Of a stretch of DNA of 64,000 nucleotides, positions 1 to 64,000 are shown in pieces. The stretch lies in the NCBI GenBank assembly GCA_963737655.1, contig CAVTTN010000002.1:5344001-5408000 (forward strand), read 5' to 3'. Under the pieces are notes generated by a model that had not been told where the DNA came from, ran no database searches, and saw only the letters and a list, made by a program, of their open reading frames with translations. The first letter of the stretch is position 1, and every line of letters starts with the position of its first letter. Source of the DNA: an uncultured Planctomycetota bacterium (GTDB taxonomy: Bacteria; Planctomycetota; Planctomycetia; Isosphaerales; Isosphaeraceae). Made by a program: the position numbers and the translations under genes.

Positions 1-83
1 ACGATCCGTCCTCCGTGGCATCCACCATCGCGGGAACTCCGTCGGGATCGGGCGGGAGGCCGATGGCCGGAATGTAGCAAAAC

Positions 84-118
84 GCAGTGGGCAGTGGGCA
101 GTGGGCAGTGGGCCGTGG
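84..118. repeat. Tandem heptamer (GCAGTGG)x4 plus one GCCGTGG
   Basis: Read directly; the same unit recurs at 42861-42994 and 54753-54946. Confidence 0.9.
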
Positions 119-171
119 GGACTGCTATAGTCGCGACACCATCCCCGTCTCCTTCTCTCGGAGGCCCCCTC

Positions 172-1446
172 ATGAGCGATTCGATCGACCTGGACCGCCG
201 AGGATTCCTCGGCGCCTCGGCCCTGGCCGGGCTCTCGGCGATCTCGGCGCCGCGATCGGCCTTGCAAACCGTGACCGTCGGCATCATGGGCACCGGGGGC
301 CGGGGGATGGAGCATGCGGCGCAGTTCGCCGCGATCCCCAACGTCGAGGTGGCGTACGTCTGCGACGTCGATTCGAGGAGGACCGCCCAGGCGGCCGAGG
401 CCATCACCAAGGCCGGCGCGAAGGCCCCCAGGGGCGTGACCGACTTCCGCAAGATCCTCGATGACAAGTCCGTCGACGCCCTGGTCGTGGCCACCTGCAA
501 CCACTGGCACGCCCCGGCGGCGATCCTCGCGTGCGTCGCGGGCAAGCATGTTTACGTGGAAAAACCGTGCAGCCACAACCCCCGGGAGGGCGAGGTCCTC
601 GTGGCGGCGGCGAGGAAGCATGACCGCGTCGTCCAGATGGGCAACCAGCGGAGGAGCTGGCCCATGATGAAGGAGGCCATCGAGAAGGTCCGCAACGGCG
701 CCATCGGCCGGGCCTACTACGCCCGGTGCGGCTACTACAACTCCCGAGGTTCGATCGGCCTCGGCAAGGAAGTGCCGGTGCCGACCTGGCTGGACTTCGA
801 CCTCTGGCAGGGCCCGGCGCCGAGGCAGCCGTATCGGGACAACATCCTCCACTACAACTGGCACTGGTTCTGGGACTGGGGCAACGGCGAGCTCGGCAAC
901 AACGGCGTCCATTCGCTGGACGTCTGCCGATGGGGCCTGGGCGTCGATTTCCCGGTGAAGGTCTCCAGCGGAGGGGGCCGGTATCGCTACCGGGACGACC
1001 AGCAGACGCCCGACACCCACAACGTCCTCTTCGAGTTCGACGACCGCAAATCGATCGCGTGGGAGGGCCTCAGTTGCAGCCCGGAGAGGCCGGGGCTCTC
1101 CGTCTTCGAATCGGTCTTCCACGGCGAAGACGGCGTGCTCGCCCTGGCCGATCGCGGCTACACGATTTTTGACAAGAAAGGCAAGCCGGTCGAGACGTTC
1201 AAGGGCCGGGGCGGAGACGCCGAGCACCGCGCCAACTTCCTGGCGGCGATCCGGGGTGAGGCGAAGGCCAACAGCGAGATCCTCGAGGGCCACAAGTCCA
1301 CCCTGCTCTGCCATTTAGGCAACATCGCCCAGAGGACCGGCCACACCCTGGCCTGCGACCCGAAGGACGGCCACATCCTCGACGACCCCAAGGCCCAGGC
1401 CCTGTGGACGAGGGAATACGCCAAGGGCTGGGAAGTCGAAGCGTAG
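172..1446 (+). CDS. Gfo/Idh/MocA family oxidoreductase with Tat-like signal
   Basis: DRRGFL twin-Arg motif, GIMGTGGRG, ATCNHWH, YVEKP, QMGNQRRS; ATG 172 follows GGAGG. Confidence 0.9.
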   Translation: MSDSIDLDRRGFLGASALAGLSAISAPRSALQTVTVGIMGTGGRGMEHAAQFAAIPNVEVAYVCDVDSRRTAQAAEAITKAGAKAPRGVTDFRKILDDKSVDALVVATCNHWHAPAAILACVAGKHVYVEKPCSHNPREGEVLVAAARKHDRVVQMGNQRRSWPMMKEAIEKVRNGAIGRAYYARCGYYNSRGSIGLGKEVPVPTWLDFDLWQGPAPRQPYRDNILHYNWHWFWDWGNGELGNNGVHSLDVCRWGLGVDFPVKVSSGGGRYRYRDDQQTPDTHNVLFEFDDRKSIAWEGLSCSPERPGLSVFESVFHGEDGVLALADRGYTIFDKKGKPVETFKGRGGDAEHRANFLAAIRGEAKANSEILEGHKSTLLCHLGNIAQRTGHTLACDPKDGHILDDPKAQALWTREYAKGWEVEA

Positions 1447-1583
1447 GGTGCATGAAATGCACCGACCACGCGGCCGAAGGCCGCCCGCCATCCCCTCTTC
1501 GATTGGCTTCGTTTCGGAAGCGAGAGAGGATGAGGCAGGCGGCCTCCGGCCGTCGCATCGTTGGTGCAATTCATGCACCCGAC
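1443..1583. repeat. REPIN-like element, family A (GTAGGGTGCATGAAATGCACC ... GGTGCAATTCATGCACCCGAC)
   Basis: GTAG plus hairpin GGTGCAT-GAA-ATGCACC in inverted pair; spacer also self-complementary. Confidence 0.85.
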
Positions 1584-1593
1584 TTGATGGGCA

Positions 1594-4504
1594 TCACGAT
1601 CTTCTTGTCGGCGCAATCCTTGAGCAGGGCCTGGGCCTCGTCGGTCTTGCCGGAGAGGACCAGGGCCCAGTACGAATCCAGGGCGATGGGGGGCTCTTCG
1701 GGTTGAGCCTGCGGTCGATCTCCCGGCCGATCCGCGAGTCTTCCCGGGCCAGGGAGGCCCGGGCGGCGTCGGTCGGGGGATCGCCGGCGAGGAGGACGAT
1801 CCAGGCCCAGGGGCTCAGGCCGTCGGGGGTCTTGCCGGCCGCCTCGGTCAGGAGGGACCGGGCCCGGCGGACGTCCGGCTCGTCCTTCGCCCTGTCTCGG
1901 AGAGGCCCGGGCTGGGAGAGGGCCACGGCCAGGAGCCTCGACCGGTCCACCGTCTTGCCCGAGCCCGCGACCAGCTCGGCGTAGGCCGGCTCTCGGGCCT
2001 CCAGGGCCTTGCTCGCCCGGAATGTCAGGGCGCGGACCAGCGCGTACCGGGAGGCCACGGAGGGGGACTCGGCGAACGCGCGCTCGGCCAGGGTGACCAC
2101 GGCGTCGGGATCGACCGGAAGGCCGAGGAAGTCGGCGTTGATCTTCGCCTGGACGAGCTCGACGGCCGCCACCGCCCGGGTGACCGCTCCCGGGTGACCC
2201 TTGACCCGATCGAAGGTCGCCCCGGCCCGCGATTCGGAGGCCTTGGCCTGGGTCTTCAGCTCCTCGGCGTTCTTGCCCGAGAGGAAGTCGGCGAGCTGGG
2301 CCTCCTGTTCGGCCAGGTCGAGCTCGACCCCGGCCAGGCGGTCGGCCAGCGCCTTCAATGCGGGGACGTCGCGGAGGAACTCGTCGATCTCCGCGGCCTG
2401 CTCGTAGGAGTGGGACCGTCGAGGGGCCAGGAGCATGGCGCGGTCGAGCAGGGCCCGGGCCCGGACGATCCCCGGATTGGTCTTCACGGCTTCCCTGAGG
2501 GGCATCCAGCCCGCCTCGTCGTCGGAGAGGTAGCCGAGGAGCTCGAAGCCGGGGCGGTCCTTCAGCACCTTCAGGTCGATCCGATCGCCGATGACTTCCG
2601 CCAGGGACGCCCAGAGGAGCTGCGCCGCCGCGTTGCCCACCAGCAGGCTGTTCTTGGCTCGAGGGCGATGGCCCGATCCATCTTCTGGCGGCCGAGCTCG
2701 AAGTCGGCCTTCTGGCCGGTCAGGCGGAACAGCTCGAAGCAGACCAGGGCCGCGTTGTTCAGGGTGCCCACCCCCTCGGGCGCCCGGTCGTAGTCGGCCA
2801 CGCATTCGCGGAACCGGGAGATGGCCTCGTCGTCCCGGCCGTCGCGGAGGGCCTGGCGGCCCAGGGCCTCGGTCAGATGGACCTTGACCTCGGCCCGGTT
2901 CGGGTCGCCCTTGCGATACCAGGCGATCTGCTCGTCGAGGTCGCGGGTCAGGATCGCGCGGGCCATCGCCGCGGCGCTCTTCTCCTCGGGCTTGTTGGCC
3001 TTGTTGAACGCCTCCTCGGCCAGGGCCTTGGCCTCGGTCTCGCTGCCGACCTCCCGGAGCAGGGTCGAGACCGACATTAGCGACGGGAAGCTCCGCCCCT
3101 TGGACTCCAGGACCTCGTCGAACAGCGTCTTGCCCTCGGCCGGCTTGCCCAGCCAGTAATCGACCTGGCCGAGGCTCAGCCGCAGGGCGTCGGACTCGCC
3201 GGCCACGCCCTGGACCCCCCGGAACATGGCCTCGGACTCCTCCAACGCCTTGCGGCGGGCCGCCGGGTCGGTCGTCCCCCGGGCTTTTTCCAGGAGGATC
3301 ATCCCGAGGTCCAGCGCGACCGGGACGACCTTCGCCTGGCGGCCCAGCTCCTCCACGGCCGAGGCCACCCCCGGGTCGGCCTTCAGACGGGTCTCGGCGA
3401 ACTCCCGGACCATCCGGTTCTTCTCGGCGTCGGTCGCGGCGTTGAAGGCGGCATAGTTGAACCCCGGGGCCATCCCGGTGGTGAGCTCCTGCCGGAGCCG
3501 ATCCTGGGCCGCCTTCTCGGCGTTTTCCAGCGCTTTCTGGGCGGCCTGGAGCCGGGGCAGCCTCGCCTCCGCATAGGGCCGGAGCATCTCCAGGGCGCCG
3601 TCGGTGTCCCCGTCCTTCAGGAAGATCTGGCCGAGGACCCGCGCCGCCTCGCTCGGGCCGAGCCGCCCGCGGAAGGGCATCAGCAGGGCCCGGCCCGGGC
3701 CGAATTCCCCTCGTCGGCCTCCATCTCGGCCAGGGCCGAGGTGAGCTCGGGGTTCTTCGGGTCCTGTGCCACCACCTTCTCCAGGAGACCCCGCTTGGCC
3801 CGGCTCAGGACGTCGCGATCCCCCGGCATGGTCCCCACGACTTCCAAAAGCGCCAGGGCCCCCTTGGGATCGGTCGCCGCCTGGCGATCGGCCAGCGCCA
3901 GGCCCTTCTGGAACAGCTCCGGGGCCGGGATCGTGATGCGGCCAAACTTCTGGACGTCCAGGATCGTGCGGAACGCCTTCGCCGACTCCTCGGCCGGCGC
4001 CGAGGCCATCGGGCCTTCGAGCAGGCCCTTGAGCTTCCCCGCGGCGTCGGATGCCTTCTCGCTCGACCCGATCGCGACCTCTCGGTACAGGTTCGCCGCT
4101 TTCCCGATCTGCCCGGCCTTCGCCAGGGTGTCCGCCTCGTCGAGCTTCTGGCCGGCGACGTAGTCCGGCGACTTCGTGTGCGAGTCCCAGGCCGAGACCC
4201 CGCCCAGGATCACCGCCCCCAGCAGGATCAGCAGGCCCCACGCCTTGGCGAACGCCGACAGCGGCTCCTTGCCCAGGAAATACCAGCCCCCGCCCGGGGC
4301 CTTCGCCACCCGATACGCCCCGATCGCCAGGATCGGGACGAACACGATGCAGAGGCAGTGCGTCTTGACGAACGTCCCGGTCTCGGGGTCGTGGTCCCGC
4401 CCGCCGTACATCCCCAGGCCACACCCGTTGACCCGGATCAGCCAGGGAGCCGACCGGATCGGCCGGAGGTTCGGGAACTTCGGCTCCTCCTCGTTCATCG
4501 CCAT
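1594..4504 (-). CDS. Membrane-anchored TPR-like helical repeat protein, split by two frameshifts (~3690, ~2655)
   Basis: ORFs 3680-4504, 2571-4553 and 1594-2805 join into one protein; N-terminal NGCG motif and two hydrophobic segments, then helical repeats. Confidence 0.7.
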
Positions 4505-4660
4505 GACGGCCTCCGCTCCGCTCCACCCCGTCCGCTCGACCGACCCGGAACACCTCCCCGGGATCTCGGCGGACTATCTTGATGGATGTGCGCGGCCGTT
4601 TCCAGGGTTCATCGAAAGATCATCGATTGCGGGGGAGGGACCGAAACGCATTGCATCCTC

Positions 4661-4721
4661 GTAGGGCAGGCCTCGGCCTGCCGTCCCCAGCAGGGCCCCG
4701 GCAGGCCGAGGCCTGCCCTAC
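4661..4721. repeat. REPIN-like element, family B (GTAGGGCAGGCCTCGGCCTGCC pair)
   Basis: Perfect 22-bp inverted pair; near-identical copy at 29607-29663. Confidence 0.85.
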
Positions 4722-4735
4722 GAGGGGATTCGCGA

Positions 4736-6052
4736 TCAGGTCAGGTCGTTCAGAGGCCCGGCCCCGCAGAAATTCGGGTTGCCGAACTTCTCGATCCGGT
4801 GATCCATCCCGTGGGCCAGGGCCAGGAGGAGCCGGTTGTGCGGCACCTTCCGGTACTTCAGCGACCGGCCCATTTTGAAGTCCATCCCGTTGCCCACGAG
4901 CACCCAGGGGATGTCGTCCAGGGTGTGCGAGTTCCCCTTGCCCAGCTCGTTGGTCCAGACGATCAGCGTGTTGTCCAGGAGCGACCCGCCGCCGCCGGGC
5001 TCGGGCGTCTCGGCCAGCCTGCCGGCGAGGTAGGCCAGCTGCTCGGCGTACCAGTGGTTGATCTTCGTGAGCTTCTCGACGGCGCCCTTGTCGCTGTCCG
5101 GCTTGTGGGAAAGCTCGTGGTGCCCCTCGGTGATCCCCAGCCACTTCATCCGGGCATCGCCGACCGAGTTGGTGTACTGAAGAGTCGCGATCCGGGCGAA
5201 ATCGTTCGCGAAGCTGTTCACCATCAGGTCGATCTGCATCTTCGAGAGCTTGGGCAGGTTCTCCGATTGCTCCTTCACGCCCGGTTCGAGCTCGGGGACG
5301 GCGTGGCCGATCTCGTCCCTGGAGCTTCGGAGCTCCTCCTCCATCTCCCGGACGAACGTGGCGTGCTCCTCCAGGAGCTTCCGATCCTCCACGCTGACCT
5401 GGCTTTCCACCTTCTTCAGGTCGTCGCGAACGTCGTCCAGGATGCTCTTGAGGCTCTCCTGGTCCTTCATTCGACCATAAAGCTTGGCGAACATCTGGTA
5501 CGGGTCGTCGATCGGGGCGATCGGCTTGTTCGGGCCGGCGTAGACCATCCGGGTCCAGGTGTCGGCGCGGTCGGGGACCATCACGCCGAATTCCAGGGAG
5601 CCGAACCGGGTCCGGGTCTCGGCCTTCTTCTGGTAGGCGTTGCGGATCTCCTGGTCGATCGAGATCCCGCTGGACCAGCCGGCCGGGGTGTCCGAACCGC
5701 CCTGGATGTTGCCGGGATAGAGCTCGGTGCCGGTGAGGAGGCAGCCGATGCCCCTCATGTGGTTGTCGCCGTCGCCCCGGACCTTGTCGCAGACGCCGTG
5801 GAGCGTGAGCATCCGGCCCTGGAACGGCTCCAGGGGCTTGAGGCTCTCCTTCAGGGCGAAGTTCGCCCCGACTTCCGACGGCCAGAAGGCCTCGGGCACG
5901 ACGCCGTTGGGGCTGAACATGACCACCAGCCGCTTCTTCCTCGCCTGGGTGTTGGCGAAGCCGAGGCTCGGCAGGTTCAGGAGGAACGGCACGGCGGCCG
6001 CGCCGATGCCCAGGTCGCGGAAGAACTCGCGGCGGGAGGGGGTCCGGGGCAT
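4736..6052 (-). CDS. DUF1552 family protein (Tat signal)
   Basis: [37 protein letters not shown] motifs; adjacent to DUF1592 gene. Confidence 0.85.
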
Positions 6053-6053
6053 C

Positions 6054-8432
6054 TTATCGCTCCGAGGGAGAGGTTCGGATCGTCTGGGCCGGCAAGTAGT
6101 TCGGGAGGGCCGCGCGACTCGGCGGCGGCTTCGGTTTCGCCAGGGCGGCGGTCGCCACGATCTCGACCATCAAATCCCGGACCCGGAAGCCGTCCTCGAC
6201 GAACTTCCGCCGGATCTCGGCCGAGGCCCTCGGCCCATACGCCCGGATCGGCTGCTTGACCATGTGATGAAAAAGCTGTTCCACGAACGCCTTGTGCACT
6301 TCCTCGCTGTCGGTCAGGAGGCTCGCGAGCTCCCTCGCCCCATGGTAAGGCAGGACCTCGCCCCCCGGCGTTTCATACGAGCCCGAGGCGTCGATCGGCT
6401 TGCCTTTTTCCTCGGATCGGTATCGGCCCACGGCGTCGAAGTGCTCCAGGCCGAACCCCAGCGGGTTGATCATCCCATGACAGGTCACGCAGGCCGAGGG
6501 GCTGGTCTGGAGGGCCACCCGCTCCCGGGTCGTCAAGCCGGCGTGGAGGTCCGGGGCCAACGGGGCGACCGCCTCGGGCGGAGGCCGGAGCGACCGGCCC
6601 AGGACGCTCCTCGACAGGAACACCCCCCGGTGGATGGGCGAGCTGGTCGCCGTGTACGCAAACGTGGACAGCAAATAAGGATGCGTCAAGACGCCCGCCC
6701 GGTCCTTCGGCTCCAGGGGCACGTTCATGAACGGGGCGTCGGGCATCATCTCGACCCCGTAAAGCTTCGCCAGCCGACCGTTGAGCGGCACCGAATCGGC
6801 CAGGAACAGCTCGCGGAAGTCGCCGGGGCCGTCCCAGAGCACCTGCTTCAGGAAGATTTCCAGGGACGCCCGGAGGTCCGAGGCGGTCTCCGCGTCGAAC
6901 TCGGGGAATTTCTCGGGATCTTTCGCGAGGTCCGGGAACCCCTCGACCCGCAACCACTGGAGGAAGAAGGCGTCCAGCTTCGCCCAGGTCCGCAGGTCGT
7001 CCCTCATCCTCCGGGCCTGCTCGACCACCGCTTCGCGGGTCGCGAGCTTGCCGGATCTTGCGGCGTCCCAGAGGGTTGCGTCGGGAATCGAGTCCCACAG
7101 GCCGAACGAGAGCCGGGAGGCGACGGCGAAGCTGTCGGGCGGCCCTCCGGTCTCGGCGTAGAGGAACCTCGGCGACTTCAGGACGAGCAGGACGACTCGT
7201 TTCAGGGCGAGATCCAGGTCGGGCGTGGCCTCGAACGGGCGATCGACGTAAACCTTTTTGAGATCGTCGGTTAACGGACGACGAAACGCCCGTTCGGCGA
7301 ACGTCCGGGCGAAGTCGCGGAGCCGATCCTTGCGGTCGGGGGCGTCCTCGCGGACCCCGGAGAGCTCGCGGAGGTGGGCCTGGACATAGCCGGCGACCTC
7401 GATCGCCGCATCCGTGGTGGCGGAGTCCCACGCCTTCGAGATCGTCGTCCCCCGCTCGTAGCCGACACTGCGGTCGTCGGGCGGGAACGGGGTTTCGAGG
7501 ACGAACGACTCGGGCGCCGAACTCGGGGACAGGAAACGACCTGGGATCGGCTCCAGAACCCGGTGGGGCGGCTTCCATTCGAGGGCGACCGACGCCTGGA
7601 CCGGCTTCCGCTTCGCCTTGGCCTCCTTCGAGTCGTTCACCCCCTGCTTCGCCTTGGAGAATTCCAGGCGGATCGGGTATGCCCGGCCTCCGAGCAGGGT
7701 GATCGTCCCGCGATGCTCGGTGTCGTGGCCCGATTTGACGAAGGCGTCGATCAGCGGCGTCTTGTTGTCGTTCACCCAAAGCCTGGCGGAATGGTCGGTT
7801 CGGACGACGAACTCATATTCGCCCGAGTCGGGGGCGAGGACCGAGCCGTCCCAGCGGATCGAGAACTCCAGCGCGTCGAACTTCTCCGAGCCGGGGTCCG
7901 GCCCGACCTCGCCAAAGTCAAACAGGACCTGGGGATCGGTCCGTTCGATCAGGCGTTCGTTGTTGCGTTGCTGGCGGGCGCGGAAATACTGGCCGTGGAG
8001 GCCGTGGGTGTCGCCCCATTTTGAGGCAGGGCCGCGGAAACTGCCCAGCAAGTCGGCAACGGCGTTGCGGTACTGGCGGACCGTCAGGCGGGACAGCTCG
8101 ACTCGGGGAGGCGCGTTCTTCGCCTGGGCGGCCGGGGAGTAAAACGCGTCGTAGATGAACGAAGCGACCCGATCGGCGTCCTCGCCGGTGCAGGTGCCCG
8201 GGTCGTCGGAGGGCATCGTCCTGGCGATCAGGCGGGCGAGCTGCGGGACGGTCCGATCGCCGGCCAGGGCCCGGGGGTAGTCCTCGGACCCCTCGCCCGA
8301 GGCCCCGTGGCACGAGGCGCATTTCGTTTGATAGATCTTCGAGCCGGGATCGCCGGCCGTCGCGGTCGAGGCGATCGCCAGGGCCAGCCCGAGCGGGCCG
8401 AATCGGAGGATCTGGTGAAAACGGTTCACCAT
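6054..8432 (-). CDS. Cytochrome c + PA14 + DUF1592/DUF1588-type protein
   Basis: CASCH and CVTCH heme motifs, [13 protein letters not shown]14-like [23 protein letters not shown]-like, SPIHRG. Confidence 0.85.
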
Positions 8433-8762
8433 GAGGGAGTTCGGTTCCCTGAGAGGGTGTCGGGCGGGGCCGTCCGGCGACGGCGAGCGGGGCGGGAGGC
8501 GGAACCGCGGAAGGATCAACCGGAATCTCAAGAGAGCGCCATCCGATCGCCGACCGCCCCGGCCATCGGCGGGGTTTGTGCAATTGTTGTACCTTGTCCC
8601 GCCGGGCGAGGCAAGGGGGCGCCGACCCGGGGCGGTCACGGGGGCGGAAAATGGTGGCCGCCAGGGCCGTTGGTGACGGCCGGGCTCGAGGGAACTCGAT
8701 TGTCCTGGGGAGAGCCCGTCAGCGGACCCGTCTTGTGGGATGGTTGGGCTTCTTGCTAGGTT

Positions 8763-8778
8763 TGGAATAGCGATTGCA
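8763..8778 (+). promoter_or_regulatory. Putative sigma54 -24/-12 promoter upstream of dabA
   Basis: TGGAATAGCGATTGCA has GG-N10-GC spacing and TTGCA. Confidence 0.5.
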
Positions 8779-9011
8779 CCACGGTCCGAGAATGGTGAGG
8801 ACTTCGGCCGCGCCTCGGGCCGTGCTCGCGAGAGCGTCTCTCCTCGAAGCAAAACGAAGCGAAGCGATTCCGAGACGAAGCGGCCGGATTGGCCGGCCGA
8901 ACCTGCCCCTCTCTCCGTCCCCCCCGGAGAACCTCGCGGGCCGCGATCCCGGTCCCGCTCGCCTTGCCTTTTCGTGCTCTCCCCGGGCCATTCGCGAGAC
9001 GATTGCCAGAG

Positions 9012-12000
9012 ATGCACGCCCCCACCACCGCCCCATCGCCGGTCGTGCCCGACCTCGAAGACCGATCGGCCCGCCTTCCTCGGCTGAAGGCGACGATCGA
9101 GCATGCCTCGCACCTCCTGCCGGCCCAGGGGCCGATCACCGTCTTCATCCACCACAACACGCTCCACGCCTTCGAGGACCTGCCGTTCCACGAGGCCGTG
9201 AAGCGAGGGGCGCAGGTCTTCGGGTGCCATCCGTATCTGTCCGAAGACCGCTACCGCGAAGAGCTTCGGAAGGGCCGAATCCGGTTCTCCGAGCTCCAGG
9301 ACGTTTTGGAGGAAGACCTCGGCGACCGGGCGACGGAGCCGGTCCCCTGTTTCGGGACGCTCCGCGACCTTCGCCTGACGATGCTCCAGTACCCGTTGCG
9401 GACCGGCCCGACCGAGGAGCTGACCTGGTACGTGGCCGAGGCCAACGCCCTGAGGAGGGTCCGTCAGGAGGCGAGCTCGGCGATCCGGGGCGCTTGATCG
9501 CCGAGACCCGCCGCTGGGTCTTCCGCGACCTCCGGGGAGGCGGCGACCCGGGTTCCAACGGCTCGGCCAGGGCCGTCCTGAATGGCTCGACCCGCGGGAA
9601 GACGCCTCGCCGGGCCTCGGAGAGCCTCGGCCGGCTCCTGGATCGGTTCGGCGAATCGACGATGGAATCCTGGACCGACGACGACTGGGAACGGTTCACG
9701 CTCCAGGCCCTCTGGCGGGTCTGCTGCGACGGGGTCCGCGACCTCCCGCCGTTCACCGTCCCGCCGGTCATGGCGATCCGCCACCGGGACCTGCTCCTGG
9801 AAGCGACCGGGGACGACTCCGATACGCCGGTCCATGACCTCCTGATCCGGTTCTGCGCGGCGTTCCTGGATCAGGGCTTCGCCCCCTGGCAGTTGCCCCG
9901 GAGGGACGAGGGGTTCTTCACCGCGTTCCTCGCGCTCTACGGCCAGCCGAACGGCCCGCCCGATCGCTGGATGCGAGGGCTGGACAAGGTATTGCGCCGG
10001 CTGGAGGCCGAACGCGTCGGCCCCCTGGAATCGATCCTCGAATCGCTCGAACAGCTCGGCGTGGCCGAGGCGGAATGGGAGGGCTATCTCTCCTCCACGT
10101 TCCTGGCGCTCCGGGGCTGGGGCGGGATGCTCGCCCAGATCGAGGCCCGAGGCGACCGCGTGGCCCATCCGGCCCCCCCGGGCACCGTGATCGAGTTCCT
10201 GGCCGTCCGCCTGATCCTCGACCGCTTCTCCCTGGCGTTCACGGCCCGGGAGTGCCTGGCGATCACCGAGCCGGTGGGCGCGTTCTGGAGGCTGGCCCGG
10301 GGGCGGATCGATCCCCACTGGCCGCCCAGCGTCGAGCAGAGGGCATTCCTGGTCTTCCAGCTCGCGCAGGTCCAGGGCCTCTCGCCGGACGTCCTCTACC
10401 GCCTCGGCCCGGAGGAGTGGGCGAGGCTCGTGGAGCAGATCGAGGCGTTCTCCGCCCTGGAGAGGCGGCGGGTCTTCCACCTGGCGTATGAGAGGCGGTT
10501 CTGCACCCAGTCCCTCGACGCCATCGGCCTCCACGCCAGGAAGACCCACGGCCGACCCGACGCGCCGAGCTTCCAGGTGTGTTGCTGCATCGACGACCGC
10601 GAGGAGTCATTCCGGAGGCACCTGGAGGAGATCGAGCCCTCGGTGGAGACGTTCGGCGCGGCGGGCTTCTACGCCGTGGCCATGTACTATCGAGGGGCCG
10701 GGGACGCGAACTTCGTCCCGCTCTGCCCGGTGGTGATCCGCCCGAATCACTGGGTGGCCGAGGAAGTCGGCGAGGAGGCCGGGAAGGCCCATCGCCGGAG
10801 GGCCCGGACGAGACGGGCCCTGGGTGCGGCGTCCCATCAGTTCCACGTCGGCAGCCGGTCGTTCGCGCTGGGGGCGATCCTGACGGGGACCGTGGGCGTC
10901 CTGGCGTCGATCCCTTTGGTCGCCCGGATCCTGTTTCCCCGGCTCACGGCGAAGGTCCGGGGGACGGTGGGCCGGTGGGTCGAGACCCCCCCGGCGACGA
11001 AGCTCCGGCTGGAGAGGGCCGAGGCCGAGCCGGGCGACGAGGGCGGCCACCTGGGCTTCTCGCTCGAGGAGATGACCCGGATCGGCGAGCGGTTCCTCCG
11101 CGACCTGGGGCTGACCTCCGGGTTCGCCCGGCTGATGGTCCTGATCGGCCACGGCTCGGACAGCCTGAACAACCCGCACAACTCGGCGTACAACTGCGGG
11201 GCGTGCGGAGGCTCGGCCGGCGGCCCGAACGCCCGGGCCCTGGCCCAGATCCTGAATGACCCGAGGGTCCGCTCCGGCCTGGCCTCCGGCGGCCTGACGA
11301 TCCCCGAGGCGACCGCGTTCGTGGGCAGCTATCACGACACCTGCGACGACTCGGTGGTCTTCTCCGACCTCGACCGGCTGCCGGCGACCCATCGGGACGA
11401 CTTCGCCCGGGCCCGGAAGGCGATCGACGAGACCTGCCGACGCAACGCCCACGAGAGGGCCCGGCGGTTCATGTCGGCGCCGCTGAACCTGTCGTATTCC
11501 GGGGCGTTGCAGCACGTCGAGGGGCGGTCGGAGGACCTGGCGCAGACCCGCCCCGAGCTCGGCCACGCCACCAATGCCATCACGATCGTCGGCCGGAGGG
11601 CCTGGACCCGCGGCCTCTTCCTCGATCGCCGGGCGTTCCTCACGTCCTACGACCCGACCCAGGACGACGCCTCCGGGACGATCCTCAAGGGCATCCTCCA
11701 GGCCGTCTTCCCGGTCTGTTCGGGGATCAACCTGGAATACTATTTCTCCCACGTCGACAACGTCGGCTTCGGCGCCGGGACGAAGCTGCCCCACAACCTG
11801 GCGGCGCTCCTGGGCGTGATGGACGGCGCGGCCAGCGACCTTCGGACCGGCCTGCCCTGGCAGATGGTCGAGATCCACGAGCCGGTGCGCTCGCTGTTCA
11901 TGATCGAGACGACGCCGGAGACCATGCGGGGAATCCTCGACGGCAACGCGATGATCGGCCGGCTGAGCCGCAACGGCTGGGTCCTCCTGACGGTGATCCA

Positions 12001-12148
12001 CCCGGAGACCCACGAGATCTTCGTGTTCGACGGCGGCGAGTTCCGCCCGTACCGGCCCCAGGCGTCGGTGCTGCCGACGGCGCCGTCGTCGGCGGACTGG
12101 TATCGAGGGTGGCGCGACCACCTGGAATTCGCCGAGATCGAGCCGTGA
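9012..12148 (+). CDS. dabA: DUF2309 / DabA-type inorganic carbon transporter subunit (one frameshift at ~9490)
   Basis: [17 protein letters not shown] start; CIDDREE, GHGS, NNPH, CGACGG zinc-ligand motifs; [17 protein letters not shown]. Confidence 0.88.
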
Positions 12149-12194
12149 GCCGCGATGGCCACGGCCCGGGGTCGAACCTCTGGGGAATGCGCTG

Positions 12195-13583
12195 ATGGAT
12201 TCCGCCTCGATCCTCCAGATCCTGCCGTACATCGTCGTGGCCAGCCCGTTCTTGCTGACGGTCGCGCTGGGCCTCTCCTCGATGTTCGAGGTGAAGCTCT
12301 CCGAGGCGACCACCACGAGGCTGGTCTACCTGTCGATCGCCTCGGGGCTGCTCGTGGCGGTGGGCATCCTCGGCTGGATGCTCGCCTCGGGCCAGAGGCA
12401 CATCGTCACCGAGTCGCTGAACTGGGTGGAGATCGAGGGGCAGTACCACTTCCGGATCAAGTTCGTCTTCGACCGCCTGTCGGTCCCGTTCGCGATCCTC
12501 TCGTTCATCCTCTCGGGGACGATCGGCGCGTTCGCGACGAAATACATGCACCGGGAGCGCGGCTTCAATCGCTTCTTCGTGCTGTACGGGATCTTCGTCC
12601 TGGGGATGGTGGTGACGTCCCTGGCCGGGACGATCGAGACGCTGTTCACCGGCTGGGAGCTGGTGGGTCTGTCGTCGGCCCTGCTCGTGGCGTTCTTCCA
12701 GGACCGGCCCAACCCGGCGAGGAACGGCCTGTGGGTCTGGATCGTCTACCGGGTGTCGGACGCCTCGTTGCTCCTGGCGTCGGTGGCGATGCATCACCTG
12801 GTGAAGGGAGAGGGGGATTTCGACCAGATCCTCGGCGCCGGGGTCTGGCCGGCGGAGACCTCGATGGTCACGCCCCTGCATGCCTTGCTGATCGGCCTGT
12901 TGATCCTGGCGGCGGCGGCGGGCAAGTCGGCCCTGGTGCCGTTCTCGGGCTGGCTCCCCCGGGCGATGGAAGGCCCCACGCCGAGCTCGGCCGTGTTCTA
13001 CGGGGCGCTGTCGGTCCACCTCGGGGCGTTCCTGCTGCTCCGGGTCAGCCCCTTGATCGAACGATCGTACATCCTCTGCGGCTTGATCGTGATCCTCGGG
13101 CTGACGACCGCGCTCTTCGCCTATCTCGCCGGGAGCGTGCAGACGGACATCAAGTCCGCGCTGTCGTTCGCGTCGCTCTCCCAGGTCGGGATCATCGTGG
13201 CGGAGATCGGCCTGGGGTTCCGGTACGTGGCCTTGGTCCACCTGCTGGGGCATGCCTGCTTGCGGACGTTGCAGTTCGTCCGGGCGCCGACGCTCCTGCA
13301 AGATTACCGGACGCTGGAGAACGCCATCGGCGGCCGGTTGCCCCGGGCCGGGGCGCCGGTCCGGCGGGTGGCGCAGGCCCGCCAGGAGTGGATCTATCGG
13401 TTCGCCCTGGAGCGCGGCTATCTCGACGCGATCCTGAAAGACTACGTCGTCGGCCCGTTCGTCCGGGCCTTCCGCTGGTGCGACGCCCTGGAACGGCGAT
13501 GGACCGACTTCCTCACCGGCGACCCGTCGCGAGAGTCGGACCAGGTCAAGCCCCACTTCGGCACGATCGAAGAGTTCTCGTGA
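12195..13583 (+). CDS. dabB: NuoL/ND5-like proton-conducting membrane subunit (DabB type)
   Basis: [40 protein letters not shown]; directly after DUF2309 gene. Confidence 0.85.
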
Positions 13584-13584
13584 C

Positions 13585-15066
13585 ATGAATGTGTTCAGCC
13601 TGCCCTGGCTCGAGATCGCCATCGCCGTGGCCCTGTTCGGCTCCCCTCTCGTCAGTCGCCTCCGCGACCCGAGGGAGGCGTACCGCTGGGGCGTCGGCCT
13701 GATCGGCGTGTCCTTCGCCGCGACGTTCCTCGCGTGGCTGGCGTTCTACCTCCGCGTCTCGCCGTCGCACTCCGGGCAGTTCAGCGTCCAGCCCCGCCTC
13801 TTCGGCCGGACCCTGTTCGCCCTGGACGAGATCAACGCCCCGCTCGTGCCGGCGGTCGCCCTCCTGCACCTCCTCACGGCGATGGCCACGGCCCGGACCC
13901 ACATGAGGCGGTTCTCGTTCTCCTGGTCGCTGGCGGCCGAGGCCATCCGCCTGGCCACGTTCAGTTGCACGGACCCCCGGGTGCTGATCGCCCTGCTCGC
14001 CGCCTCGACCATCCCCCCCTACGTCGAGCTGCTGATCCGCAAGCGGCCGACCCGGCTCTACGCGATCCACATGGCCGTGTTCGTGGGGTTGCTCGTCCTG
14101 GGCTGGTCGGCCGTCGAGTCCAGCAGCCGGGCGGGAGGCTCGGCGCCGTGGTGGGCGACGCTCCCCTTGATGCTGGCCGTCCTGGTCCGCTGCGGGACGG
14201 TCCCCGCCCACGTCTGGGTGACCGACTGGTTCGAGCACGCGTCGCTGGGGATCGCCATCCTCTACGTGACGCCCCTCAGCGGGGTCTACGCGGCGATCCG
14301 CCTCGTCCTGCCGATCGGCCCGGGGTGGGTCCTCCAGAGTATCAGCGTCCTGTCGCTCGTCACCGCCGTCTATGCCGCCGGGATGGCCACCATCCAGCGC
14401 GACACGCGACGATTCTATGCCAATCTGTTCTTGAGTCATTCGTCGCTGGTGCTGGTGGGCCTGGAGCTGCGGACCGACCTCTCCTTGACGGCCTCGCTCG
14501 CGCTCTGGTTCTCGGTGATCCTCTCGCTCGGGGGCTTCGGCCTGACGATCCGGGCGGTGGAGGCGAGGTTCGGGCGGCTCTCCCTGGCCGAATATCACGG
14601 CCTGTACGAGCATTCGCCCGCCCTGGCCGTCTGCTTCCTGCTCACGGGGCTGGCCTGCGTCGGCTTCCCCGGGACGATCGGCTTCATCTCCACCGAATTG
14701 CTCGTCGATAGCGCCGTCGAGGCGAACCCCTCGATCGGCATCGCCGTGGTGATCGCCGCCGCTTTGAACGGGATCGCGGTCGTCCGCGCGTATTTCCTGC
14801 TGTTCACCGGGACGCGGCACGTGTCGACGGTCTCGCTCGGGGCGGGTCGGAGGGAGCGGATCGCCGTGCTCACGCTCTCGGCCCTGATCCTCGGAGGCGG
14901 CCTGTTCCCCCAGCCCGGGATCGCCACGAGGAAACGGGCCGCCGACGCGATCCTCGAAGACCGCGACCGGCACCGGAAGATCGACCGCCTCGCCGAATCG
15001 CCCGCCCCGGCGACCCCGAAGCCCGAAGTGACCCTGAAGGCCCCGGGCGGGCCCACGAAGCCGTAG
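13585..15066 (+). CDS. NuoM/ND4-like proton-conducting membrane protein (divergent)
   Basis: Multi-TM; LDEIN, PAHVW, GVYAAIRL, GFPGTIGF motifs; starts 1 nt after dabB stop. Confidence 0.8.
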   Translation: MNVFSLPWLEIAIAVALFGSPLVSRLRDPREAYRWGVGLIGVSFAATFLAWLAFYLRVSPSHSGQFSVQPRLFGRTLFALDEINAPLVPAVALLHLLTAMATARTHMRRFSFSWSLAAEAIRLATFSCTDPRVLIALLAASTIPPYVELLIRKRPTRLYAIHMAVFVGLLVLGWSAVESSSRAGGSAPWWATLPLMLAVLVRCGTVPAHVWVTDWFEHASLGIAILYVTPLSGVYAAIRLVLPIGPGWVLQSISVLSLVTAVYAAGMATIQRDTRRFYANLFLSHSSLVLVGLELRTDLSLTASLALWFSVILSLGGFGLTIRAVEARFGRLSLAEYHGLYEHSPALAVCFLLTGLACVGFPGTIGFISTELLVDSAVEANPSIGIAVVIAAALNGIAVVRAYFLLFTGTRHVSTVSLGAGRRERIAVLTLSALILGGGLFPQPGIATRKRAADAILEDRDRHRKIDRLAESPAPATPKPEVTLKAPGGPTKP

Positions 15067-15415
15067 CTCCTCCCCCCCGATCCTCTCTCGGGATTCGGGA
15101 GATCGCTCCTTCGGGTGCCCCCCGTCCTCGAACCGGGGCGGCGCGGCCGCAAGAGGCCCGGCGTTCGAGCAGCCTGGTCTGGCGTTTCGGCCTCCGGTCG
15201 CTCCGCGACCCCGGTTCGGGGACCGGGGGCACCCGAGATCGCGGCAACCCGAGCCGGGACGTCGGAAGACCCGAGCGATCCTCCCGGACCCGGCATTCCC
15301 GATCCGAGGCGCCGCCTCCCCGGTGCGTCCGGCGCTCGGGTCGATTATTCTGGTCCGATCCGCCCTTCGGCCTCGCATCGGATCGACTCGAATCGACCCC
15401 CAGGACTCACCGAAC

Positions 15416-17302
15416 ATGACCCGTCGCCGACCTCCCTTCCCCCTGGTCCTCGCCCTGCTCCTGTTCGCCCCGTTCGTTCCGGCCCGCTCGGCCAAGGCCC
15501 AGGGCCTGGAATATGTGAAAGCCAATTACACCAAATACGAATACAAGATCCCGATGAGAGACGGCGTCCACCTCTTCACGGCCGTGTACGTGCCCAAGGA
15601 CACGTCCAAGACCTACCCGATCGTCATGAACCGCACCCCGTACAGCGTGGGCCCTTACGGAGTCGATCGCTACCGCGAGAACCTCGGGCCGTCCCACCTC
15701 TTCGGCAAGGCGGGATACATCGTCGCCTACCAGGACGTCCGCGGCCGGTACATGTCCGAGGGCACCTTCATCGACATGAGGCCGCAGAAGCCCGACAAGG
15801 CCGGCAAGGAGATCGACGAGAGCAGCGACACGTACGACACCATCGACTGGCTGGTCAAGAACGTCTCGGGCAACAATGGGAAGGTCGGGACCTGGGGCAT
15901 CTCCTATCCGGGATACTACGCGGCGGCGACGATGATCGACGCCCACCCGGCGCTCAAGGCCGCGTCGCCCCAGGCCCCCCTGGTCGATTGGTTCCTCGGC
16001 GACGACGTCCACCACAACGGCGCGTTCTTCCTCCACCAGACGTTCAACTTCGACGCCATGTTCGGCGTCCCCCGCCCCGAGCCCACCGCCAAGCACGCCG
16101 CCCGGTTCGAGCACGGGACGCCCGACGCCTACAAGTTCTTCCTCGAGCTCGGCCCGCTCTCCAAGGCCGACGAGGTCCATTTCAAGGGCCAGCGCGCCTT
16201 CTGGCTCGACGAGATGAACCACCCGAACTACGACTCGTTCTGGAAGGGGATGGCCCTCTGGCCCCACTTCAAGGACACGAAGCCGGCCGTGATGACCGTG
16301 GGCGGCTGGTTCGACGCCGAGGACCTCTTCGGCCCCCTCAAGACGTTCGCCACCGTCGAGGCCAATCGGCCGAAGTCCGACAACATCCTGGTGATGGGCC
16401 CGTGGGTCCACGGCGGCTGGAGCCGGGGCGACGGCGAATCCCTCGGCCTGGTCAACTTCGCCTCCAAGACCGGCGAGTTCTACCGCGAACACATCGAATT
16501 CCCGTTCTTCGAGCACTTCCTCAAGGGCAAGCCCGACTGGGCCCCGACCAAGGCCTGGGTTTTTGAGACCGGCAAGAACGAGTGGCACAAGCTCGACGCC
16601 TGGCCGCCGAAGGACGCGAAGAAGAAGAGTCTCTATCTCCTCCCCGGGGGCAAGCTCGGATTCGACGCCCCGAGCAAGGCCGACGACGACGGCTTCGACG
16701 CGTACCCGAGCGACCCGGCCCATCCCGTCCCCTACACCGCCACGATCGCCCCCGATTATCCCCAGGCGTTCATGGTCGAGGACCAGAGGTTTGCGTCGAG
16801 GAGGCCGGACGTCGCGACGTATCAGACCGACCCCCTGACCGAAGACCTGACCGTCGCCGGGCCGATCGCCGCGAGCCTCCACGTGGCGACCTCGGGCACC
16901 GATTCCGACTGGGTCGTCAAGCTGATCGACGTCTACCCCGACGACTTCCCCGACCCCCAGCCCAATCCGATGAGCGTCCACATGGGCGGCTATGAACAAC
17001 TGATCCGCTGGGACGTGATGCGAGGGCGGTTCCGCAACAGCTTCGAATCGCCCGAGCCGTTCGAGCCGAACAAGCCGACGCTCGTCCCGATGGCCATCCC
17101 CGATACGTATCACACCTTCCGAACCGGCCATCGCGTGATGGTCCAGATCCAGAGCAGCCTGTTCCCGATGGTCGATCGCAACCCGCAGACGTTCGTCGAG
17201 AACATCTACAAGGCCAAGGCCGGCGACTTCCGCAAGGCCGAGCAGCGCGTCTATCGGTCGCCCGACCACGCCTCGAAGCTGGAGCTGCGCATCCTCCCCT
17301 GA
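15416..17302 (+). CDS. CocE/NonD family hydrolase (secreted)
   Basis: Signal peptide, IPMRDGVHL, RTPY, QDVRGR, GISYPG nucleophile, GGWFDAED, MGPWVHG. Confidence 0.92.
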   Translation: MTRRRPPFPLVLALLLFAPFVPARSAKAQGLEYVKANYTKYEYKIPMRDGVHLFTAVYVPKDTSKTYPIVMNRTPYSVGPYGVDRYRENLGPSHLFGKAGYIVAYQDVRGRYMSEGTFIDMRPQKPDKAGKEIDESSDTYDTIDWLVKNVSGNNGKVGTWGISYPGYYAAATMIDAHPALKAASPQAPLVDWFLGDDVHHNGAFFLHQTFNFDAMFGVPRPEPTAKHAARFEHGTPDAYKFFLELGPLSKADEVHFKGQRAFWLDEMNHPNYDSFWKGMALWPHFKDTKPAVMTVGGWFDAEDLFGPLKTFATVEANRPKSDNILVMGPWVHGGWSRGDGESLGLVNFASKTGEFYREHIEFPFFEHFLKGKPDWAPTKAWVFETGKNEWHKLDAWPPKDAKKKSLYLLPGGKLGFDAPSKADDDGFDAYPSDPAHPVPYTATIAPDYPQAFMVEDQRFASRRPDVATYQTDPLTEDLTVAGPIAASLHVATSGTDSDWVVKLIDVYPDDFPDPQPNPMSVHMGGYEQLIRWDVMRGRFRNSFESPEPFEPNKPTLVPMAIPDTYHTFRTGHRVMVQIQSSLFPMVDRNPQTFVENIYKAKAGDFRKAEQRVYRSPDHASKLELRILP

Positions 17303-17371
17303 CGACCCCGAGGGCGGCGGCCGGGCTTCGACGCTTCACGGAGGACTCGCCCTCCCGCCGCCCTCGGCGTT

Positions 17372-20300
17372 CTACTCCCGGCTCACGGCCCTCGAGGCGA
17401 GGGCCAGGAGCTTCCCGGCGCGGTCGGGGTGCCTGGGGAGGAGCCGGAGGTAGACCAGGGTGATCGAGGCCAGCGTGTCGGGGCGGTCCGCGGCGAGTTC
17501 GGTGGCGCGTTCGAGGTCGGCCAGGGCCTGGTCGTCCTTGCCGAGCCGGGCGAGGGCCGAGGCGCGGCCGAGGATCGCCGAGGGGTCGTCGGGGTCGATC
17601 GCCACGACCCGGTTCCACTCGGCCAGGGCTTCTCGGGGCCGTCCCAGGCCGTCCAGGGCGAGGGCCCGGGGGCGGTGAAGCCGGTTCGATCCGCCGGTCT
17701 GGAACGCGCGATCGATCCCGGCGAGGGCCTCCGCGGCCCGGCCCTCGTCCAGGTCGATCTCGGCGCGGAGGCCCAGCAACCTCGGGTCGTCGGGTTCCAG
17801 GGCGAGCCCCCGGGCGACGTCGGCCGAGGCGCCGGCGTGGTCGCCTCGCTCGCGGCGGACCCTCGCGCGGATCATCAACGACCGGGCCGAGTTCGGGTTG
17901 GCCTCGACGGCCCGGCTCGCCTCGGTCTCGGCCGAGGGATCGCGCAGGGCGGCGAGGATCACGGCCCGGGTCGCCTCGGCGGCGTTGCCCCGACCGCGGA
18001 GCCTCTCGGCCGCGACCCGGAGGTCGGCCCTCAGAGGGCCCGCCCGGCCCGGGAGGCGGCGGAGGTCGGCCGGGTCGTCGAAGCTCAGCGAGTCCACCGC
18101 CCCGATCGCCAGCAACGCCCGGTCGTGGAGCCTCCGCCGACGGGGGGTCGGGTCGAGTCGGAGAGCCTCCGCCGAGTCGCTCTCGGCCGGGCCCGGCTGG
18201 TTCAGGGCCAGGAACGCCAGGGCCCGGAGCGTCCGGGCCTCGACGTCCCGGGGCGAACGCTCCAGGACGCAGCCCAGGTCCGACATCGCCGCCTCGGGAT
18301 GCCCCGACCGCAACGCCAGGTGGGCCCGGCCCAGGCGGGGCAGAGGGTCGGCCGGGTCGGCCCGGATCAGGGCGTCGTAGGCCGCTCGGGCGTCGGCCTC
18401 CCGGCCCGAATCGGCGTCGAGCTTCGCCCGGTTCAGACGCGCCGCCAACGCGTAATTGCCGGCCCCGGACGAACTCAAGACCGCGTCATAGGCCGCACGG
18501 GCCCCGCTGGTGTCCCCCAGCGATTGCAGGACCCGTCCCAGCTCCAACTGGGCCGCCACGAATTCGCCCTCGGCGTTCTCCAACGCCCGCAAGTACTCCT
18601 CCCTGCGCGGCCCCAATCGCCTTTTTTGGCGAAAAGCCAGCCCCGATGGTAGCGGGCCGAGGGATGACCCGGGCGGAGCTCGACGGCCGCCGTGAAGTGC
18701 TCCAGGGCCTTGTCGAACCAGCCCGGATCGGTCCGGCCCGCCTGGAATTCCTGGTAGGCAACGTCGAATTCGATCCAGAAGACGCCCACGGCCAGCCCGG
18801 CGGCGCGGTCGAGCCAGCCCACGGCCCGCCTCGGGTCGCCGCGATCGACCAGGAGGCGAATCCGGCCCCACTGGTAGCACGGCCAGGCCTCGGCGATCGA
18901 GGAGGCCGGCGGCGGGGCGATCTCCCGGAGCGTCCGGCCGTTCTGGCGGGCCTGGGCGAACGTTTTCAAGGCGAGCCAGGGGCCTTCGGGCCGGGCGAAC
19001 CTCAACGCCTTGTCGCAGAGGTCCGCCGCCCGGCCCGCCGAGTCGCGATCGCCCGAGCCGGCGAGGGCCAGGGCCTTGAGGAAGAGCAATTCGGTGACGT
19101 CGCCGATCAACCGATCGCGACGCTTCTTGTCCAGGGTCGCCAGGTCCGGCCGACCGGTCCAGTCGTCGCTCTCCAGGACGAAGAACGGGGCGAGGGCCTC
19201 CTCCAGCGAGGGCCCCGGGTCCGGCCGGTCGGCGTCGAACCCCAGGAGCCGGAATCGGAGCGCCTCGGAGGCGCCGAAAAACGTCTCGACGTCTTTCAAG
19301 AGGGCCGAGCTCTGCTCGGCGGCCCGGCGGCGGTGCCGGGCCCGCCTCCCCTCGGCGGCCAGGGCCGGGACGTCCTCGGCCAGCGCCTCGGCCGTGGCGA
19401 AGTGCTCGGCGGCCAGGTCGTACCGTTCCGCCTTCTCGGCCGCGTCCCCCTCGACGATCTGCTCGCGGATCGTCCCGCGTTGATGCTCCAGGTTCACCCG
19501 GTTGTTCATCCAGAGCGAGCCCGTGGTGGCCACGGCGATCATGACCGAGGCGGCCACGGCGAGCTCGACCTTCTGGCGACGGAGCCAGCCCAGGACCCGC
19601 CGGGCCCGGGGTCCCGGGCGAACGGCAACGGCGCATCATCGGCCACGGCCTGGAGATCGGCCGCGAGTTCCCCGGCGTTGGCATAGCGGTCGTCCGGCGC
19701 AGGCGCCAGGCACCGGGCCACGACCACATCCAGGGCCGGCGGGGCCTCGGGGAACGCCTCGCGGAGCCGAGGAGGCCGGAGACGGCGATCCTCGGCCGCC
19801 CTCAGGAGGACTTCCCGGACCGACCTCCCGGACGGCATCGGCCCGAACGGCCGTTCCCCCATCGCCTCGAACAGGACCACGCCCAGGGCATAGAGATCCG
19901 ACCGGGCATCGACCGCCTCGGGCCGTCCTTCGGCCAGGGCGTCGAGGTGCTCCGGCGACATGTAGGCGACCGTCCCGCCCAGGGTCGTCGGCGCGGCCTC
20001 GGGGTCGTCTCCCAGGGGTTCGTGGGCGAGGTTGAAGTCCAGGAGCATCGGCATGCCGTCGCCGGTCACCAGGACGTTGCTCGGCTTGATGTCGCGATGG
20101 AGGACGCCCCGATCGTGGGCATGCTGGAGCGCCTCGGCCAGCCGGGCGCCCCACCAGGCGATCGCTCGGGCATAGGGCCGGGCGCCCAGGGCCTGACGCC
20201 CCGCCGGCCGGGACGAGACCGAGGGGCCGTCGCGGTCCAGGCGGTCCAGGGCCGCGACGAGCTCCGAGCCCGATCGGGCCGTCTTCACCGCCGGATCGGC

Positions 20301-21034
20301 AAGGATGTGCGCGAGCGTGACCCTGCCGAAATAGGGCATGCAGAGCAGGTGCAGGCCCGTGGCCGGGTCGATCCCGTAGGAGTGGACTGGCACGATATGC
20401 GTATGTTGCAACCGAGCCAGGGTTTGCGGCTCCCGAGACCCGGCCCTCGCCACCTTCAACGCCACCGGGCGATCGGCCAGTTGCCGCTCCCGGGCCCGGA
20501 AGACCCGGGCGAATCCGCCCCGGCCGAGCTCGTCTTCCAGGTGGAAGCCGGCAATGGTTTGCCCAACTTCCGGGAACGGCACGTCGGGTACCGCCGAGCC
20601 GCCTCCCGGGATGTGCGAGGCCGTCGAGCTCGGCCCCGAGCCGATGAGCTCGTGGATCTCCAGGACCCTTCGGAGCGACGCCGAGACGTCCGGGAACCGC
20701 TTGAGGAACCCGCCGAGCGAGGGGGCCTCGCCGCGCTCCTCGCGCAGGCAGAATTCTTCGTAAATCAGGGCGACGAAGGCATCTTCGGCGAGTCCCGGGA
20801 TCGCCTCGCGATACCATTCGGCCGGGGTCCGGTCGCCGCTGTCCCAGCGGAGGGCCAGGTCGGTGCGGAGGACGGCCAGGAGCTCTCCGGGGGAGGCGTC
20901 TCGGAGGAATTCGCGGACGTCCGGCCGGCTCTTCGCGGGGCACCGCCGCCATTCCGACTCGAACTGGCGGGCCCGGAGGTGGGCGCCGGGGGTCGAGGCC
21001 TCGTCCCAGGACCGGGGGCTCGGAGGACGCTCAT
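17372..21034 (-). CDS. Ser/Thr protein kinase with TM and C-terminal TPRs (three frameshifts: ~21015, ~19610, ~18605)
   Basis: LGRGGFARV, VALK, HRDIKPSN, LLDFNLA, YMSPE; ATG 21034 just after the ECF stop; TPR ORFs 18475-19557 and 17372-19729. Confidence 0.8.
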
Positions 21035-21037
21035 CGA

Positions 21038-21661
21038 TCAGCCCTCCAGCTCCGCCTCGGCCCGGCGGCGGAGATCTTCCAGGACGCGCTGGACGGTCCG
21101 CTCGCTGATCCCCAGCCGGTCGCCGATTTCCCGGCTGGAGAGCCCCTGGGCCTTCAATTCGAGCAACTGGCGGCGGTCTTCGGGCAAAAGATCGCGCAGT
21201 CGGCCGAAGACTTCCCGGGCCTCGGCCACCTGACTCGGGGTATCGCCGGTGGCGGCGAGGTCTCGGGGGCGGTCGCCTTCGGCCCAGAGGGGTTCCTCGC
21301 GGTGCATGTCGGCCTTGCGGCTGCCGGCCCGGCGGTACTCGTCGATCACCTTGTTCTTGGCCGCCCGGGCGAGGAAGGCGACGAGGTGCCGCGAGTCCTC
21401 GAACTCCGCCGGCTCGCGGCGGACCTTCCGAAAGAAGCTGCCCCAAACGCTCTGGAGGAAATCCAACGAGTCGAACCGCGACCGCAACAGCCGGGGCAAC
21501 TGGCGGCGGACGACCAGGCGGACCTCGGGCTCGTAGCGGATCAGGAGCTCTCGGGCGGCCTCGTCGTCGCCGTCGGCGATCCGTTGGAGGAACCCGGCGA
21601 GGTCCGGGTCGATCTCATTCTCGCTCTGGCTGCCGTCCGTGGGCAAGTCGCCGACCGGCAT
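21038..21661 (-). CDS. ECF-type RNA polymerase sigma factor
   Basis: GDDEAARELL, DFLQSVWGSFF, NKVIDEYRR, region 4 GLSSREIGDRLGISERTVQR. Confidence 0.88.
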   Translation of the reverse strand: MPVGDLPTDGSQSENEIDPDLAGFLQRIADGDDEAARELLIRYEPEVRLVVRRQLPRLLRSRFDSLDFLQSVWGSFFRKVRREPAEFEDSRHLVAFLARAAKNKVIDEYRRAGSRKADMHREEPLWAEGDRPRDLAATGDTPSQVAEAREVFGRLRDLLPEDRRQLLELKAQGLSSREIGDRLGISERTVQRVLEDLRRRAEAELEG

Positions 21662-21795
21662 GGTCTGGCCTCCTGGCTCGAATCGCGAGGGGCGTCGTCC
21701 GCACCCTCGGAGCCAGATTACCGGCCCCGAGGCCCCCTTGGCAAGCCGTCGGAGGCCGGGAGCCGGCCATTTCGTTCTCGGTGGGCTTTCGGCCG

Positions 21796-21889
21796 GAAGC
21801 CTTTTGGTTGGCACGGGTTCCGTCTTCGGAATCCGTGAGGACTATCCCCCGGATTCCGAAGACGGAACCCGTGCCAACCAAAAGGCTTC
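21796..21889. repeat. Perfect 40-bp inverted repeat (CGTCTTCG-core family)
   Basis: 21796-21835 is the exact reverse complement of 21850-21889; 14-nt loop. Confidence 0.9.
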
Positions 21890-22037
21890 GGAAGAATCTT
21901 CCACCGAGAATGGGTCGGCCCTGGAGGCCGGGAGCCGGGGCGTTTCTATCGCGACGGAGGGTCCCTCGGACACGTCTTGGGTGGCCTGCTGACGAGGACG
22001 TCAGCAGGCCGCGCGACAATGCGAGAGGGACAGGCCA

Positions 22038-23030
22038 CTAACCGGCCGTCACGCGGTTTCGGCCGTCCTGCTTGGACTGATACAGGGCCCGGTCGGCCTC
22101 GGCGATCAGGCCTTCGGGCGAGGCGGTCTCCGGCCCCACGGTGGCCACGCCGAAGCTCGCGGTGATCGGCCGGGCCAGGCCGTCGAGGTCGGCCACGGCC
22201 TGGCGGAGCCTCTGGGCCACGGCCACGGCCTCGGCGAGACCGGCGCCGGGGAGGATCACGGCGAATTCCTCGCCACCGAAGCGGGTGACGGCGTCGGCCT
22301 TGCGGGCGCCGTCGCTCAGGGCCTTCGCCGCGGCCTTCAGGGCGAGGTCCCCGGCGGAGTGGCCGAACTCGTCGTTGAGCCTCTTGAAGTGGTCCAGGTC
22401 CACCAGGATCAGCGACAGCCGCTCGCCTCGACGCTTCGACCGGACGAAGGCCGAGGCCAGCGCCTGGTCGAACGCCCGACGGTTGCCCACGCCGGTCAGG
22501 CCGTCTACCGCCGCGCTGCGGGCCAGCGAGGCATTGGCCGCCTCCAGCTCGTCATTGAGGCGATGGGCCAGGGCGAGCTGCTCGGCCAGGAGGTCCTCCA
22601 GGATCTTACGCTCGGTGATGTCCTCGTGGGAGACGACGACCCGCCTCGGGCCGTCCCAACGCAGGGGGGTCATCCGGGCGAGGAACCAGTGGAGGCCGTC
22701 GGAACACGCGCAGGGGTATTCCACCTGCCCGGCCTGGGACCGTCCGTCGAGGATCGCGCGGATACTCTCGGCGATCGATTGAGCGTAAACGCGATCATCG
22801 CCGTGTGTTGCGTCGCAGACATCGAGGTAATTGCAACCGAGGAAACGGTCGTCCCGCTCGTCCGGCACGTCGCGATCGAACTCGCGCCAGGCCCGGTTCA
22901 CGGCGACGATCGTCCCGGTCTCGTCGAGCAGGACGACCTCGGCCATCAGCGAATCGAGCAGGGCCTGGGCCAGCCTGGCCCCCCCTCCCCGGCCTTTCCG
23001 AGTCCTCCTGGCCATCGCTCCATTCATCAC
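22038..23030 (-). CDS. PAS + GGDEF diguanylate cyclase
   Basis: PAS-like N-terminus, DGLTGVGNRR, DLDHFKRLND, RFGGEEF, ADRALY. Confidence 0.92.
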   Translation of the reverse strand: MMNGAMARRTRKGRGGGARLAQALLDSLMAEVVLLDETGTIVAVNRAWREFDRDVPDERDDRFLGCNYLDVCDATHGDDRVYAQSIAESIRAILDGRSQAGQVEYPCACSDGLHWFLARMTPLRWDGPRRVVVSHEDITERKILEDLLAEQLALAHRLNDELEAANASLARSAAVDGLTGVGNRRAFDQALASAFVRSKRRGERLSLILVDLDHFKRLNDEFGHSAGDLALKAAAKALSDGARKADAVTRFGGEEFAVILPGAGLAEAVAVAQRLRQAVADLDGLARPITASFGVATVGPETASPEGLIAEADRALYQSKQDGRNRVTAG

Positions 23031-23219
23031 CGTCGGCCCCGGTTGCGGGCATCGGACGGCGATCGGGGGCCTGTGTCCGATCCTCCGGACGGGCTGCCCG
23101 CCCGAACCCCGATCTCCGGCCGCGGATGTCCCGCCGAGGAAAATCTAGCTCCAGGATGGATGTCCGGGAGGCGTCTAGCGTTAGATCCTCTCGCCTTTGA
23201 CGGCTTTCGGTCGGCCCGA

Positions 23220-23786
23220 TCAGGCGGTCTCGTGCTTGCCCAGGGGGGACTCGGGGGCCAGGCGGTCGCGGCCGTGGGCTTCCTGGTCGTCGTCGTGCTC
23301 GTCGGCGGTCATCTCGTCCATGACGGGGTTGACCCCCTCGCCCATCTCCTCGACGAGCTTGCCGCCGAGCCACGCGGTATAGAGCGAGAGCCCGCCTCCG
23401 GCCATCGCCAGGAGCCGCGAGGCCGCGCTCGCCGGCCGCCCTCGCTGGTGGTCGCGCACCCGCATCACGTAGCTCGTGACGAACAGGGTGCCGACGACCG
23501 AGTTGCCCAGCGCATGGGTGGTGGCAACCTCGTGGCTCGGGCGGTCTACGGGGATCTTGCTGTAATCGTAAAGCCCCGTGACGGCGGACCCCGCGGCGCC
23601 CACCAGCCCCACGGCCAGGCTCAGCCGGGCCGCGTCGTCGTATTTCTTCTCGCCGGTGATCATCGCCAGGCCGTCGCAGACGTTGCTGAACGACCAGGCC
23701 CCCAGAGGCAACGCCACGATCGCCGGATGCGGGCTGTGGCCGAGCAAGTCGTAAGTCTTTTTCACCAAAAGCGAGATCGGGTCCAT
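23220..23786 (-). CDS. DUF2231 family membrane protein
   Basis: HPAIVALPLG, TGLYDY, HALGN, WLGGKLV. Confidence 0.75.
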   Translation of the reverse strand: MDPISLLVKKTYDLLGHSPHPAIVALPLGAWSFSNVCDGLAMITGEKKYDDAARLSLAVGLVGAAGSAVTGLYDYSKIPVDRPSHEVATTHALGNSVVGTLFVTSYVMRVRDHQRGRPASAASRLLAMAGGGLSLYTAWLGGKLVEEMGEGVNPVMDEMTADEHDDDQEAHGRDRLAPESPLGKHETA

Positions 23787-23800
23787 CGAAGAAGCTCTCC

Positions 23801-23905
23801 GTGGGGTGCATGAAATGCCTTGTGGGGTCCGCTATTGCGGACCTCTTCGCCTCTCATCGAATCGGATCGAATCGGATCGAAGAGGTCCGCAATAGCGGAC
23901 CCTAC
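23801..23905. repeat. Degenerate family A REP followed by family C REPIN (GTAGGGTCCGCTATTGCGGACC type)
   Basis: GTGGGGTGCATGAAATGCCT at 23801; GTGGGGTCCGCTATTGCGGACC ... GGTCCGCAATAGCGGACCCTAC at 23822-23905. Confidence 0.8.
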
Positions 23906-23969
23906 GGGAATCGAAGGTCCCCGGAGGGCGCGCTCCGCACTCCCAGGCCGTCCCAATCCCCGGCTCAAG

Positions 23970-24362
23970 TCACTGCGGCCCGCGAGGGGTGCCGGTCTTG
24001 ATCGTGTCGGGTGCCTTGGTGGCTCCGGCGGCCGAGGCGCCGGTGTCGTCGGCCGGGGGATTGGCGCGGACGGAATCGGGGTTGCCTCCCTTGGGCAACT
24101 GGGGCTGACCGCCCTCGGTGCCTCCGCCGTTGCCTCCGGGTCCGGAGTCTCGGTGATTGTCGCCGGCCTGGCCCAGGGCCTCGCCGCGACCGGACGTCGA
24201 GGGGAGGGGCAGGTCGTCGCGGACGGCCGGCTTCTCGGTGCCTCCGGGCGCGGGGCCGTTGGTGAACCCCGCGTTCGTCCCGACCGGCCGATCGCACCCG
24301 GCCAGTCCGGCCAGCCCGAGGGTCGCCGTCAGCCCCAGGGAAAGACGCCAGTTCCTCATCAT
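23970..24362 (-). CDS. Small low-complexity lipoprotein
   Basis: Lipobox LAGC after hydrophobic signal; Gly/Pro/Asp-rich mature part. Confidence 0.7.
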   Translation of the reverse strand: MMRNWRLSLGLTATLGLAGLAGCDRPVGTNAGFTNGPAPGGTEKPAVRDDLPLPSTSGRGEALGQAGDNHRDSGPGGNGGGTEGGQPQLPKGGNPDSVRANPPADDTGASAAGATKAPDTIKTGTPRGPQ

Positions 24363-24447
24363 CGGAGTCCTCGCGCGGGGCATCCCGCGAACAGCAAAAA
24401 CGCGCCACTTTTCCAAGGCCGAAACGGCCCCGATGTTCGGGAGAAGC

Positions 24448-24463
24448 CGCGAACGCCGTGCCG
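24448..24463 (-). promoter_or_regulatory. Putative sigma54 promoter for the lipoprotein gene
   Basis: Minus strand CGGCACGGCGTTCGCG, GG-N10-GC. Confidence 0.5.
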
Positions 24464-24464
24464 T

Positions 24465-24480
24465 CGGCATGCCGGATGCG
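24465..24480 (+). promoter_or_regulatory. Putative sigma54 promoter for yihY-like gene
   Basis: CGGCATGCCGGATGCG, GG-N10-GC, about 70 nt before ATG. Confidence 0.55.
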
Positions 24481-24549
24481 ACGAAGACGCGCCCCGAGGC
24501 GCCTCGATCCCCGCACGGTGCGCGACCGACCCGAGAGAAGGCCGATCCG

Positions 24550-25533
24550 ATGCCGACCTCCGACAGATTCCCCCCGCTCCGCCTCAAAGCGGCCCTGTCC
24601 CTGGGCGGGCTCTCGCCGAGAGAGGTCGTCTCGCGGACCTGGAAGAAGCTCAACGAGCACGAGATCCTCACCCGGGCCTCGGCCATCTCGTTCTACGCCA
24701 TGCTGGCGTTCGTCCCTTTGCTCGCCCTGATCCTCACGGTGCTCGTCCAGCTCCTGCCGGACCTCTCCGGCCTGACCGGCCGGACCACCGGGCTGGCGAA
24801 CCTGACCGTCGATCAGTTCCGGGCCACCCTCCGCGAGGCGCTGCCTCAAGAGGCCTACGGCGTGGTCGAGGACCAGATCAAAAGGATGCAGAAGGAGCCG
24901 CCGTTCGGCCTGCTCTCCTTCGGCCTGCTGATCGCCCTGTGGACCTCCACCAGCCTGTTCGTGACCGTGATGGACTCCATGAACCGGGTCTGCGGGGTGG
25001 AGGAGACCCGGTCGTTCCTCCGCCAGAGGGTCGTGGCCCTGATCATGACGCTGATCCAGTCGGCCATCCTGATCGGCGCGTTGATCGTGGTGGTCGCCGG
25101 GCCGGAGATCCTCCACTGGGTCGGCATCCACGGCCATTCGGCGACCCTGGCGCTGATCGTCCAGTGGTCGGTGGTCGCCCTGATGGTCCTCCTGAGCTTC
25201 GCCCTGGCGTTCTACGTCGGGCCCGACGCCGACCAGAAATGGGAGTGGATCACCCCGGGCAGCTTCGTCGGGACGCTCGCCTTCCTCGGCTTCACGGTCC
25301 TGTTCCGCATCTACATCCAGAAGTTCGCCCACTACGACCGCGCCTATGGATCGCTCGGGGGCGTGATGGCGCTGATGCTCTGGCTCTGGGTCACCAGCGT
25401 GATCCTGCTGACGGCCGGGCAGGTGAATCAGGTGATCGAGGACGCGTCTCCCCTGGGCAAGACGTTCGGCCAGAAGACCGACAAGACCGACGCGCCGGAC
25501 TTCTCCGAGATGACTCCGCAGCCGTTGAAGTGA
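24550..25533 (+). CDS. YihY/BrkB family membrane protein
   Basis: ASAISFYAMLAFVP, WEWITPG, YDRAYGSLGGVMALMLWLW. Confidence 0.9.
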   Translation: MPTSDRFPPLRLKAALSLGGLSPREVVSRTWKKLNEHEILTRASAISFYAMLAFVPLLALILTVLVQLLPDLSGLTGRTTGLANLTVDQFRATLREALPQEAYGVVEDQIKRMQKEPPFGLLSFGLLIALWTSTSLFVTVMDSMNRVCGVEETRSFLRQRVVALIMTLIQSAILIGALIVVVAGPEILHWVGIHGHSATLALIVQWSVVALMVLLSFALAFYVGPDADQKWEWITPGSFVGTLAFLGFTVLFRIYIQKFAHYDRAYGSLGGVMALMLWLWVTSVILLTAGQVNQVIEDASPLGKTFGQKTDKTDAPDFSEMTPQPLK

Positions 25534-25535
25534 GG

Positions 25536-26107
25536 TCAGAAGTCCGGGAACGTCATCGCGCCGAGGACCAGGCCCTGGCCAAAGACCTGTTCGATCCGTC
25601 CCGAGGGGACCACGTCGCGATCGGCGAAGAGCCAGCAGAGCCCGCGGCCGGGGTCGGAGGCGAGCACGCGGAACCCGCCGAAGACCTCGGCCCCGAGATC
25701 GGCAGGTTCGCGCGTCCCCTCGTCGCCAGGTCCTTCGCCATCAGCCCGAGGATCGACGGCAAGAGCTCCAGGGCCGCCGGGCCGTGATAGACCAGGCGAT
25801 GGGCGGGGTGGTCCGTCAGGAGGAACGGAGGCTCCGGGTATCGCCAGGGGGCCTCGCTGATCCAGTACCACCGGGGACCGTTCCAGACGTGGCCTCGGAG
25901 GATGTCCGGGTCGCCGACCGACCGCGTCTCGGTGGCGGCGATCGCGCGGAAGCTCCCGAGGGCGTCCTCGTCGGCCATCTCCAGGTCGTCGGGATCAACG
26001 AGATCGAACAGGTCGAATTCCACGGCCCTGGGGCCGCACCGGAAGGGCCTCCCCGGAGGGCCGAGGACATCCATCACCATCTGAAGCGTGCCGGGCCGGG
26101 TCTCCAT
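25536..26107 (-). CDS. Hypothetical protein (probable frameshift near 25710)
   Basis: Ordinary composition in ORF 25553-26731 from METRPG, continuing in frame 25536-25871. Confidence 0.5.
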
Positions 26108-26175
26108 CGTCGTCCCCCTCGGGAGAACGATCTCTCGATCTCCGAGGATACCATCGGGAACGGCGATCGGCACGA

Positions 26176-27695
26176 TCAGGATCGCCCCGCCCCGGCCTTG
26201 CGGTTGGCCCGGGTCTCCTGGAGGTTGGACCAGAGCTTGCGGCCCTGGCGGCCGACCTGGCCGATCAGCCTCCGGGCCTTGGAGCGCGTCGAGGTCTCGT
26301 ACATGTGACGGAGGACGGCCGTCTTCTCGGCGCGGTCGAGCAACGGCGCGAGCGCCGGCAGGAATTTCTCGGCCAGGCCCGCCGGCGGATCGACCTCGAC
26401 GACCCCCGCCACCGCCTCGGGCAAGGCCGAGCGGACCGCCGCCAGCTTCGCCCGGGCGATCGCCTCGCGGTTCACCGCGCCGTCCATCGGCAAGCGAGCC
26501 ATCCCGACGACCACGGCCAGGATCGGCGGCCGATCCAGGGTGGGGACCTTGGCGAAATAGGCGTCGATGGCGTCGATCAGGCGGATCTCGGGCGTGAGGT
26601 CGTCCCGGGAGGCGTCCACGACCAGCAGGATCAAATCGGCGTCGCGGGCGTCGTCGGCGGCCTCCCGGCGCGTGGCGCGGTCCCGGGCCGACTCGGGGAC
26701 GTGCACGGTATAGCCGGGGATCTCGACCCACTGGGCCGTCTTCAGGAGGTCGGCGAGCCCGTCGTCGAAGCCGTCGGCCGAGAGCCGGCCCTTGACGACG
26801 TTCAGGTGGTGGTCGCAGGCGGCCTTCGCCGCCTCGATCAGGGCGGTCTTGCCCACGTCCCGGGCCCCGTCAGCGCGATCCTCAGGGGGGACGGCCCGGC
26901 GACCTCCTTCGGCCGGGCCCCGGGCCGGGCCTTCCTCGTGAGCTTGCGATAGCCCTCCGCCCCGATCGCCAAACGGCCGCTGTAGAGCTCGATCAGGTGG
27001 ATTCCCAATCGGTTCACGTAGGCGCGGAAGAACCAGCGCAACACGTTGTGCTGCATGCTCTTCCACGCCGGCTGCGTCAGCAGTTTCGTGGTCCCGAGGC
27101 GGACCAATCCGGTCGTCGGCTGGAACAGGGGCAGCAGGTAACCATAGACCTCGTTCGCCTTGGAGATCCAACCGGCGGCCTGCACGGCCTTCTTCCAGTG
27201 GCTGGCCGTGACCATGTCGCCGCCGGGCACCTCCCGGCAGAGCGCCTCCAGGTCCTCGGCCGCGAGCTCCAGGGCCGTGAGGATCTGGACCACCGGCAGA
27301 TGCTCCACCGGGTTGGTCGAGAGCGGGTGATAATGGGCCGCGAGCCTCGCGACCAGCTTCTTGCCGGTCTCGACGTAGACATCCACGTTCGTCAACGATT
27401 CCATCGGCAAGGTTTCGGACGTTTCCGCTTCCTGCTCGACGAGGTCCCAGGCCAGCTTGTCGTGGTTGGAGAACGTCCGGGGGGAGTCCCAGTCGATCGG
27501 AGGCAAGACGGCCTCGCGATCTCTCGTCCAGCGGACGGCGAGGAAGTACGCGACGGTCCCCAGCGCCGCCCAGATCGCGAAGCCATAGAAGCCCCACCCA
27601 TGATCCTTCAGCCACAACGCCCCGAGGCCGATGTACGCGGCCATCGGGCCGACGAAGAGGACCAGGAGGACCCAGACTCGCCAGCTTCGGACCAC
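26176..27695 (-). CDS. Membrane-anchored GTPase-like protein (frameshift ~26865)
   Basis: Two N-terminal TMs; joined frames give P-loop ALTGARDVGKT, EIPGY, ADLILLVVDA. Confidence 0.7.
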
Positions 27696-27705
27696 GGGAC
27701 ACTCC

Positions 27706-27839
27706 CTATGGGTGCATGGAACGCACCCATCCTGAGGCGGCCTCGGGGCCGCCATCGGCAGATCAGATCATTCGGAAGCCGACGCCGACTATACCATCGG
27801 AGGCCGGCCGCTTGCGTTGGTGCATTTCATGCACCCTAC
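27706..27839. repeat. REPIN-like element, family A (left copy degenerate)
   Basis: ATGGGTGCATGGAACGCACCCAT ... GGTGCATTTCATGCACCCTAC. Confidence 0.8.
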
Positions 27840-27935
27840 GGGACAGGAGCCATCTCCCCAAACGCTTCGGGGCCGCCCCGAATCGGATTCGGAGCGGCCC
27901 CGAGGGGACGTCTCTGGCCGTCGGTCGCCGACCGA

Positions 27936-28349
27936 TCAATGGCCGGGCATGTGTCGGGCGATCGATTCGGGGACGTGCATGTGACGGATGCGGTCGCGGA
28001 CCGACTCCGGCAGGTTACGGAGCGAGTCGGGCACGTAGCGATCGTACCAGGACTCCTCCTCGCGACGGGTCAGCAGCACCGTCAGCAACACGCCCAGGCC
28101 GAAGCCGACGCCGAACCCCATGAGGACCGAGGGCGCGGGATTGCGGGCGATCATCCCCTCGGCCTGGCGGTAGCCGTGGGTGATCCCCTCGCGGGCCGCC
28201 CCGTAGCCGTCTCGGACGCGCTCGCCGACCTGCGAGGCGCCGTCCTGGATCTTCTGGCCGGCTTCGTGGATGCGGTCGCCCAGGCCCTGGCCCTGGCCCT
28301 GCCCGGCGCCGCCGTTGTGCCGCTCCTGGCCTTGCTTTCCGGTCGGCAT
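27936..28349 (-). CDS. DUF883/ElaB-like small stress protein
   Basis: GGGAGG SD; amphipathic repeats then IARNPAPSVLMGFGVGFGLG TM. Confidence 0.7.
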   Translation of the reverse strand: MPTGKQGQERHNGGAGQGQGQGLGDRIHEAGQKIQDGASQVGERVRDGYGAAREGITHGYRQAEGMIARNPAPSVLMGFGVGFGLGVLLTVLLTRREEESWYDRYVPDSLRNLPESVRDRIRHMHVPESIARHMPGH

Positions 28350-28457
28350 GATCGCCTCCCTTACTCGTAAAACGATCTGAGGAACTCGCGGAACTCCCGA
28401 CGGGCCGCCCCCCGAGCGAATCGGCGGGCACCCGTCACGACTCTCGACCCAGGAGGA

Positions 28458-28473
28458 AGCAAGGCCCGTGCCG
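28458..28473 (-). promoter_or_regulatory. Putative sigma54 promoter for DUF883-like gene
   Basis: Minus strand CGGCACGGGCCTTGCT, close to TGGCAC-N5-TTGCW. Confidence 0.7.
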
Positions 28474-28653
28474 ACGACCCGTCCCATCCCGGCCCGCCCG
28501 ACTCGCCTCCGAAAAAAATCATTTGGCGATCGGGCCGAAATCTCCCGTACTCTGAGACGAAGACTGTGTGCCGGGCGCCCGGGACACGGGACTCGCCGGC
28601 CCGGCAACGGGTCGGTCGGGGCCTCGCCGGAAAAAGGCCGACTCGCCGGACTC

Positions 28654-28669
28654 TGGCATGAAGGGTGCC
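28654..28669 (+). promoter_or_regulatory. Putative sigma54 promoter for small lipoprotein
   Basis: TGGCATGAAGGGTGCC, GG-N10-GC. Confidence 0.55.
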
Positions 28670-28764
28670 CCGTCGCTATAACTGTCGTGGGGCGAGGACC
28701 GACCCATCGGGGGATCGGCCCGCCTGCGGACCATCTGCACCATCGAAACCGAGGAATCGTCACC

Positions 28765-28941
28765 ATGAAGCGCTCGCTGATCCTGTCGCTGGCCCTGGCC
28801 GTCATCGCTCCCATCGGCCTCATCGGCTGCGGCGAGGAGACCGGCACCACCACCAAGACCACCACCACGACCCCGGCCGGCAAGGTCACCGAGACCTCCT
28901 CCGACAAGGTCGAGAAGACCGGCGACATGAAGGACAAGTGA
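28765..28941 (+). CDS. 58-aa Thr-rich lipoprotein
   Basis: GAGGA SD, MKRSLILS...LIGC lipobox. Confidence 0.75.
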   Translation: MKRSLILSLALAVIAPIGLIGCGEETGTTTKTTTTTPAGKVTETSSDKVEKTGDMKDK

Positions 28942-28989
28942 GCGCCTTCCCCCGGGACGCTCACTAGCCTTTTCGATCCGATCGTTTCG

Positions 28990-29027
28990 ACGCCCTCCGG
29001 GAAGTTTTCCCGGGGGGTGTTTTTTTT
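28990..29027 (+). terminator. Intrinsic terminator
   Basis: ACGCCCTCCGGGAA-GTT-TTCCCGGGGGGTGT followed by T run. Confidence 0.75.
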
Positions 29028-29074
29028 CGCCTCGGGACCCCACTCTCGAGAAAATCACCGAACCGCACGAGGAT

Positions 29075-29090
29075 TGGCACTCCCCTTGCA
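29075..29090 (+). promoter_or_regulatory. sigma54 promoter upstream of csbD-like gene
   Basis: TGGCACTCCCCTTGCA fits TGGCAC-N5-TTGCA exactly. Confidence 0.8.
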
Positions 29091-29162
29091 GTGCATTCAC
29101 GTCCCATGTGACACCGGCTCCGAGGCCGGGAGGATCGGTTCGAGAAGACCCGGAGAACGACG

Positions 29163-29585
29163 ATGATCAACGCTCAGGAACTTCAGGGGCAGTGGAACCA
29201 GCTCAAGGGCAAGGTCAAGGAGAAGTGGGGCCAGCTCTCCGACGATGACCTGAACATCAGCGGCGGGAACTTCGACCAGCTCGTCGGCAAGATCCAGCAG
29301 AGGACCGGCGAGGGCCGCGAGGCCATCGAGAAGTTCTTCAACACGCTGACCGCCCAGGGCGGCTCGGCCGTCTCCCAGGCCGCCGAGAAGGCCCGCGACT
29401 TCGCCCAGCACGCCGGCGAACGCCTCCGCGACTCCTACGGCTCCGCCACCGACTTCGCCCGGGACCGCTACGAGATGGCCGAGGACCTGGTCCGCCACCG
29501 GCCCGGCCAGTCCGTCGCCGCGGCCTTCGGCCTCGGCCTGGTGGTCGGCCTGGTGGTCGGCATCGCCGTCCGAAGCAGCCGATAA
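29163..29585 (+). CDS. CsbD family protein with DUF883-like C-terminus
   Basis: QGQWNQLKGKVKEKWGQLSDDDL...QLVGKIQQRTG. Confidence 0.9.
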   Translation: MINAQELQGQWNQLKGKVKEKWGQLSDDDLNISGGNFDQLVGKIQQRTGEGREAIEKFFNTLTAQGGSAVSQAAEKARDFAQHAGERLRDSYGSATDFARDRYEMAEDLVRHRPGQSVAAAFGLGLVVGLVVGIAVRSSR

Positions 29586-29606
29586 CCTTCGCCTTCGTTC
29601 GCTTTC

Positions 29607-29663
29607 GTAGGGCAGGCCTTGGCCTGCCGGACCGTGGGGACGGCAGGCCAAGGCCTGCCCTAC
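29607..29663. repeat. REPIN-like element, family B
   Basis: GTAGGGCAGGCCTTGGCCTGCC ... GGCAGGCCAAGGCCTGCCCTAC. Confidence 0.85.
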
Positions 29664-29768
29664 GAAGGATAAAACCAGGCAAATCACCGTCGATCCGCAG
29701 CACGTGAACCGCGTGTCCGTCCTTCGTCCGCCTTCACTTCCCCTCACCTCTGGGATAGGAGCATCGCC

Positions 29769-29945
29769 ATGCTTCGCTGGGCCCTGACGTTCGCGATCCT
29801 CGCCCTCGTGGCCGGTCTCCTCGGCTTCGGCGGCCTTGCCGGCGACTTCTCGTACATCGCCAAGATCCTCCTGTTCGTCTTCGTGGTCCTGTTCGTCGTC
29901 GCCCTGATCGCCGGCCGCCGCGTCCTGGGCGGGCCAACGGTCTAG
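29769..29945 (+). CDS. DUF1328 family small membrane protein (58 aa, absent from ORF track)
   Basis: [45 protein letters not shown]. Confidence 0.88.
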
Positions 29946-30053
29946 GGTCGGTTTATACCACCCGAACACTCAACGCGCCTCGGAACGGGGGGCGGGCACC
30001 GGCGAGTCTTGCCGGGTCCGCCCCCCGTTTCGCGTTGCGATGCGGAGGGCCGT

Positions 30054-30758
30054 TCACCCCCCCATCTTCCACAATTTCTCCAGGACCGCGAAGGTCTCCG
30101 GGTCGTAAGCCTTGAGCTCGGCCCGGACGAACGGATAAAAATCGTTCGTCCCGAAGAACGCCTCGGTCGCCTCGGCGAAGAATTCCATCGGGTCGGTCAG
30201 GGCATACGCCTTCTCGTCCCGGCCGTTGATCCGCAGGACCGATTGATAGCTCCCCGCCGCCTTCGCCCTCTCGAACGCCCTCCTCACGTCCTTGTTCTCG
30301 AACCCCCCGTCCAGCTTCTGGTGATGGTAGCCGTGGGCCAGCTCGTGGAGGACCATCCACGGCTGATCGATCGTCCACGACAGGAAGTTCTTGGCGTTGG
30401 CGATCTCGACGCACCGGGCCTTCTCCTCGCTCATCCCGTGATCGCGGAGCCAGCCGGCGTCGGGGTGGTACGCCATGCATGGATGATGAGGCTCGGCCTC
30501 CTCGACCCAGATCGTGATGGTGCGCAACTTACCGACAGCATCGGAAGGCAGCCTCCGAACGATCTGCGAAAGCTGGACGCGGAGGAGGTCCAGGGTCTTG
30601 GCGGCGAGCTCGGGCCGATCGCGGAGGAATGCCTCGTTCACCCGGACGGGCCAGCCCTCGATGTCGCGATCGGCGTAGGTCTCCGCCCCTTTCGCGGCCC
30701 CGGCGACGATCGCCGGCAACAGGGCCAGGAGGCGTAACTTCCGTAATGCTAGTGACAT
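30054..30758 (-). CDS. Secreted HExxH zinc metallopeptidase-like protein
   Basis: VLHELAHGYHH and EFFAEATEAFF; signal peptide. Confidence 0.8.
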   Translation of the reverse strand: MSLALRKLRLLALLPAIVAGAAKGAETYADRDIEGWPVRVNEAFLRDRPELAAKTLDLLRVQLSQIVRRLPSDAVGKLRTITIWVEEAEPHHPCMAYHPDAGWLRDHGMSEEKARCVEIANAKNFLSWTIDQPWMVLHELAHGYHHQKLDGGFENKDVRRAFERAKAAGSYQSVLRINGRDEKAYALTDPMEFFAEATEAFFGTNDFYPFVRAELKAYDPETFAVLEKLWKMGG

Positions 30759-30931
30759 GGGTCAAGCTCCGGGGGGCGGATTCCGCACGGGCTCCGATGG
30801 CCCGTGAATTGCCTTCGGAGATACCAGAACCGAAGCCGCCGGGCGAGGGAGTTCCCGGCCCCCGAGTCCCCGGAGCCATCCCGGGCGGGCACACCCCGCC
30901 GAAATTTTCGCTTTTTTCGGAGATTAGCGCA

Positions 30932-32422
30932 GTGAATCGTTGGAAATCCCGCCCGACCGTACTCGCCGCCCTCGCGGTGCTGCTGACCCTGTCCTCCCCC
31001 CGAGAACTTCTTGCCCAGATCCCCGGGCTTCCGGCGCCTCCGGCCGCCAAGGGGTCTGCGACGGCCCCGAAGCCCGATTCGGGCCTCGACACGCCCAAGG
31101 CCAAGGTCGCCACGACCTCGGGCCCGATCGCCCTCCGCGAGACCGTCTCGGACTCCGCCCTCAAGACGACCCTGGAACGGCTCCTGGCCCGTTATCCGGG
31201 CGTCCGCAACGTGAATGTGGCGGTGGACAACGGGTTTGTGACGCTCGAAGGGCAGGTGGACGACGACGAGACCCACGACGAGATCACCGACTTCGTCCGC
31301 CGGGTCGAGGGGGTCCGCCTGGTCCTGAACCTGATGCTGACCGACGACGAGGTGATGTCCGGCACCCAGCTTGCCCGGCGCGAGCTCAGCGTCTTCACCA
31401 CCTTCTTCGCCCGCCGATGGTTGCTGATGCTGGTGAGCCTGGTCGTGGTCCTGGCCGGGGTGCTCCTGGCCCGGCTGTTCGCCCGCTATTCCGAAACGCT
31501 GCTGGCCCCATTCGTCCCCAACCCCCTGCTCCGCTCGGTCGTCGGCTCGGTGCTTGGCGGGGTGATCGTCCTGGGCGGCCTGATCCTGGCGCTGTCGATC
31601 TTGAGGCTGACTCATGCGGTGCTGTCGATCGTGGGGCTGGCGAGCATCGTCGGGCTGGCCGTGGGGTTCGCGTTCAAGGACATCACGGAGAACTTCATCG
31701 CGTCGGTCCTGCTGGGCGTCCGTCGGCCGTTCCGGGTGGGAGACGCCATCCAGGTGGCCGGCCAGTCCGGCGTGGTCCAGTCGCTGAACACCCGGGCGAC
31801 CATGCTCGTGACGGCCGAGGGGAAGCACGTCCGGATCCCGAACGTGGTGATCTACAAGGAGATCCTCGTCAACTCCTCGACCAGCTCGCGGACCCGGGGG
31901 ACGTTCGACCTGGTGATCCCGGCGGAGGCCTCGACCTCGGCGGCCCTGGAGGCGATCGCCTCGGCCCTCCGTTCGCAAGACGGCATCCTCGCCGACCCGT
32001 CGCCCCGCGCCCTGGTCGATGCGATCGAACCGGGCGGGATCAGGCTCCGCGCCTTCTTCTGGACGCCGACCCAGGGGATCGACGGCGATCAGCTTCTCAG
32101 CGATGCGAAACTCAAGGTGAAAGTGGCCCTCCAGAAGGCCGGGGGCCTCGTCGCGACGCCACCCCCGGCCGCTCCGGCGGCCCTCCCCTTGCCTAAAGGC
32201 CCCGAGGCCCTGCCCGCGCCGACGCCCGAACCCGCGACCGTCGCCAGGGCCGAGGCCAACCTCCGCCGAGACACCCGGGCCGCCGCCCAGGCGCCGCCGG
32301 TGACCGACGGCCGGACGACCCCGATCGCCCCCTTCCTGCTCCACGGCGGCTCCCGGGTCGAGGACGAAGGGGTCAACCTGCTCGAAGACCACCAACCCTC
32401 GGCCAACGGCGCCTCGAAGTGA
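30932..32422 (+). CDS. BON-domain mechanosensitive channel, MscS family
   Basis: BON (VAVDNGFVTLEG), GFAFKDITENF, PFRVGDAI, VRIPN. Confidence 0.88.
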   Translation: MNRWKSRPTVLAALAVLLTLSSPRELLAQIPGLPAPPAAKGSATAPKPDSGLDTPKAKVATTSGPIALRETVSDSALKTTLERLLARYPGVRNVNVAVDNGFVTLEGQVDDDETHDEITDFVRRVEGVRLVLNLMLTDDEVMSGTQLARRELSVFTTFFARRWLLMLVSLVVVLAGVLLARLFARYSETLLAPFVPNPLLRSVVGSVLGGVIVLGGLILALSILRLTHAVLSIVGLASIVGLAVGFAFKDITENFIASVLLGVRRPFRVGDAIQVAGQSGVVQSLNTRATMLVTAEGKHVRIPNVVIYKEILVNSSTSSRTRGTFDLVIPAEASTSAALEAIASALRSQDGILADPSPRALVDAIEPGGIRLRAFFWTPTQGIDGDQLLSDAKLKVKVALQKAGGLVATPPPAAPAALPLPKGPEALPAPTPEPATVARAEANLRRDTRAAAQAPPVTDGRTTPIAPFLLHGGSRVEDEGVNLLEDHQPSANGASK

Positions 32423-32847
32423 CCGCCACACCGACCGATCGCCCCACGCTTCCGTTCCGAGATCATCGAGACGGCGATCCGCGGCGATCACCCAATCCGG
32501 AAGAACGAAAGGGCGCCGGTCTCCGCGACCGGCGCCCTGGCGGGCCCGGGACCCTCGGCCGCGAGGCCGCGCTCCGTCCCGACTTTCGGACGGTTTTCGA
32601 CGATCATTCCACGATTGCCGATGCGTTCAAGTGGCCTTGTGCAGGGCGGACTTGCGTCCGAAATCCAAACACTGGCAAAAATGTCGATCCATCGGTGCGC
32701 ACGACCCGCTGCCACCACGAAAAGGCCGGTAATTCCCGCCTCAAAGCCTCGCGGCGAGGGGAAAGTGTCGTCAAGTTCCGCGGTATTCAAGATTGCACGG
32801 ATCAAACCGATCGGTGCGCATCCATGGCCCGCGAAGGATCGGGTTTT

Positions 32848-32933
32848 GGGTGGCATGCTCACGTCTTCGTGAGCATGGCCTCGATCCATAATCAAGCGGA
32901 AGGCATGCTCACGAAGACGTGAGCATGCCACCC
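32848..32933. repeat. Inverted pair, CGTCTTCG-core family (GGGTGGCATGCTCACGTCTTCGTGAGCATG)
   Basis: 30-bp inverted pair; related to 37751-37837. Confidence 0.85.
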
Positions 32934-32946
32934 AGGAATCCACACA

Positions 32947-33333
32947 TCAGGCGGTCCGGGCCTTGAGGGCGGACTCGGCCTTGTCGAGTTCGGCGCGGAC
33001 CAGGGCGGTGATCGCATCGAAGGTCTCGGGGTCGTGGATGGCGACCTCCGAGAGGCTCTTGCGGTCCAGGGCGATGTTGGCCAGCTTCAGGCCGTAGACG
33101 AACCGGCTGTAGCGGATGCCTCGCATCTCGGCGGCGGCGCCGAGGCGGACGATCCAGAGGCGGCGGAAGGACCGCTTCTTGGCCCTGCGGTCGCGGAAGG
33201 AGAACATCCCGGCGCGGAGCAGGGTCTCCTTGGCCGACTTCAGGAGGCGCCGCCGGCCGCCGACGAACCCCTTGGCCCTCTTGAAGATGCGCTTCTTCCG
33301 CCAGTTGCGGGCCGCCCCACTCTTCGCTCGCAT
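32947..33333 (-). CDS. rplT: 50S ribosomal protein L20
   Basis: KRAKGF.G, RDRRAKKRSFRRLWIVRL, YSRFVYGL, LDRKSL. Confidence 0.96.
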   Translation of the reverse strand: MRAKSGAARNWRKKRIFKRAKGFVGGRRRLLKSAKETLLRAGMFSFRDRRAKKRSFRRLWIVRLGAAAEMRGIRYSRFVYGLKLANIALDRKSLSEVAIHDPETFDAITALVRAELDKAESALKARTA

Positions 33334-33355
33334 CGGTCGCTCGCTCTCTCGTCAG

Positions 33356-33706
33356 TTAGATGGACGTGCCGGGCTCGACGGTCGGGGCGGCCGGATCGGA
33401 GTTCGCGTTGGCGATCGCGGCCTCGGCCGCCGCGGCGGCCTCCTGGGCCCGGCGACGGCGGACACGGACCCGCTTCTCGTCGGGCAGGCCGAGCTGGTTC
33501 TCTCGCTCCTGCATCGCGTGCCGGAGCCGGCGGGCCTCCGCCCCGATCTTCACGACCGACTTCTTCCGCAACTTGCGGATCTGGCTGCCCGACTTGTGGC
33601 TGTTCAGGTGCGACGACCCGCACCTCTTGTGCATGACCTTGCCGGTCGCCGTGACCGTGAACCGCTTCTTCGTCCCCTTGTGCGTCTTCATCTTGATCGA
33701 CGGCAT
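33356..33706 (-). CDS. rpmI: 50S ribosomal protein L35 with C-terminal extension
   Basis: KMKTHKGTKKRFTVTATGKV...HLNSHKS. Confidence 0.93.
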   Translation of the reverse strand: MPSIKMKTHKGTKKRFTVTATGKVMHKRCGSSHLNSHKSGSQIRKLRKKSVVKIGAEARRLRHAMQERENQLGLPDEKRVRVRRRRAQEAAAAAEAAIANANSDPAAPTVEPGTSI

Positions 33707-33801
33707 GACTCACCAACGCCTTCGGTTCAATTCGGTTCGAACGGGGACGAGATCGGCCCCGGGACGCGGGCCTCCTGGCCCGGATCGCGGGCGAGTCGAA
33801 C

Positions 33802-33830
33802 AATCTACCACATCGATCCGGCCAGTCCAA
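33802..33830 (-). promoter_or_regulatory. Putative sigma70 promoter for rpmI-rplT
   Basis: TTGGAC-N17-TAGATT with TG extension. Confidence 0.6.
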
Positions 33831-33856
33831 GGGGGTTTTCTGCCGATTCGGTCGGA

Positions 33857-34459
33857 TCAGCCCGGTCCTCCGGCTTGGGGGGGCGGGTCGGTCGCGATTC
33901 CGACCTTGGCGTAGACTTCGCGGAGCGGCAGGACGCAGCCGATCGACTCCAGGGGGGCCGTCGCGTCGAGCCCTCGGCATTCGACCGATTCCCAATCGTC
34001 GCCGCGGCGGATCCATCGTTCGAGGACCGCGACCTCCTGCGAAATCAAGATGTACTCCTGAAGCGATGGGATCGACCGATAGTTCCGCGCCTTCCGGCCC
34101 CGGTCGTAGGACTCGGTCGAGGGGGAGAGGACCTCGACGATCAGGGTCGGGTTGAGCAGGACGTCGAACTCGTCATCCTCGAACCTGGGCTCCTCGCAGA
34201 CCACGACGACGTCGGGATAGGTGTAGAGGCCGGTCGACTGGACGAGGACCCGCATGTCCGCGACGTAGACCTCGCCGGGGCGGTCCCGGAGCTCGGCCCG
34301 GAGCGCGGAGCCGACGTTCAAGGTGATCAGGTTATGCTTGCGGGTGGCTCCGGGCATCTCGACGATCTCGCCCTGGAAGAATTCGTGCTTGTTCGTGGCC
34401 GCTCGCTCCATCGCGAGGTATTCCCGGGGGGTATACAGCGTCTTGGCGGCCGAGGACAT
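33857..34459 (-). CDS. Uma2 (DUF820) family endonuclease-like protein
   Basis: YTPREYL, HEFFQGEIVEMPG, TYPDVVV, IVEVLSPSTESYDRG. Confidence 0.9.
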   Translation of the reverse strand: MSSAAKTLYTPREYLAMERAATNKHEFFQGEIVEMPGATRKHNLITLNVGSALRAELRDRPGEVYVADMRVLVQSTGLYTYPDVVVVCEEPRFEDDEFDVLLNPTLIVEVLSPSTESYDRGRKARNYRSIPSLQEYILISQEVAVLERWIRRGDDWESVECRGLDATAPLESIGCVLPLREVYAKVGIATDPPPQAGGPG

Positions 34460-34491
34460 GAGCACCCTCCGGGCGGGTTGGGTCGGGGTCG

Positions 34492-34965
34492 TCAGGGCGA
34501 GGCGGCGGGGCGGGCCTCGATCACGTCGAAGGTCACCGATTGGACGGGGGTGAGGTCCAGCGAGTGGCGGATCGTCCGCGACTCGCCGGGGGCGAGCTTG
34601 AGGATGGGGCCGATGGTCTCGTCGGAGACGATCCGATCGGCGTGGTCGTACGCCTGGACGCGGACGAACACATCGACCGGGACGGCGTTGGCGTTGTCCA
34701 GGGAGGCGGTGGCGTCCGTGCGTCGGCCGTCGGCCGAGGGGCGGAACCCGGTCGAGGTGGCGGTGACTCCGGCCGTCAATTTCGGGTCGATCCCGGGCCA
34801 GGCGGCGACGGTGCCGCCGATCACCGCGGCGATCGCCAGGGCCGCCAGGACCAGGACGGCGGCCGGGGGTCGGCGGATCAATCGGGCGTCGCAGGCCGGG
34901 CAATGCCGGGTCCTCTCGGGGAGGACGACCCGGCATGCCGGACAGACGATCGGCCCCGAGGCCAT
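34492..34965 (-). CDS. Zinc-ribbon + TM + small beta domain protein
   Basis: CPAC...CPAC, hydrophobic segment, LAPGESRT. Confidence 0.65.
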   Translation of the reverse strand: MASGPIVCPACRVVLPERTRHCPACDARLIRRPPAAVLVLAALAIAAVIGGTVAAWPGIDPKLTAGVTATSTGFRPSADGRRTDATASLDNANAVPVDVFVRVQAYDHADRIVSDETIGPILKLAPGESRTIRHSLDLTPVQSVTFDVIEARPAASP

Positions 34966-34987
34966 CGCGGGGTCTCCCGGCCGGGGT

Positions 34988-35521
<534 letters not shown>

Positions 35522-35670
35522 GGCGTCCTCCCCAGGACGGTTCTTCGAGGGTAGGCCCGGGTGGACGGGGGCGGCCTTGGCCCCGCGCTCGCACCGAGGG
35601 CCGGCGTCCCCATCCCTGGCGACCCCGCACCCGCGTGCGGGCCCGTCGCTCTCTCCGGGGGCAATCTCCG

Positions 35671-35699
35671 AGTGTAGGAATCGTGACGGCGGACGTCAA
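35671..35699 (-). promoter_or_regulatory. Putative sigma70 promoter for infC
   Basis: TTGACG-N17-TACACT. Confidence 0.7.
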
Positions 35700-37006
35700 G
35701 GGGCTTGTCGGGCCGATTCGGGGCCTTCGTCCTCGGTCCCCGGGTCGATCACGAGCCGGCGCACCCGGGGCGACGGCCGGCGGGGCGGCGCGGGGGTGAA
35801 GGCGGCGACGAGGTCCGGCAGGAGGAAGCCGAAGGCGAGCCCGGCGGTCGCGATCAAGCCGATCTCGACCGAGGCGGGGCGCTTCGCGGGGCGTTGGGCG
35901 ATCCGTCGGGGCCCGTCCGGCAGGCGGTCCGGGGCGGGCGTCGCGGGTCGAGGGGGGCTGGGTGCCCTGGGGGGATCGGCGCGGATGGCGATCGGCAGGC
36001 GGGGCGGCGTGGCGGCGCCGAGGAGGGGGACGCCGTCGGGGGATCGGAGCTGGACGAGGCCCTCGGGAGCGGCCGGGCGATCGGCCTCGGGGGCCTCGGC
36101 CGAGAGCCCGAGCAGGGCGAGGTCCAGGATGGCGGCATCGTTGCGGCCGACGGCGAAGGTCGGGTGGCCGTCGGCCAGGACTCCCGCGGCCGGGCCGGCG
36201 GAGCGGGTGGGCAACGGCCCGGCGGTGCCCGGGTCGTTGCCCAGGCCCTCGACCTGGGCCGGACTTGCGGCGAGGGTGTCCGTCCCGGGGACCGTCAGCG
36301 GGAGGCTCAGCAGGGGCGAGCCTTGCGGAGACTCCGGGACGTCCTCGATCGCGGCGTCCTGGCGGCCGATCTGGAGCAGGAAGGGCCCGGTGGGGTCCGA
36401 GCCGGAGTCCCCCCGGGAGATCCCGACCAGGAGGGTCGAGCCCGAGGCGCCCCGGCCGCTGGGATTGAGCTCGACGCTCAGCGAGCCTCCGGGGCCGGGC
36501 AGGTCCCACGAGCCGACGACCCGGCCGGCTTCGTCCATCAACCAGAGCTTGCCCCAACCGGAGGCCGCCTCGGGGACCTGGACGTCCACCCGGATCGACT
36601 GGGTCTCGGGCCGGACCGGCACGCGGAAGACCTGGACGCGGTCTCCGGCGGCGAGACCGCCGACGACCTGGGCCGTGGGGATGTCGGGCAGCTTTTGCAC
36701 CGGGCCGGGGCCGGTCGGGGGCCTGGCCGGCTCGGCCTCGACCTTCAGGCCGTCGGTGCTCACCGGCTGCCCCTTGATCGAGACGCGGGCGACGGTCCAC
36801 GAGGCGGGCGTCTCGGCCTTCTCGGCCGGGGCGACCTCGGCGGCCGGGGCGTCCACGGCGCCGAGCTTCGCCGTCTCGTGGGCCCCGGCCTTGGAGAGCA
36901 GGACCCGGGGCTCCAGGGCCTCGACGGTCCAGGGGGCCCGCCGCCGGACCTCGGACCGTCGGCCATCGTTCGGGGCGGGGGGGAGGAACATCCGTGGTGC
37001 CTTCAT
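35696..37006 (-). CDS. Hypothetical protein with LEPRxLL motif and C-terminal TM
   Basis: EALEPRVLLS near N-terminus; IGLIATAGLAFGFLL near C-terminus. Confidence 0.6.
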   Translation of the reverse strand: MKAPRMFLPPAPNDGRRSEVRRRAPWTVEALEPRVLLSKAGAHETAKLGAVDAPAAEVAPAEKAETPASWTVARVSIKGQPVSTDGLKVEAEPARPPTGPGPVQKLPDIPTAQVVGGLAAGDRVQVFRVPVRPETQSIRVDVQVPEAASGWGKLWLMDEAGRVVGSWDLPGPGGSLSVELNPSGRGASGSTLLVGISRGDSGSDPTGPFLLQIGRQDAAIEDVPESPQGSPLLSLPLTVPGTDTLAASPAQVEGLGNDPGTAGPLPTRSAGPAAGVLADGHPTFAVGRNDAAILDLALLGLSAEAPEADRPAAPEGLVQLRSPDGVPLLGAATPPRLPIAIRADPPRAPSPPRPATPAPDRLPDGPRRIAQRPAKRPASVEIGLIATAGLAFGFLLPDLVAAFTPAPPRRPSPRVRRLVIDPGTEDEGPESARQAP

Positions 37007-37298
37007 CGAGACCCGGTCCGGGCGCGTCTCCCGCGATCGGCCGCCCAGGACGAGCGGATCGGGCGGATCGGGCGGACGGGCCCGCGGCTTCGCTGGGGGC
37101 CCGACGGGCCCGGGGGGGACGAGGCCGCGGCGCTGATCCTAGCAAAGCCGGTCGGCCCTGTCGCCAGGTTTTTTTCCCGCGACCCCTCGGACCTTACCGG
37201 GCCGCGCCCGCCTTGAGCCGCCTCGCCCCGGCCGCTATAACCGGGCGAGACCTCACGGCCCGCGCCCCTGCCCGATCCACCCGCCAGGAGACCGACCG

Positions 37299-37739
37299 AT
37301 GCGCCTCCGAGCCCGATTCGCCACGCTCGCCGGACTGGCCGCCGCCGCGGCCACCGCCCTGATCGCCGCGGCTCCCTCCGCGAACCCGCCCAAGGCCCCG
37401 GAACGGGTCTTCGAGCTGCGGACCTACGTCGCCAACCCCGGCAAGCTCGGCGCCCTGAACGCCCGGTTCCGCGACCACACCTGCAAGCTCTTCCAGAAGC
37501 ACGGGATCGAGCTGATCGGCTTCTGGACCCCCCAGGACGACAAGGACGGCAAGGCCGATACCCTGATCTACGTCCTCGCCTACCCCAGCCGCGAGGCCGC
37601 CAAGAAGTCGTGGGAAGCTTTTGGCAACGACCCCGAATGGAAGAAGGCCCGCGAGGAGAGCGAGAAGGACGGCAAGATCCTCGCCAAGCCCCCCACCTCC
37701 GTCTACCTCGACCCCACGGACTACAGCCCGATCAAGTGA
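37299..37739 (+). CDS. NIPSNAP family protein
   Basis: FELRTY, RFRDHT, LIYVLAY, F..DPEW, PTDYSP. Confidence 0.92.
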   Translation: MRLRARFATLAGLAAAAATALIAAAPSANPPKAPERVFELRTYVANPGKLGALNARFRDHTCKLFQKHGIELIGFWTPQDDKDGKADTLIYVLAYPSREAAKKSWEAFGNDPEWKKAREESEKDGKILAKPPTSVYLDPTDYSPIK

Positions 37740-37750
37740 GCGAAGCTCGC

Positions 37751-37837
37751 GTGGCATGCCCACGTCTTCGTGGGCATGTCTTCCTGGATTCTTCACGATC
37801 CACCAAAGACATGCCCACGAAGACGTGGGCATGCCAC
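37751..37837. repeat. Inverted pair, CGTCTTCG-core family (GTGGCATGCCCACGTCTTCGTGGGCATGTC)
   Basis: 30-bp perfect inverted pair. Confidence 0.85.
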
Positions 37838-37875
37838 CCGGGACTCCCTTCGTCGCCACTCCGCGAGGCCCGACT

Positions 37876-38838
37876 GTGAGCGTTGATCTGGCCGACATCC
37901 TCGCCGCCGCCGAGCGCATCCGGCCGTGGGCCCATGTGACCCCGACCTTGACCTCGACCACCCTGGACGAGCTCGCGGGCGGCTCGATCGTCCTGAAGTG
38001 CGAGAATTTCCAGAAGGTGGGGGCGTTCAAGTTCCGGGGGGCGATGAACGCGGTCCTCCAGTTGGAAGAATCGGAGAGGGCCGCCGGGGTGATCACCCAT
38101 TCCTCGGGCAACCATGCCCAGGCTCTGGCCCTGGCCGGTCGATTGGCGGGCGTGCCGGTCTGCGTGGTCATGCCCCGGACCGCCCCGGCGATCAAACGGG
38201 CCGCGACCGAAGGCTATGGCGCGAGGGTCGTCCCGTGCGAGCCGACTTTGGCCGATCGCGAGGCCACCGTCGATCGCCTGAGGGCCGAGCACGGCTACGC
38301 GCTGGTCCACCCTTACGACGACTGGCGGGTGATCGCCGGCCAGGGGACCGCCGCCCTCGAATTGCTGGAGCAAGCCGGGCCGCTCGACGCCGTGGTCACC
38401 CCTTGCGGGGGCGGCGGATTGCTCTCGGGGACGGCCATCGCCGTGAAGGGAACCTCGCCCGGCACCAGGGTTTACGGGGCCGAGCCCGAGGCGGCCGACG
38501 ACGCCCGGCGGTCCCTGATCGAGGGCCGGATCCTCCCCTCGCCCGACCCGAAGACCGTGGCCGACGGCCTGAGGACGTCCCTGGGCGAGCGCGATTTCTC
38601 GGTGATCCGCCGCCTGGTGGACGGGATCGGCACGGCGAGCGAGGCGGAGATCCTCGACGCCATGCGGTTCCTCTGGGAACGGCTCAAGATCGTGATCGAA
38701 CCGTCGTGCGCCGTGCCGGTTGCGGCGATCTTGAACGGAAGGATCGACGCGAGGGGGAAGCGCGTGGGCGTGATCCTCTCGGGCGGCAACGTCGATGTCG
38801 GGCCGATGTTCGAGAGCCTGAGGGCCCGATTTCTTTGA
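37876..38838 (+). CDS. PLP-dependent threonine/serine dehydratase (serine racemase-like)
   Basis: KCENFQKVGAFKFRGA, HSSGNHAQ, GGGGLLSG, SGGNVD. Confidence 0.92.
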   Translation: MSVDLADILAAAERIRPWAHVTPTLTSTTLDELAGGSIVLKCENFQKVGAFKFRGAMNAVLQLEESERAAGVITHSSGNHAQALALAGRLAGVPVCVVMPRTAPAIKRAATEGYGARVVPCEPTLADREATVDRLRAEHGYALVHPYDDWRVIAGQGTAALELLEQAGPLDAVVTPCGGGGLLSGTAIAVKGTSPGTRVYGAEPEAADDARRSLIEGRILPSPDPKTVADGLRTSLGERDFSVIRRLVDGIGTASEAEILDAMRFLWERLKIVIEPSCAVPVAAILNGRIDARGKRVGVILSGGNVDVGPMFESLRARFL

Positions 38839-38848
38839 ATGGGACCGC

Positions 38849-38895
38849 CGAGAACCCCTCGTTCCCACGGTCTCCGTGGGAACGAGGGGTTCTCG
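38849..38895. repeat. 22-bp perfect hairpin between convergent genes (CTCGTTCCCACG type)
   Basis: CGAGAACCCCTCGTTCCCACGG-TCT-CCGTGGGAACGAGGGGTTCTCG. Confidence 0.85.
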
Positions 38896-38931
38896 ATCCG
38901 TCCAGGAAGAGGGCGCCTCGTCATTCCGGCC

Positions 38932-40677
38932 CTATCGGGTCGTCTCGACGATCCAGTCGCCGATGACCTTCAGGGCGTCGGGGCTGAAGGTCTCTTCGAT
39001 CTTGGAGTACTCGGCCGGGGAGCCGGTCTTGCACGTCTGGAAGAGGTGGTTGAGGCCGGGGAATTCCCGGATCGTGAATTTGGCATTGCCTCCGGCCTTC
39101 AGCGCCTTTTCGATCTCGGGGAGGCTCTGGCCCGGCGGGACTTGCAGGTCCTTTTCGCCGTTGACCGCCAGGACCGGGCATTTCACCTTCGCCAGGGTCG
39201 GCCGGGGGTCGTAGCTGAGGAAGTAGCGGAACCAGGGGGTCTTGACCAGGTTGAGCTGGCCCTCGACGGTCTTCGTCGGGTCCTTGCCCAGCTCCTTGAG
39301 CTCGTCGGCGGAGAGGTTCGCGAGGAGTTCTTTCGTGAGGACGTCCAGCGCCTTCTCCAGGGCGGCGGGGTCGGTCTGGGTCCGGATCGCGGCGAAGATT
39401 TTCCGGTTCTGGGCGACGCTCTTCTCGATGGCTTCGGGCTTGCCGCCCAGCGCCTTGGCGATCAGGGCGCTTTGGGCGAAGAGGATCTCATCGCCCGGGA
39501 CGCCCGGACCGGCCAGGAGGACGAGGAAGGCGATGTCGTCGGGCAGGTCGGCGGCGACCATCGGGGCGATCAGGCCGCCCTCGCTGTGGCCCATCAGGCC
39601 GATCTTTTTCGGGTCGGCTTCCTTGCGGGTCTTGAGGAATGCCACGCCCGCCTTCACGTCGGAGGCGAAATCGACGCTGGTGGCCTTGCCGTGGTCGCCG
39701 GTGGACTTCCCCACGCCCCGATCATCGAACCGGAGGACGGCGATCCCCTTGCGGGTCAGGTCGTCGGCCAGGACGAGGAACGGCTTGTGGCCCAGCAAGG
39801 TCTCGTCGCGGTCCTGGGGGCCGGAGCCGGAGATCAGGACCACCGAGGGGAACGGCCCGGGGCCTTCGGGGACGGTGAACGTCCCGGCGAGCGAGAGCCC
39901 GGCCTCCTTGTTCGGGTACTCGACCTCGATCTCGCGATAGGGGAACGGCGGCTTGGGGACCTGGGTCCTCTTGGGGCCTTCGGAGGGCTTGTCGGTCCTC
40001 TTCAGGGTCAGCGGCAGGCTCTGGCCGAGCTGCTGGAACGTCCCCTTGGCCTCGGTCCCGGCGTCGTCGAGCGTCCCGGAGAACTCGGCGCCGAGGACCG
40101 GCACCTTGAAGGCCAGGGCCTTCTTGTCGAGGGTCGCGGTCTCGACCTTGATCCCCTTGGCGCCCTGGTCGGGGCTGTCCAGGGTCGCCTTGAAGGCGCC
40201 GTCGGCCTGCTTGAACAGGTTGATCACCAGGCGGATCTCGATGCCTCCCTGGAGCGCCAGGGGGCCTTCCCAGATCTGGTCGGGCTTCGCGGGGGGCTGG
40301 GCCTTGGCGGTCGTCCGGGCGAGGGCCAGCGGGTACGACTTGCCGAGCTGGGTCCACTCTCCTTCGATCTTCGAGCCGTCGGCGGCGATCTTGCCCTTGT
40401 ACTGGCCCTTGAGCGTGGGGACGTCGAGCGAGACGGCGTCCTCGACCTGCTCGGCGGTCTTCACGGCGAGGCCCAGGACCCCCTGATCGGGGCTGTCGAA
40501 GGTGGCGGAGAGCTTGCCGGCGGCCTCCTTGACGTGGAAGACCATCGTCAGGGAGATGGCGTCGGTGACCTTCATCGTCCCTTCCCAGTCGCCGACGAGC
40601 TTCGGCGGGTCGGCGGCCCGGCCCGGGCTCGGGACCAGGGCGATCAGGGCGGCGATCGTGAGCAGGGTCGTCCTCAT
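38932..40677 (-). CDS. Secreted alpha/beta hydrolase with two N-terminal repeat domains
   Basis: Signal peptide; two WEG...DSPDQG domains; SGSGPQDRDE, GHSEGG, GEKD, NHLFQ. Confidence 0.9.
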   Translation of the reverse strand: MRTTLLTIAALIALVPSPGRAADPPKLVGDWEGTMKVTDAISLTMVFHVKEAAGKLSATFDSPDQGVLGLAVKTAEQVEDAVSLDVPTLKGQYKGKIAADGSKIEGEWTQLGKSYPLALARTTAKAQPPAKPDQIWEGPLALQGGIEIRLVINLFKQADGAFKATLDSPDQGAKGIKVETATLDKKALAFKVPVLGAEFSGTLDDAGTEAKGTFQQLGQSLPLTLKRTDKPSEGPKRTQVPKPPFPYREIEVEYPNKEAGLSLAGTFTVPEGPGPFPSVVLISGSGPQDRDETLLGHKPFLVLADDLTRKGIAVLRFDDRGVGKSTGDHGKATSVDFASDVKAGVAFLKTRKEADPKKIGLMGHSEGGLIAPMVAADLPDDIAFLVLLAGPGVPGDEILFAQSALIAKALGGKPEAIEKSVAQNRKIFAAIRTQTDPAALEKALDVLTKELLANLSADELKELGKDPTKTVEGQLNLVKTPWFRYFLSYDPRPTLAKVKCPVLAVNGEKDLQVPPGQSLPEIEKALKAGGNAKFTIREFPGLNHLFQTCKTGSPAEYSKIEETFSPDALKVIGDWIVETTR

Positions 40678-40836
40678 CGGTGCATTCTCCAAGGTCCTCG
40701 CCCGAGGGCCTCGGGGCGGCCTCGCCCCGCCTCGCGGCGAATCTGGTAACATCGGTTCGTCGCCCGACCGCCAGTCTTTCCCCAGGGCGCCGAGATTTTT
40801 CGGACGCCCGCCCGCCCGGACCGGAGCCCGATCGCC

Positions 40837-41334
40837 GTGCCCGATTCCCATTCGTTCGACATCGTCAGCGAGATCAACCACGCCGAGATGCATAACGCCG
40901 TGGTCCAGGCCCAGCACGAGATCGCCGTCCGCTACGACTTCAAGGGGACCCGCGCCGCCATCGAGTTCAACAAGAAGGACGAGGCCCTCACCCTCACGGC
41001 CGACCACAAGGGCCAGCTCGACGCGGTAGTTCAGGTCCTCAAGGAGAAGATGGCCAAGCGGGGCGTCCCGGTCAATGCCCTGAAGCGCGGGAAGCTGGAA
41101 GAGGCCACTCACGACTCGGTGCGCGAGACCATGACCCTGCATACCGGCATCGACAAGGACAGCGCCCGGGAGATGGTCAAGACCATCAAGGGCCTCGGGG
41201 CAAAAGTCCAGGCGCAGATCATGGAGGAAAAAGTCCGCGTGACCGGCAAGAAGAAGGACGACCTCCAGACCGTGATCGCCCATTTCCGCGAGCACGCCCC
41301 GGAATTCCCGATCCAGTTCGTCAACTTCACCTGA
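40837..41334 (+). CDS. yajQ: YajQ family nucleotide-binding protein
   Basis: SFDIVSE, RYDFKG, VRVTGKKKDDLQ, QFVNF. Confidence 0.93.
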   Translation: MPDSHSFDIVSEINHAEMHNAVVQAQHEIAVRYDFKGTRAAIEFNKKDEALTLTADHKGQLDAVVQVLKEKMAKRGVPVNALKRGKLEEATHDSVRETMTLHTGIDKDSAREMVKTIKGLGAKVQAQIMEEKVRVTGKKKDDLQTVIAHFREHAPEFPIQFVNFT

Positions 41335-41442
41335 CCGGCACCGCTTCGCCCGGTCGCGCCGCCCGCCCCTTGCTCGCCGTTTCGGGCCTTGAAACGTCGA
41401 TGCGGCCCGCCTGGCGTTCCGATGATGGAACCTTGAAGAGAT

Positions 41443-41633
41443 CAACCGCCAAGACGCCAAGGGCGCCAAGGGGAGACGAGAGGAAGAGGAGGAAGCGGCA
41501 GAGGAAGGAAACCGAAACGCAGATTTCGCAGATTTGAAGCCGAATCACGTTCTTAAATCTGCGTAATCTGCGTTTCAAACTCCCTCTCTTCTTCTCTCGT
41601 CTCCCCTTGGCGCTCTTGGCATCTTGGCGGTTG
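41443..41633. repeat. Nested inverted 9-mer repeat element (CGCCAAGNN outer, CGCAGATTN inner)
   Basis: CAACCGCCAAGACGCCAAGGGCGCCAAG / CTTGGCGCTCTTGGCATCTTGGCGGTTG enclosing AAACGCAGATTTCGCAGATTT / AAATCTGCGTAATCTGCGTTT. Confidence 0.85.
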
Positions 41634-41679
41634 GTACCGAAAGCTTCCCCAGGCGAGCCAGGGCAAAGGAGGGCCAACG

Positions 41680-42847
41680 ATGGGCTTCTTGAACGGCAGG
41701 GTCACGTACGTGAGGTATCGGGTCGGCGGCGAGGGGCCGTTGCCGTTCGGCGAGGACATCCTGGAGAAGATCGACCTCCACGCGGTCGGCAAGCACGGGA
41801 TGGGCGACCCGGCCGACGGCGTCACGTTCGGCTGGTCGGGCGGCGACCACGTCCTGGACACGAGCTTCTCGGCCGAGAAGAACGTGATCAACGACGCCCT
41901 CCACCTGGCCATCCGGATCGACACCGACAAGATCCCCGGCGACCTCCTCCGGGCCTATACCAAGATCGAGACCGACGCCCGCGCCGCCCTGAGCCCCAGC
42001 GGGTTCGCGAACAAGGCCCAGAAGCAGGAGGCGAAGGAGGCGGCGCGCGTCCGGGCCGAGGCCGAGTCGGCCGACGGCCGGTTCCGCCGCCGCAAGCATT
42101 ACCCCGTGCTCTGGGACGGCCAGACCAACACCCTGTTCGCGGGGACCACCTCCGCCTCGGTCCTCGACCGCTTGCAGGGCCTCTTCCGCGACACCTTCGA
42201 CCGCCCCCTGGAGCTGATCTCCGCCGGGAACCTCGCCGGCTCCCAGGCCGAGATCCGAGGGGCTCGGCCGATCGGTCGAGGAGTTCCTGCCCGCCGTGTT
42301 CCTCGGCGAGGAAAAAGACGGCCTGGCGACCGTCGCCTGGGCCGACGCCGACCTCTCCCGCCCGGATTATTTCGGCAACGAGTTCCTCCTCTGGCTCTGG
42401 CACACGCTGCAGAACGACGGCGACACGATCGCCCTGCCGGACGGCTCCGAGGGGACGGTCATGCTGGCCAAGACCCTCACTCTGGACTGCCCCCGGGGCA
42501 TGACCGGCCGCGACAGCCTCACGGATGAGGGGCCGACCCGGCTTCCCGAGGCGTTCCGGGCGCTGCAGTCGGGCAAGCTGCCGAGGAAGGCGGGCTTGAT
42601 CCTGGTCCGCCACGGGGCGCAGTACGAATTCACCTTGCAGGCCGAGACGCTGGCGATTTCGGGCCTGCAACTGCCGAAGGCCGAGGGGGCCTCGGGCGAC
42701 GAGGCGAAGGTGGCGAGGATCGACGGCCTGAGACATCTGGTCGAAACCCTGGACCTCCTGTACGATGCGTTCGGCAGCCGCCGGACCGGGCCGGACTGGG
42801 CCGGCGACCTCGGACGGATCCGCCGCTGGCTCCTTGCGGCGGCCTGA
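41680..42847 (+). CDS. RdgC-like protein (frameshift ~42262)
   Basis: MGFLNG.VT, FGW, IRIDTDKIP, GNEFLLWLW, EAFRALQSGKLPRK resemble RdgC-like proteins. Confidence 0.6.
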
Positions 42848-42860
42848 CACTCGGAGGAAG

Positions 42861-42994
42861 AGTGGGCAGTGGGCAGTGGGCAGTGGGCAGTGAGAAGACG
42901 GGGAGAATCCCCGGCCCGAAACCCGCCCCGGGCGACCCTCGGCGCCTCGCTCCGTCTCCTCACTGCCCACTGCCCACCGCCCACGGCCCACTGC
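42861..42994. repeat. Inverted heptamer arrays (GCAGTGG)n ... (CCACTGC)n
   Basis: Read directly; complementarity extends into CAGTGAGAAGACGG / CCGTCTCCTCACTG. Confidence 0.9.
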
Positions 42995-43001
42995 GGAAAG
43001 A

Positions 43002-43700
43002 GTGGGTAACTACCGCCAGCACCTCACGTTCTCGAGCCTCCTGGGCGTGGCCTACGCCTGGGGGGCTTACGCATTGGCGGGGCTTCACTGGATTTACGGC
43101 ACCGTCGCGGCCCTGCTGACGATGATCTCCGGGCTCCTGCCGGACCTCGACCACCCCATCGGCGTCGAGCTCCGGGGATTCACGGGCATCCTCGCCGTGC
43201 TGTCGGCGGTCGCGGTGTGGCATCGGGTCGGGCGGCGCGAGCCCGACATCGCCTTCGAGGTCCATCTCTGGGCGGTCGTGGCGGCCTACGTGTTCGTCCG
43301 CTACGGAGTCCGCCGGATGCTGGCCCGGCTGATGGTCCACCGGGGGATCAGCCATAGTTTCCCCACCTGCGCGGTCTGGGGCGCGGTGGCGTACTTGTAT
43401 TATCCCTCGGATTATCAGTTGATTCGGATGATGATGGCCGCGGCGGTGGTGATCGGCTTCCTGTCGCACCTGGTCCTCGACGAGGTTTTCAGCGTGGACC
43501 TCCACGGGGCGAAGTTGAAGAAGTCGTTCGGCACGGCGATGAAGTTCTGGGCGCCGTCGCCCTGGGCCACCCTGGCGATGTACGCCTTGCTGAGCTTCCT
43601 CGCCTGGAAGGTCATCCAGGAATGGCCCGACGAGCCCCTCCGGGCGATCCTCGGCGAGAGGATCGAGCCGCCCAGGGTGCCGTGGTCCCGAAATCCCTGA
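43002..43700 (+). CDS. Membrane-bound metal-dependent hydrolase (YdjM-like)
   Basis: H near N-terminus, LLPDLD, HRGISHS, SHLVLD. Confidence 0.85.
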   Translation: MGNYRQHLTFSSLLGVAYAWGAYALAGLHWIYGTVAALLTMISGLLPDLDHPIGVELRGFTGILAVLSAVAVWHRVGRREPDIAFEVHLWAVVAAYVFVRYGVRRMLARLMVHRGISHSFPTCAVWGAVAYLYYPSDYQLIRMMMAAAVVIGFLSHLVLDEVFSVDLHGAKLKKSFGTAMKFWAPSPWATLAMYALLSFLAWKVIQEWPDEPLRAILGERIEPPRVPWSRNP

Positions 43701-43738
43701 ATTCCCACCCCGAGATCGGCCCGGAGCCGCCGAAGTTT

Positions 43739-44227
43739 ATGGAAACGATCCGTATCGAGCCCGCCGAGCTGACCTCCGAGGTCGCCCTCGCCCTGATCTC
43801 CGCCCTGAACGCCGAGCTTCAAGGGGCCTACCCCGAGCCGGGCGCCACCCACTTCGCGCTCGACCCGGCCGAGGTCGGCGAGGGCCGAGGCGCCTTCCTG
43901 ATCATCTCGCGAGACGGGACGCCGGTCGGCTGCGGGGCCCTGAGACTCCTCGACCCGGACACGGCCGAACTCAAACGGATGTACATCGAACCCAACGCGC
44001 GAGGCCACGGCCTCGGCCGTCAACTCGTGGCCGCTCTGGAGGCGAAGGCTCGGGCGTTGGGGGCCCGTCGCGTGGTCCTGGAGACCGGAATCCGCCAGGA
44101 AGCCGCGCTGGCCCTCTACCGCAACACCGGGTTCGGGCCGATCCCGCTGTACGGGGAATATTGCCTCTCGCCGGACACCAGCATCTGCCTGGGGAAAGAC
44201 CTGCCCGCGACGGATTCGGGAGCTTGA
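43739..44227 (+). CDS. GNAT family N-acetyltransferase
   Basis: GCGALR, ELKRMY, ARGHGLG, LETG..Q.AA..LY. Confidence 0.9.
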   Translation: METIRIEPAELTSEVALALISALNAELQGAYPEPGATHFALDPAEVGEGRGAFLIISRDGTPVGCGALRLLDPDTAELKRMYIEPNARGHGLGRQLVAALEAKARALGARRVVLETGIRQEAALALYRNTGFGPIPLYGEYCLSPDTSICLGKDLPATDSGA

Positions 44228-44443
44228 GGACGCCTCGTCGGCCCTCGCGGAGGGACGTGGGTCGAAATCCTCGCGAGGCGTGAGGATTTCGAGTTCGGAG
44301 ACCGCCCGCACGGCGTCTTTCCTGGACCTGAGGCGAGGACGTCCCTGGCGATCCCCGGCTCCCACGGATACCGTGGCGTTGCATCGTGAGCGCCGGGGAC
44401 GCTCCAAGAGGAACGCCGCGTCCCCGCCTCGGAGGGTTCGTAG

Positions 44444-47400
44444 ATGAGCCTCGCGAATCGCTGCCCGATCTGCGGGGCCGAACGGCCCGGCAACGCCCCC
44501 GACGGCCCTTGCCCGCCCTGCCGATCGAACTTCGAGGCCCTGGCCACCCTGCCGCCCGGGGATGCCGACTCGCGAGACGCCGACACGATCCCTCATGTCC
44601 GCTCCGCGAACGCCTCCACCGAGCCAACCCTGGTGGAGGCTCGCCCCCTCGCCGTCGTGCGGTACTTCGGCGATTACGAGCTGATCTCCGAGATCGCCCG
44701 AGGCGGGATGGGCGTGGTCTACCGGGCCCGCCAGGTCAGCCTGAACCGGCCGGTCGCCCTGAAGATGATCCTCGCCGGCCAGCTCGCCGCGAGGACGACA
44801 TCCAGCGATTCCAGATCGAGGCCGAGGCCGCCGCCAACCTCGACCATCCCGGGATCGTCCCCATCTACGAGATCGGCGAGCACGACGGCCAGCACTTCTT
44901 CAGCATGGGATTCGTCGAGGGCCAGAGCCTGGCGGCCCGGGTGGCCGGCGGCCCCCTGCCCCCTCGCGAGGCGGCGACCCTGACGACGCAGGTCGCTCAG
45001 GCCATGCACTACGCCCACGACCGGGGCGTGATCCACCGCGACCTCAAGCCAAGCAACGTCCTGCTCGACGGGGCGGGACATCCCAGGGTCACCGATTTCG
45101 GGCTCGCGAAGAAGCTGCAAGGCGACAGCGGCCTGACCCAAACCGGCCAGGTCATGGGGACGCCCAGCTACATGCCGCCGGAGCAGGCCAACGGCCGGGA
45201 GGTCGGGCCGGCCGCCGACATCTACGCCCTGGCGCGATCCTCTATTGCCTCCTGACGGGCCGACCGCCGTTCCAGTCCGCCTCCTCGATGGAGACCCTCC
45301 TGCAAGTGATGGAGCAGGAGCCCGTGCCGGTCCGGCAACTCAATCGCTCGGTCCCCCGCGACCTGGAGACGATCTGCCTGAAATGCCTGCACAAGGACCC
45401 CCGGAGGCGTTATGAATCGGCCCGGCGCTGGCCGACGACCTGCGGAACTGGCTCGAATCGCGGCCGATCTCGGCGGTCCGCACCCGGGCGCCGGAGCGGG
45501 CGTGGCTCTGGTGCAAGAGGAGGCCCGCCGTGGCCGCGATGACGGCGGCCACCGCGATCGCCCTGGTCGGGGGCACCTCGGGCATCCTCGCCGTGCAGGT
45601 CCGGGCCAACCGGAACCTGGCGAGGAAGAATGCCGACCTGACCGAGGCCAACGCCAAGGTGGCCCGGGCCAACGCCGACCTCAAGGCGTCCAATCTCCGG
45701 CTCGACCGGCAACGCGCCCGGGCCGAGGAGGACGAGAAGCGGGCCATCGACGCCGTGTCGAAATTCCGGGACGTCATCACGAATGAGCCGGCCCTGAAGG
45801 ACAACGCCGCGCTGAAGGACCTCCGCAAGCGGCTGTTGAAGGAGCCCCTGACGTTCTTCCAGGGCCTTCGCAACCGCCTCCAGGCCGAGGAGGACACCCG
45901 CCCCGAATCGCTCGACCGCCTGGCCACCGCCTGCTCCCGCCTGGGGATGCTGACCAGCGAGATCGGCGACACCCGCGACGCCCTGCTCGCGTTCCAGCAG
46001 GCGTTGGGGATCTATCGGAAGATGGCCGAGTCCGACCCCACCGTCGCCGTCTTCCAGCGGGCCCTGGCGATCTGCCAGGGCAGTATCGGCGACATCTTCT
46101 GGGAGCTCGGCAAGCCGGCCGAGGCGAGGGAGGCGTATGAGGAGTCGCTGGCGATCGGCCAGAAGCTGGCCCGAGCCAACCCCTCGGACACCGTCCTCCA
46201 GGAGGTCCTGGCGCGATCCCAGCACCAGCTCGGCAACCTGCTCTCGCAGACCGGCAAGCCGGTCGAGGCGCTCCGGGCGTATGAGGCGGCCCTGGCGATC
46301 GCTCAGAAGCTGGCCGACGCCCGACCCGACGCCGCCGACTTGCAATTCCTCCTGGCCAGCACGCATTTCAACATCGGCAAGCTGCTCTGGGAGACCCGCA
46401 AGCCGGCCGAGGCGAGGAAGGCGTATGAGGCGTCGCTGGCGATCGCTCAGAAGCTGGCCGACGCCCAACCCTCCAACCCGAGTTACCAGCTCCACCTGGC
46501 GAGCACCCGGCGCAACGTCGGCCACCTGCTGATCGACGCCGGCAAGAGGGCCGAGGCCCTGGAGGCGTACCAGGAGGCGAGGGCCATCCAGCAGAAGCTG
46601 GTCGAGGCCCACCCGGCGGTCACGGAATTCCAGGGCGACCTGGCGACCAGCCTCGACATCATCGCATTAATCCTGCACGAGACAGGCCAATCGGCCGAGG
46701 CGAGGAAGTGCTATGAAGCGGCGATCGCGATCCACCGGAGGCTGGTGGAGGAGCAGCCGGAGTCGCACGCCCTGGCGAGCGGGCTGGGCGCGGACCTGAA
46801 TAACCTGGCCCTGATCGACGCGAGGGAGGGGCGGTTCGAGCCGACCCGCCTCCTGCTCCGACAGGCCATCGAGTCGCAGAGGAAGGCCCTGACCGCCGTC
46901 CCGACGAACCCGACCTACCGGGCGTTCCTGGGCAATCACCTGTCCTCCCTGGCCTTCGTCGCCGCTCGTCTCGGGCGGATGCCGGAGGCCGCCGAGGCCC
47001 AGAGGGCGCTCCGGGAGCTGAACGCCGGCCCCTCGCGAGCCGCCGCCCTGAACGAGCGCCTGGACGCCCTGCTCCGGCTCGACCCGCCCCATCCCAACGC
47101 CGAGAGGCTCGCCCGGGCCCAGCAAGCCTACGAAACGGGCCTTCCCGGGGCCGCCGTGAGGCTCTGGGCCGAGGCCCTGAAGGCCGACCCCAAGCTCGCC
47201 GACGATCGCCAGGCCCAGGTCCGCTACAACGCCGCCTGCGCCGCCTCGCTCGCCGCGTCCGGGAAAGGCCAGGACGACCCGAAACCCGACGACGAGGCCC
47301 GAACCCAGCTCCGCCGCCAGGCGCTCGATTGGCTCAAGGCCGAGCTGGCCGAGTGGTCCCGGCTCGACCGATCCGCCCCGCCCCAGGGAAAAGCGGCGAT

Positions 47401-47572
47401 CGCCCAGGTCCTCAAGCACTGGCAAGACGACCCCGATCTCGCCGCCGTCCGCGACGCAACGGAACTCGCCCAATGGCCCGAGGCCGAACGCCAGTCGTGG
47501 AAATCGCTGTGGGCCGAAGTCGAAGCCCTCTTGAAGCGGACCGAAGGACAGGAAGCCCGAAAGCCAGACTGA
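44444..47572 (+). CDS. Ser/Thr protein kinase with zinc ribbon, TM and TPRs (three frameshifts: ~44790, ~45232, ~45425)
   Basis: [60 protein letters not shown] 45530-47572. Confidence 0.85.
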
Positions 47573-47574
47573 TC

Positions 47575-47817
47575 TCAACCGATCCAGAGGGCGGTGATGA
47601 GGTCCATGACGTGGGCTTTCCGGCGGTCTCCCGGGACGAAGCCGACGGCGACCGCAAGCGACACGAGCACGAGGCCCGGCGCGCCGAGCGAAACCGCCAG
47701 GGACGCGCGATCGAGCCAGTCGACGGCGCGAGACGCCAGGACGAACTGGGAGGCGCCGATCGCCGCCAGGAACAGCCCCACGACCTCCCGCAGCAAACCC
47801 CTTCGATGCATTGACAC
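47575..47817 (-). CDS. Possible small membrane protein or gene remnant
   Basis: 80-aa hydrophobic ORF; no family recognised, no clear SD. Confidence 0.3.
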   Translation of the reverse strand: MSMHRRGLLREVVGLFLAAIGASQFVLASRAVDWLDRASLAVSLGAPGLVLVSLAVAVGFVPGDRRKAHVMDLITALWIG

Positions 47818-47819
47818 GA

Positions 47820-47885
47820 GTAGGTCCGACTTCAGTCGGGCCTATGAAAATCTTTTTTCGCAGGCCCGACTGAAGTCGGACCTAC
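47820..47885. repeat. REPIN-like element, family D (GTAGGTCCGACTTCAGTCGGGCCT pair)
   Basis: 24-bp perfect inverted pair with GTAG/CTAC ends. Confidence 0.85.
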
Positions 47886-47951
47886 TCGTTTCCTCATTCT
47901 CAGTGAGGCTTTCTATAGAACAAGACATGCCCATGAAAAGGCATCAAGCCC

Positions 47952-48731
47952 TCATGGCTTCCGGAATTCCCGGACGTCCCTCTTCTTCTGATGCCCGTCG
48001 AAGAAGGCCCCGCCGTTGGTGGCGCCGTTGAAATAGTGCTTCTGGTACTTGGCGCGGATCGCTTCGAGGTCCCCTCGGCGCTGGGCGTCGAGGAACTCTC
48101 GCCTTGAGGAGATCCAGGTCTTGTAGCCCTCGAAGAGCTCGGGGTTGCTGGCGAGCTCGGCGACCCGGGCCGTGAACTGTTCGAGGTCCCCTCGACGCTG
48201 GGGGACGAGCAGGGCCACCGGCTCTCCCGGCTCCCAGACGACCCGGCCGGGCCTCGTCATCTTCCAGTTCATCGAGAACGAGGCGAGGCTCCAGTCGGTC
48301 TCGACCAGCCCTTCCAGGGGGGCCACGCCGTCCTTGGGGTAATTCGCGGGGCCTCGGCAGAGGAGGTTCCAGCCCGGCGGCGTCCGGAAGACATACGGGA
48401 TCGTCCAGGTCATGATCCCCGTGCCGACCTGGCTGATCGAGTGGGTCATCGGCGGCGAGCCGATCACCTGGACCACCAGGTCGCCCGGCTCCTTGCCGCC
48501 GTTCCACTCGGCGATCGCGCCGTGGGGGGCCAGGACGTGCCAGCCCGATTGATTGGCCAGGGTCATCGGCAGGCAGTGATAGGCGAACTTGAAGCCGGTC
48601 TCGTCCATCCATCCCCGCTTGATCCCGGCGGGGACGAGCTTCACGTCGAAGCCCCAGGCCGAGTAGGCGACGATCTCCAGGGTCTCGGTTTCGGTCTGGG
48701 TCTCGGTCTGAGTCTCGGTCGAGCCGCTCAT
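47952..48731 (-). CDS. DUF6065-like protein
   Basis: RGWMD..FAYHCLPMTLANQSGW, FRTPPGWNL..RGPAN.PK, LEGLVETDW, FSMNWK. Confidence 0.75.
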   Translation of the reverse strand: MSGSTETQTETQTETETLEIVAYSAWGFDVKLVPAGIKRGWMDETGFKFAYHCLPMTLANQSGWHVLAPHGAIAEWNGGKEPGDLVVQVIGSPPMTHSISQVGTGIMTWTIPYVFRTPPGWNLLCRGPANYPKDGVAPLEGLVETDWSLASFSMNWKMTRPGRVVWEPGEPVALLVPQRRGDLEQFTARVAELASNPELFEGYKTWISSRREFLDAQRRGDLEAIRAKYQKHYFNGATNGGAFFDGHQKKRDVREFRKP

Positions 48732-48958
48732 CGGGCGAATCCCCTCGTCTCCGAACGGTCCGGTCCATTCCGCTACTATGGCCGAGGGGGGCGTCCGGGG
48801 GAATGGGAATTTCCGGGGAGAACTGGCGCACCCAAGATCGCCGGAATCCGTATAATCGTCATCCTGTCCGGCGAGCGCGCCCGGCCTTGCCTTCGGGGCG
48901 GGGCCGAATCCAGGATGGGTGCGAGCGAGAGAGAAGACGAGAGAGGGAGACGCCTCCG

Positions 48959-50026
48959 ATGCGACAGACCGTCCGAACCGGCCTGGCCGCCCTGATCGTC
49001 GCGGCCCTGGCCCCCCTGGCCTTCGCGATCCAGGACCCGGCCGCCACGGGGAATGCCCCGGTCCGACCGGCCCCGACGCCGGCGCAACTGGCCAAGCTCA
49101 ACGAGGTCCTCGCCACGGTCAACGGCGAGCCCATCACCCGGGGCCAGCTCCTCCAGCTCCTGAATCAGTACACGATCAACCCCGGGAGCGAGAAGACCGC
49201 CTACACCACCGCCCTGGAGATCCTGGTCAACACCCGGCTGCTGACCCAGTTCCTCAAGAGCGCGAAGGTCCAGGTGCCCCCGGCGGACGTCGAGGCCGTG
49301 ATCGCCGAGCAGGAGAAGAAGGCCCGCGAGAACGGGACGTCCCTGACCAGCGCCCTGGCCGACTCCGGCACCACGATGGACGCCCTCAAGGACGAGATCA
49401 CCCGGACCCTCCAGTGGCGCGAGTTCATCAAGTCGACCGCCAACGACGACCGCCTGAAGCGCTACCTGAAGGACAACCTCGACGCCTTCGACGGCGCGCA
49501 GGTCAAGGCCAGCCACATCCAGATCAACCTGGAACCCACCGCCTCGGCCGCCGACAAGGAGAAGGCCCGCCAGAAGCTCCTCCAGATCAAGAAGGACGTG
49601 GAGGCCGGCAAGATCACCTTCGCCGACGCCGCCAACAAGTACTCGGAAGACCCGGCGAACGTCGATCAGCCCTCCGGCGGGGACCTGCGGTACTTCCCCC
49701 GCAAGCGATTCACCGAGCCGTTCGCCGTCGCCGCCTTCTCCACGCCGCCGGGGAAGATCTCCGACCCGGTCGAGACCGAGTACGGCATGCACATCATCTA
49801 CGTGGCTGACCGCAAGCCCGGCCGCCAGGTCGAGTTCGAGCGCTACAAGGAAGCGATCCTCAATCAGTTCGCCGTCGATGAGCAGAACCGGATCGTCGCC
49901 GAGAAGCGCAAGACGGCCAAGATCGACATCAAGCCCATGCCCGCCGACCTCTTCCCCAAGGCCCCGGCGGCCGAGGAGAAGGCCCCGGCAACCGCCCCGG
50001 CCGAGAAGGCCAAGGCCAAGGGCTGA
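48959..50026 (+). CDS. PpiC/parvulin-type peptidyl-prolyl isomerase (PrsA/SurA-like)
   Basis: ATVNGEPIT, KASHI, FADAANKYSED, GGDL, PVETEYGMHII. Confidence 0.92.
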   Translation: MRQTVRTGLAALIVAALAPLAFAIQDPAATGNAPVRPAPTPAQLAKLNEVLATVNGEPITRGQLLQLLNQYTINPGSEKTAYTTALEILVNTRLLTQFLKSAKVQVPPADVEAVIAEQEKKARENGTSLTSALADSGTTMDALKDEITRTLQWREFIKSTANDDRLKRYLKDNLDAFDGAQVKASHIQINLEPTASAADKEKARQKLLQIKKDVEAGKITFADAANKYSEDPANVDQPSGGDLRYFPRKRFTEPFAVAAFSTPPGKISDPVETEYGMHIIYVADRKPGRQVEFERYKEAILNQFAVDEQNRIVAEKRKTAKIDIKPMPADLFPKAPAAEEKAPATAPAEKAKAKG

Positions 50027-50037
50027 CGCAAGCCTCC

Positions 50038-50180
50038 GTAGGGTGGGCGAAGCCCGCCGTTGTGTAGGGGCGGGTGCAACCCGCCAACACGCGGCGGCCA
50101 TCGCCCGCCATCCTTGAGAAAGGCGGCGAGTGTGGCGGGTTTCACCCGCCCTACGCCACGGTGCATTGCATGCACCCTAC
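50038..50180. repeat. Stack of four GTAG REP units of three sequence types
   Basis: GTAGGGTGGGCGAAGCCCGCC (50038), GTAGGGGCGGGTGCAACCCGCC (50064), GGCGGGTTTCACCCGCCCTAC (50134), GGTGCATTGCATGCACCCTAC (50160). Confidence 0.85.
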
Positions 50181-51109
50181 GCTTGAAACATCCGGTACGT
50201 CTCGCGAATCCCCTCGACCAGAGGCGTCCTCGGCAGGGGGCCGAACGCGGAGTCGAGCCGGGAATCGTCGAGGTCCGGCGCGATCGGCAACTGGCGGTCT
50301 CCGTGGGTCACCAGGCCCTTCGCCTCGGGCGCGGCCTCTTCCAGGGCCTCCACGAACCGCTCGATCGAGACGACCGACCCCCGGACGTTGAACGCCTCGG
50401 CCCCCTGGAACGGGGCGGTCAGGACGCGGAGGAACGTCCGGGCCACGTCGGGTGCGTACTGGAGGTCCTGGACGCCCCCGTAGCTGATGGTATAAGGCTG
50501 GCCCATCGCGGCGGAGCGGATCGCGAACGTCGGCTCGCTCGTCACGCCGAAGTCGCGGCCCACTCCATACACCGTCCACGGCCGGAGCCCGACGCTGGAA
50601 ACCCCGCGATCGAGCCAGTAGACCCGGGCGTTCAGCTCGTTGCAGACCTTGAACGCCCCGTAATGGGTCATCGGCGCCAGGCGGACGGCGTCGCCGATCG
50701 GCCCCGATCCGCCCTCGCCCGGCCCGTGGACGGCCGCCGAGTCCGCGTAAACGACCCGGTGAACCTGCTCCTTCAAGGCCGCCGCCGCCTCGAACACGGC
50801 GAGGGTCCCCAGGACGTTCACCCTCGCCCCGAGCAGCGGATCGGCCCGGCACGTCGGCACCTGCAAGCCGGCGAGGTGGAGCAGATGGGTGGCCTCGACC
50901 CGCTCCACGGCCTGGCGGACGGCCGACGGATCGGCCACGTCCCCCGGGACGAAGTGGACCCGGGCCTTCTGGTCGTCGCTCAGGAGGAGGTCGAGCCGAT
51001 GGGTGTCCTCCTTGAGGTCATAGATCCAGACCTCGCGGCCCTCGTCGAGCAAGGTCCGCGCGACCCACGACCCGATGCACCCATAGCCGCCCGTCATCAG
51101 CACTCGCAC
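50177..51109 (-). CDS. NAD-dependent epimerase/dehydratase
   Basis: TGGYGCIG, HLAG, YGAFK, LRPWTVYG; GTG start after GGAGG. Confidence 0.9.
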   Translation of the reverse strand: MRVLMTGGYGCIGSWVARTLLDEGREVWIYDLKEDTHRLDLLLSDDQKARVHFVPGDVADPSAVRQAVERVEATHLLHLAGLQVPTCRADPLLGARVNVLGTLAVFEAAAALKEQVHRVVYADSAAVHGPGEGGSGPIGDAVRLAPMTHYGAFKVCNELNARVYWLDRGVSSVGLRPWTVYGVGRDFGVTSEPTFAIRSAAMGQPYTISYGGVQDLQYAPDVARTFLRVLTAPFQGAEAFNVRGSVVSIERFVEALEEAAPEAKGLVTHGDRQLPIAPDLDDSRLDSAFGPLPRTPLVEGIRETYRMFQA

Positions 51110-51257
51110 GGCGAGACCTCCCCGGATCCAGGGCCCAAGAGCGGGCCTCATCCTCTCACGACGAGGCCGGATCGGCCAGAGGGGCGGCCGGATCGACGAC
51201 GGGGCCGCGCGTGGATTATCATGGAGCCCGCACGGTCCGGGAATTCGGAGGCCCCCG

Positions 51258-51524
51258 ATGGTGAAGCTGATCCCCGCCCACATCGAGAATGGGCAGATCG
51301 TGCCCGACGCCCCCTTGCCCGAGGCCGCCTCGATCCGAGAAGTCGCGATCCAGGTGACCCTGGCCGAACCCGAGGCGACCGCGGCGGATTCGGGCCTGGC
51401 GACGTCGTCGGAGGAGCGGATGTCGGCGTTCATGAGGCTGACGGGCCTCATGAAGGGCCATTTCCCCGACGATGTCGATTACAAGACCCTCCTCGGCCAG
51501 TTGAAGGAGGAGCGTCATCCGTGA
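51258..51524 (+). CDS. Putative antitoxin
   Basis: 88 aa, GGAGG SD, 4-nt overlap with PIN gene. Confidence 0.65.
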   Translation: MVKLIPAHIENGQIVPDAPLPEAASIREVAIQVTLAEPEATAADSGLATSSEERMSAFMRLTGLMKGHFPDDVDYKTLLGQLKEERHP

Positions 51525-51946
51525 AGGGCCTGCTTTTCGACACGAACATCATCCTGGACTGGCTCCTGAATCGCGCCCCTTTCTCCATCCCTGCCACGGA
51601 GTTGACGGGACGAGCGGCCCGGGGGCTGATCCGCGCATATGTCACGGCGACGACCTTGAACGATATCTTCTACTTCTTGAGGAAAGCCTATGGGATCGAC
51701 CAGGCTCGACAGGAGATCGGCGATCTCCTGAGGCTATTCGTCGTGCTGCCCGTCGATCGTGCCACCGTCCAGGCCGCCCTCGCCGGCCCGATCCGCGACC
51801 TGGAAGACGCGATCCAGGACGCCGCGGCCGAGAGGGCGGGGATTCCCATCCTCGTCACCCGCGACCCGAAGGGGTTCGCGGGTTCGACCCGACGCATCCT
51901 GGACGCCCAGGCGGTCCTGGACGAGCTGGACCGCCCGGCGCCGTGA
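51521..51946 (+). CDS. PIN domain (VapC-like) toxin
   Basis: LFDTNIILD, DLEDAIQ, LVTRD.KGF. Confidence 0.88.
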   Translation: MKGLLFDTNIILDWLLNRAPFSIPATELTGRAARGLIRAYVTATTLNDIFYFLRKAYGIDQARQEIGDLLRLFVVLPVDRATVQAALAGPIRDLEDAIQDAAAERAGIPILVTRDPKGFAGSTRRILDAQAVLDELDRPAP

Positions 51947-51964
51947 TCCGGCGAGACGGGCCGG

Positions 51965-52099
51965 TCAGTCCTTCGGCTTGCAGCTCCCCTTGGTCCCGGG
52001 CTTCTTGCCGGGGGTGGGCTCGTAGCCGGGCCAGCATCGGCTGGTCTTCTTGGGCTTCGATCCGCCGCTCGGGGCCGATTTCTTCTTCGGGGTGGCCAT
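51965..52099 (-). CDS. 44-aa Lys/Pro-rich protein with CWPGY...C motif
   Basis: AAGGAGG SD before ATG; MATPKKKSAPSGGSKPKKTSRCWPGYEPTPGKKPGTKGSCKPKD. Confidence 0.7.
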   Translation of the reverse strand: MATPKKKSAPSGGSKPKKTSRCWPGYEPTPGKKPGTKGSCKPKD

Positions 52100-52306
52100 C
52101 GGAGGGGCCTCCTTCGCCGGGGCGACCGGGGCGGGGGGTCCTCCATGTGCATGGGCAATCCCCGGGCCGTTCCGTCGCGGTTTCGTCCCCCGGCGGCTTG
52201 ACGGTCGGCCTCGATTATGCGCTGATCTTCCCGGACAGGGCGCCCGACGACCCCGGCCCGGCGGCAGAGTCGAGACCAGACCCGGGGCCGTCGCCAGGAG
52301 AGTTCC

Positions 52307-53278
52307 ATGCACATCCCCGACGCCGTGCTCTCGCCCTCGGTGGCCGCCGCCACGGGCCTGGTCGGCGCCGCCGGCTTCGCCCTGGGCCTCCGCCGGGTCG
52401 AGCGCCAGAGCGGCGAGCGGACCGTCGTGCTGATGGGGATGATGTCGGCGTTCCTCTTCGCCGCGCAGATGGTCACCTTCCCCGTCCTGCCGGGCGTCTC
52501 CGGCCACCTTTTGGGGGGGACGCTCGCCAGCGTCCTGCTCGGCCCGTGGGCCGGGGCGGCCACCGTCGGCGCGGTGCTGATCGTCCAGTGCTTCCTCTTC
52601 GGCGACGGCGGCCTGACGGCCCTGGGCGCCAACTTCGTGAACATGGGCCTGATCGGCGCCCTGTGCGGCTACGCGATTTATGCCACGATCCGCCGGGCGG
52701 TGGGCGGCCGGGCGGGCGTCCTGGTCGGCGCGATGGTGGCCGCGTGGCTGTCGGTGATCCTCTCGGCCGGGGCGTTCGCCGTCGAGCTCGCCGCCGGGGG
52801 CCGAGGGGCGTTCGTCACGGTCCTCGGCTGGATGACCCTGGTCCATGCCGTGATCGGATTGGGCGAGGCGCTGATCACCGGCGCCGTCGTCCGCTTCCTC
52901 CTGCTGACCCGCCCGGACCTGATCCACCACGAGCCCAAGGAAGAGGCGAGCCGAGCGGCCCGATGGGGCCAGGTCGCCGTGGCGGGGCTGGCGGCGTCGC
53001 TGGCGGTCGCCGTTTTTGGCGCCCCGTTCGCGTCGTCCTGGCCCGACGGCCTGGAGCACGTCGGGGCGAAGCTCGGGTTCTTCAAGGACGGGGTCGAGCC
53101 GGCGATCCGCGGCCTCTGGCCCGATTATCGCCTGGACCCCCTCGGCACCCGCTCGATCCGCCTGGCCACGGCCGCCGCCGGGGTGGTGGGGACGCTCGTC
53201 GTCTTCGTGGTGGGGCTGGCGATGGCCCGGGCCCTGGTCCGCCGGGACCCGGGGGAGATCGGCCCCGATGCGGCCTGA
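52307..53278 (+). CDS. Ni/Co ECF transporter S component, CbiM/NikM fused to PDGLE (N) domain
   Basis: MHIPD N-terminus, SGHLLGG, QCFLFGDGGLTALGAN, SWPDGLE. Confidence 0.92.
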   Translation: MHIPDAVLSPSVAAATGLVGAAGFALGLRRVERQSGERTVVLMGMMSAFLFAAQMVTFPVLPGVSGHLLGGTLASVLLGPWAGAATVGAVLIVQCFLFGDGGLTALGANFVNMGLIGALCGYAIYATIRRAVGGRAGVLVGAMVAAWLSVILSAGAFAVELAAGGRGAFVTVLGWMTLVHAVIGLGEALITGAVVRFLLLTRPDLIHHEPKEEASRAARWGQVAVAGLAASLAVAVFGAPFASSWPDGLEHVGAKLGFFKDGVEPAIRGLWPDYRLDPLGTRSIRLATAAAGVVGTLVVFVVGLAMARALVRRDPGEIGPDAA

Positions 53279-53936
53279 CGCCCTGGACCTCGCCTCCTCG
53301 GCCGGAGACGGCCCGCTCGACCGGCTCGACCCCCGGGCGAAGCTCGCCGCCACCGGCCTGTATGTCGCCGCCGTCGTCGCGACCCCGCCGACCTGGCCGA
53401 TCGCCCTGGTCGTCGAGGCGATCCTCCTGGCCGTCGTCGTCGGGATTTCCGGGCTGGAAATCCTCCCCCTGCTCCGCCGATGGCTCGGGTTCGCGGTCCT
53501 GGTGGCGTTCCTCGCGGCGATGGTGGCGATGGGCCATCGCGACCGCCCGGCCCTGGGCTGGCCCCGCGTGGCCGGGTCGATCCTGCTCAAGAACAGCCTG
53601 GCGTTCCTCGCCGTGCTGGTCCTGGCCGGGGTCACGCCGTTCCCCCGGTTGCTCGACGCCCTCCGCCGGCTCGGGGCGCCTCGCGTCCTGGTGGCGACCC
53701 TCCATTTCATGTTCCGATACAGCTACGTGCTCGTGGACGAGTTGGGCCGGATGGTCCAGGCGAGGCGATCGCGGTCGTTCCGGCGAGGGGGGCCGGGCTG
53801 GGCGTCGCTCTCGGGGCTGATCGGCGTGTTGTTCCTCCGGGCGATGGAACGGGGCGAGCGGGTCCACTCGGCCATGCTGGCCCGGGGCTGGGACGGCACG
53901 ATCCGCTCCCTGGACGACGGGGCCGACGCCCCATGA
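53268..53936 (+). CDS. ECF transporter T component (CbiQ/NikQ)
   Basis: LDPRAKL, MFRY, ERVHSAMLARG. Confidence 0.9.
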   Translation: MRPDALDLASSAGDGPLDRLDPRAKLAATGLYVAAVVATPPTWPIALVVEAILLAVVVGISGLEILPLLRRWLGFAVLVAFLAAMVAMGHRDRPALGWPRVAGSILLKNSLAFLAVLVLAGVTPFPRLLDALRRLGAPRVLVATLHFMFRYSYVLVDELGRMVQARRSRSFRRGGPGWASLSGLIGVLFLRAMERGERVHSAMLARGWDGTIRSLDDGADAP

Positions 53937-54748
53937 GCCCCGGCGACGAGGCGGACGCCGAGCCGATCCCGGCGGTCCAGGTCCGCGACCTCTCTTATCG
54001 CTACCCCGACGGCCGCCCGGCGCTCCGGGGGGTCGATCTGACCGTCCTCCCGGGCGAGAGCGTCGCGCTCGTGGGGCCGAACGGGGCGGGCAAGAGCACG
54101 CTCCTGCTCCACCTCAACGGCCTCCTGCCCGGCAAGACGGGCCTGCACTCTCACGGCGGGCCGGACCCCTCGGCCAACGGCAAGCCGAAGGGGCCGGCGG
54201 TGTGGATCGACGGCGTGGCGGTCGGCCCCAAGACCGGTCCCGAGGTCCGCCGCCGGGTCGGCCTGCTGTTCCAGGACCCGGACGACCAGCTCTTCAGCAC
54301 GAGCGTCCTCGAAGACGTGGCCTTCGGCCCTCTGAACCTCGGCAAGCCGAAGGCCGAGGCCCGGAGGATCGCGATGGAGAGCCTCGAACGGGTCGATCTG
54401 GCCTCCGCCGCCGACCGCGTGCCGCATCACCTGAGCTTCGGCGAGAAGAAACGAGTCTGCCTCGCCGGGATCCTGGCGTGCGAGCCGACGATCCTCGCCC
54501 TGGACGAGCCCACGGCGAACCTCGACCCCCGGGCCCGCCGCCGGTTCCTCTCGCTCCTGAAATCGCTCCCGAGCACGAAGATCATCGCCACCCACGACCT
54601 CGAGATGGTCCTGGAGCTCTGCCACCGGGCGATCATCCTCGACGGCGGGAAGGTCGTGGCCAACGGGCTGGTGAGGAACGTCCTGGGCGACCCGATCCTG
54701 CTCGAGGCGCACGGGCTGGAGATGCCGCTGAGCCTGAAGGTCCGGTGA
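53933..54748 (+). CDS. ECF transporter ATPase (CbiO/NikO)
   Basis: GPNGAGKS, FQDPDDQLF, LSFGEKKR, LDEPT. Confidence 0.92.
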   Translation: MSPGDEADAEPIPAVQVRDLSYRYPDGRPALRGVDLTVLPGESVALVGPNGAGKSTLLLHLNGLLPGKTGLHSHGGPDPSANGKPKGPAVWIDGVAVGPKTGPEVRRRVGLLFQDPDDQLFSTSVLEDVAFGPLNLGKPKAEARRIAMESLERVDLASAADRVPHHLSFGEKKRVCLAGILACEPTILALDEPTANLDPRARRRFLSLLKSLPSTKIIATHDLEMVLELCHRAIILDGGKVVANGLVRNVLGDPILLEAHGLEMPLSLKVR

Positions 54749-54752
54749 CCTC

Positions 54753-54946
54753 GCAGTGGGCAGTGGGCAGAAAGTAGTGGGCAGTGGGCAGTGGGCAGTG
54801 GGCAGTGAAAGAAGAGGTTTCCGTTGTCTGCCATCTCGCATCCGCCATCTTGCATCCACTGCCCACTGCCCACTACCCACTGCCCACTGCCCACCGCCCA
54901 CTGCCCACTGCCCACTGCCCACTGCCCACTGCCCACTGCCCACTGC
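54753..54946. repeat. Inverted heptamer arrays (GCAGTGG) ~8 copies ... (CCACTGC) ~12 copies
   Basis: Read directly; a second 7-mer (CCATCTC/GCATCCG) lies in phase with the right arm. Confidence 0.92.
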
Positions 54947-55026
54947 GCCCTCGACGCCCCCCCGCCGTTCCCGTAGCATCCAGCGGCCTCGACCGACCCC
55001 GGACGGCCCGGAAAGGACCCCCCGCC

Positions 55027-56421
55027 GTGATCCACGCCGATGGCGACGCCGAATTCCACGCCGACTCGCCCCTCAAGACCCCGGGCAACGCCGCCCGGTG
55101 GGCCCGGCTGACGTTCGTTGTTCTGTTTTTGATGAACATGTTGGATTATGTGGACCGCTGGGCGCTTTCGGGGGTGGCCGAGGAGATCAAGAAGGAGATG
55201 AAGATCAGCGACGCCCTCGTCGGGTCGCTGAACATGTATTTCCTGATCAGTTACTCGATCATCAGCCCGTTCATGGGGTGGGCCGGCGACCGCTTCCGCC
55301 GGACGTGGCTCCTGGCGGCGGGCGTGGGCGTGTGGAGCCTGGCGACCGTGGGCACCGGGCTGGCCCGGGACTTCAACCACCTCCGCCTGGCCCGCGCGTT
55401 CCTCGGGATCGGCGAGGCGACGTATGGGGTGCTCGCGCCGACGATCCTGATGGACCTGTTCCCGAGGGAGAGGCGGGCCCGGGTCCTCTCGGCGTTCTAC
55501 CTGGCCATGCCGATCGGCTACGCGCTGGGGGTGATCCTCGGCGGGCGAATCGCGGTGGCCACGGGCAACTGGCGGTTGGCGTTCTTCATCGTCGGCGCCC
55601 CGGGGTTCCTCGCGGCGATCGCCGCCTTGTTCCTTCCCGAGCCGATCCGGGGGACGAGCGAGGGGGTCGATCCCGAGAAGCTCAAGGCCAAGGAGAAGGC
55701 CGGGGCCTCGGCGGCCGACTATCGCGACCTGGCCGTGAATTCGTCGTATACTTACGTCGTTTTCGGACTCTCCGCCTATACCTTCGCGTTCGGCGGGATG
55801 GCGTACTGGCTGCCCTCGTACTTGCAGCGGGTCCACGGCTGGACGAAGGCGGAGGCCGTGGACCGGCTGGGGATCACCGGCCTGCTCGCGGCGATCGTGG
55901 GGATGGCCGGCGGCGGGTGGATCGCCGACAAGCTCGCGAAGACGAACCCGAAGGCCCTCTTCACGGTCTCGGGGACGTCGATGCTCCTGGCGGTCCCGTG
56001 CATCCTCCTGGGGCTGTACTCGAAGCAATGGTATCTCGTGATCCTCTGGCTGTTCCTGGCCCAGGCGTTCCTGTTCGCGAACACCGGGCCGAGCAACGCG
56101 GTGATCGCCAACGTGATCGCCCCGAACATGCGAGCGACCGCCTACGCGATCTCCACATTCGCGATCCACTTCCTCGGGGACGTGTGGTCGCCGATGCTCA
56201 TGGGGTACGTCTCGGACCTCTGCGGCAAGCCCGACACGATGGCCAGCCCAATCGGCACGTTCCTCCGCTCCGTCGGCGCCACGCCGGTGGACGGCACGAA
56301 CCTCGCCGCCGGCATGCTCATCGTCGTCCCGGCCGTGGCCCTGGGAGGCGTCGTCCTCCTCGCCGGAGCCCGGCACCTCCCCCGCGAGATGGCGCTCATG
56401 CTCGCGCGTCTGAAAGCGTAG
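55027..56421 (+). CDS. MFS transporter, spinster-like
   Basis: DYVDR, GWAGDRFRR, ARAFLGIGEA, LPEPIRG. Confidence 0.9.
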   Translation: MIHADGDAEFHADSPLKTPGNAARWARLTFVVLFLMNMLDYVDRWALSGVAEEIKKEMKISDALVGSLNMYFLISYSIISPFMGWAGDRFRRTWLLAAGVGVWSLATVGTGLARDFNHLRLARAFLGIGEATYGVLAPTILMDLFPRERRARVLSAFYLAMPIGYALGVILGGRIAVATGNWRLAFFIVGAPGFLAAIAALFLPEPIRGTSEGVDPEKLKAKEKAGASAADYRDLAVNSSYTYVVFGLSAYTFAFGGMAYWLPSYLQRVHGWTKAEAVDRLGITGLLAAIVGMAGGGWIADKLAKTNPKALFTVSGTSMLLAVPCILLGLYSKQWYLVILWLFLAQAFLFANTGPSNAVIANVIAPNMRATAYAISTFAIHFLGDVWSPMLMGYVSDLCGKPDTMASPIGTFLRSVGATPVDGTNLAAGMLIVVPAVALGGVVLLAGARHLPREMALMLARLKA

Positions 56422-56559
56422 GGTGCATGAAATGCACCGACCCGCGGCGGCCCATCGCCGCCCTCCTTCGTCACCGGTCCCTCTCGCCAGAAAATCGGAC
56501 AAGGATATGGATGGCGGCCTGGGCCGCCGCGTCTCTCTGGTGCATTTCATGCACCCTAC
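56418..56559. repeat. REPIN-like element, family A
   Basis: GTAGGGTGCATGAAATGCACC ... GGTGCATTTCATGCACCCTAC, perfect pair. Confidence 0.88.
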
Positions 56560-56598
56560 TTTGGTGATCCCTGACCCTCCTCGACGGAGCCTCGACCG

Positions 56599-57591
56599 AT
56601 GAAGAAGCCCTTGCACGTCGCGATCACCGGGGCCGGCGGCCAGATCGGCTACGCCCTGCTGTTCCGGATCGCCTCCGGCGGCCTGTTCGGCGCCGATCAG
56701 CCGGTTTCGCTCGGCTTGCTGGAGATCACCCCGGCGCTGCCGTCGCTCAACGGCACCTTGATGGAGCTGGAAGACTGCGCCTTCCCGCTGCTGACCTCGG
56801 TGAAGGCGACCGACAAGGCCGAGGAGGCGTTCGCCGGGGCCGACTGGGTGATCCTCGTCGGCGGTTTGCCCCGCAAGGAAGGCATGAGCCGGGCCGATTT
56901 GATCCGCGCCAACGGCCCGATCTTCACCGGCCAGGGCCGGGCGATCAACGAGGCCGCCGGGCCGGACGTCCGCATCCTGACCGTCGCCAACCCGTGCAAC
57001 ACGAACTGCCTGATCGCCAAATCGCACGCGCCGAAGGTCCCGGCCGACCGCTGGTTCGCCATGACCCGGCTGGACCAGAACCGCGCGGCCTCGCAACTGG
57101 CGAAGAAGGCGGGCGTGCCGGTCGGCCAGGTCACGAACATGGCGATCTGGGGCAATCACAGCGACACCCAGTACCCCGACTTCAAGAACGCGAAGATCCA
57201 GGGGAAACCCGCCCCGCAGGTCATCTCCGACGCCTCCTGGTTCACCGAGGATTTCATCCCGACCGTCGCCAAGAGAGGCGGTGCGGTGATCAAGGCGAAG
57301 GGCGCCTCCTCGGCGGCCTCGGCGGCGAACGCGGCGCTCGACAGCGTCCGCTCGGCCTCGTTCCCGACTCCGGGCGACGAATGGTTCAGCGCCGGGGTCG
57401 TCTCGGACGGCTCCTACGGAGTCCCCGCCGGCCTGATCTACAGCTTCCCCCTGAGGACCGACGGCACCAAGTGGACGATCGTCGAGGGGCTGCCGATCGA
57501 CGACGACGCGAAGAAGCGGATCGACGCCTCGGCCCAGGAGCTCATCTCCGAGAGGGACGCCGTGAAGGACCTCCTCGGCCCGGCCCTGTAG
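56599..57591 (+). CDS. mdh: Malate dehydrogenase
   Basis: [51 protein letters not shown]. Confidence 0.96.
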
Positions 57592-57702
57592 GGTGGAGGA
57601 AATCTACTGGTGTGCCGGGCGCGTGAAACCATCCACGAACGCAAATGCGGCGGCCGAAAGGCCGCCCTCCGTTCGCCCGGCTCTCCAAATTTCCTCCACC
57701 CT
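57588..57702. repeat. GTAG-led inverted pair after mdh
   Basis: GTAGGGTGGAGGAAAT ... ATTTCCTCCACCCT (14-bp match), with inner GCGGCCGAAAGGCCGC hairpin. Confidence 0.6.
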
Positions 57703-57729
57703 TTGGGAACCGATCGGCCGGCCCTCGAC

Positions 57730-57758
57730 TTGGCAGCGCGGCCCCGGTCGATTACGCT
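57730..57758 (+). promoter_or_regulatory. Putative sigma70 promoter for thrS
   Basis: TTGGCA-N17-TACGCT. Confidence 0.55.
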
Positions 57759-57836
57759 AGGAGGTCCGCCTTTGGCCGGCGTTGTCTGTCGGACGGGGGC
57801 GACCTTTCTTCTCTGGCAGGAAGCGATTTCGGTCTC

Positions 57837-60005
57837 ATGGTCCAGATCAAGCTGCCGGATGGGTCGATCAAGGATTATCCCGACGGCGTCCGCCCTCGCG
57901 AAGTCGCCGAGGGGATCGGCAAGAGGCTGGCCGAGGCCGCCGTCGCCGCCGTCGCCGATGGCAAGATCGTCGATCTCGATCGGCCTCTCGAGGTCGAGGG
58001 CGCCGGGCATCCCGTCGAGTTCCGCGTCCTCACCCCGAAGGACCGCGAGGCGCTGGACGTCCTCCGCCACTCCACGGCCCACGTGATGGCCCGCGCGATT
58101 ATGAGGCTGTTCCCGGGCGTGAAACTGGCGTTCGGGCCGACCACGACCAACGGCTTTTACTATGACGTGGACCTCGGCGGCAAGAGGCTGACCGAGGACG
58201 ATTTTCCGGCCATCGAGGCCGAGATGGCCAGGATCGTCGCCGGGGCCGAGCCGTTCGAGAGGTTCAGCCTGCCCGTGCCCGACGCCCGGAAGTTCGTCGA
58301 CGAGCTCGGCCAGGGGTTCAAGGTCGAACACATCGACGAGGAATTGCACAAATACGGCATCCTCTCGTTCTACCGCCAGGGGGAGTTCGTCGATCTCTGC
58401 CGGGGGCCGCACATCCCCCACGCCGGGAAGGTCGGCGCGTTCAAGCTCCTCTCGATCGCCGGCGCCTACTGGAAGGGCCGCGCCGACGGACCTACCTTGC
58501 AGCGCGTCTACGGCACCGCCTTCTTCGACAAGAAGGAGATGGAGGCGCACCTGGCGCAGGTCGAGGAGTCGAAGAAGCGCGACCACCGACGGCTCGGCAA
58601 GGAGCTCCACCTCTTCACGATCTCGCCATTGGTCGGTTCGGGGCTGGTGTTGTGGATGCCCAAGGGGGCGATCGTCCGGGGAGTGTTGCAGAATTTCTTG
58701 CAGGACGAATTGATCAAACGCGGATATCAGCCCGTCTATACGCCGAACATCGGCAAGATCGACCTCTACAAGCAGAGCGGGCATTATCCGTACTACAAGG
58801 AGTCGCAGTTCCCGACGATCAAGCTCCTGAGCGACGCGGCGATGGCCCTCGTGGCGGCTTTGGAGAAGGGGGACGCCGACGACGCCTTGCAGAAAGTCCT
58901 GCTGGCCGAGGCCCACATCGACGACCAGGGTTACTGGTCGCTGGACCCCGCCGGCCGCGTCGGGTTCGTCGAGGAGCATGGCGTGAGCGAGGAATACCTC
59001 CTCAAGCCGATGAATTGCCCCCATCATATCCAGATCTACGCCGCCCAGCCGCGATCGTATCGCGACCTCCCCGTCCGCCTCGCCGAGTTCGGCACGGTCT
59101 ATCGCTACGAGAAGTCGGGCGAATTGTCCGGCCTGACCCGTGTCCGAGGCTTCACCCAGGACGATGCCCACCTGTTCTGCACTGAAGATCAGGTCCGGAA
59201 GGAATTCCGCGATACCATGGAGCTCACCCAGTTCGTCCTGGGGAGCCTGGGTCTCACGGATTATCGCCTCCGGCTCTCGAAGCACGACCCGGACGACCCG
59301 AAGTACGCCGGCGCGGCGGGCGACACCTGGCGACGGGCCGAGGAGGACATCCGCTCGGTCCTGGACGAGATGCAGTTGCCCTACGAGGAGGCGCCCGGCG
59401 AGGCGGCGTTCTACGGGCCGAAGGCCGATTTCATCGTCCGCGACTGCATCGGCCGGCAGTGGCAGCTCGGGACGGTCCAGCTCGACTACGTCCTGCCCGA
59501 GCGGTTCGGCCTGGAGTACACCGGGGCCGACAACCACCCGCATCGGCCGGTGATGATCCATCGGGCGCCGTTCGGCTCGATGGAGCGGTTCATGGGCATC
59601 CTGATCGAGCACTTCGCCGGGGCGTTCCCGCTCTGGCTGGCCCCGGAGCAGGTCCGGGTCCTGCCGATCTCGGACAAGGCGGCGGACTACGCGGCGAAAG
59701 TCCTCGCCGAACTTCGTTCGGCCGGGCTCCGGGCGGAGATCGATTCGAGGCCGGAGAAGATCGGGGCGAAGATCCGCGATGCCCAGTTGGAGAAGGTGCC
59801 GGCGATGCTCGTGGTGGGGGCGAAGGAGGCGGACTCGGCCACCGTCTCGTATCGCGACCGGGTCGACGGCGACCTCGGGGCCATGCCGTTGGCCGAAGCG
59901 ATCGCGAAATTGAAGGCCGAGAGCGACTCGCGGACGATCCGGGGCGTCGCCGCCCCCGTGGTCCCGCCCCCCTCCGACGAGGGCGGCGAACGGCACGCGT
60001 ATTGA
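57837..60005 (+). CDS. thrS: Threonine--tRNA ligase
   Basis: TGS domain, RHSTAHVMA, DLCRGPH, KPMNCPHH, RVRGFTQDDAH, HRAPFGSMERF. Confidence 0.97.
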   Translation: MVQIKLPDGSIKDYPDGVRPREVAEGIGKRLAEAAVAAVADGKIVDLDRPLEVEGAGHPVEFRVLTPKDREALDVLRHSTAHVMARAIMRLFPGVKLAFGPTTTNGFYYDVDLGGKRLTEDDFPAIEAEMARIVAGAEPFERFSLPVPDARKFVDELGQGFKVEHIDEELHKYGILSFYRQGEFVDLCRGPHIPHAGKVGAFKLLSIAGAYWKGRADGPTLQRVYGTAFFDKKEMEAHLAQVEESKKRDHRRLGKELHLFTISPLVGSGLVLWMPKGAIVRGVLQNFLQDELIKRGYQPVYTPNIGKIDLYKQSGHYPYYKESQFPTIKLLSDAAMALVAALEKGDADDALQKVLLAEAHIDDQGYWSLDPAGRVGFVEEHGVSEEYLLKPMNCPHHIQIYAAQPRSYRDLPVRLAEFGTVYRYEKSGELSGLTRVRGFTQDDAHLFCTEDQVRKEFRDTMELTQFVLGSLGLTDYRLRLSKHDPDDPKYAGAAGDTWRRAEEDIRSVLDEMQLPYEEAPGEAAFYGPKADFIVRDCIGRQWQLGTVQLDYVLPERFGLEYTGADNHPHRPVMIHRAPFGSMERFMGILIEHFAGAFPLWLAPEQVRVLPISDKAADYAAKVLAELRSAGLRAEIDSRPEKIGAKIRDAQLEKVPAMLVVGAKEADSATVSYRDRVDGDLGAMPLAEAIAKLKAESDSRTIRGVAAPVVPPPSDEGGERHAY

Positions 60006-60067
60006 ATGAAGGCGGAAGCGGCCCCGTCGTCCGGCAGATCGACCGTCGCCCAGGGGGCCGACCCGAC

Positions 60068-61630
60068 ATGCTCAAGCAGTGGCTGATCATCCTCCTGATC
60101 CCCCTGGTCTTCCAGCTGGGGCTCTTGCTGGTGCTGTTCAAGGTCCAGTCGGACTACGCCTCGGCCAATGCGCTGGCTCTGCACACGGGCGATGTGATCG
60201 CGGAGGCCGAGGGGCTGGCCCGTCAGCTCGTGACGTTGAGGAGCGCCGTCCTGGGCCTGGCCCTGACCGGGGATTCCGGGGGCCAGCCGCTGGAGCCGGT
60301 CGTCGCGGAGGTCTCGCGTCGCCTGGGCACCCTGGGCGACCTGGTAAACGACAACTCGCTCCAGGCGGCCCGGCTCCGGGAGGTCCGCGTCAAGATCGAG
60401 TCGTTCTCCGACTGGATGGCCGAGACGTACCGGCTCCTGGAATCGGGTCGCCGGCCCGAGGGCCTGGCGCGGATCCGGACGCAGGACGGGCGAAATCGGC
60501 TCAACGACATCCAGGCCCGGATGAAGGAGTTCCTGGCGGAGGAGGCCCGGTTGGACGTCCTCCGCCGCAGGCGGTTGTCCTGGGCCGGGGTGTGGCAGAG
60601 CCGGGCCACGATCGTCGGGGTGGTCCTCTCGTCGGGCCTGTCGTTCGTCCTGGCCCTGTGGTTCCACCGGCGGTTCGCCCGGCGGGTCGAGTCGCTGGCG
60701 GAGAATGCGAGGAGGCTCGCCCAGGGCCGGACGCTGGCCTCGCCGATGGTCGGCGGGGACGAGGTCGCGGCGCTGGACTCGGTCTTCCACGCGATGGCCC
60801 GGGCCCTGGCCGAGCGCGACCAGGAGAACGAGATGTTCATCTACAGCGTCTCGCACGACCTGCGAAGCCCCCTGGTGAACCTCCAGGGGTTCAGCAAGGA
60901 GCTGTCCTATAGTTGCGACGACCTGCGATCGCTGATGGCCCGGCTGGAGAAGCCGCCGGAGGTCGAGGCGAAACTCAAGGTGATCCTGGACGAGGACATG
61001 GCGTCATCGGTCCACTTCATCCAGAACGCGGTGTCGCGACTCTCGGCGATCATCGACTCGCTGCTGAGGCTCTCGCGGGCCGGCCGGGTCGAGTATCGGT
61101 TCGCCGAGGTCGACGTGGAGAGGGTGATCCGGCGGGTCGTCGAGGCGCTCCGGGGATCGACCGAGGAGCGCGGGGCCCGGATCGAGGTTCGTCCCCTGCC
61201 GCCGGCCTGGGCCGACGCCACGGCGCTGGAGCAGGTCTTCGCCAACCTGCTCTCCAACGCGGTGAAATACCTGGACCCGGCCCGCCCGGGCCGGATCCTG
61301 GTCGAGGCCCTGGAGCCGGAGCCGGGAGCGGCGGAGGGCCCGATCACCTTCGCGGTCCGGGACAACGGGCTGGGCATCCCCCAGGCCCACCAGGCCAAGC
61401 TGTTCCTGGCGTTCCAGAGGCTGCATCCCTCGGTGGCGCCGGGCGAGGGCGTGGGCCTGGCCCTGGCCCGGCGGATGGTCGAGCGGATGGGGGGCAAGGC
61501 CTGGGCCGAATCCGAGCCCGGGGTGGGGTCGTCGTTCTTCGTGACCTTGCCTCGCCGGGGCGCGGAGGCTACGCTCGACGGATCGAAATCGCTCGCGGCC
61601 CTCGCCGTCAGCCCCGGAGGTCGCTCCTGA
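60068..61630 (+). CDS. CHASE3-HAMP sensor histidine kinase
   Basis: Two TMs flanking CHASE3-like region; YSVSHDLRSPL, NLLSNAVKY, DNGLGI, GEGVGLA. Confidence 0.9.
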   Translation: MLKQWLIILLIPLVFQLGLLLVLFKVQSDYASANALALHTGDVIAEAEGLARQLVTLRSAVLGLALTGDSGGQPLEPVVAEVSRRLGTLGDLVNDNSLQAARLREVRVKIESFSDWMAETYRLLESGRRPEGLARIRTQDGRNRLNDIQARMKEFLAEEARLDVLRRRRLSWAGVWQSRATIVGVVLSSGLSFVLALWFHRRFARRVESLAENARRLAQGRTLASPMVGGDEVAALDSVFHAMARALAERDQENEMFIYSVSHDLRSPLVNLQGFSKELSYSCDDLRSLMARLEKPPEVEAKLKVILDEDMASSVHFIQNAVSRLSAIIDSLLRLSRAGRVEYRFAEVDVERVIRRVVEALRGSTEERGARIEVRPLPPAWADATALEQVFANLLSNAVKYLDPARPGRILVEALEPEPGAAEGPITFAVRDNGLGIPQAHQAKLFLAFQRLHPSVAPGEGVGLALARRMVERMGGKAWAESEPGVGSSFFVTLPRRGAEATLDGSKSLAALAVSPGGRS

Positions 61631-62082
61631 TGTCCGCCGAGAGCCTGACGATCCTTCTGGCCGAGGACGACGACGGCCACGCCAGCCTGATCCGACGCAA
61701 CCTGGAGCGCGCCGGGCTCGTCAACGGATTCATCCGCGTGAGGGACGGCCAGGAGGCGCTGGACGCGATCCGAGGGCAGGGCGACTACGCCGCCCAGGAG
61801 ATCGCCCGCCACAACGTCCTCCTGCTCCTGGACATCAACATGCCCCGGGTGGATGGCGTGGAGGTCCTCCGCCTGCTCAAGGGCGACCCGACGACCGCCA
61901 CGATCCCGATTATCATGCTGACCACCACCGACGACCCCCGCGAGGTCGAGCGGTGCTATGCGCTGGGCTGCAATGTTTATGTCACCAAGCCCGTCGATTA
62001 TGATGGCTTCATCAACGCCATCCGACAGCTCGGGTTGTTCCTTCAGGTCGTCCGCGTCCCGGGGCAAGGGCGGCAGCCCTGA
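61630..62082 (+). CDS. Single-domain response regulator (Rcp1-like)
   Basis: ILLAEDD, LLDINMPRVDG, MLTTTDD, YVTKP. Confidence 0.92.
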   Translation: MSAESLTILLAEDDDGHASLIRRNLERAGLVNGFIRVRDGQEALDAIRGQGDYAAQEIARHNVLLLLDINMPRVDGVEVLRLLKGDPTTATIPIIMLTTTDDPREVERCYALGCNVYVTKPVDYDGFINAIRQLGLFLQVVRVPGQGRQP

Positions 62083-62139
62083 GCCGGCCCCCTCCGCCCC
62101 TCGTCTCACCGACCGACCCGCCCTCGGGGATCGCCCGTC

Positions 62140-63717
62140 ATGCCAGAGACCCCGACCGGGACGGTCCTGATCCTCGAGGACGACGCCGGGATCGCCCAGC
62201 TCGAGCGCAGGAGGCTCGAGCGCGCAGGGTTCTCCGTCGCCGTCTCCTCCTCGGCCGAGGAAGCTCGCGCCGCCCTGGCCGCGGGCGGGGTGGACCTCAT
62301 GGTCCTCGACTACAAGCTGAATGAGGCCGCCACCGGGCTGGACTTCTACCGGGACCTGAGCGAGACCGGGCTGGGCGTCCCCTCGATCCTGGTGACCGGC
62401 TTCGCCGACGAGGCCATGCTCGCCCGGGCCCTGCGCGAGGGGGTCCGCGACTTCCTCCCCAAGACGCCCGACTACCTCGATTTCCTCGTCCCGGCCGTCG
62501 TCCGCGTGATGGACCAGATCCGCATCGAGCGCGAGCTCCACCTCCAGCGAGAGCAGCTCTTCCGCGAGCAGGCCGCCCGCCTGGAAGCCGAGGCCGAACG
62601 CAAGGCCCTGGCCGAGGAAGACCGCCGCAAGGACGAATTCCTCGCCATGCTCGCCCACGAGCTGCGGAACCCCCTGTCGGCCATCTCCAGCGCCGTGAAC
62701 CTCGCCCGCGCCACCCCCTCCGACGAGCACCGCGACTGGTCCAACGAGGTCATCACCCGCCAGGTCAAGCACCTCACCCATCTGATCGACGACTTGCTGG
62801 ACGTCTCGCGAATCCGCCTGGGGAAGATCCAGCTCCGTCGCCAGCCCCTGGAGGCGGCCGAGGTCATGGCCCGCGCCGTCGAGACCGTCCGGCCCCTCCT
62901 GGAGAGGAAGAGGCACGGCCTGGCGGTCTCGATCGAGCCGGGCCCTCTCCGCGTCGATGCCGACCCGACGAGGCTGGAGCAGGTCCTGGTCAACCTGCTG
63001 ACCAACGCCGCCAAGTACACCGACGAAGGCGGCCGGATCGCGATCTCCGCCGGCCGCGACGGGCCGAACGTCGCCTTCCGCGTGAAGGACAACGGCACCG
63101 GCATCCCCCGGGAGATGCTCCCGAGGATCTTCGACCTGTTCATCCAGGTCGATCGATCGCTGGACCGGTCCCAGGGGGGCCTGGGGATCGGCCTCACCCT
63201 GGTCCGCAAGCTGGTCGAGAGCCACGGAGGGACCGTCTCCGCGACGAGCGCCGGCCCCGGCCTCGGGAGCGAGTTCGTCGTCCGCCTGCCGGCCCTGTCC
63301 GACTCCGTCCACGTGGCCCCGAGCTCCTCGAATTCGGGTCGTCGCCCGACCATGGCCGAGAACTCCAAACGGGTCCTCGTGGTGGACGACAACATCGACG
63401 CCGCCAGGGGCCTGGCCCGGCTCCTCAAGGTCGAGGGCCACGACCTGGCCATCGCCCACGACGGCCGCGAGGCCCTCGACGCCGCCCGGGCCCACCGCGC
63501 CGAGGTGATCCTCCTGGACATCGGACTGCCCGGACTCGACGGCTACCAGGTCGCCGAGATCCTCCGTCGCGAGGGCTTCGCCGACGCCACCATCATCGCC
63601 GTCTCCGGCTACGGGCAGGACGAGGACCGCAAGAGGAGCGAGCGAGCCGGCTTCAACCACCACCTGGTCAAGCCCGTCGATCACGACTTCCTCCTCCGCC
63701 TGATCGCCGGGGCGTAG
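62140..63717 (+). CDS. Hybrid histidine kinase (REC-HisKA-HATPase-REC)
   Basis: N-terminal REC, FLAMLAHELRNPL, GGLGIGL, C-terminal REC LLDIGLP. Confidence 0.92.
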   Translation: MPETPTGTVLILEDDAGIAQLERRRLERAGFSVAVSSSAEEARAALAAGGVDLMVLDYKLNEAATGLDFYRDLSETGLGVPSILVTGFADEAMLARALREGVRDFLPKTPDYLDFLVPAVVRVMDQIRIERELHLQREQLFREQAARLEAEAERKALAEEDRRKDEFLAMLAHELRNPLSAISSAVNLARATPSDEHRDWSNEVITRQVKHLTHLIDDLLDVSRIRLGKIQLRRQPLEAAEVMARAVETVRPLLERKRHGLAVSIEPGPLRVDADPTRLEQVLVNLLTNAAKYTDEGGRIAISAGRDGPNVAFRVKDNGTGIPREMLPRIFDLFIQVDRSLDRSQGGLGIGLTLVRKLVESHGGTVSATSAGPGLGSEFVVRLPALSDSVHVAPSSSNSGRRPTMAENSKRVLVVDDNIDAARGLARLLKVEGHDLAIAHDGREALDAARAHRAEVILLDIGLPGLDGYQVAEILRREGFADATIIAVSGYGQDEDRKRSERAGFNHHLVKPVDHDFLLRLIAGA

Positions 63718-63880
63718 GGCGAGGAAAGTGTGCCTCGTCCTTCTCACGGGCCCCGAGCCCGCCGAGAATCGTCCCCCCGCCAACCAAGCGATCTCGATGG
63801 CCTCCCCCTCGGTCTGGTACGGTGACATGCCCGGCCGGGGCCGTCCGGCCGGAGTTTGAGACGGCCGAGCGAGGGGATCG

Positions 63881-64000
63881 ATGGCGCTTCTGAGTCTCAG
63901 CGGGGTGTCTCTGGCGTTCGGCGGGCCTCGGCTCCTGGACGGCGTCGGCTTGCAGGTCGAGCGGGGGGAGCGCGTCTGCCTCCTCGGCCGCAACGGCGAG
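63881..64000 (+). CDS. ABC-F (Uup-like) ATPase, 5' part only
   Basis: MALLSLSGVSLAFGGPRLLDGVGLQVERGERVCLLGRNG; runs off the window. Confidence 0.75.
   Translation, partial: MALLSLSGVSLAFGGPRLLDGVGLQVERGERVCLLGRNGE

Follow-up and report, generated by a model that had tools for sequence, protein, structure and literature searches.

A set of sigma-54-type promoter boxes in front of small stress genes of an uncultured planctomycete of the Isosphaeraceae is conserved among its relatives. Comparative analysis makes it somewhat better than an even bet (roughly 55%) that all five motifs are such boxes and are fired by one subfamily of receiver-AAA+-HTH activators, so that the general stress response in these planctomycetes would be a sigma-54 programme. 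The boxes lie in a window of 64,000 nucleotides, the whole stretch of DNA analysed, which contains half of a conserved stress-gene cluster that has been split by rearrangement in this genome. At a distance of 74 kb, the remaining half encodes an activator of the receiver type and a degenerate histidine kinase, and it contains a palindromic operator that is conserved.

Results

Sigma-54-type boxes precede stress genes in the window

Sigma-54 promoters follow the consensus TGGCAC-N5-TTGC, with the GG and GC elements 10 nt apart. The initial annotation had placed five such 16-mers 70-110 nt upstream of five neighbouring genes and facing them. Each lies exactly where it was placed, at measured distances of 70-109 nt and in the right orientation, and in each the GG and GC are exactly 10 nt apart in a TGGCAC-N5-TTGC-like context. 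The boxes are non-coding, sense-oriented and ahead of first genes. The genes are not contiguous: one ORF and a GTPase-like gene, itself split, intervene.

The strongest box (29075-29090, +; predicted start site near 29101) has a matrix score of 18.8, a score expected by chance in 200 nt with a probability of 0.0001, and precedes csbD, whose product carries a DUF883-like C-terminal tail (29163-29585, +; PF05532 above cut-off, PF19029 below). The DUF1328 (YtjA-like) small membrane protein that follows (29769-29945, +; PF07043) has no box of its own (score 2.2) and lies 3' of csbD in relatives as well. A terminator-like hairpin with a T run (28989-29031, +) separates the csbD promoter from a 58-aa Thr-rich lipoprotein, an ORF with a Pfam match below cut-off only (28765-28941, +), whose box (28654-28669, +; start site near 28680) scores 13.4 (chance 0.0025). 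On the minus strand, the box at 28458-28473 (start site near 28447; score 16.5, chance 0.0004) faces a gene for a tail-anchored hydrophilic small protein (27936-28349). This gene had been called DUF883-like; the resemblance to DUF883/ElaB proteins holds by look, but its product has no match in Pfam or NCBIfam. Its best named Atlas match (0.88), with DUF883_C on 17% of its members, provides a lead.

At the other end of the set, the box of a YihY/BrkB-family membrane protein (24550-25533, +; PF03631, TIGR00765) occupies 24465-24480 (+; start site near 24491; score 12.8, chance 0.003). Back to back with it, across a 1-nt gap, the weak fifth box (24448-24463, -; predicted start site near 24437) faces a predicted lipoprotein, an ORF without a Pfam match whose signal peptide ends in LAGC (23970-24362, -). 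This box reads TTCGC where the other four read TTGC, ATGC or GTGC, and it scores 6.8, under the cut-off, with a chance probability of 0.05. Homologs of the lipoprotein are divergent from yihY in three relatives (G008, G013 and G044), as is, in relatives, the DUF2231 membrane protein encoded 3' of it (23220-23786, -; PF09990; no own box, score 2.5). A sixth, borderline box that the initial annotation had missed (30798-30813, +; score 11.8) precedes a BON-MscS gene (30932-32422; Pfam BON and MS_channel). Between the two groups, the gene of a GTPase-like membrane protein (26176-27695, -), a conserved cluster member of about 510-520 aa in relatives and in two frames in this assembly, has a box in 0 of 7 cases. 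No sigma-70-like promoter was found between 23 and 31 kb of the window.

The motif is enriched throughout the genome

The matrix was trained on 123 sites outside the window against a third-order background, with a cut-off of 12.25 at about 15% estimated false discovery; an earlier refinement with a zero-order background had drifted into a generic word and was discarded. Four of the five window boxes pass (12.8-18.8), and random placement brought four passing boxes within 6 kb in 30 of 2000 trials. The loose pattern YGGCAY-N7-GC is not above chance, the window having 19 copies where the genome mean predicts 14.1. By contrast, the genome-wide scan proposed at the outset puts the motif far above background: YGGCAY-N5-TTGC occurs 48 times in sense and 10 times in antisense orientation in upstream regions, versus 1.8 +/- 1.9 in dinucleotide shuffles, and spacers of 2-4 or 6-10 in place of N5 give just 1-3 matches each.

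Genome-wide, 128 of 4475 genes pass the cut-off. The predicted sigma-54 set (126 targets) includes dnaK, groES, hsp20, two amtB, three csrA and rpoN, together with an ANTAR regulator, PEP-CTERM and many exported proteins; stress-type Pfam families occur on about 18 of the 126, and 57 have no Pfam family. Judged by this broad predicted set, sigma-54 is not a dedicated stress sigma factor here. General-stress marker effector families of the RpoS, SigB and EcfG types are present, and catalase, KGG, YflT and DUF2171 are among those tied to boxes. Not every stress gene has a box: 3 of 6 KGG and 2 of 9 BON genes do. KGG, DUF2171, GlsB and BON were picked after being seen in the target list of this genome, so that their rate in this genome is not unbiased and the counts in relatives form the held-out part. 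Dps scores 6.6, and PRC, Ku and DUF892 were not found in the genome.

The genome encodes RpoN, as the sigma-54 reading demands, with AID, CBD, DBD and the RpoN box intact, and at least 11 sigma-54 activators. A SigB-type factor and NepR were not found in the assembly (88% complete). Three group-2 sigma factors match RpoS models best, at 236-264 against the RpoS cut-off of 379, and no protein in the genome reaches the RpoS or SigB cut-off. No box precedes any of the five sigma genes of groups 1-3, which argues against a Borrelia-like cascade.

The boxes are conserved in relatives and beyond the family

Conservation in orthologous promoters, which the initial annotation had named as a check, is evident for csbD, with passing boxes at 18 of 29 loci in relatives and at 15 of 29 phylum-wide, in nine families, and for yihY, with 9 of 21 (five of the 26 relative loci, one at a contig edge and four 5'-truncated, are left out of this count). 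Shuffles give an expectation of 0.6-0.8 for these ortholog counts, and the rpmI control has a box in 0 of 29. The counts are nonetheless overstated in significance, since relatives are kin and not independent, and the box fails at 11 of the 29 csbD and 12 of the 21 yihY loci in relatives. Matches without a returned locus were also left out (27 of 57 in one ortholog set, 9 of 38 relatives in another). GlsB/YeaQ loci pass in 12 of 29 cases, to be set against the same shuffle expectation. In a survey of other phyla that leaves out one unpublished genome, csbD has a box at 8 of 20 loci in Acidobacteriota and in 1 of 30 cases in Pseudomonadota; the 2 of 13 in Verrucomicrobiota are too few to call.

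Within the cluster, boxes are found on the first genes of units (DUF3618-like 11/11, ferritin-like 7/9 and DUF883-like 7/7 distinct upstream regions, own copy included), whereas inner genes have none (holin_3_6 0/13, small DUF883 0/10, DUF1328 0/6). Five orthologs of the Thr-rich lipoprotein have boxes scoring 12.1, 16.0, 7.5, 22.7 and 18.3 at 78-100 nt. The fifth window box is weak but conserved: six of eight aligned regions keep it intact, at gaps of 1, 0, 11, 11, 1 and 1 nt from the yihY box, and orthologs score 7.7-11.8. Among back-to-back boxes more widely the gaps are scattered, and helical phasing was rejected as a general rule.

The other half of the cluster encodes an activator and a degenerate kinase

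The activator gene (positions 5449601-5450993 of contig C2 of this genome, G000) encodes a receiver with a phospho-Asp, an AAA+ sigma-54 domain and an HTH_8 domain; it is split in this assembly and whole in relatives. The protein is 81-91% identical in 12 relatives, an activator gene is present in 9 of 19 20-kb cluster regions from relatives, and the activator stays linked to the yihY/csbD-side genes across many genera. All 17 clade rows of the subfamily carry a GAFTSA or GSFTSA loop in place of GAFTGA, a predicted sigma-54 contact. In a quick tree without bootstrap, the cluster activator, a sister clade and two close paralogs in this genome (C2:1897682 and C2:7344722) form one branch (SH-aLRT 100), and they have a common recognition helix. 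Members of this branch in a second family adjoin DUF2171, DUF1328 and similar genes. When the activator was used to scan a collection of genomes, generic activators at 40-51% identity swamped the matches and served as outgroup only. The linkage has exceptions: family f4 keeps the cluster and its boxes, yet an activator-subfamily match is found in 0 of 28 cases and a different activator clade adjoins the cluster in three of five genomes. In favour of the link, the 98% complete genome G018 lacks any match to the subfamily, and its csbD box scores just 9.2.

Beside the activator lies a HisKA-HATPase kinase that keeps the H-box and the N-box Asn, lacks DxGxG and GxGLGL (the G1/G2 motifs) and has no sensor. 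Single-sequence fold prediction of this kinase gave no usable model (pLDDT 46). Its profile found no clear ortholog in 200 other genomes of the phylum, with 3 weak matches, so Atlas look-alikes in other phyla are only a lead. Activator and kinase genes are both frameshifted in this assembly, probably by sequencing error, since 8 of 34 tested genes are split and homopolymer runs occur at both splits.

The palindromic operator is confined to activator promoters

The palindrome, TGCYCR-N4-YGRGCA, covers the promoter of the activator gene itself and precedes a divergent sigma-54 box by 100-160 nt. Its right half occurs in 10 of 11 activator promoters versus 7 of 126 other promoters of the genome, and 6 of 7 held-out members of the activator clade score over 11 for it, versus 0.67 expected; 21 rows, among them all 14 from family f5, had no start found and were left out. 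The palindrome is not enriched ahead of the genome's other sigma-54 boxes (13 seen, 15.4 expected), and it has no intergenic match at the window promoters. Shared upstream activator sites, a further check that the initial annotation had suggested, did not emerge at the window promoters from dyad, word and EM searches with a palindrome scan, from which degenerate sites could escape. Two candidates for a shared enhancer were rejected: GCA-N7-TGC is merely the reverse strand of sigma-54 boxes, and TGHGCA-N6-TGCDCA was found in 9 of 72 versus 3.0 in shuffles, but other spacings were equally frequent (8-9).

Discussion

The initial annotation had suggested that the general stress response here may run on RpoN and an enhancer-binding protein. 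The motif's enrichment and conservation, the intact rpoN and the candidate activator in the cluster lend support to this view: conserved boxes before stress-survival genes in many relatives make it likely that sigma-54 and an ATP-driven activator are used instead of dedicated stress sigma factors. In the mechanism we propose, sigma-54 holoenzyme would sit closed on the stress promoters until stress leads to phosphorylation of the activator; the degenerate kinase would either pass the phosphate on or take it off. Bound at its palindrome, the activator would block its own promoter and open the divergent operon of small-protein, kinase and ferritin-like genes, 100-160 nt away. It, or its two close paralogs, might also open the scattered stress promoters, possibly without an enhancer, because none was found there. 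As to the GAFTSA loop, NorR is active when the second GAFTGA glycine is a serine (PMC2941729, in part).

Several other readings share part of this evidence. The promoters may be real while the cluster activator runs its own divergent operon only, leaving the window genes to one or several others of the at least 11 activators; the regulon would then belong only loosely to a wide-ranging sigma-54 programme. Confinement of the operator to the activator promoter, the broad target list and the fact that family f4 has another clade of activators next to this cluster all fit; linkage of the activator to yihY/csbD-side genes across many genera does not, and no second shared site was found either, so we regard this reading as rather unlikely. 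The cue could also differ, the boxes serving a programme by which budding bacteria enter stationary phase or dormancy, meet nitrogen starvation or differentiate their cells, as sharing of the box by amtB, the ANTAR regulator, csrA, PEP-CTERM and many exported proteins might suggest, the stress labels being borrowed from other phyla. That catalase, KGG, YflT and DUF2171 are among the markers, and that marker families match the RpoS and EcfG regulons in the accessible parts of PMC5437024 and PMC7083833, renders such a cue distinctly improbable.

Very unlikely, in our judgement, is a role of bound sigma-54 in damping or supplementing transcription for which an ECF or a group-2 (RpoS-like) sigma factor is chiefly responsible. 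The three group-2 factors and the missing enhancer speak for it, but the boxes are restricted to first genes and keep the same promoter distance from them, no other shared motif appears in the upstream sets, and boxes are missing from all five sigma genes of groups 1-3. In DNA of 69% GC, chance matches could account for the background level of the loose pattern and for the fifth box taken alone (p about 0.05), but the spacing, strand and conservation tests contradict them so strongly that we give this account almost no credence.

We put forward a wider proposal tentatively and with more doubt than confidence: a fourth general-stress architecture beside SigB, RpoS and EcfG, Planctomycetota-wide and reaching Acidobacteriota, in which sigma-54 holoenzyme would wait at dozens of stress promoters. 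A single AAA+ subfamily, activated by phosphorylation and supplied by a phosphotransferase without a sensor, would open them largely without enhancers. In this scheme the loop serine may be what frees the subfamily from enhancers, by analogy with NtrC G219C, which forms open complexes only without enhancer DNA (PMC2941729, in part). Soil and peat are rich in planctomycetes and acidobacteria, yet the literature searched describes no master stress regulator for them; if the finding is true, it would be rpoN with one activator subfamily. The exact promoters, start sites and operator would be given for cultured relatives, a stress switch gated by ATP hydrolysis instead of sigma-factor release would be added, and many small unnamed proteins, such as those among the 57 targets without a Pfam family, would gain a regulatory handle.

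Studholme and Dixon reportedly treated sigma-54 in Pirellula in 2004 and may list some of the targets. In-silico sigma-54 regulons of Planctomycetia (PMC12316311, accessible text) include promoters for MscS, UspA, chaperones, CsrA and rpoN, like those found here. That text has 0 matches for 'general stress' and 'CsbD' and names no cluster or activator, and in its 11 supplements there is no match to any of six COG numbers (taken as those of CsbD, YihY, DUF1328, YeaQ, KGG and ElaB). A literature search that takes in few subscription papers turned up no report of CsbD-type genes being under sigma-54 control in Planctomycetota.

The Bacillus SigB regulon contains the same small-protein families as the genes described here. 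So does the RpoS regulon of Salmonella and E. coli (yjbJ/CsbD, ytjA/DUF1328 and yciG/KGG; PMC5437024, in part), and csbD of Pseudomonadota is under RpoS or EcfG (PMC5437024, PMC7083833, in part). Unlike in those RpoS and SigB systems, no protein here reaches the respective cut-offs, and the box is nearly absent from Pseudomonadota csbD (1/30). With the EcfG-NepR-PhyR system of Alphaproteobacteria our set has csbD, catalase and mscS effectors in common (Sphingopyxis granuli, PMC7083833, in part), and that response is governed by a phosphorelay with a His phosphotransferase (the PhyT relay, PMC5898713, in part), whose counterpart here would be the degenerate kinase. EcfG, however, works through an ECF sigma factor and an anti-sigma switch, whereas here there are -24/-12 promoters needing an ATPase activator and NepR was not found.

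NtrBC, AtoSC and ZraSR are NtrC-family two-component sigma-54 activators. The Receiver-AAA+-HTH_8 build and an operator 100-160 nt from a divergent sigma-54 box are common to this family (NorR-norVW, PMC2941729, in part) and to our activator, which nevertheless scores below every named equivalog cut-off (AtoC 485 vs 714, NtrC 438 vs 559) and differs in its GAFTSA loop, a kinase without sensor and G1/G2 motifs, and many putative targets without a matching operator. In the Borrelia Rrp2-RpoN-RpoS cascade, as far as the accessible sources describe it, sigma-54 and its activator likewise head an adaptive programme, as we propose here. There sigma-54 acts through rpoS; the boxes of this planctomycete, absent from group 1-3 sigma genes, sit directly on the effector genes.

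Sigma-54 boxes in the window and across the genome

The initial annotation had placed five sigma-54 -24/-12 boxes before csbD, a DUF883-like gene, a Thr-rich lipoprotein gene, yihY and a further lipoprotein gene (the fifth box, 24448..24463, minus strand), and a check of the window located every one exactly there. The loose pattern behind them is uninformative in a genome of 68.7% GC (19 occurrences in the window, 14.1 expected), so we relied on our own gene calls (6118 genes, from a codon model of our own) and on genome-wide tests. In upstream regions, the stricter YGGCAY-N5-TTGC occurs 48 times in sense and 10 times in antisense orientation versus 1.8 times in shuffled sequences, and spacers of 2 to 10 other than 5 give 1–3 occurrences; in this form, the claim that the motif exceeds background holds genome-wide and is spacing-specific. 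A sigma-54 matrix trained on 123 sites, all outside the window, returned 60 sense versus 7 antisense matches at 12 bits in non-divergent regions. It scores csbD at 18.8, the DUF883-like gene at 16.5, the Thr-rich lipoprotein at 13.4, yihY at 12.8 and the fifth box at 6.8 bits (cut-off for passing 12.25, ~15% estimated false discovery). Passing boxes precede 128 of 4475 genes, and four of them fell within 6 kb in 30 of 2000 random placements. The genome contains two such clusters of four, the one in the window and one at C2:5447551-5453957 on the same contig. The RpoN on which the proposed regulon would run is encoded complete, together with 11 full-strength and three weaker or split activator domains. 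A REP-like palindromic repeat (window 1446, 1562, 27818, 50159, 56421 and 56538) gives weak false matrix scores of 7–9, and another long inverted repeat lies near 29610-29665, between csbD and DUF1328.

Because related genomes are not independent, the box counts in orthologous promoters are not formal probabilities: in relatives, 18 of 29 csbD loci pass (antisense 1; shuffles 0.76), as do 9 of 21 for yihY, 12 of 29 for GlsB/YeaQ and 0 of 29 for the rpmI control. The expected conservation was borne out for csbD and yihY. In a phylum-wide sample that shares three loci with the first, 15 of 29 csbD regions pass; they come from nine families, and four further families yielded none. Outside the phylum, the figures are 8/20 in Acidobacteriota, 2/13 in Verrucomicrobiota and 1/30 in Pseudomonadota (1.34 expected). 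The back-to-back pair between yihY and the lipoprotein gene is also kept, with gaps of 0, 1 or 11 nt. Its reverse box is intact in six of eight aligned regions, its -12 end always TCGC; of the other two, one is a single base off and one has an overlapping pair. Given so small a gap, a holoenzyme bound at one box would probably keep a second one off the other. We consider it very probable that the boxes are working sigma-54 promoters.

A conserved gene cluster

In relatives, the boxes belong to a cluster of yihY, the lipoprotein, DUF2231, a ferritin-like protein, a HisKA-HATPase protein, a 65-aa small protein and an activator, continuing with CBS, holin_3_6, a small DUF883, a DUF3618-like (labelled by eye; Pfam assigns DUF883 or nothing), a GTPase-like and the DUF883-like protein, the Thr-rich lipoprotein, csbD and DUF1328. 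The source genome carries it in two parts, one in the window and one 74 kb further along the contig. Counting its own copies, boxes precede the first genes of the cluster units and inner genes have none. An activator gene is present in 9 of 19 cluster regions fetched from relatives, and lies 4–6 kb from yihY or csbD in two further genomes. In another family (f4), both cluster and boxes persist, and in three of five genomes the box-bearing csbD, DUF3618-like and small-protein cluster adjoins an activator of a different clade.

Frameshifts split 8 of 34 tested genes in this assembly, and broken genes in the window must be read cautiously. The GTPase-like gene (26176-27695, minus strand) appears as two ORFs and is one gene of ~510-520 aa in relatives. 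The activator and HisKA-HATPase genes are both frameshifted; since housekeeping genes are affected as well, this points to assembly error. At 30054-30758 (minus strand) lies an exported zinc-peptidase-like protein whose Pfam matches (ATLF, M90) are all below cut-off.

Breadth of the sigma-54 set

The predicted set of 126 genes covers ~18 families of stress type: BON, DUF2382, DUF3072, long catalase, KGG, YflT, topoisomerase IB, SRPBCC, CBS, GlsB, DUF4142, ferritin, HPF, GH77, YihY and CsbD among them. It also holds dnaK, groES, hsp20, two amtB genes, three csrA genes and the rpoN gene; a further 57 members belong to no family. Boxes are conserved before csbD and yihY, and 2 of 9 BON genes pass. 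The Dps gene fails the box test. None of three group-2 sigma factors, which resemble RpoS below cut-off, has a box, and neither SigB nor NepR was found in the 88%-complete genome.

Further boxes fall outside the original five. A borderline sixth (30798-30813, plus strand; 11.8) precedes a BON-MscS gene; for Planctomycetia, the portions consulted of PMC12316311 describe sigma-54 enrichment of MscS. Divergent boxes lie at 8594 (minus, 11.7) and 8763 (plus, 13.8), the latter before an apparently split gene at 9012 for a DabA-like inorganic carbon transporter. In the region C2:4726034-4734999, rpoN has its own box (17.3) and adjoins Dps and a run of SRPBCC, Zn-dehydrogenase and short-chain dehydrogenase genes led by a 19.7 box. 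The boxes on csrA paralogs at C2:2647034, 3497068 and 3925271 (15.6, 17.6 and 15.6) suggest a post-transcriptional layer.

The activator and a model for the switch

The activator (C2:5449601-5450993) has receiver-AAA+-HTH_8 architecture and 81–91% identity in 12 relatives. Its loop reads GAFTSA or GSFTSA, the canonical form being GAFTGA. According to the part of PMC2941729 consulted, NorR with serine at this position is active, and an NtrC cysteine variant works only without enhancer DNA. In a quick tree, the activator falls together with a sister clade and with two paralogs from the same genome (C2:1897682 and C2:7344722) that have canonical loops (SH-aLRT 100). At E 1e-140, with 13 candidates scored per genome, the subfamily is present in 20 of 28 Isosphaeraceae genomes, 15 of 25 in family f5, 1 of 4 in f6 and 0 of 45 in f3 and f4 together.

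The activator's own promoter has a variant box 70–90 nt upstream (11.1 in the source genome), overlapped by a palindrome, TGCYCR-N4-YGRGCA. The right half occurs in 10 of 11 activator promoters versus 7 of 126 other promoters of the source genome, and the palindrome in 6 of 7 held-out clade members (0.67 expected) and 0 of 12 of the sister clade. Its distance upstream of the divergent small-protein box, 103–160 nt, is that typical of an enhancer. Before other boxes of the genome it is not enriched (13 seen, 15.4 expected), and it is absent at the window promoters, where neither the palindrome scan nor other motif searches found the shared upstream activator site that the initial annotation had suggested looking for.

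The partner HisKA-HATPase protein keeps the H-box and the N-box Asn, whereas the G1 and G2 motifs are missing and there is no sensor; its likely role is therefore to pass phosphate on or to take it off. A stressosome-like operon (C2:1951000-1957814; RsbR, RsbS, RsbT and, by eye, RsbX-like) continues into two hybrid histidine kinase genes and, in a genome where SigB was not found, is a possible input to the activator.

From the boxes, their conservation, the gene order, the protein domains and the palindrome, all direct observations, we infer the following mechanism. Sigma-54 would sit as closed complexes on the stress promoters, and a phospho-signal would reach the activator through the degenerate kinase. 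The activator would then switch on the divergent operon from the enhancer while repressing itself, and the same subfamily would open the scattered promoters, perhaps from solution. We put the probability that the gene set is a general-stress programme at about 0.8, and hold this complete model, including the role of this activator subfamily, to be slightly more likely than not.

Relation to known systems

We conclude that the system is real and conserved and, within the literature searched, undescribed as a system; no description of sigma-54 wiring of such stress genes was found there. In Planctomycetia, a matrix-based survey from 2025 found MscS, UspA, chaperones, CsrA and rpoN to be sigma-54-enriched, and the text passages and 11 supplements consulted contain no match for 'general stress' or 'CsbD', although further supplements may bear on the point (PMC12316311). 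PMC3162934 has no passage on planctomycetes, and PMC8103513, in the part consulted, treats EcfG only. Within that literature, the system joins known parts under new wiring. For the partner protein, PhyT of Sphingomonas, as described in the portion consulted of PMC5898713, offers a functional parallel.
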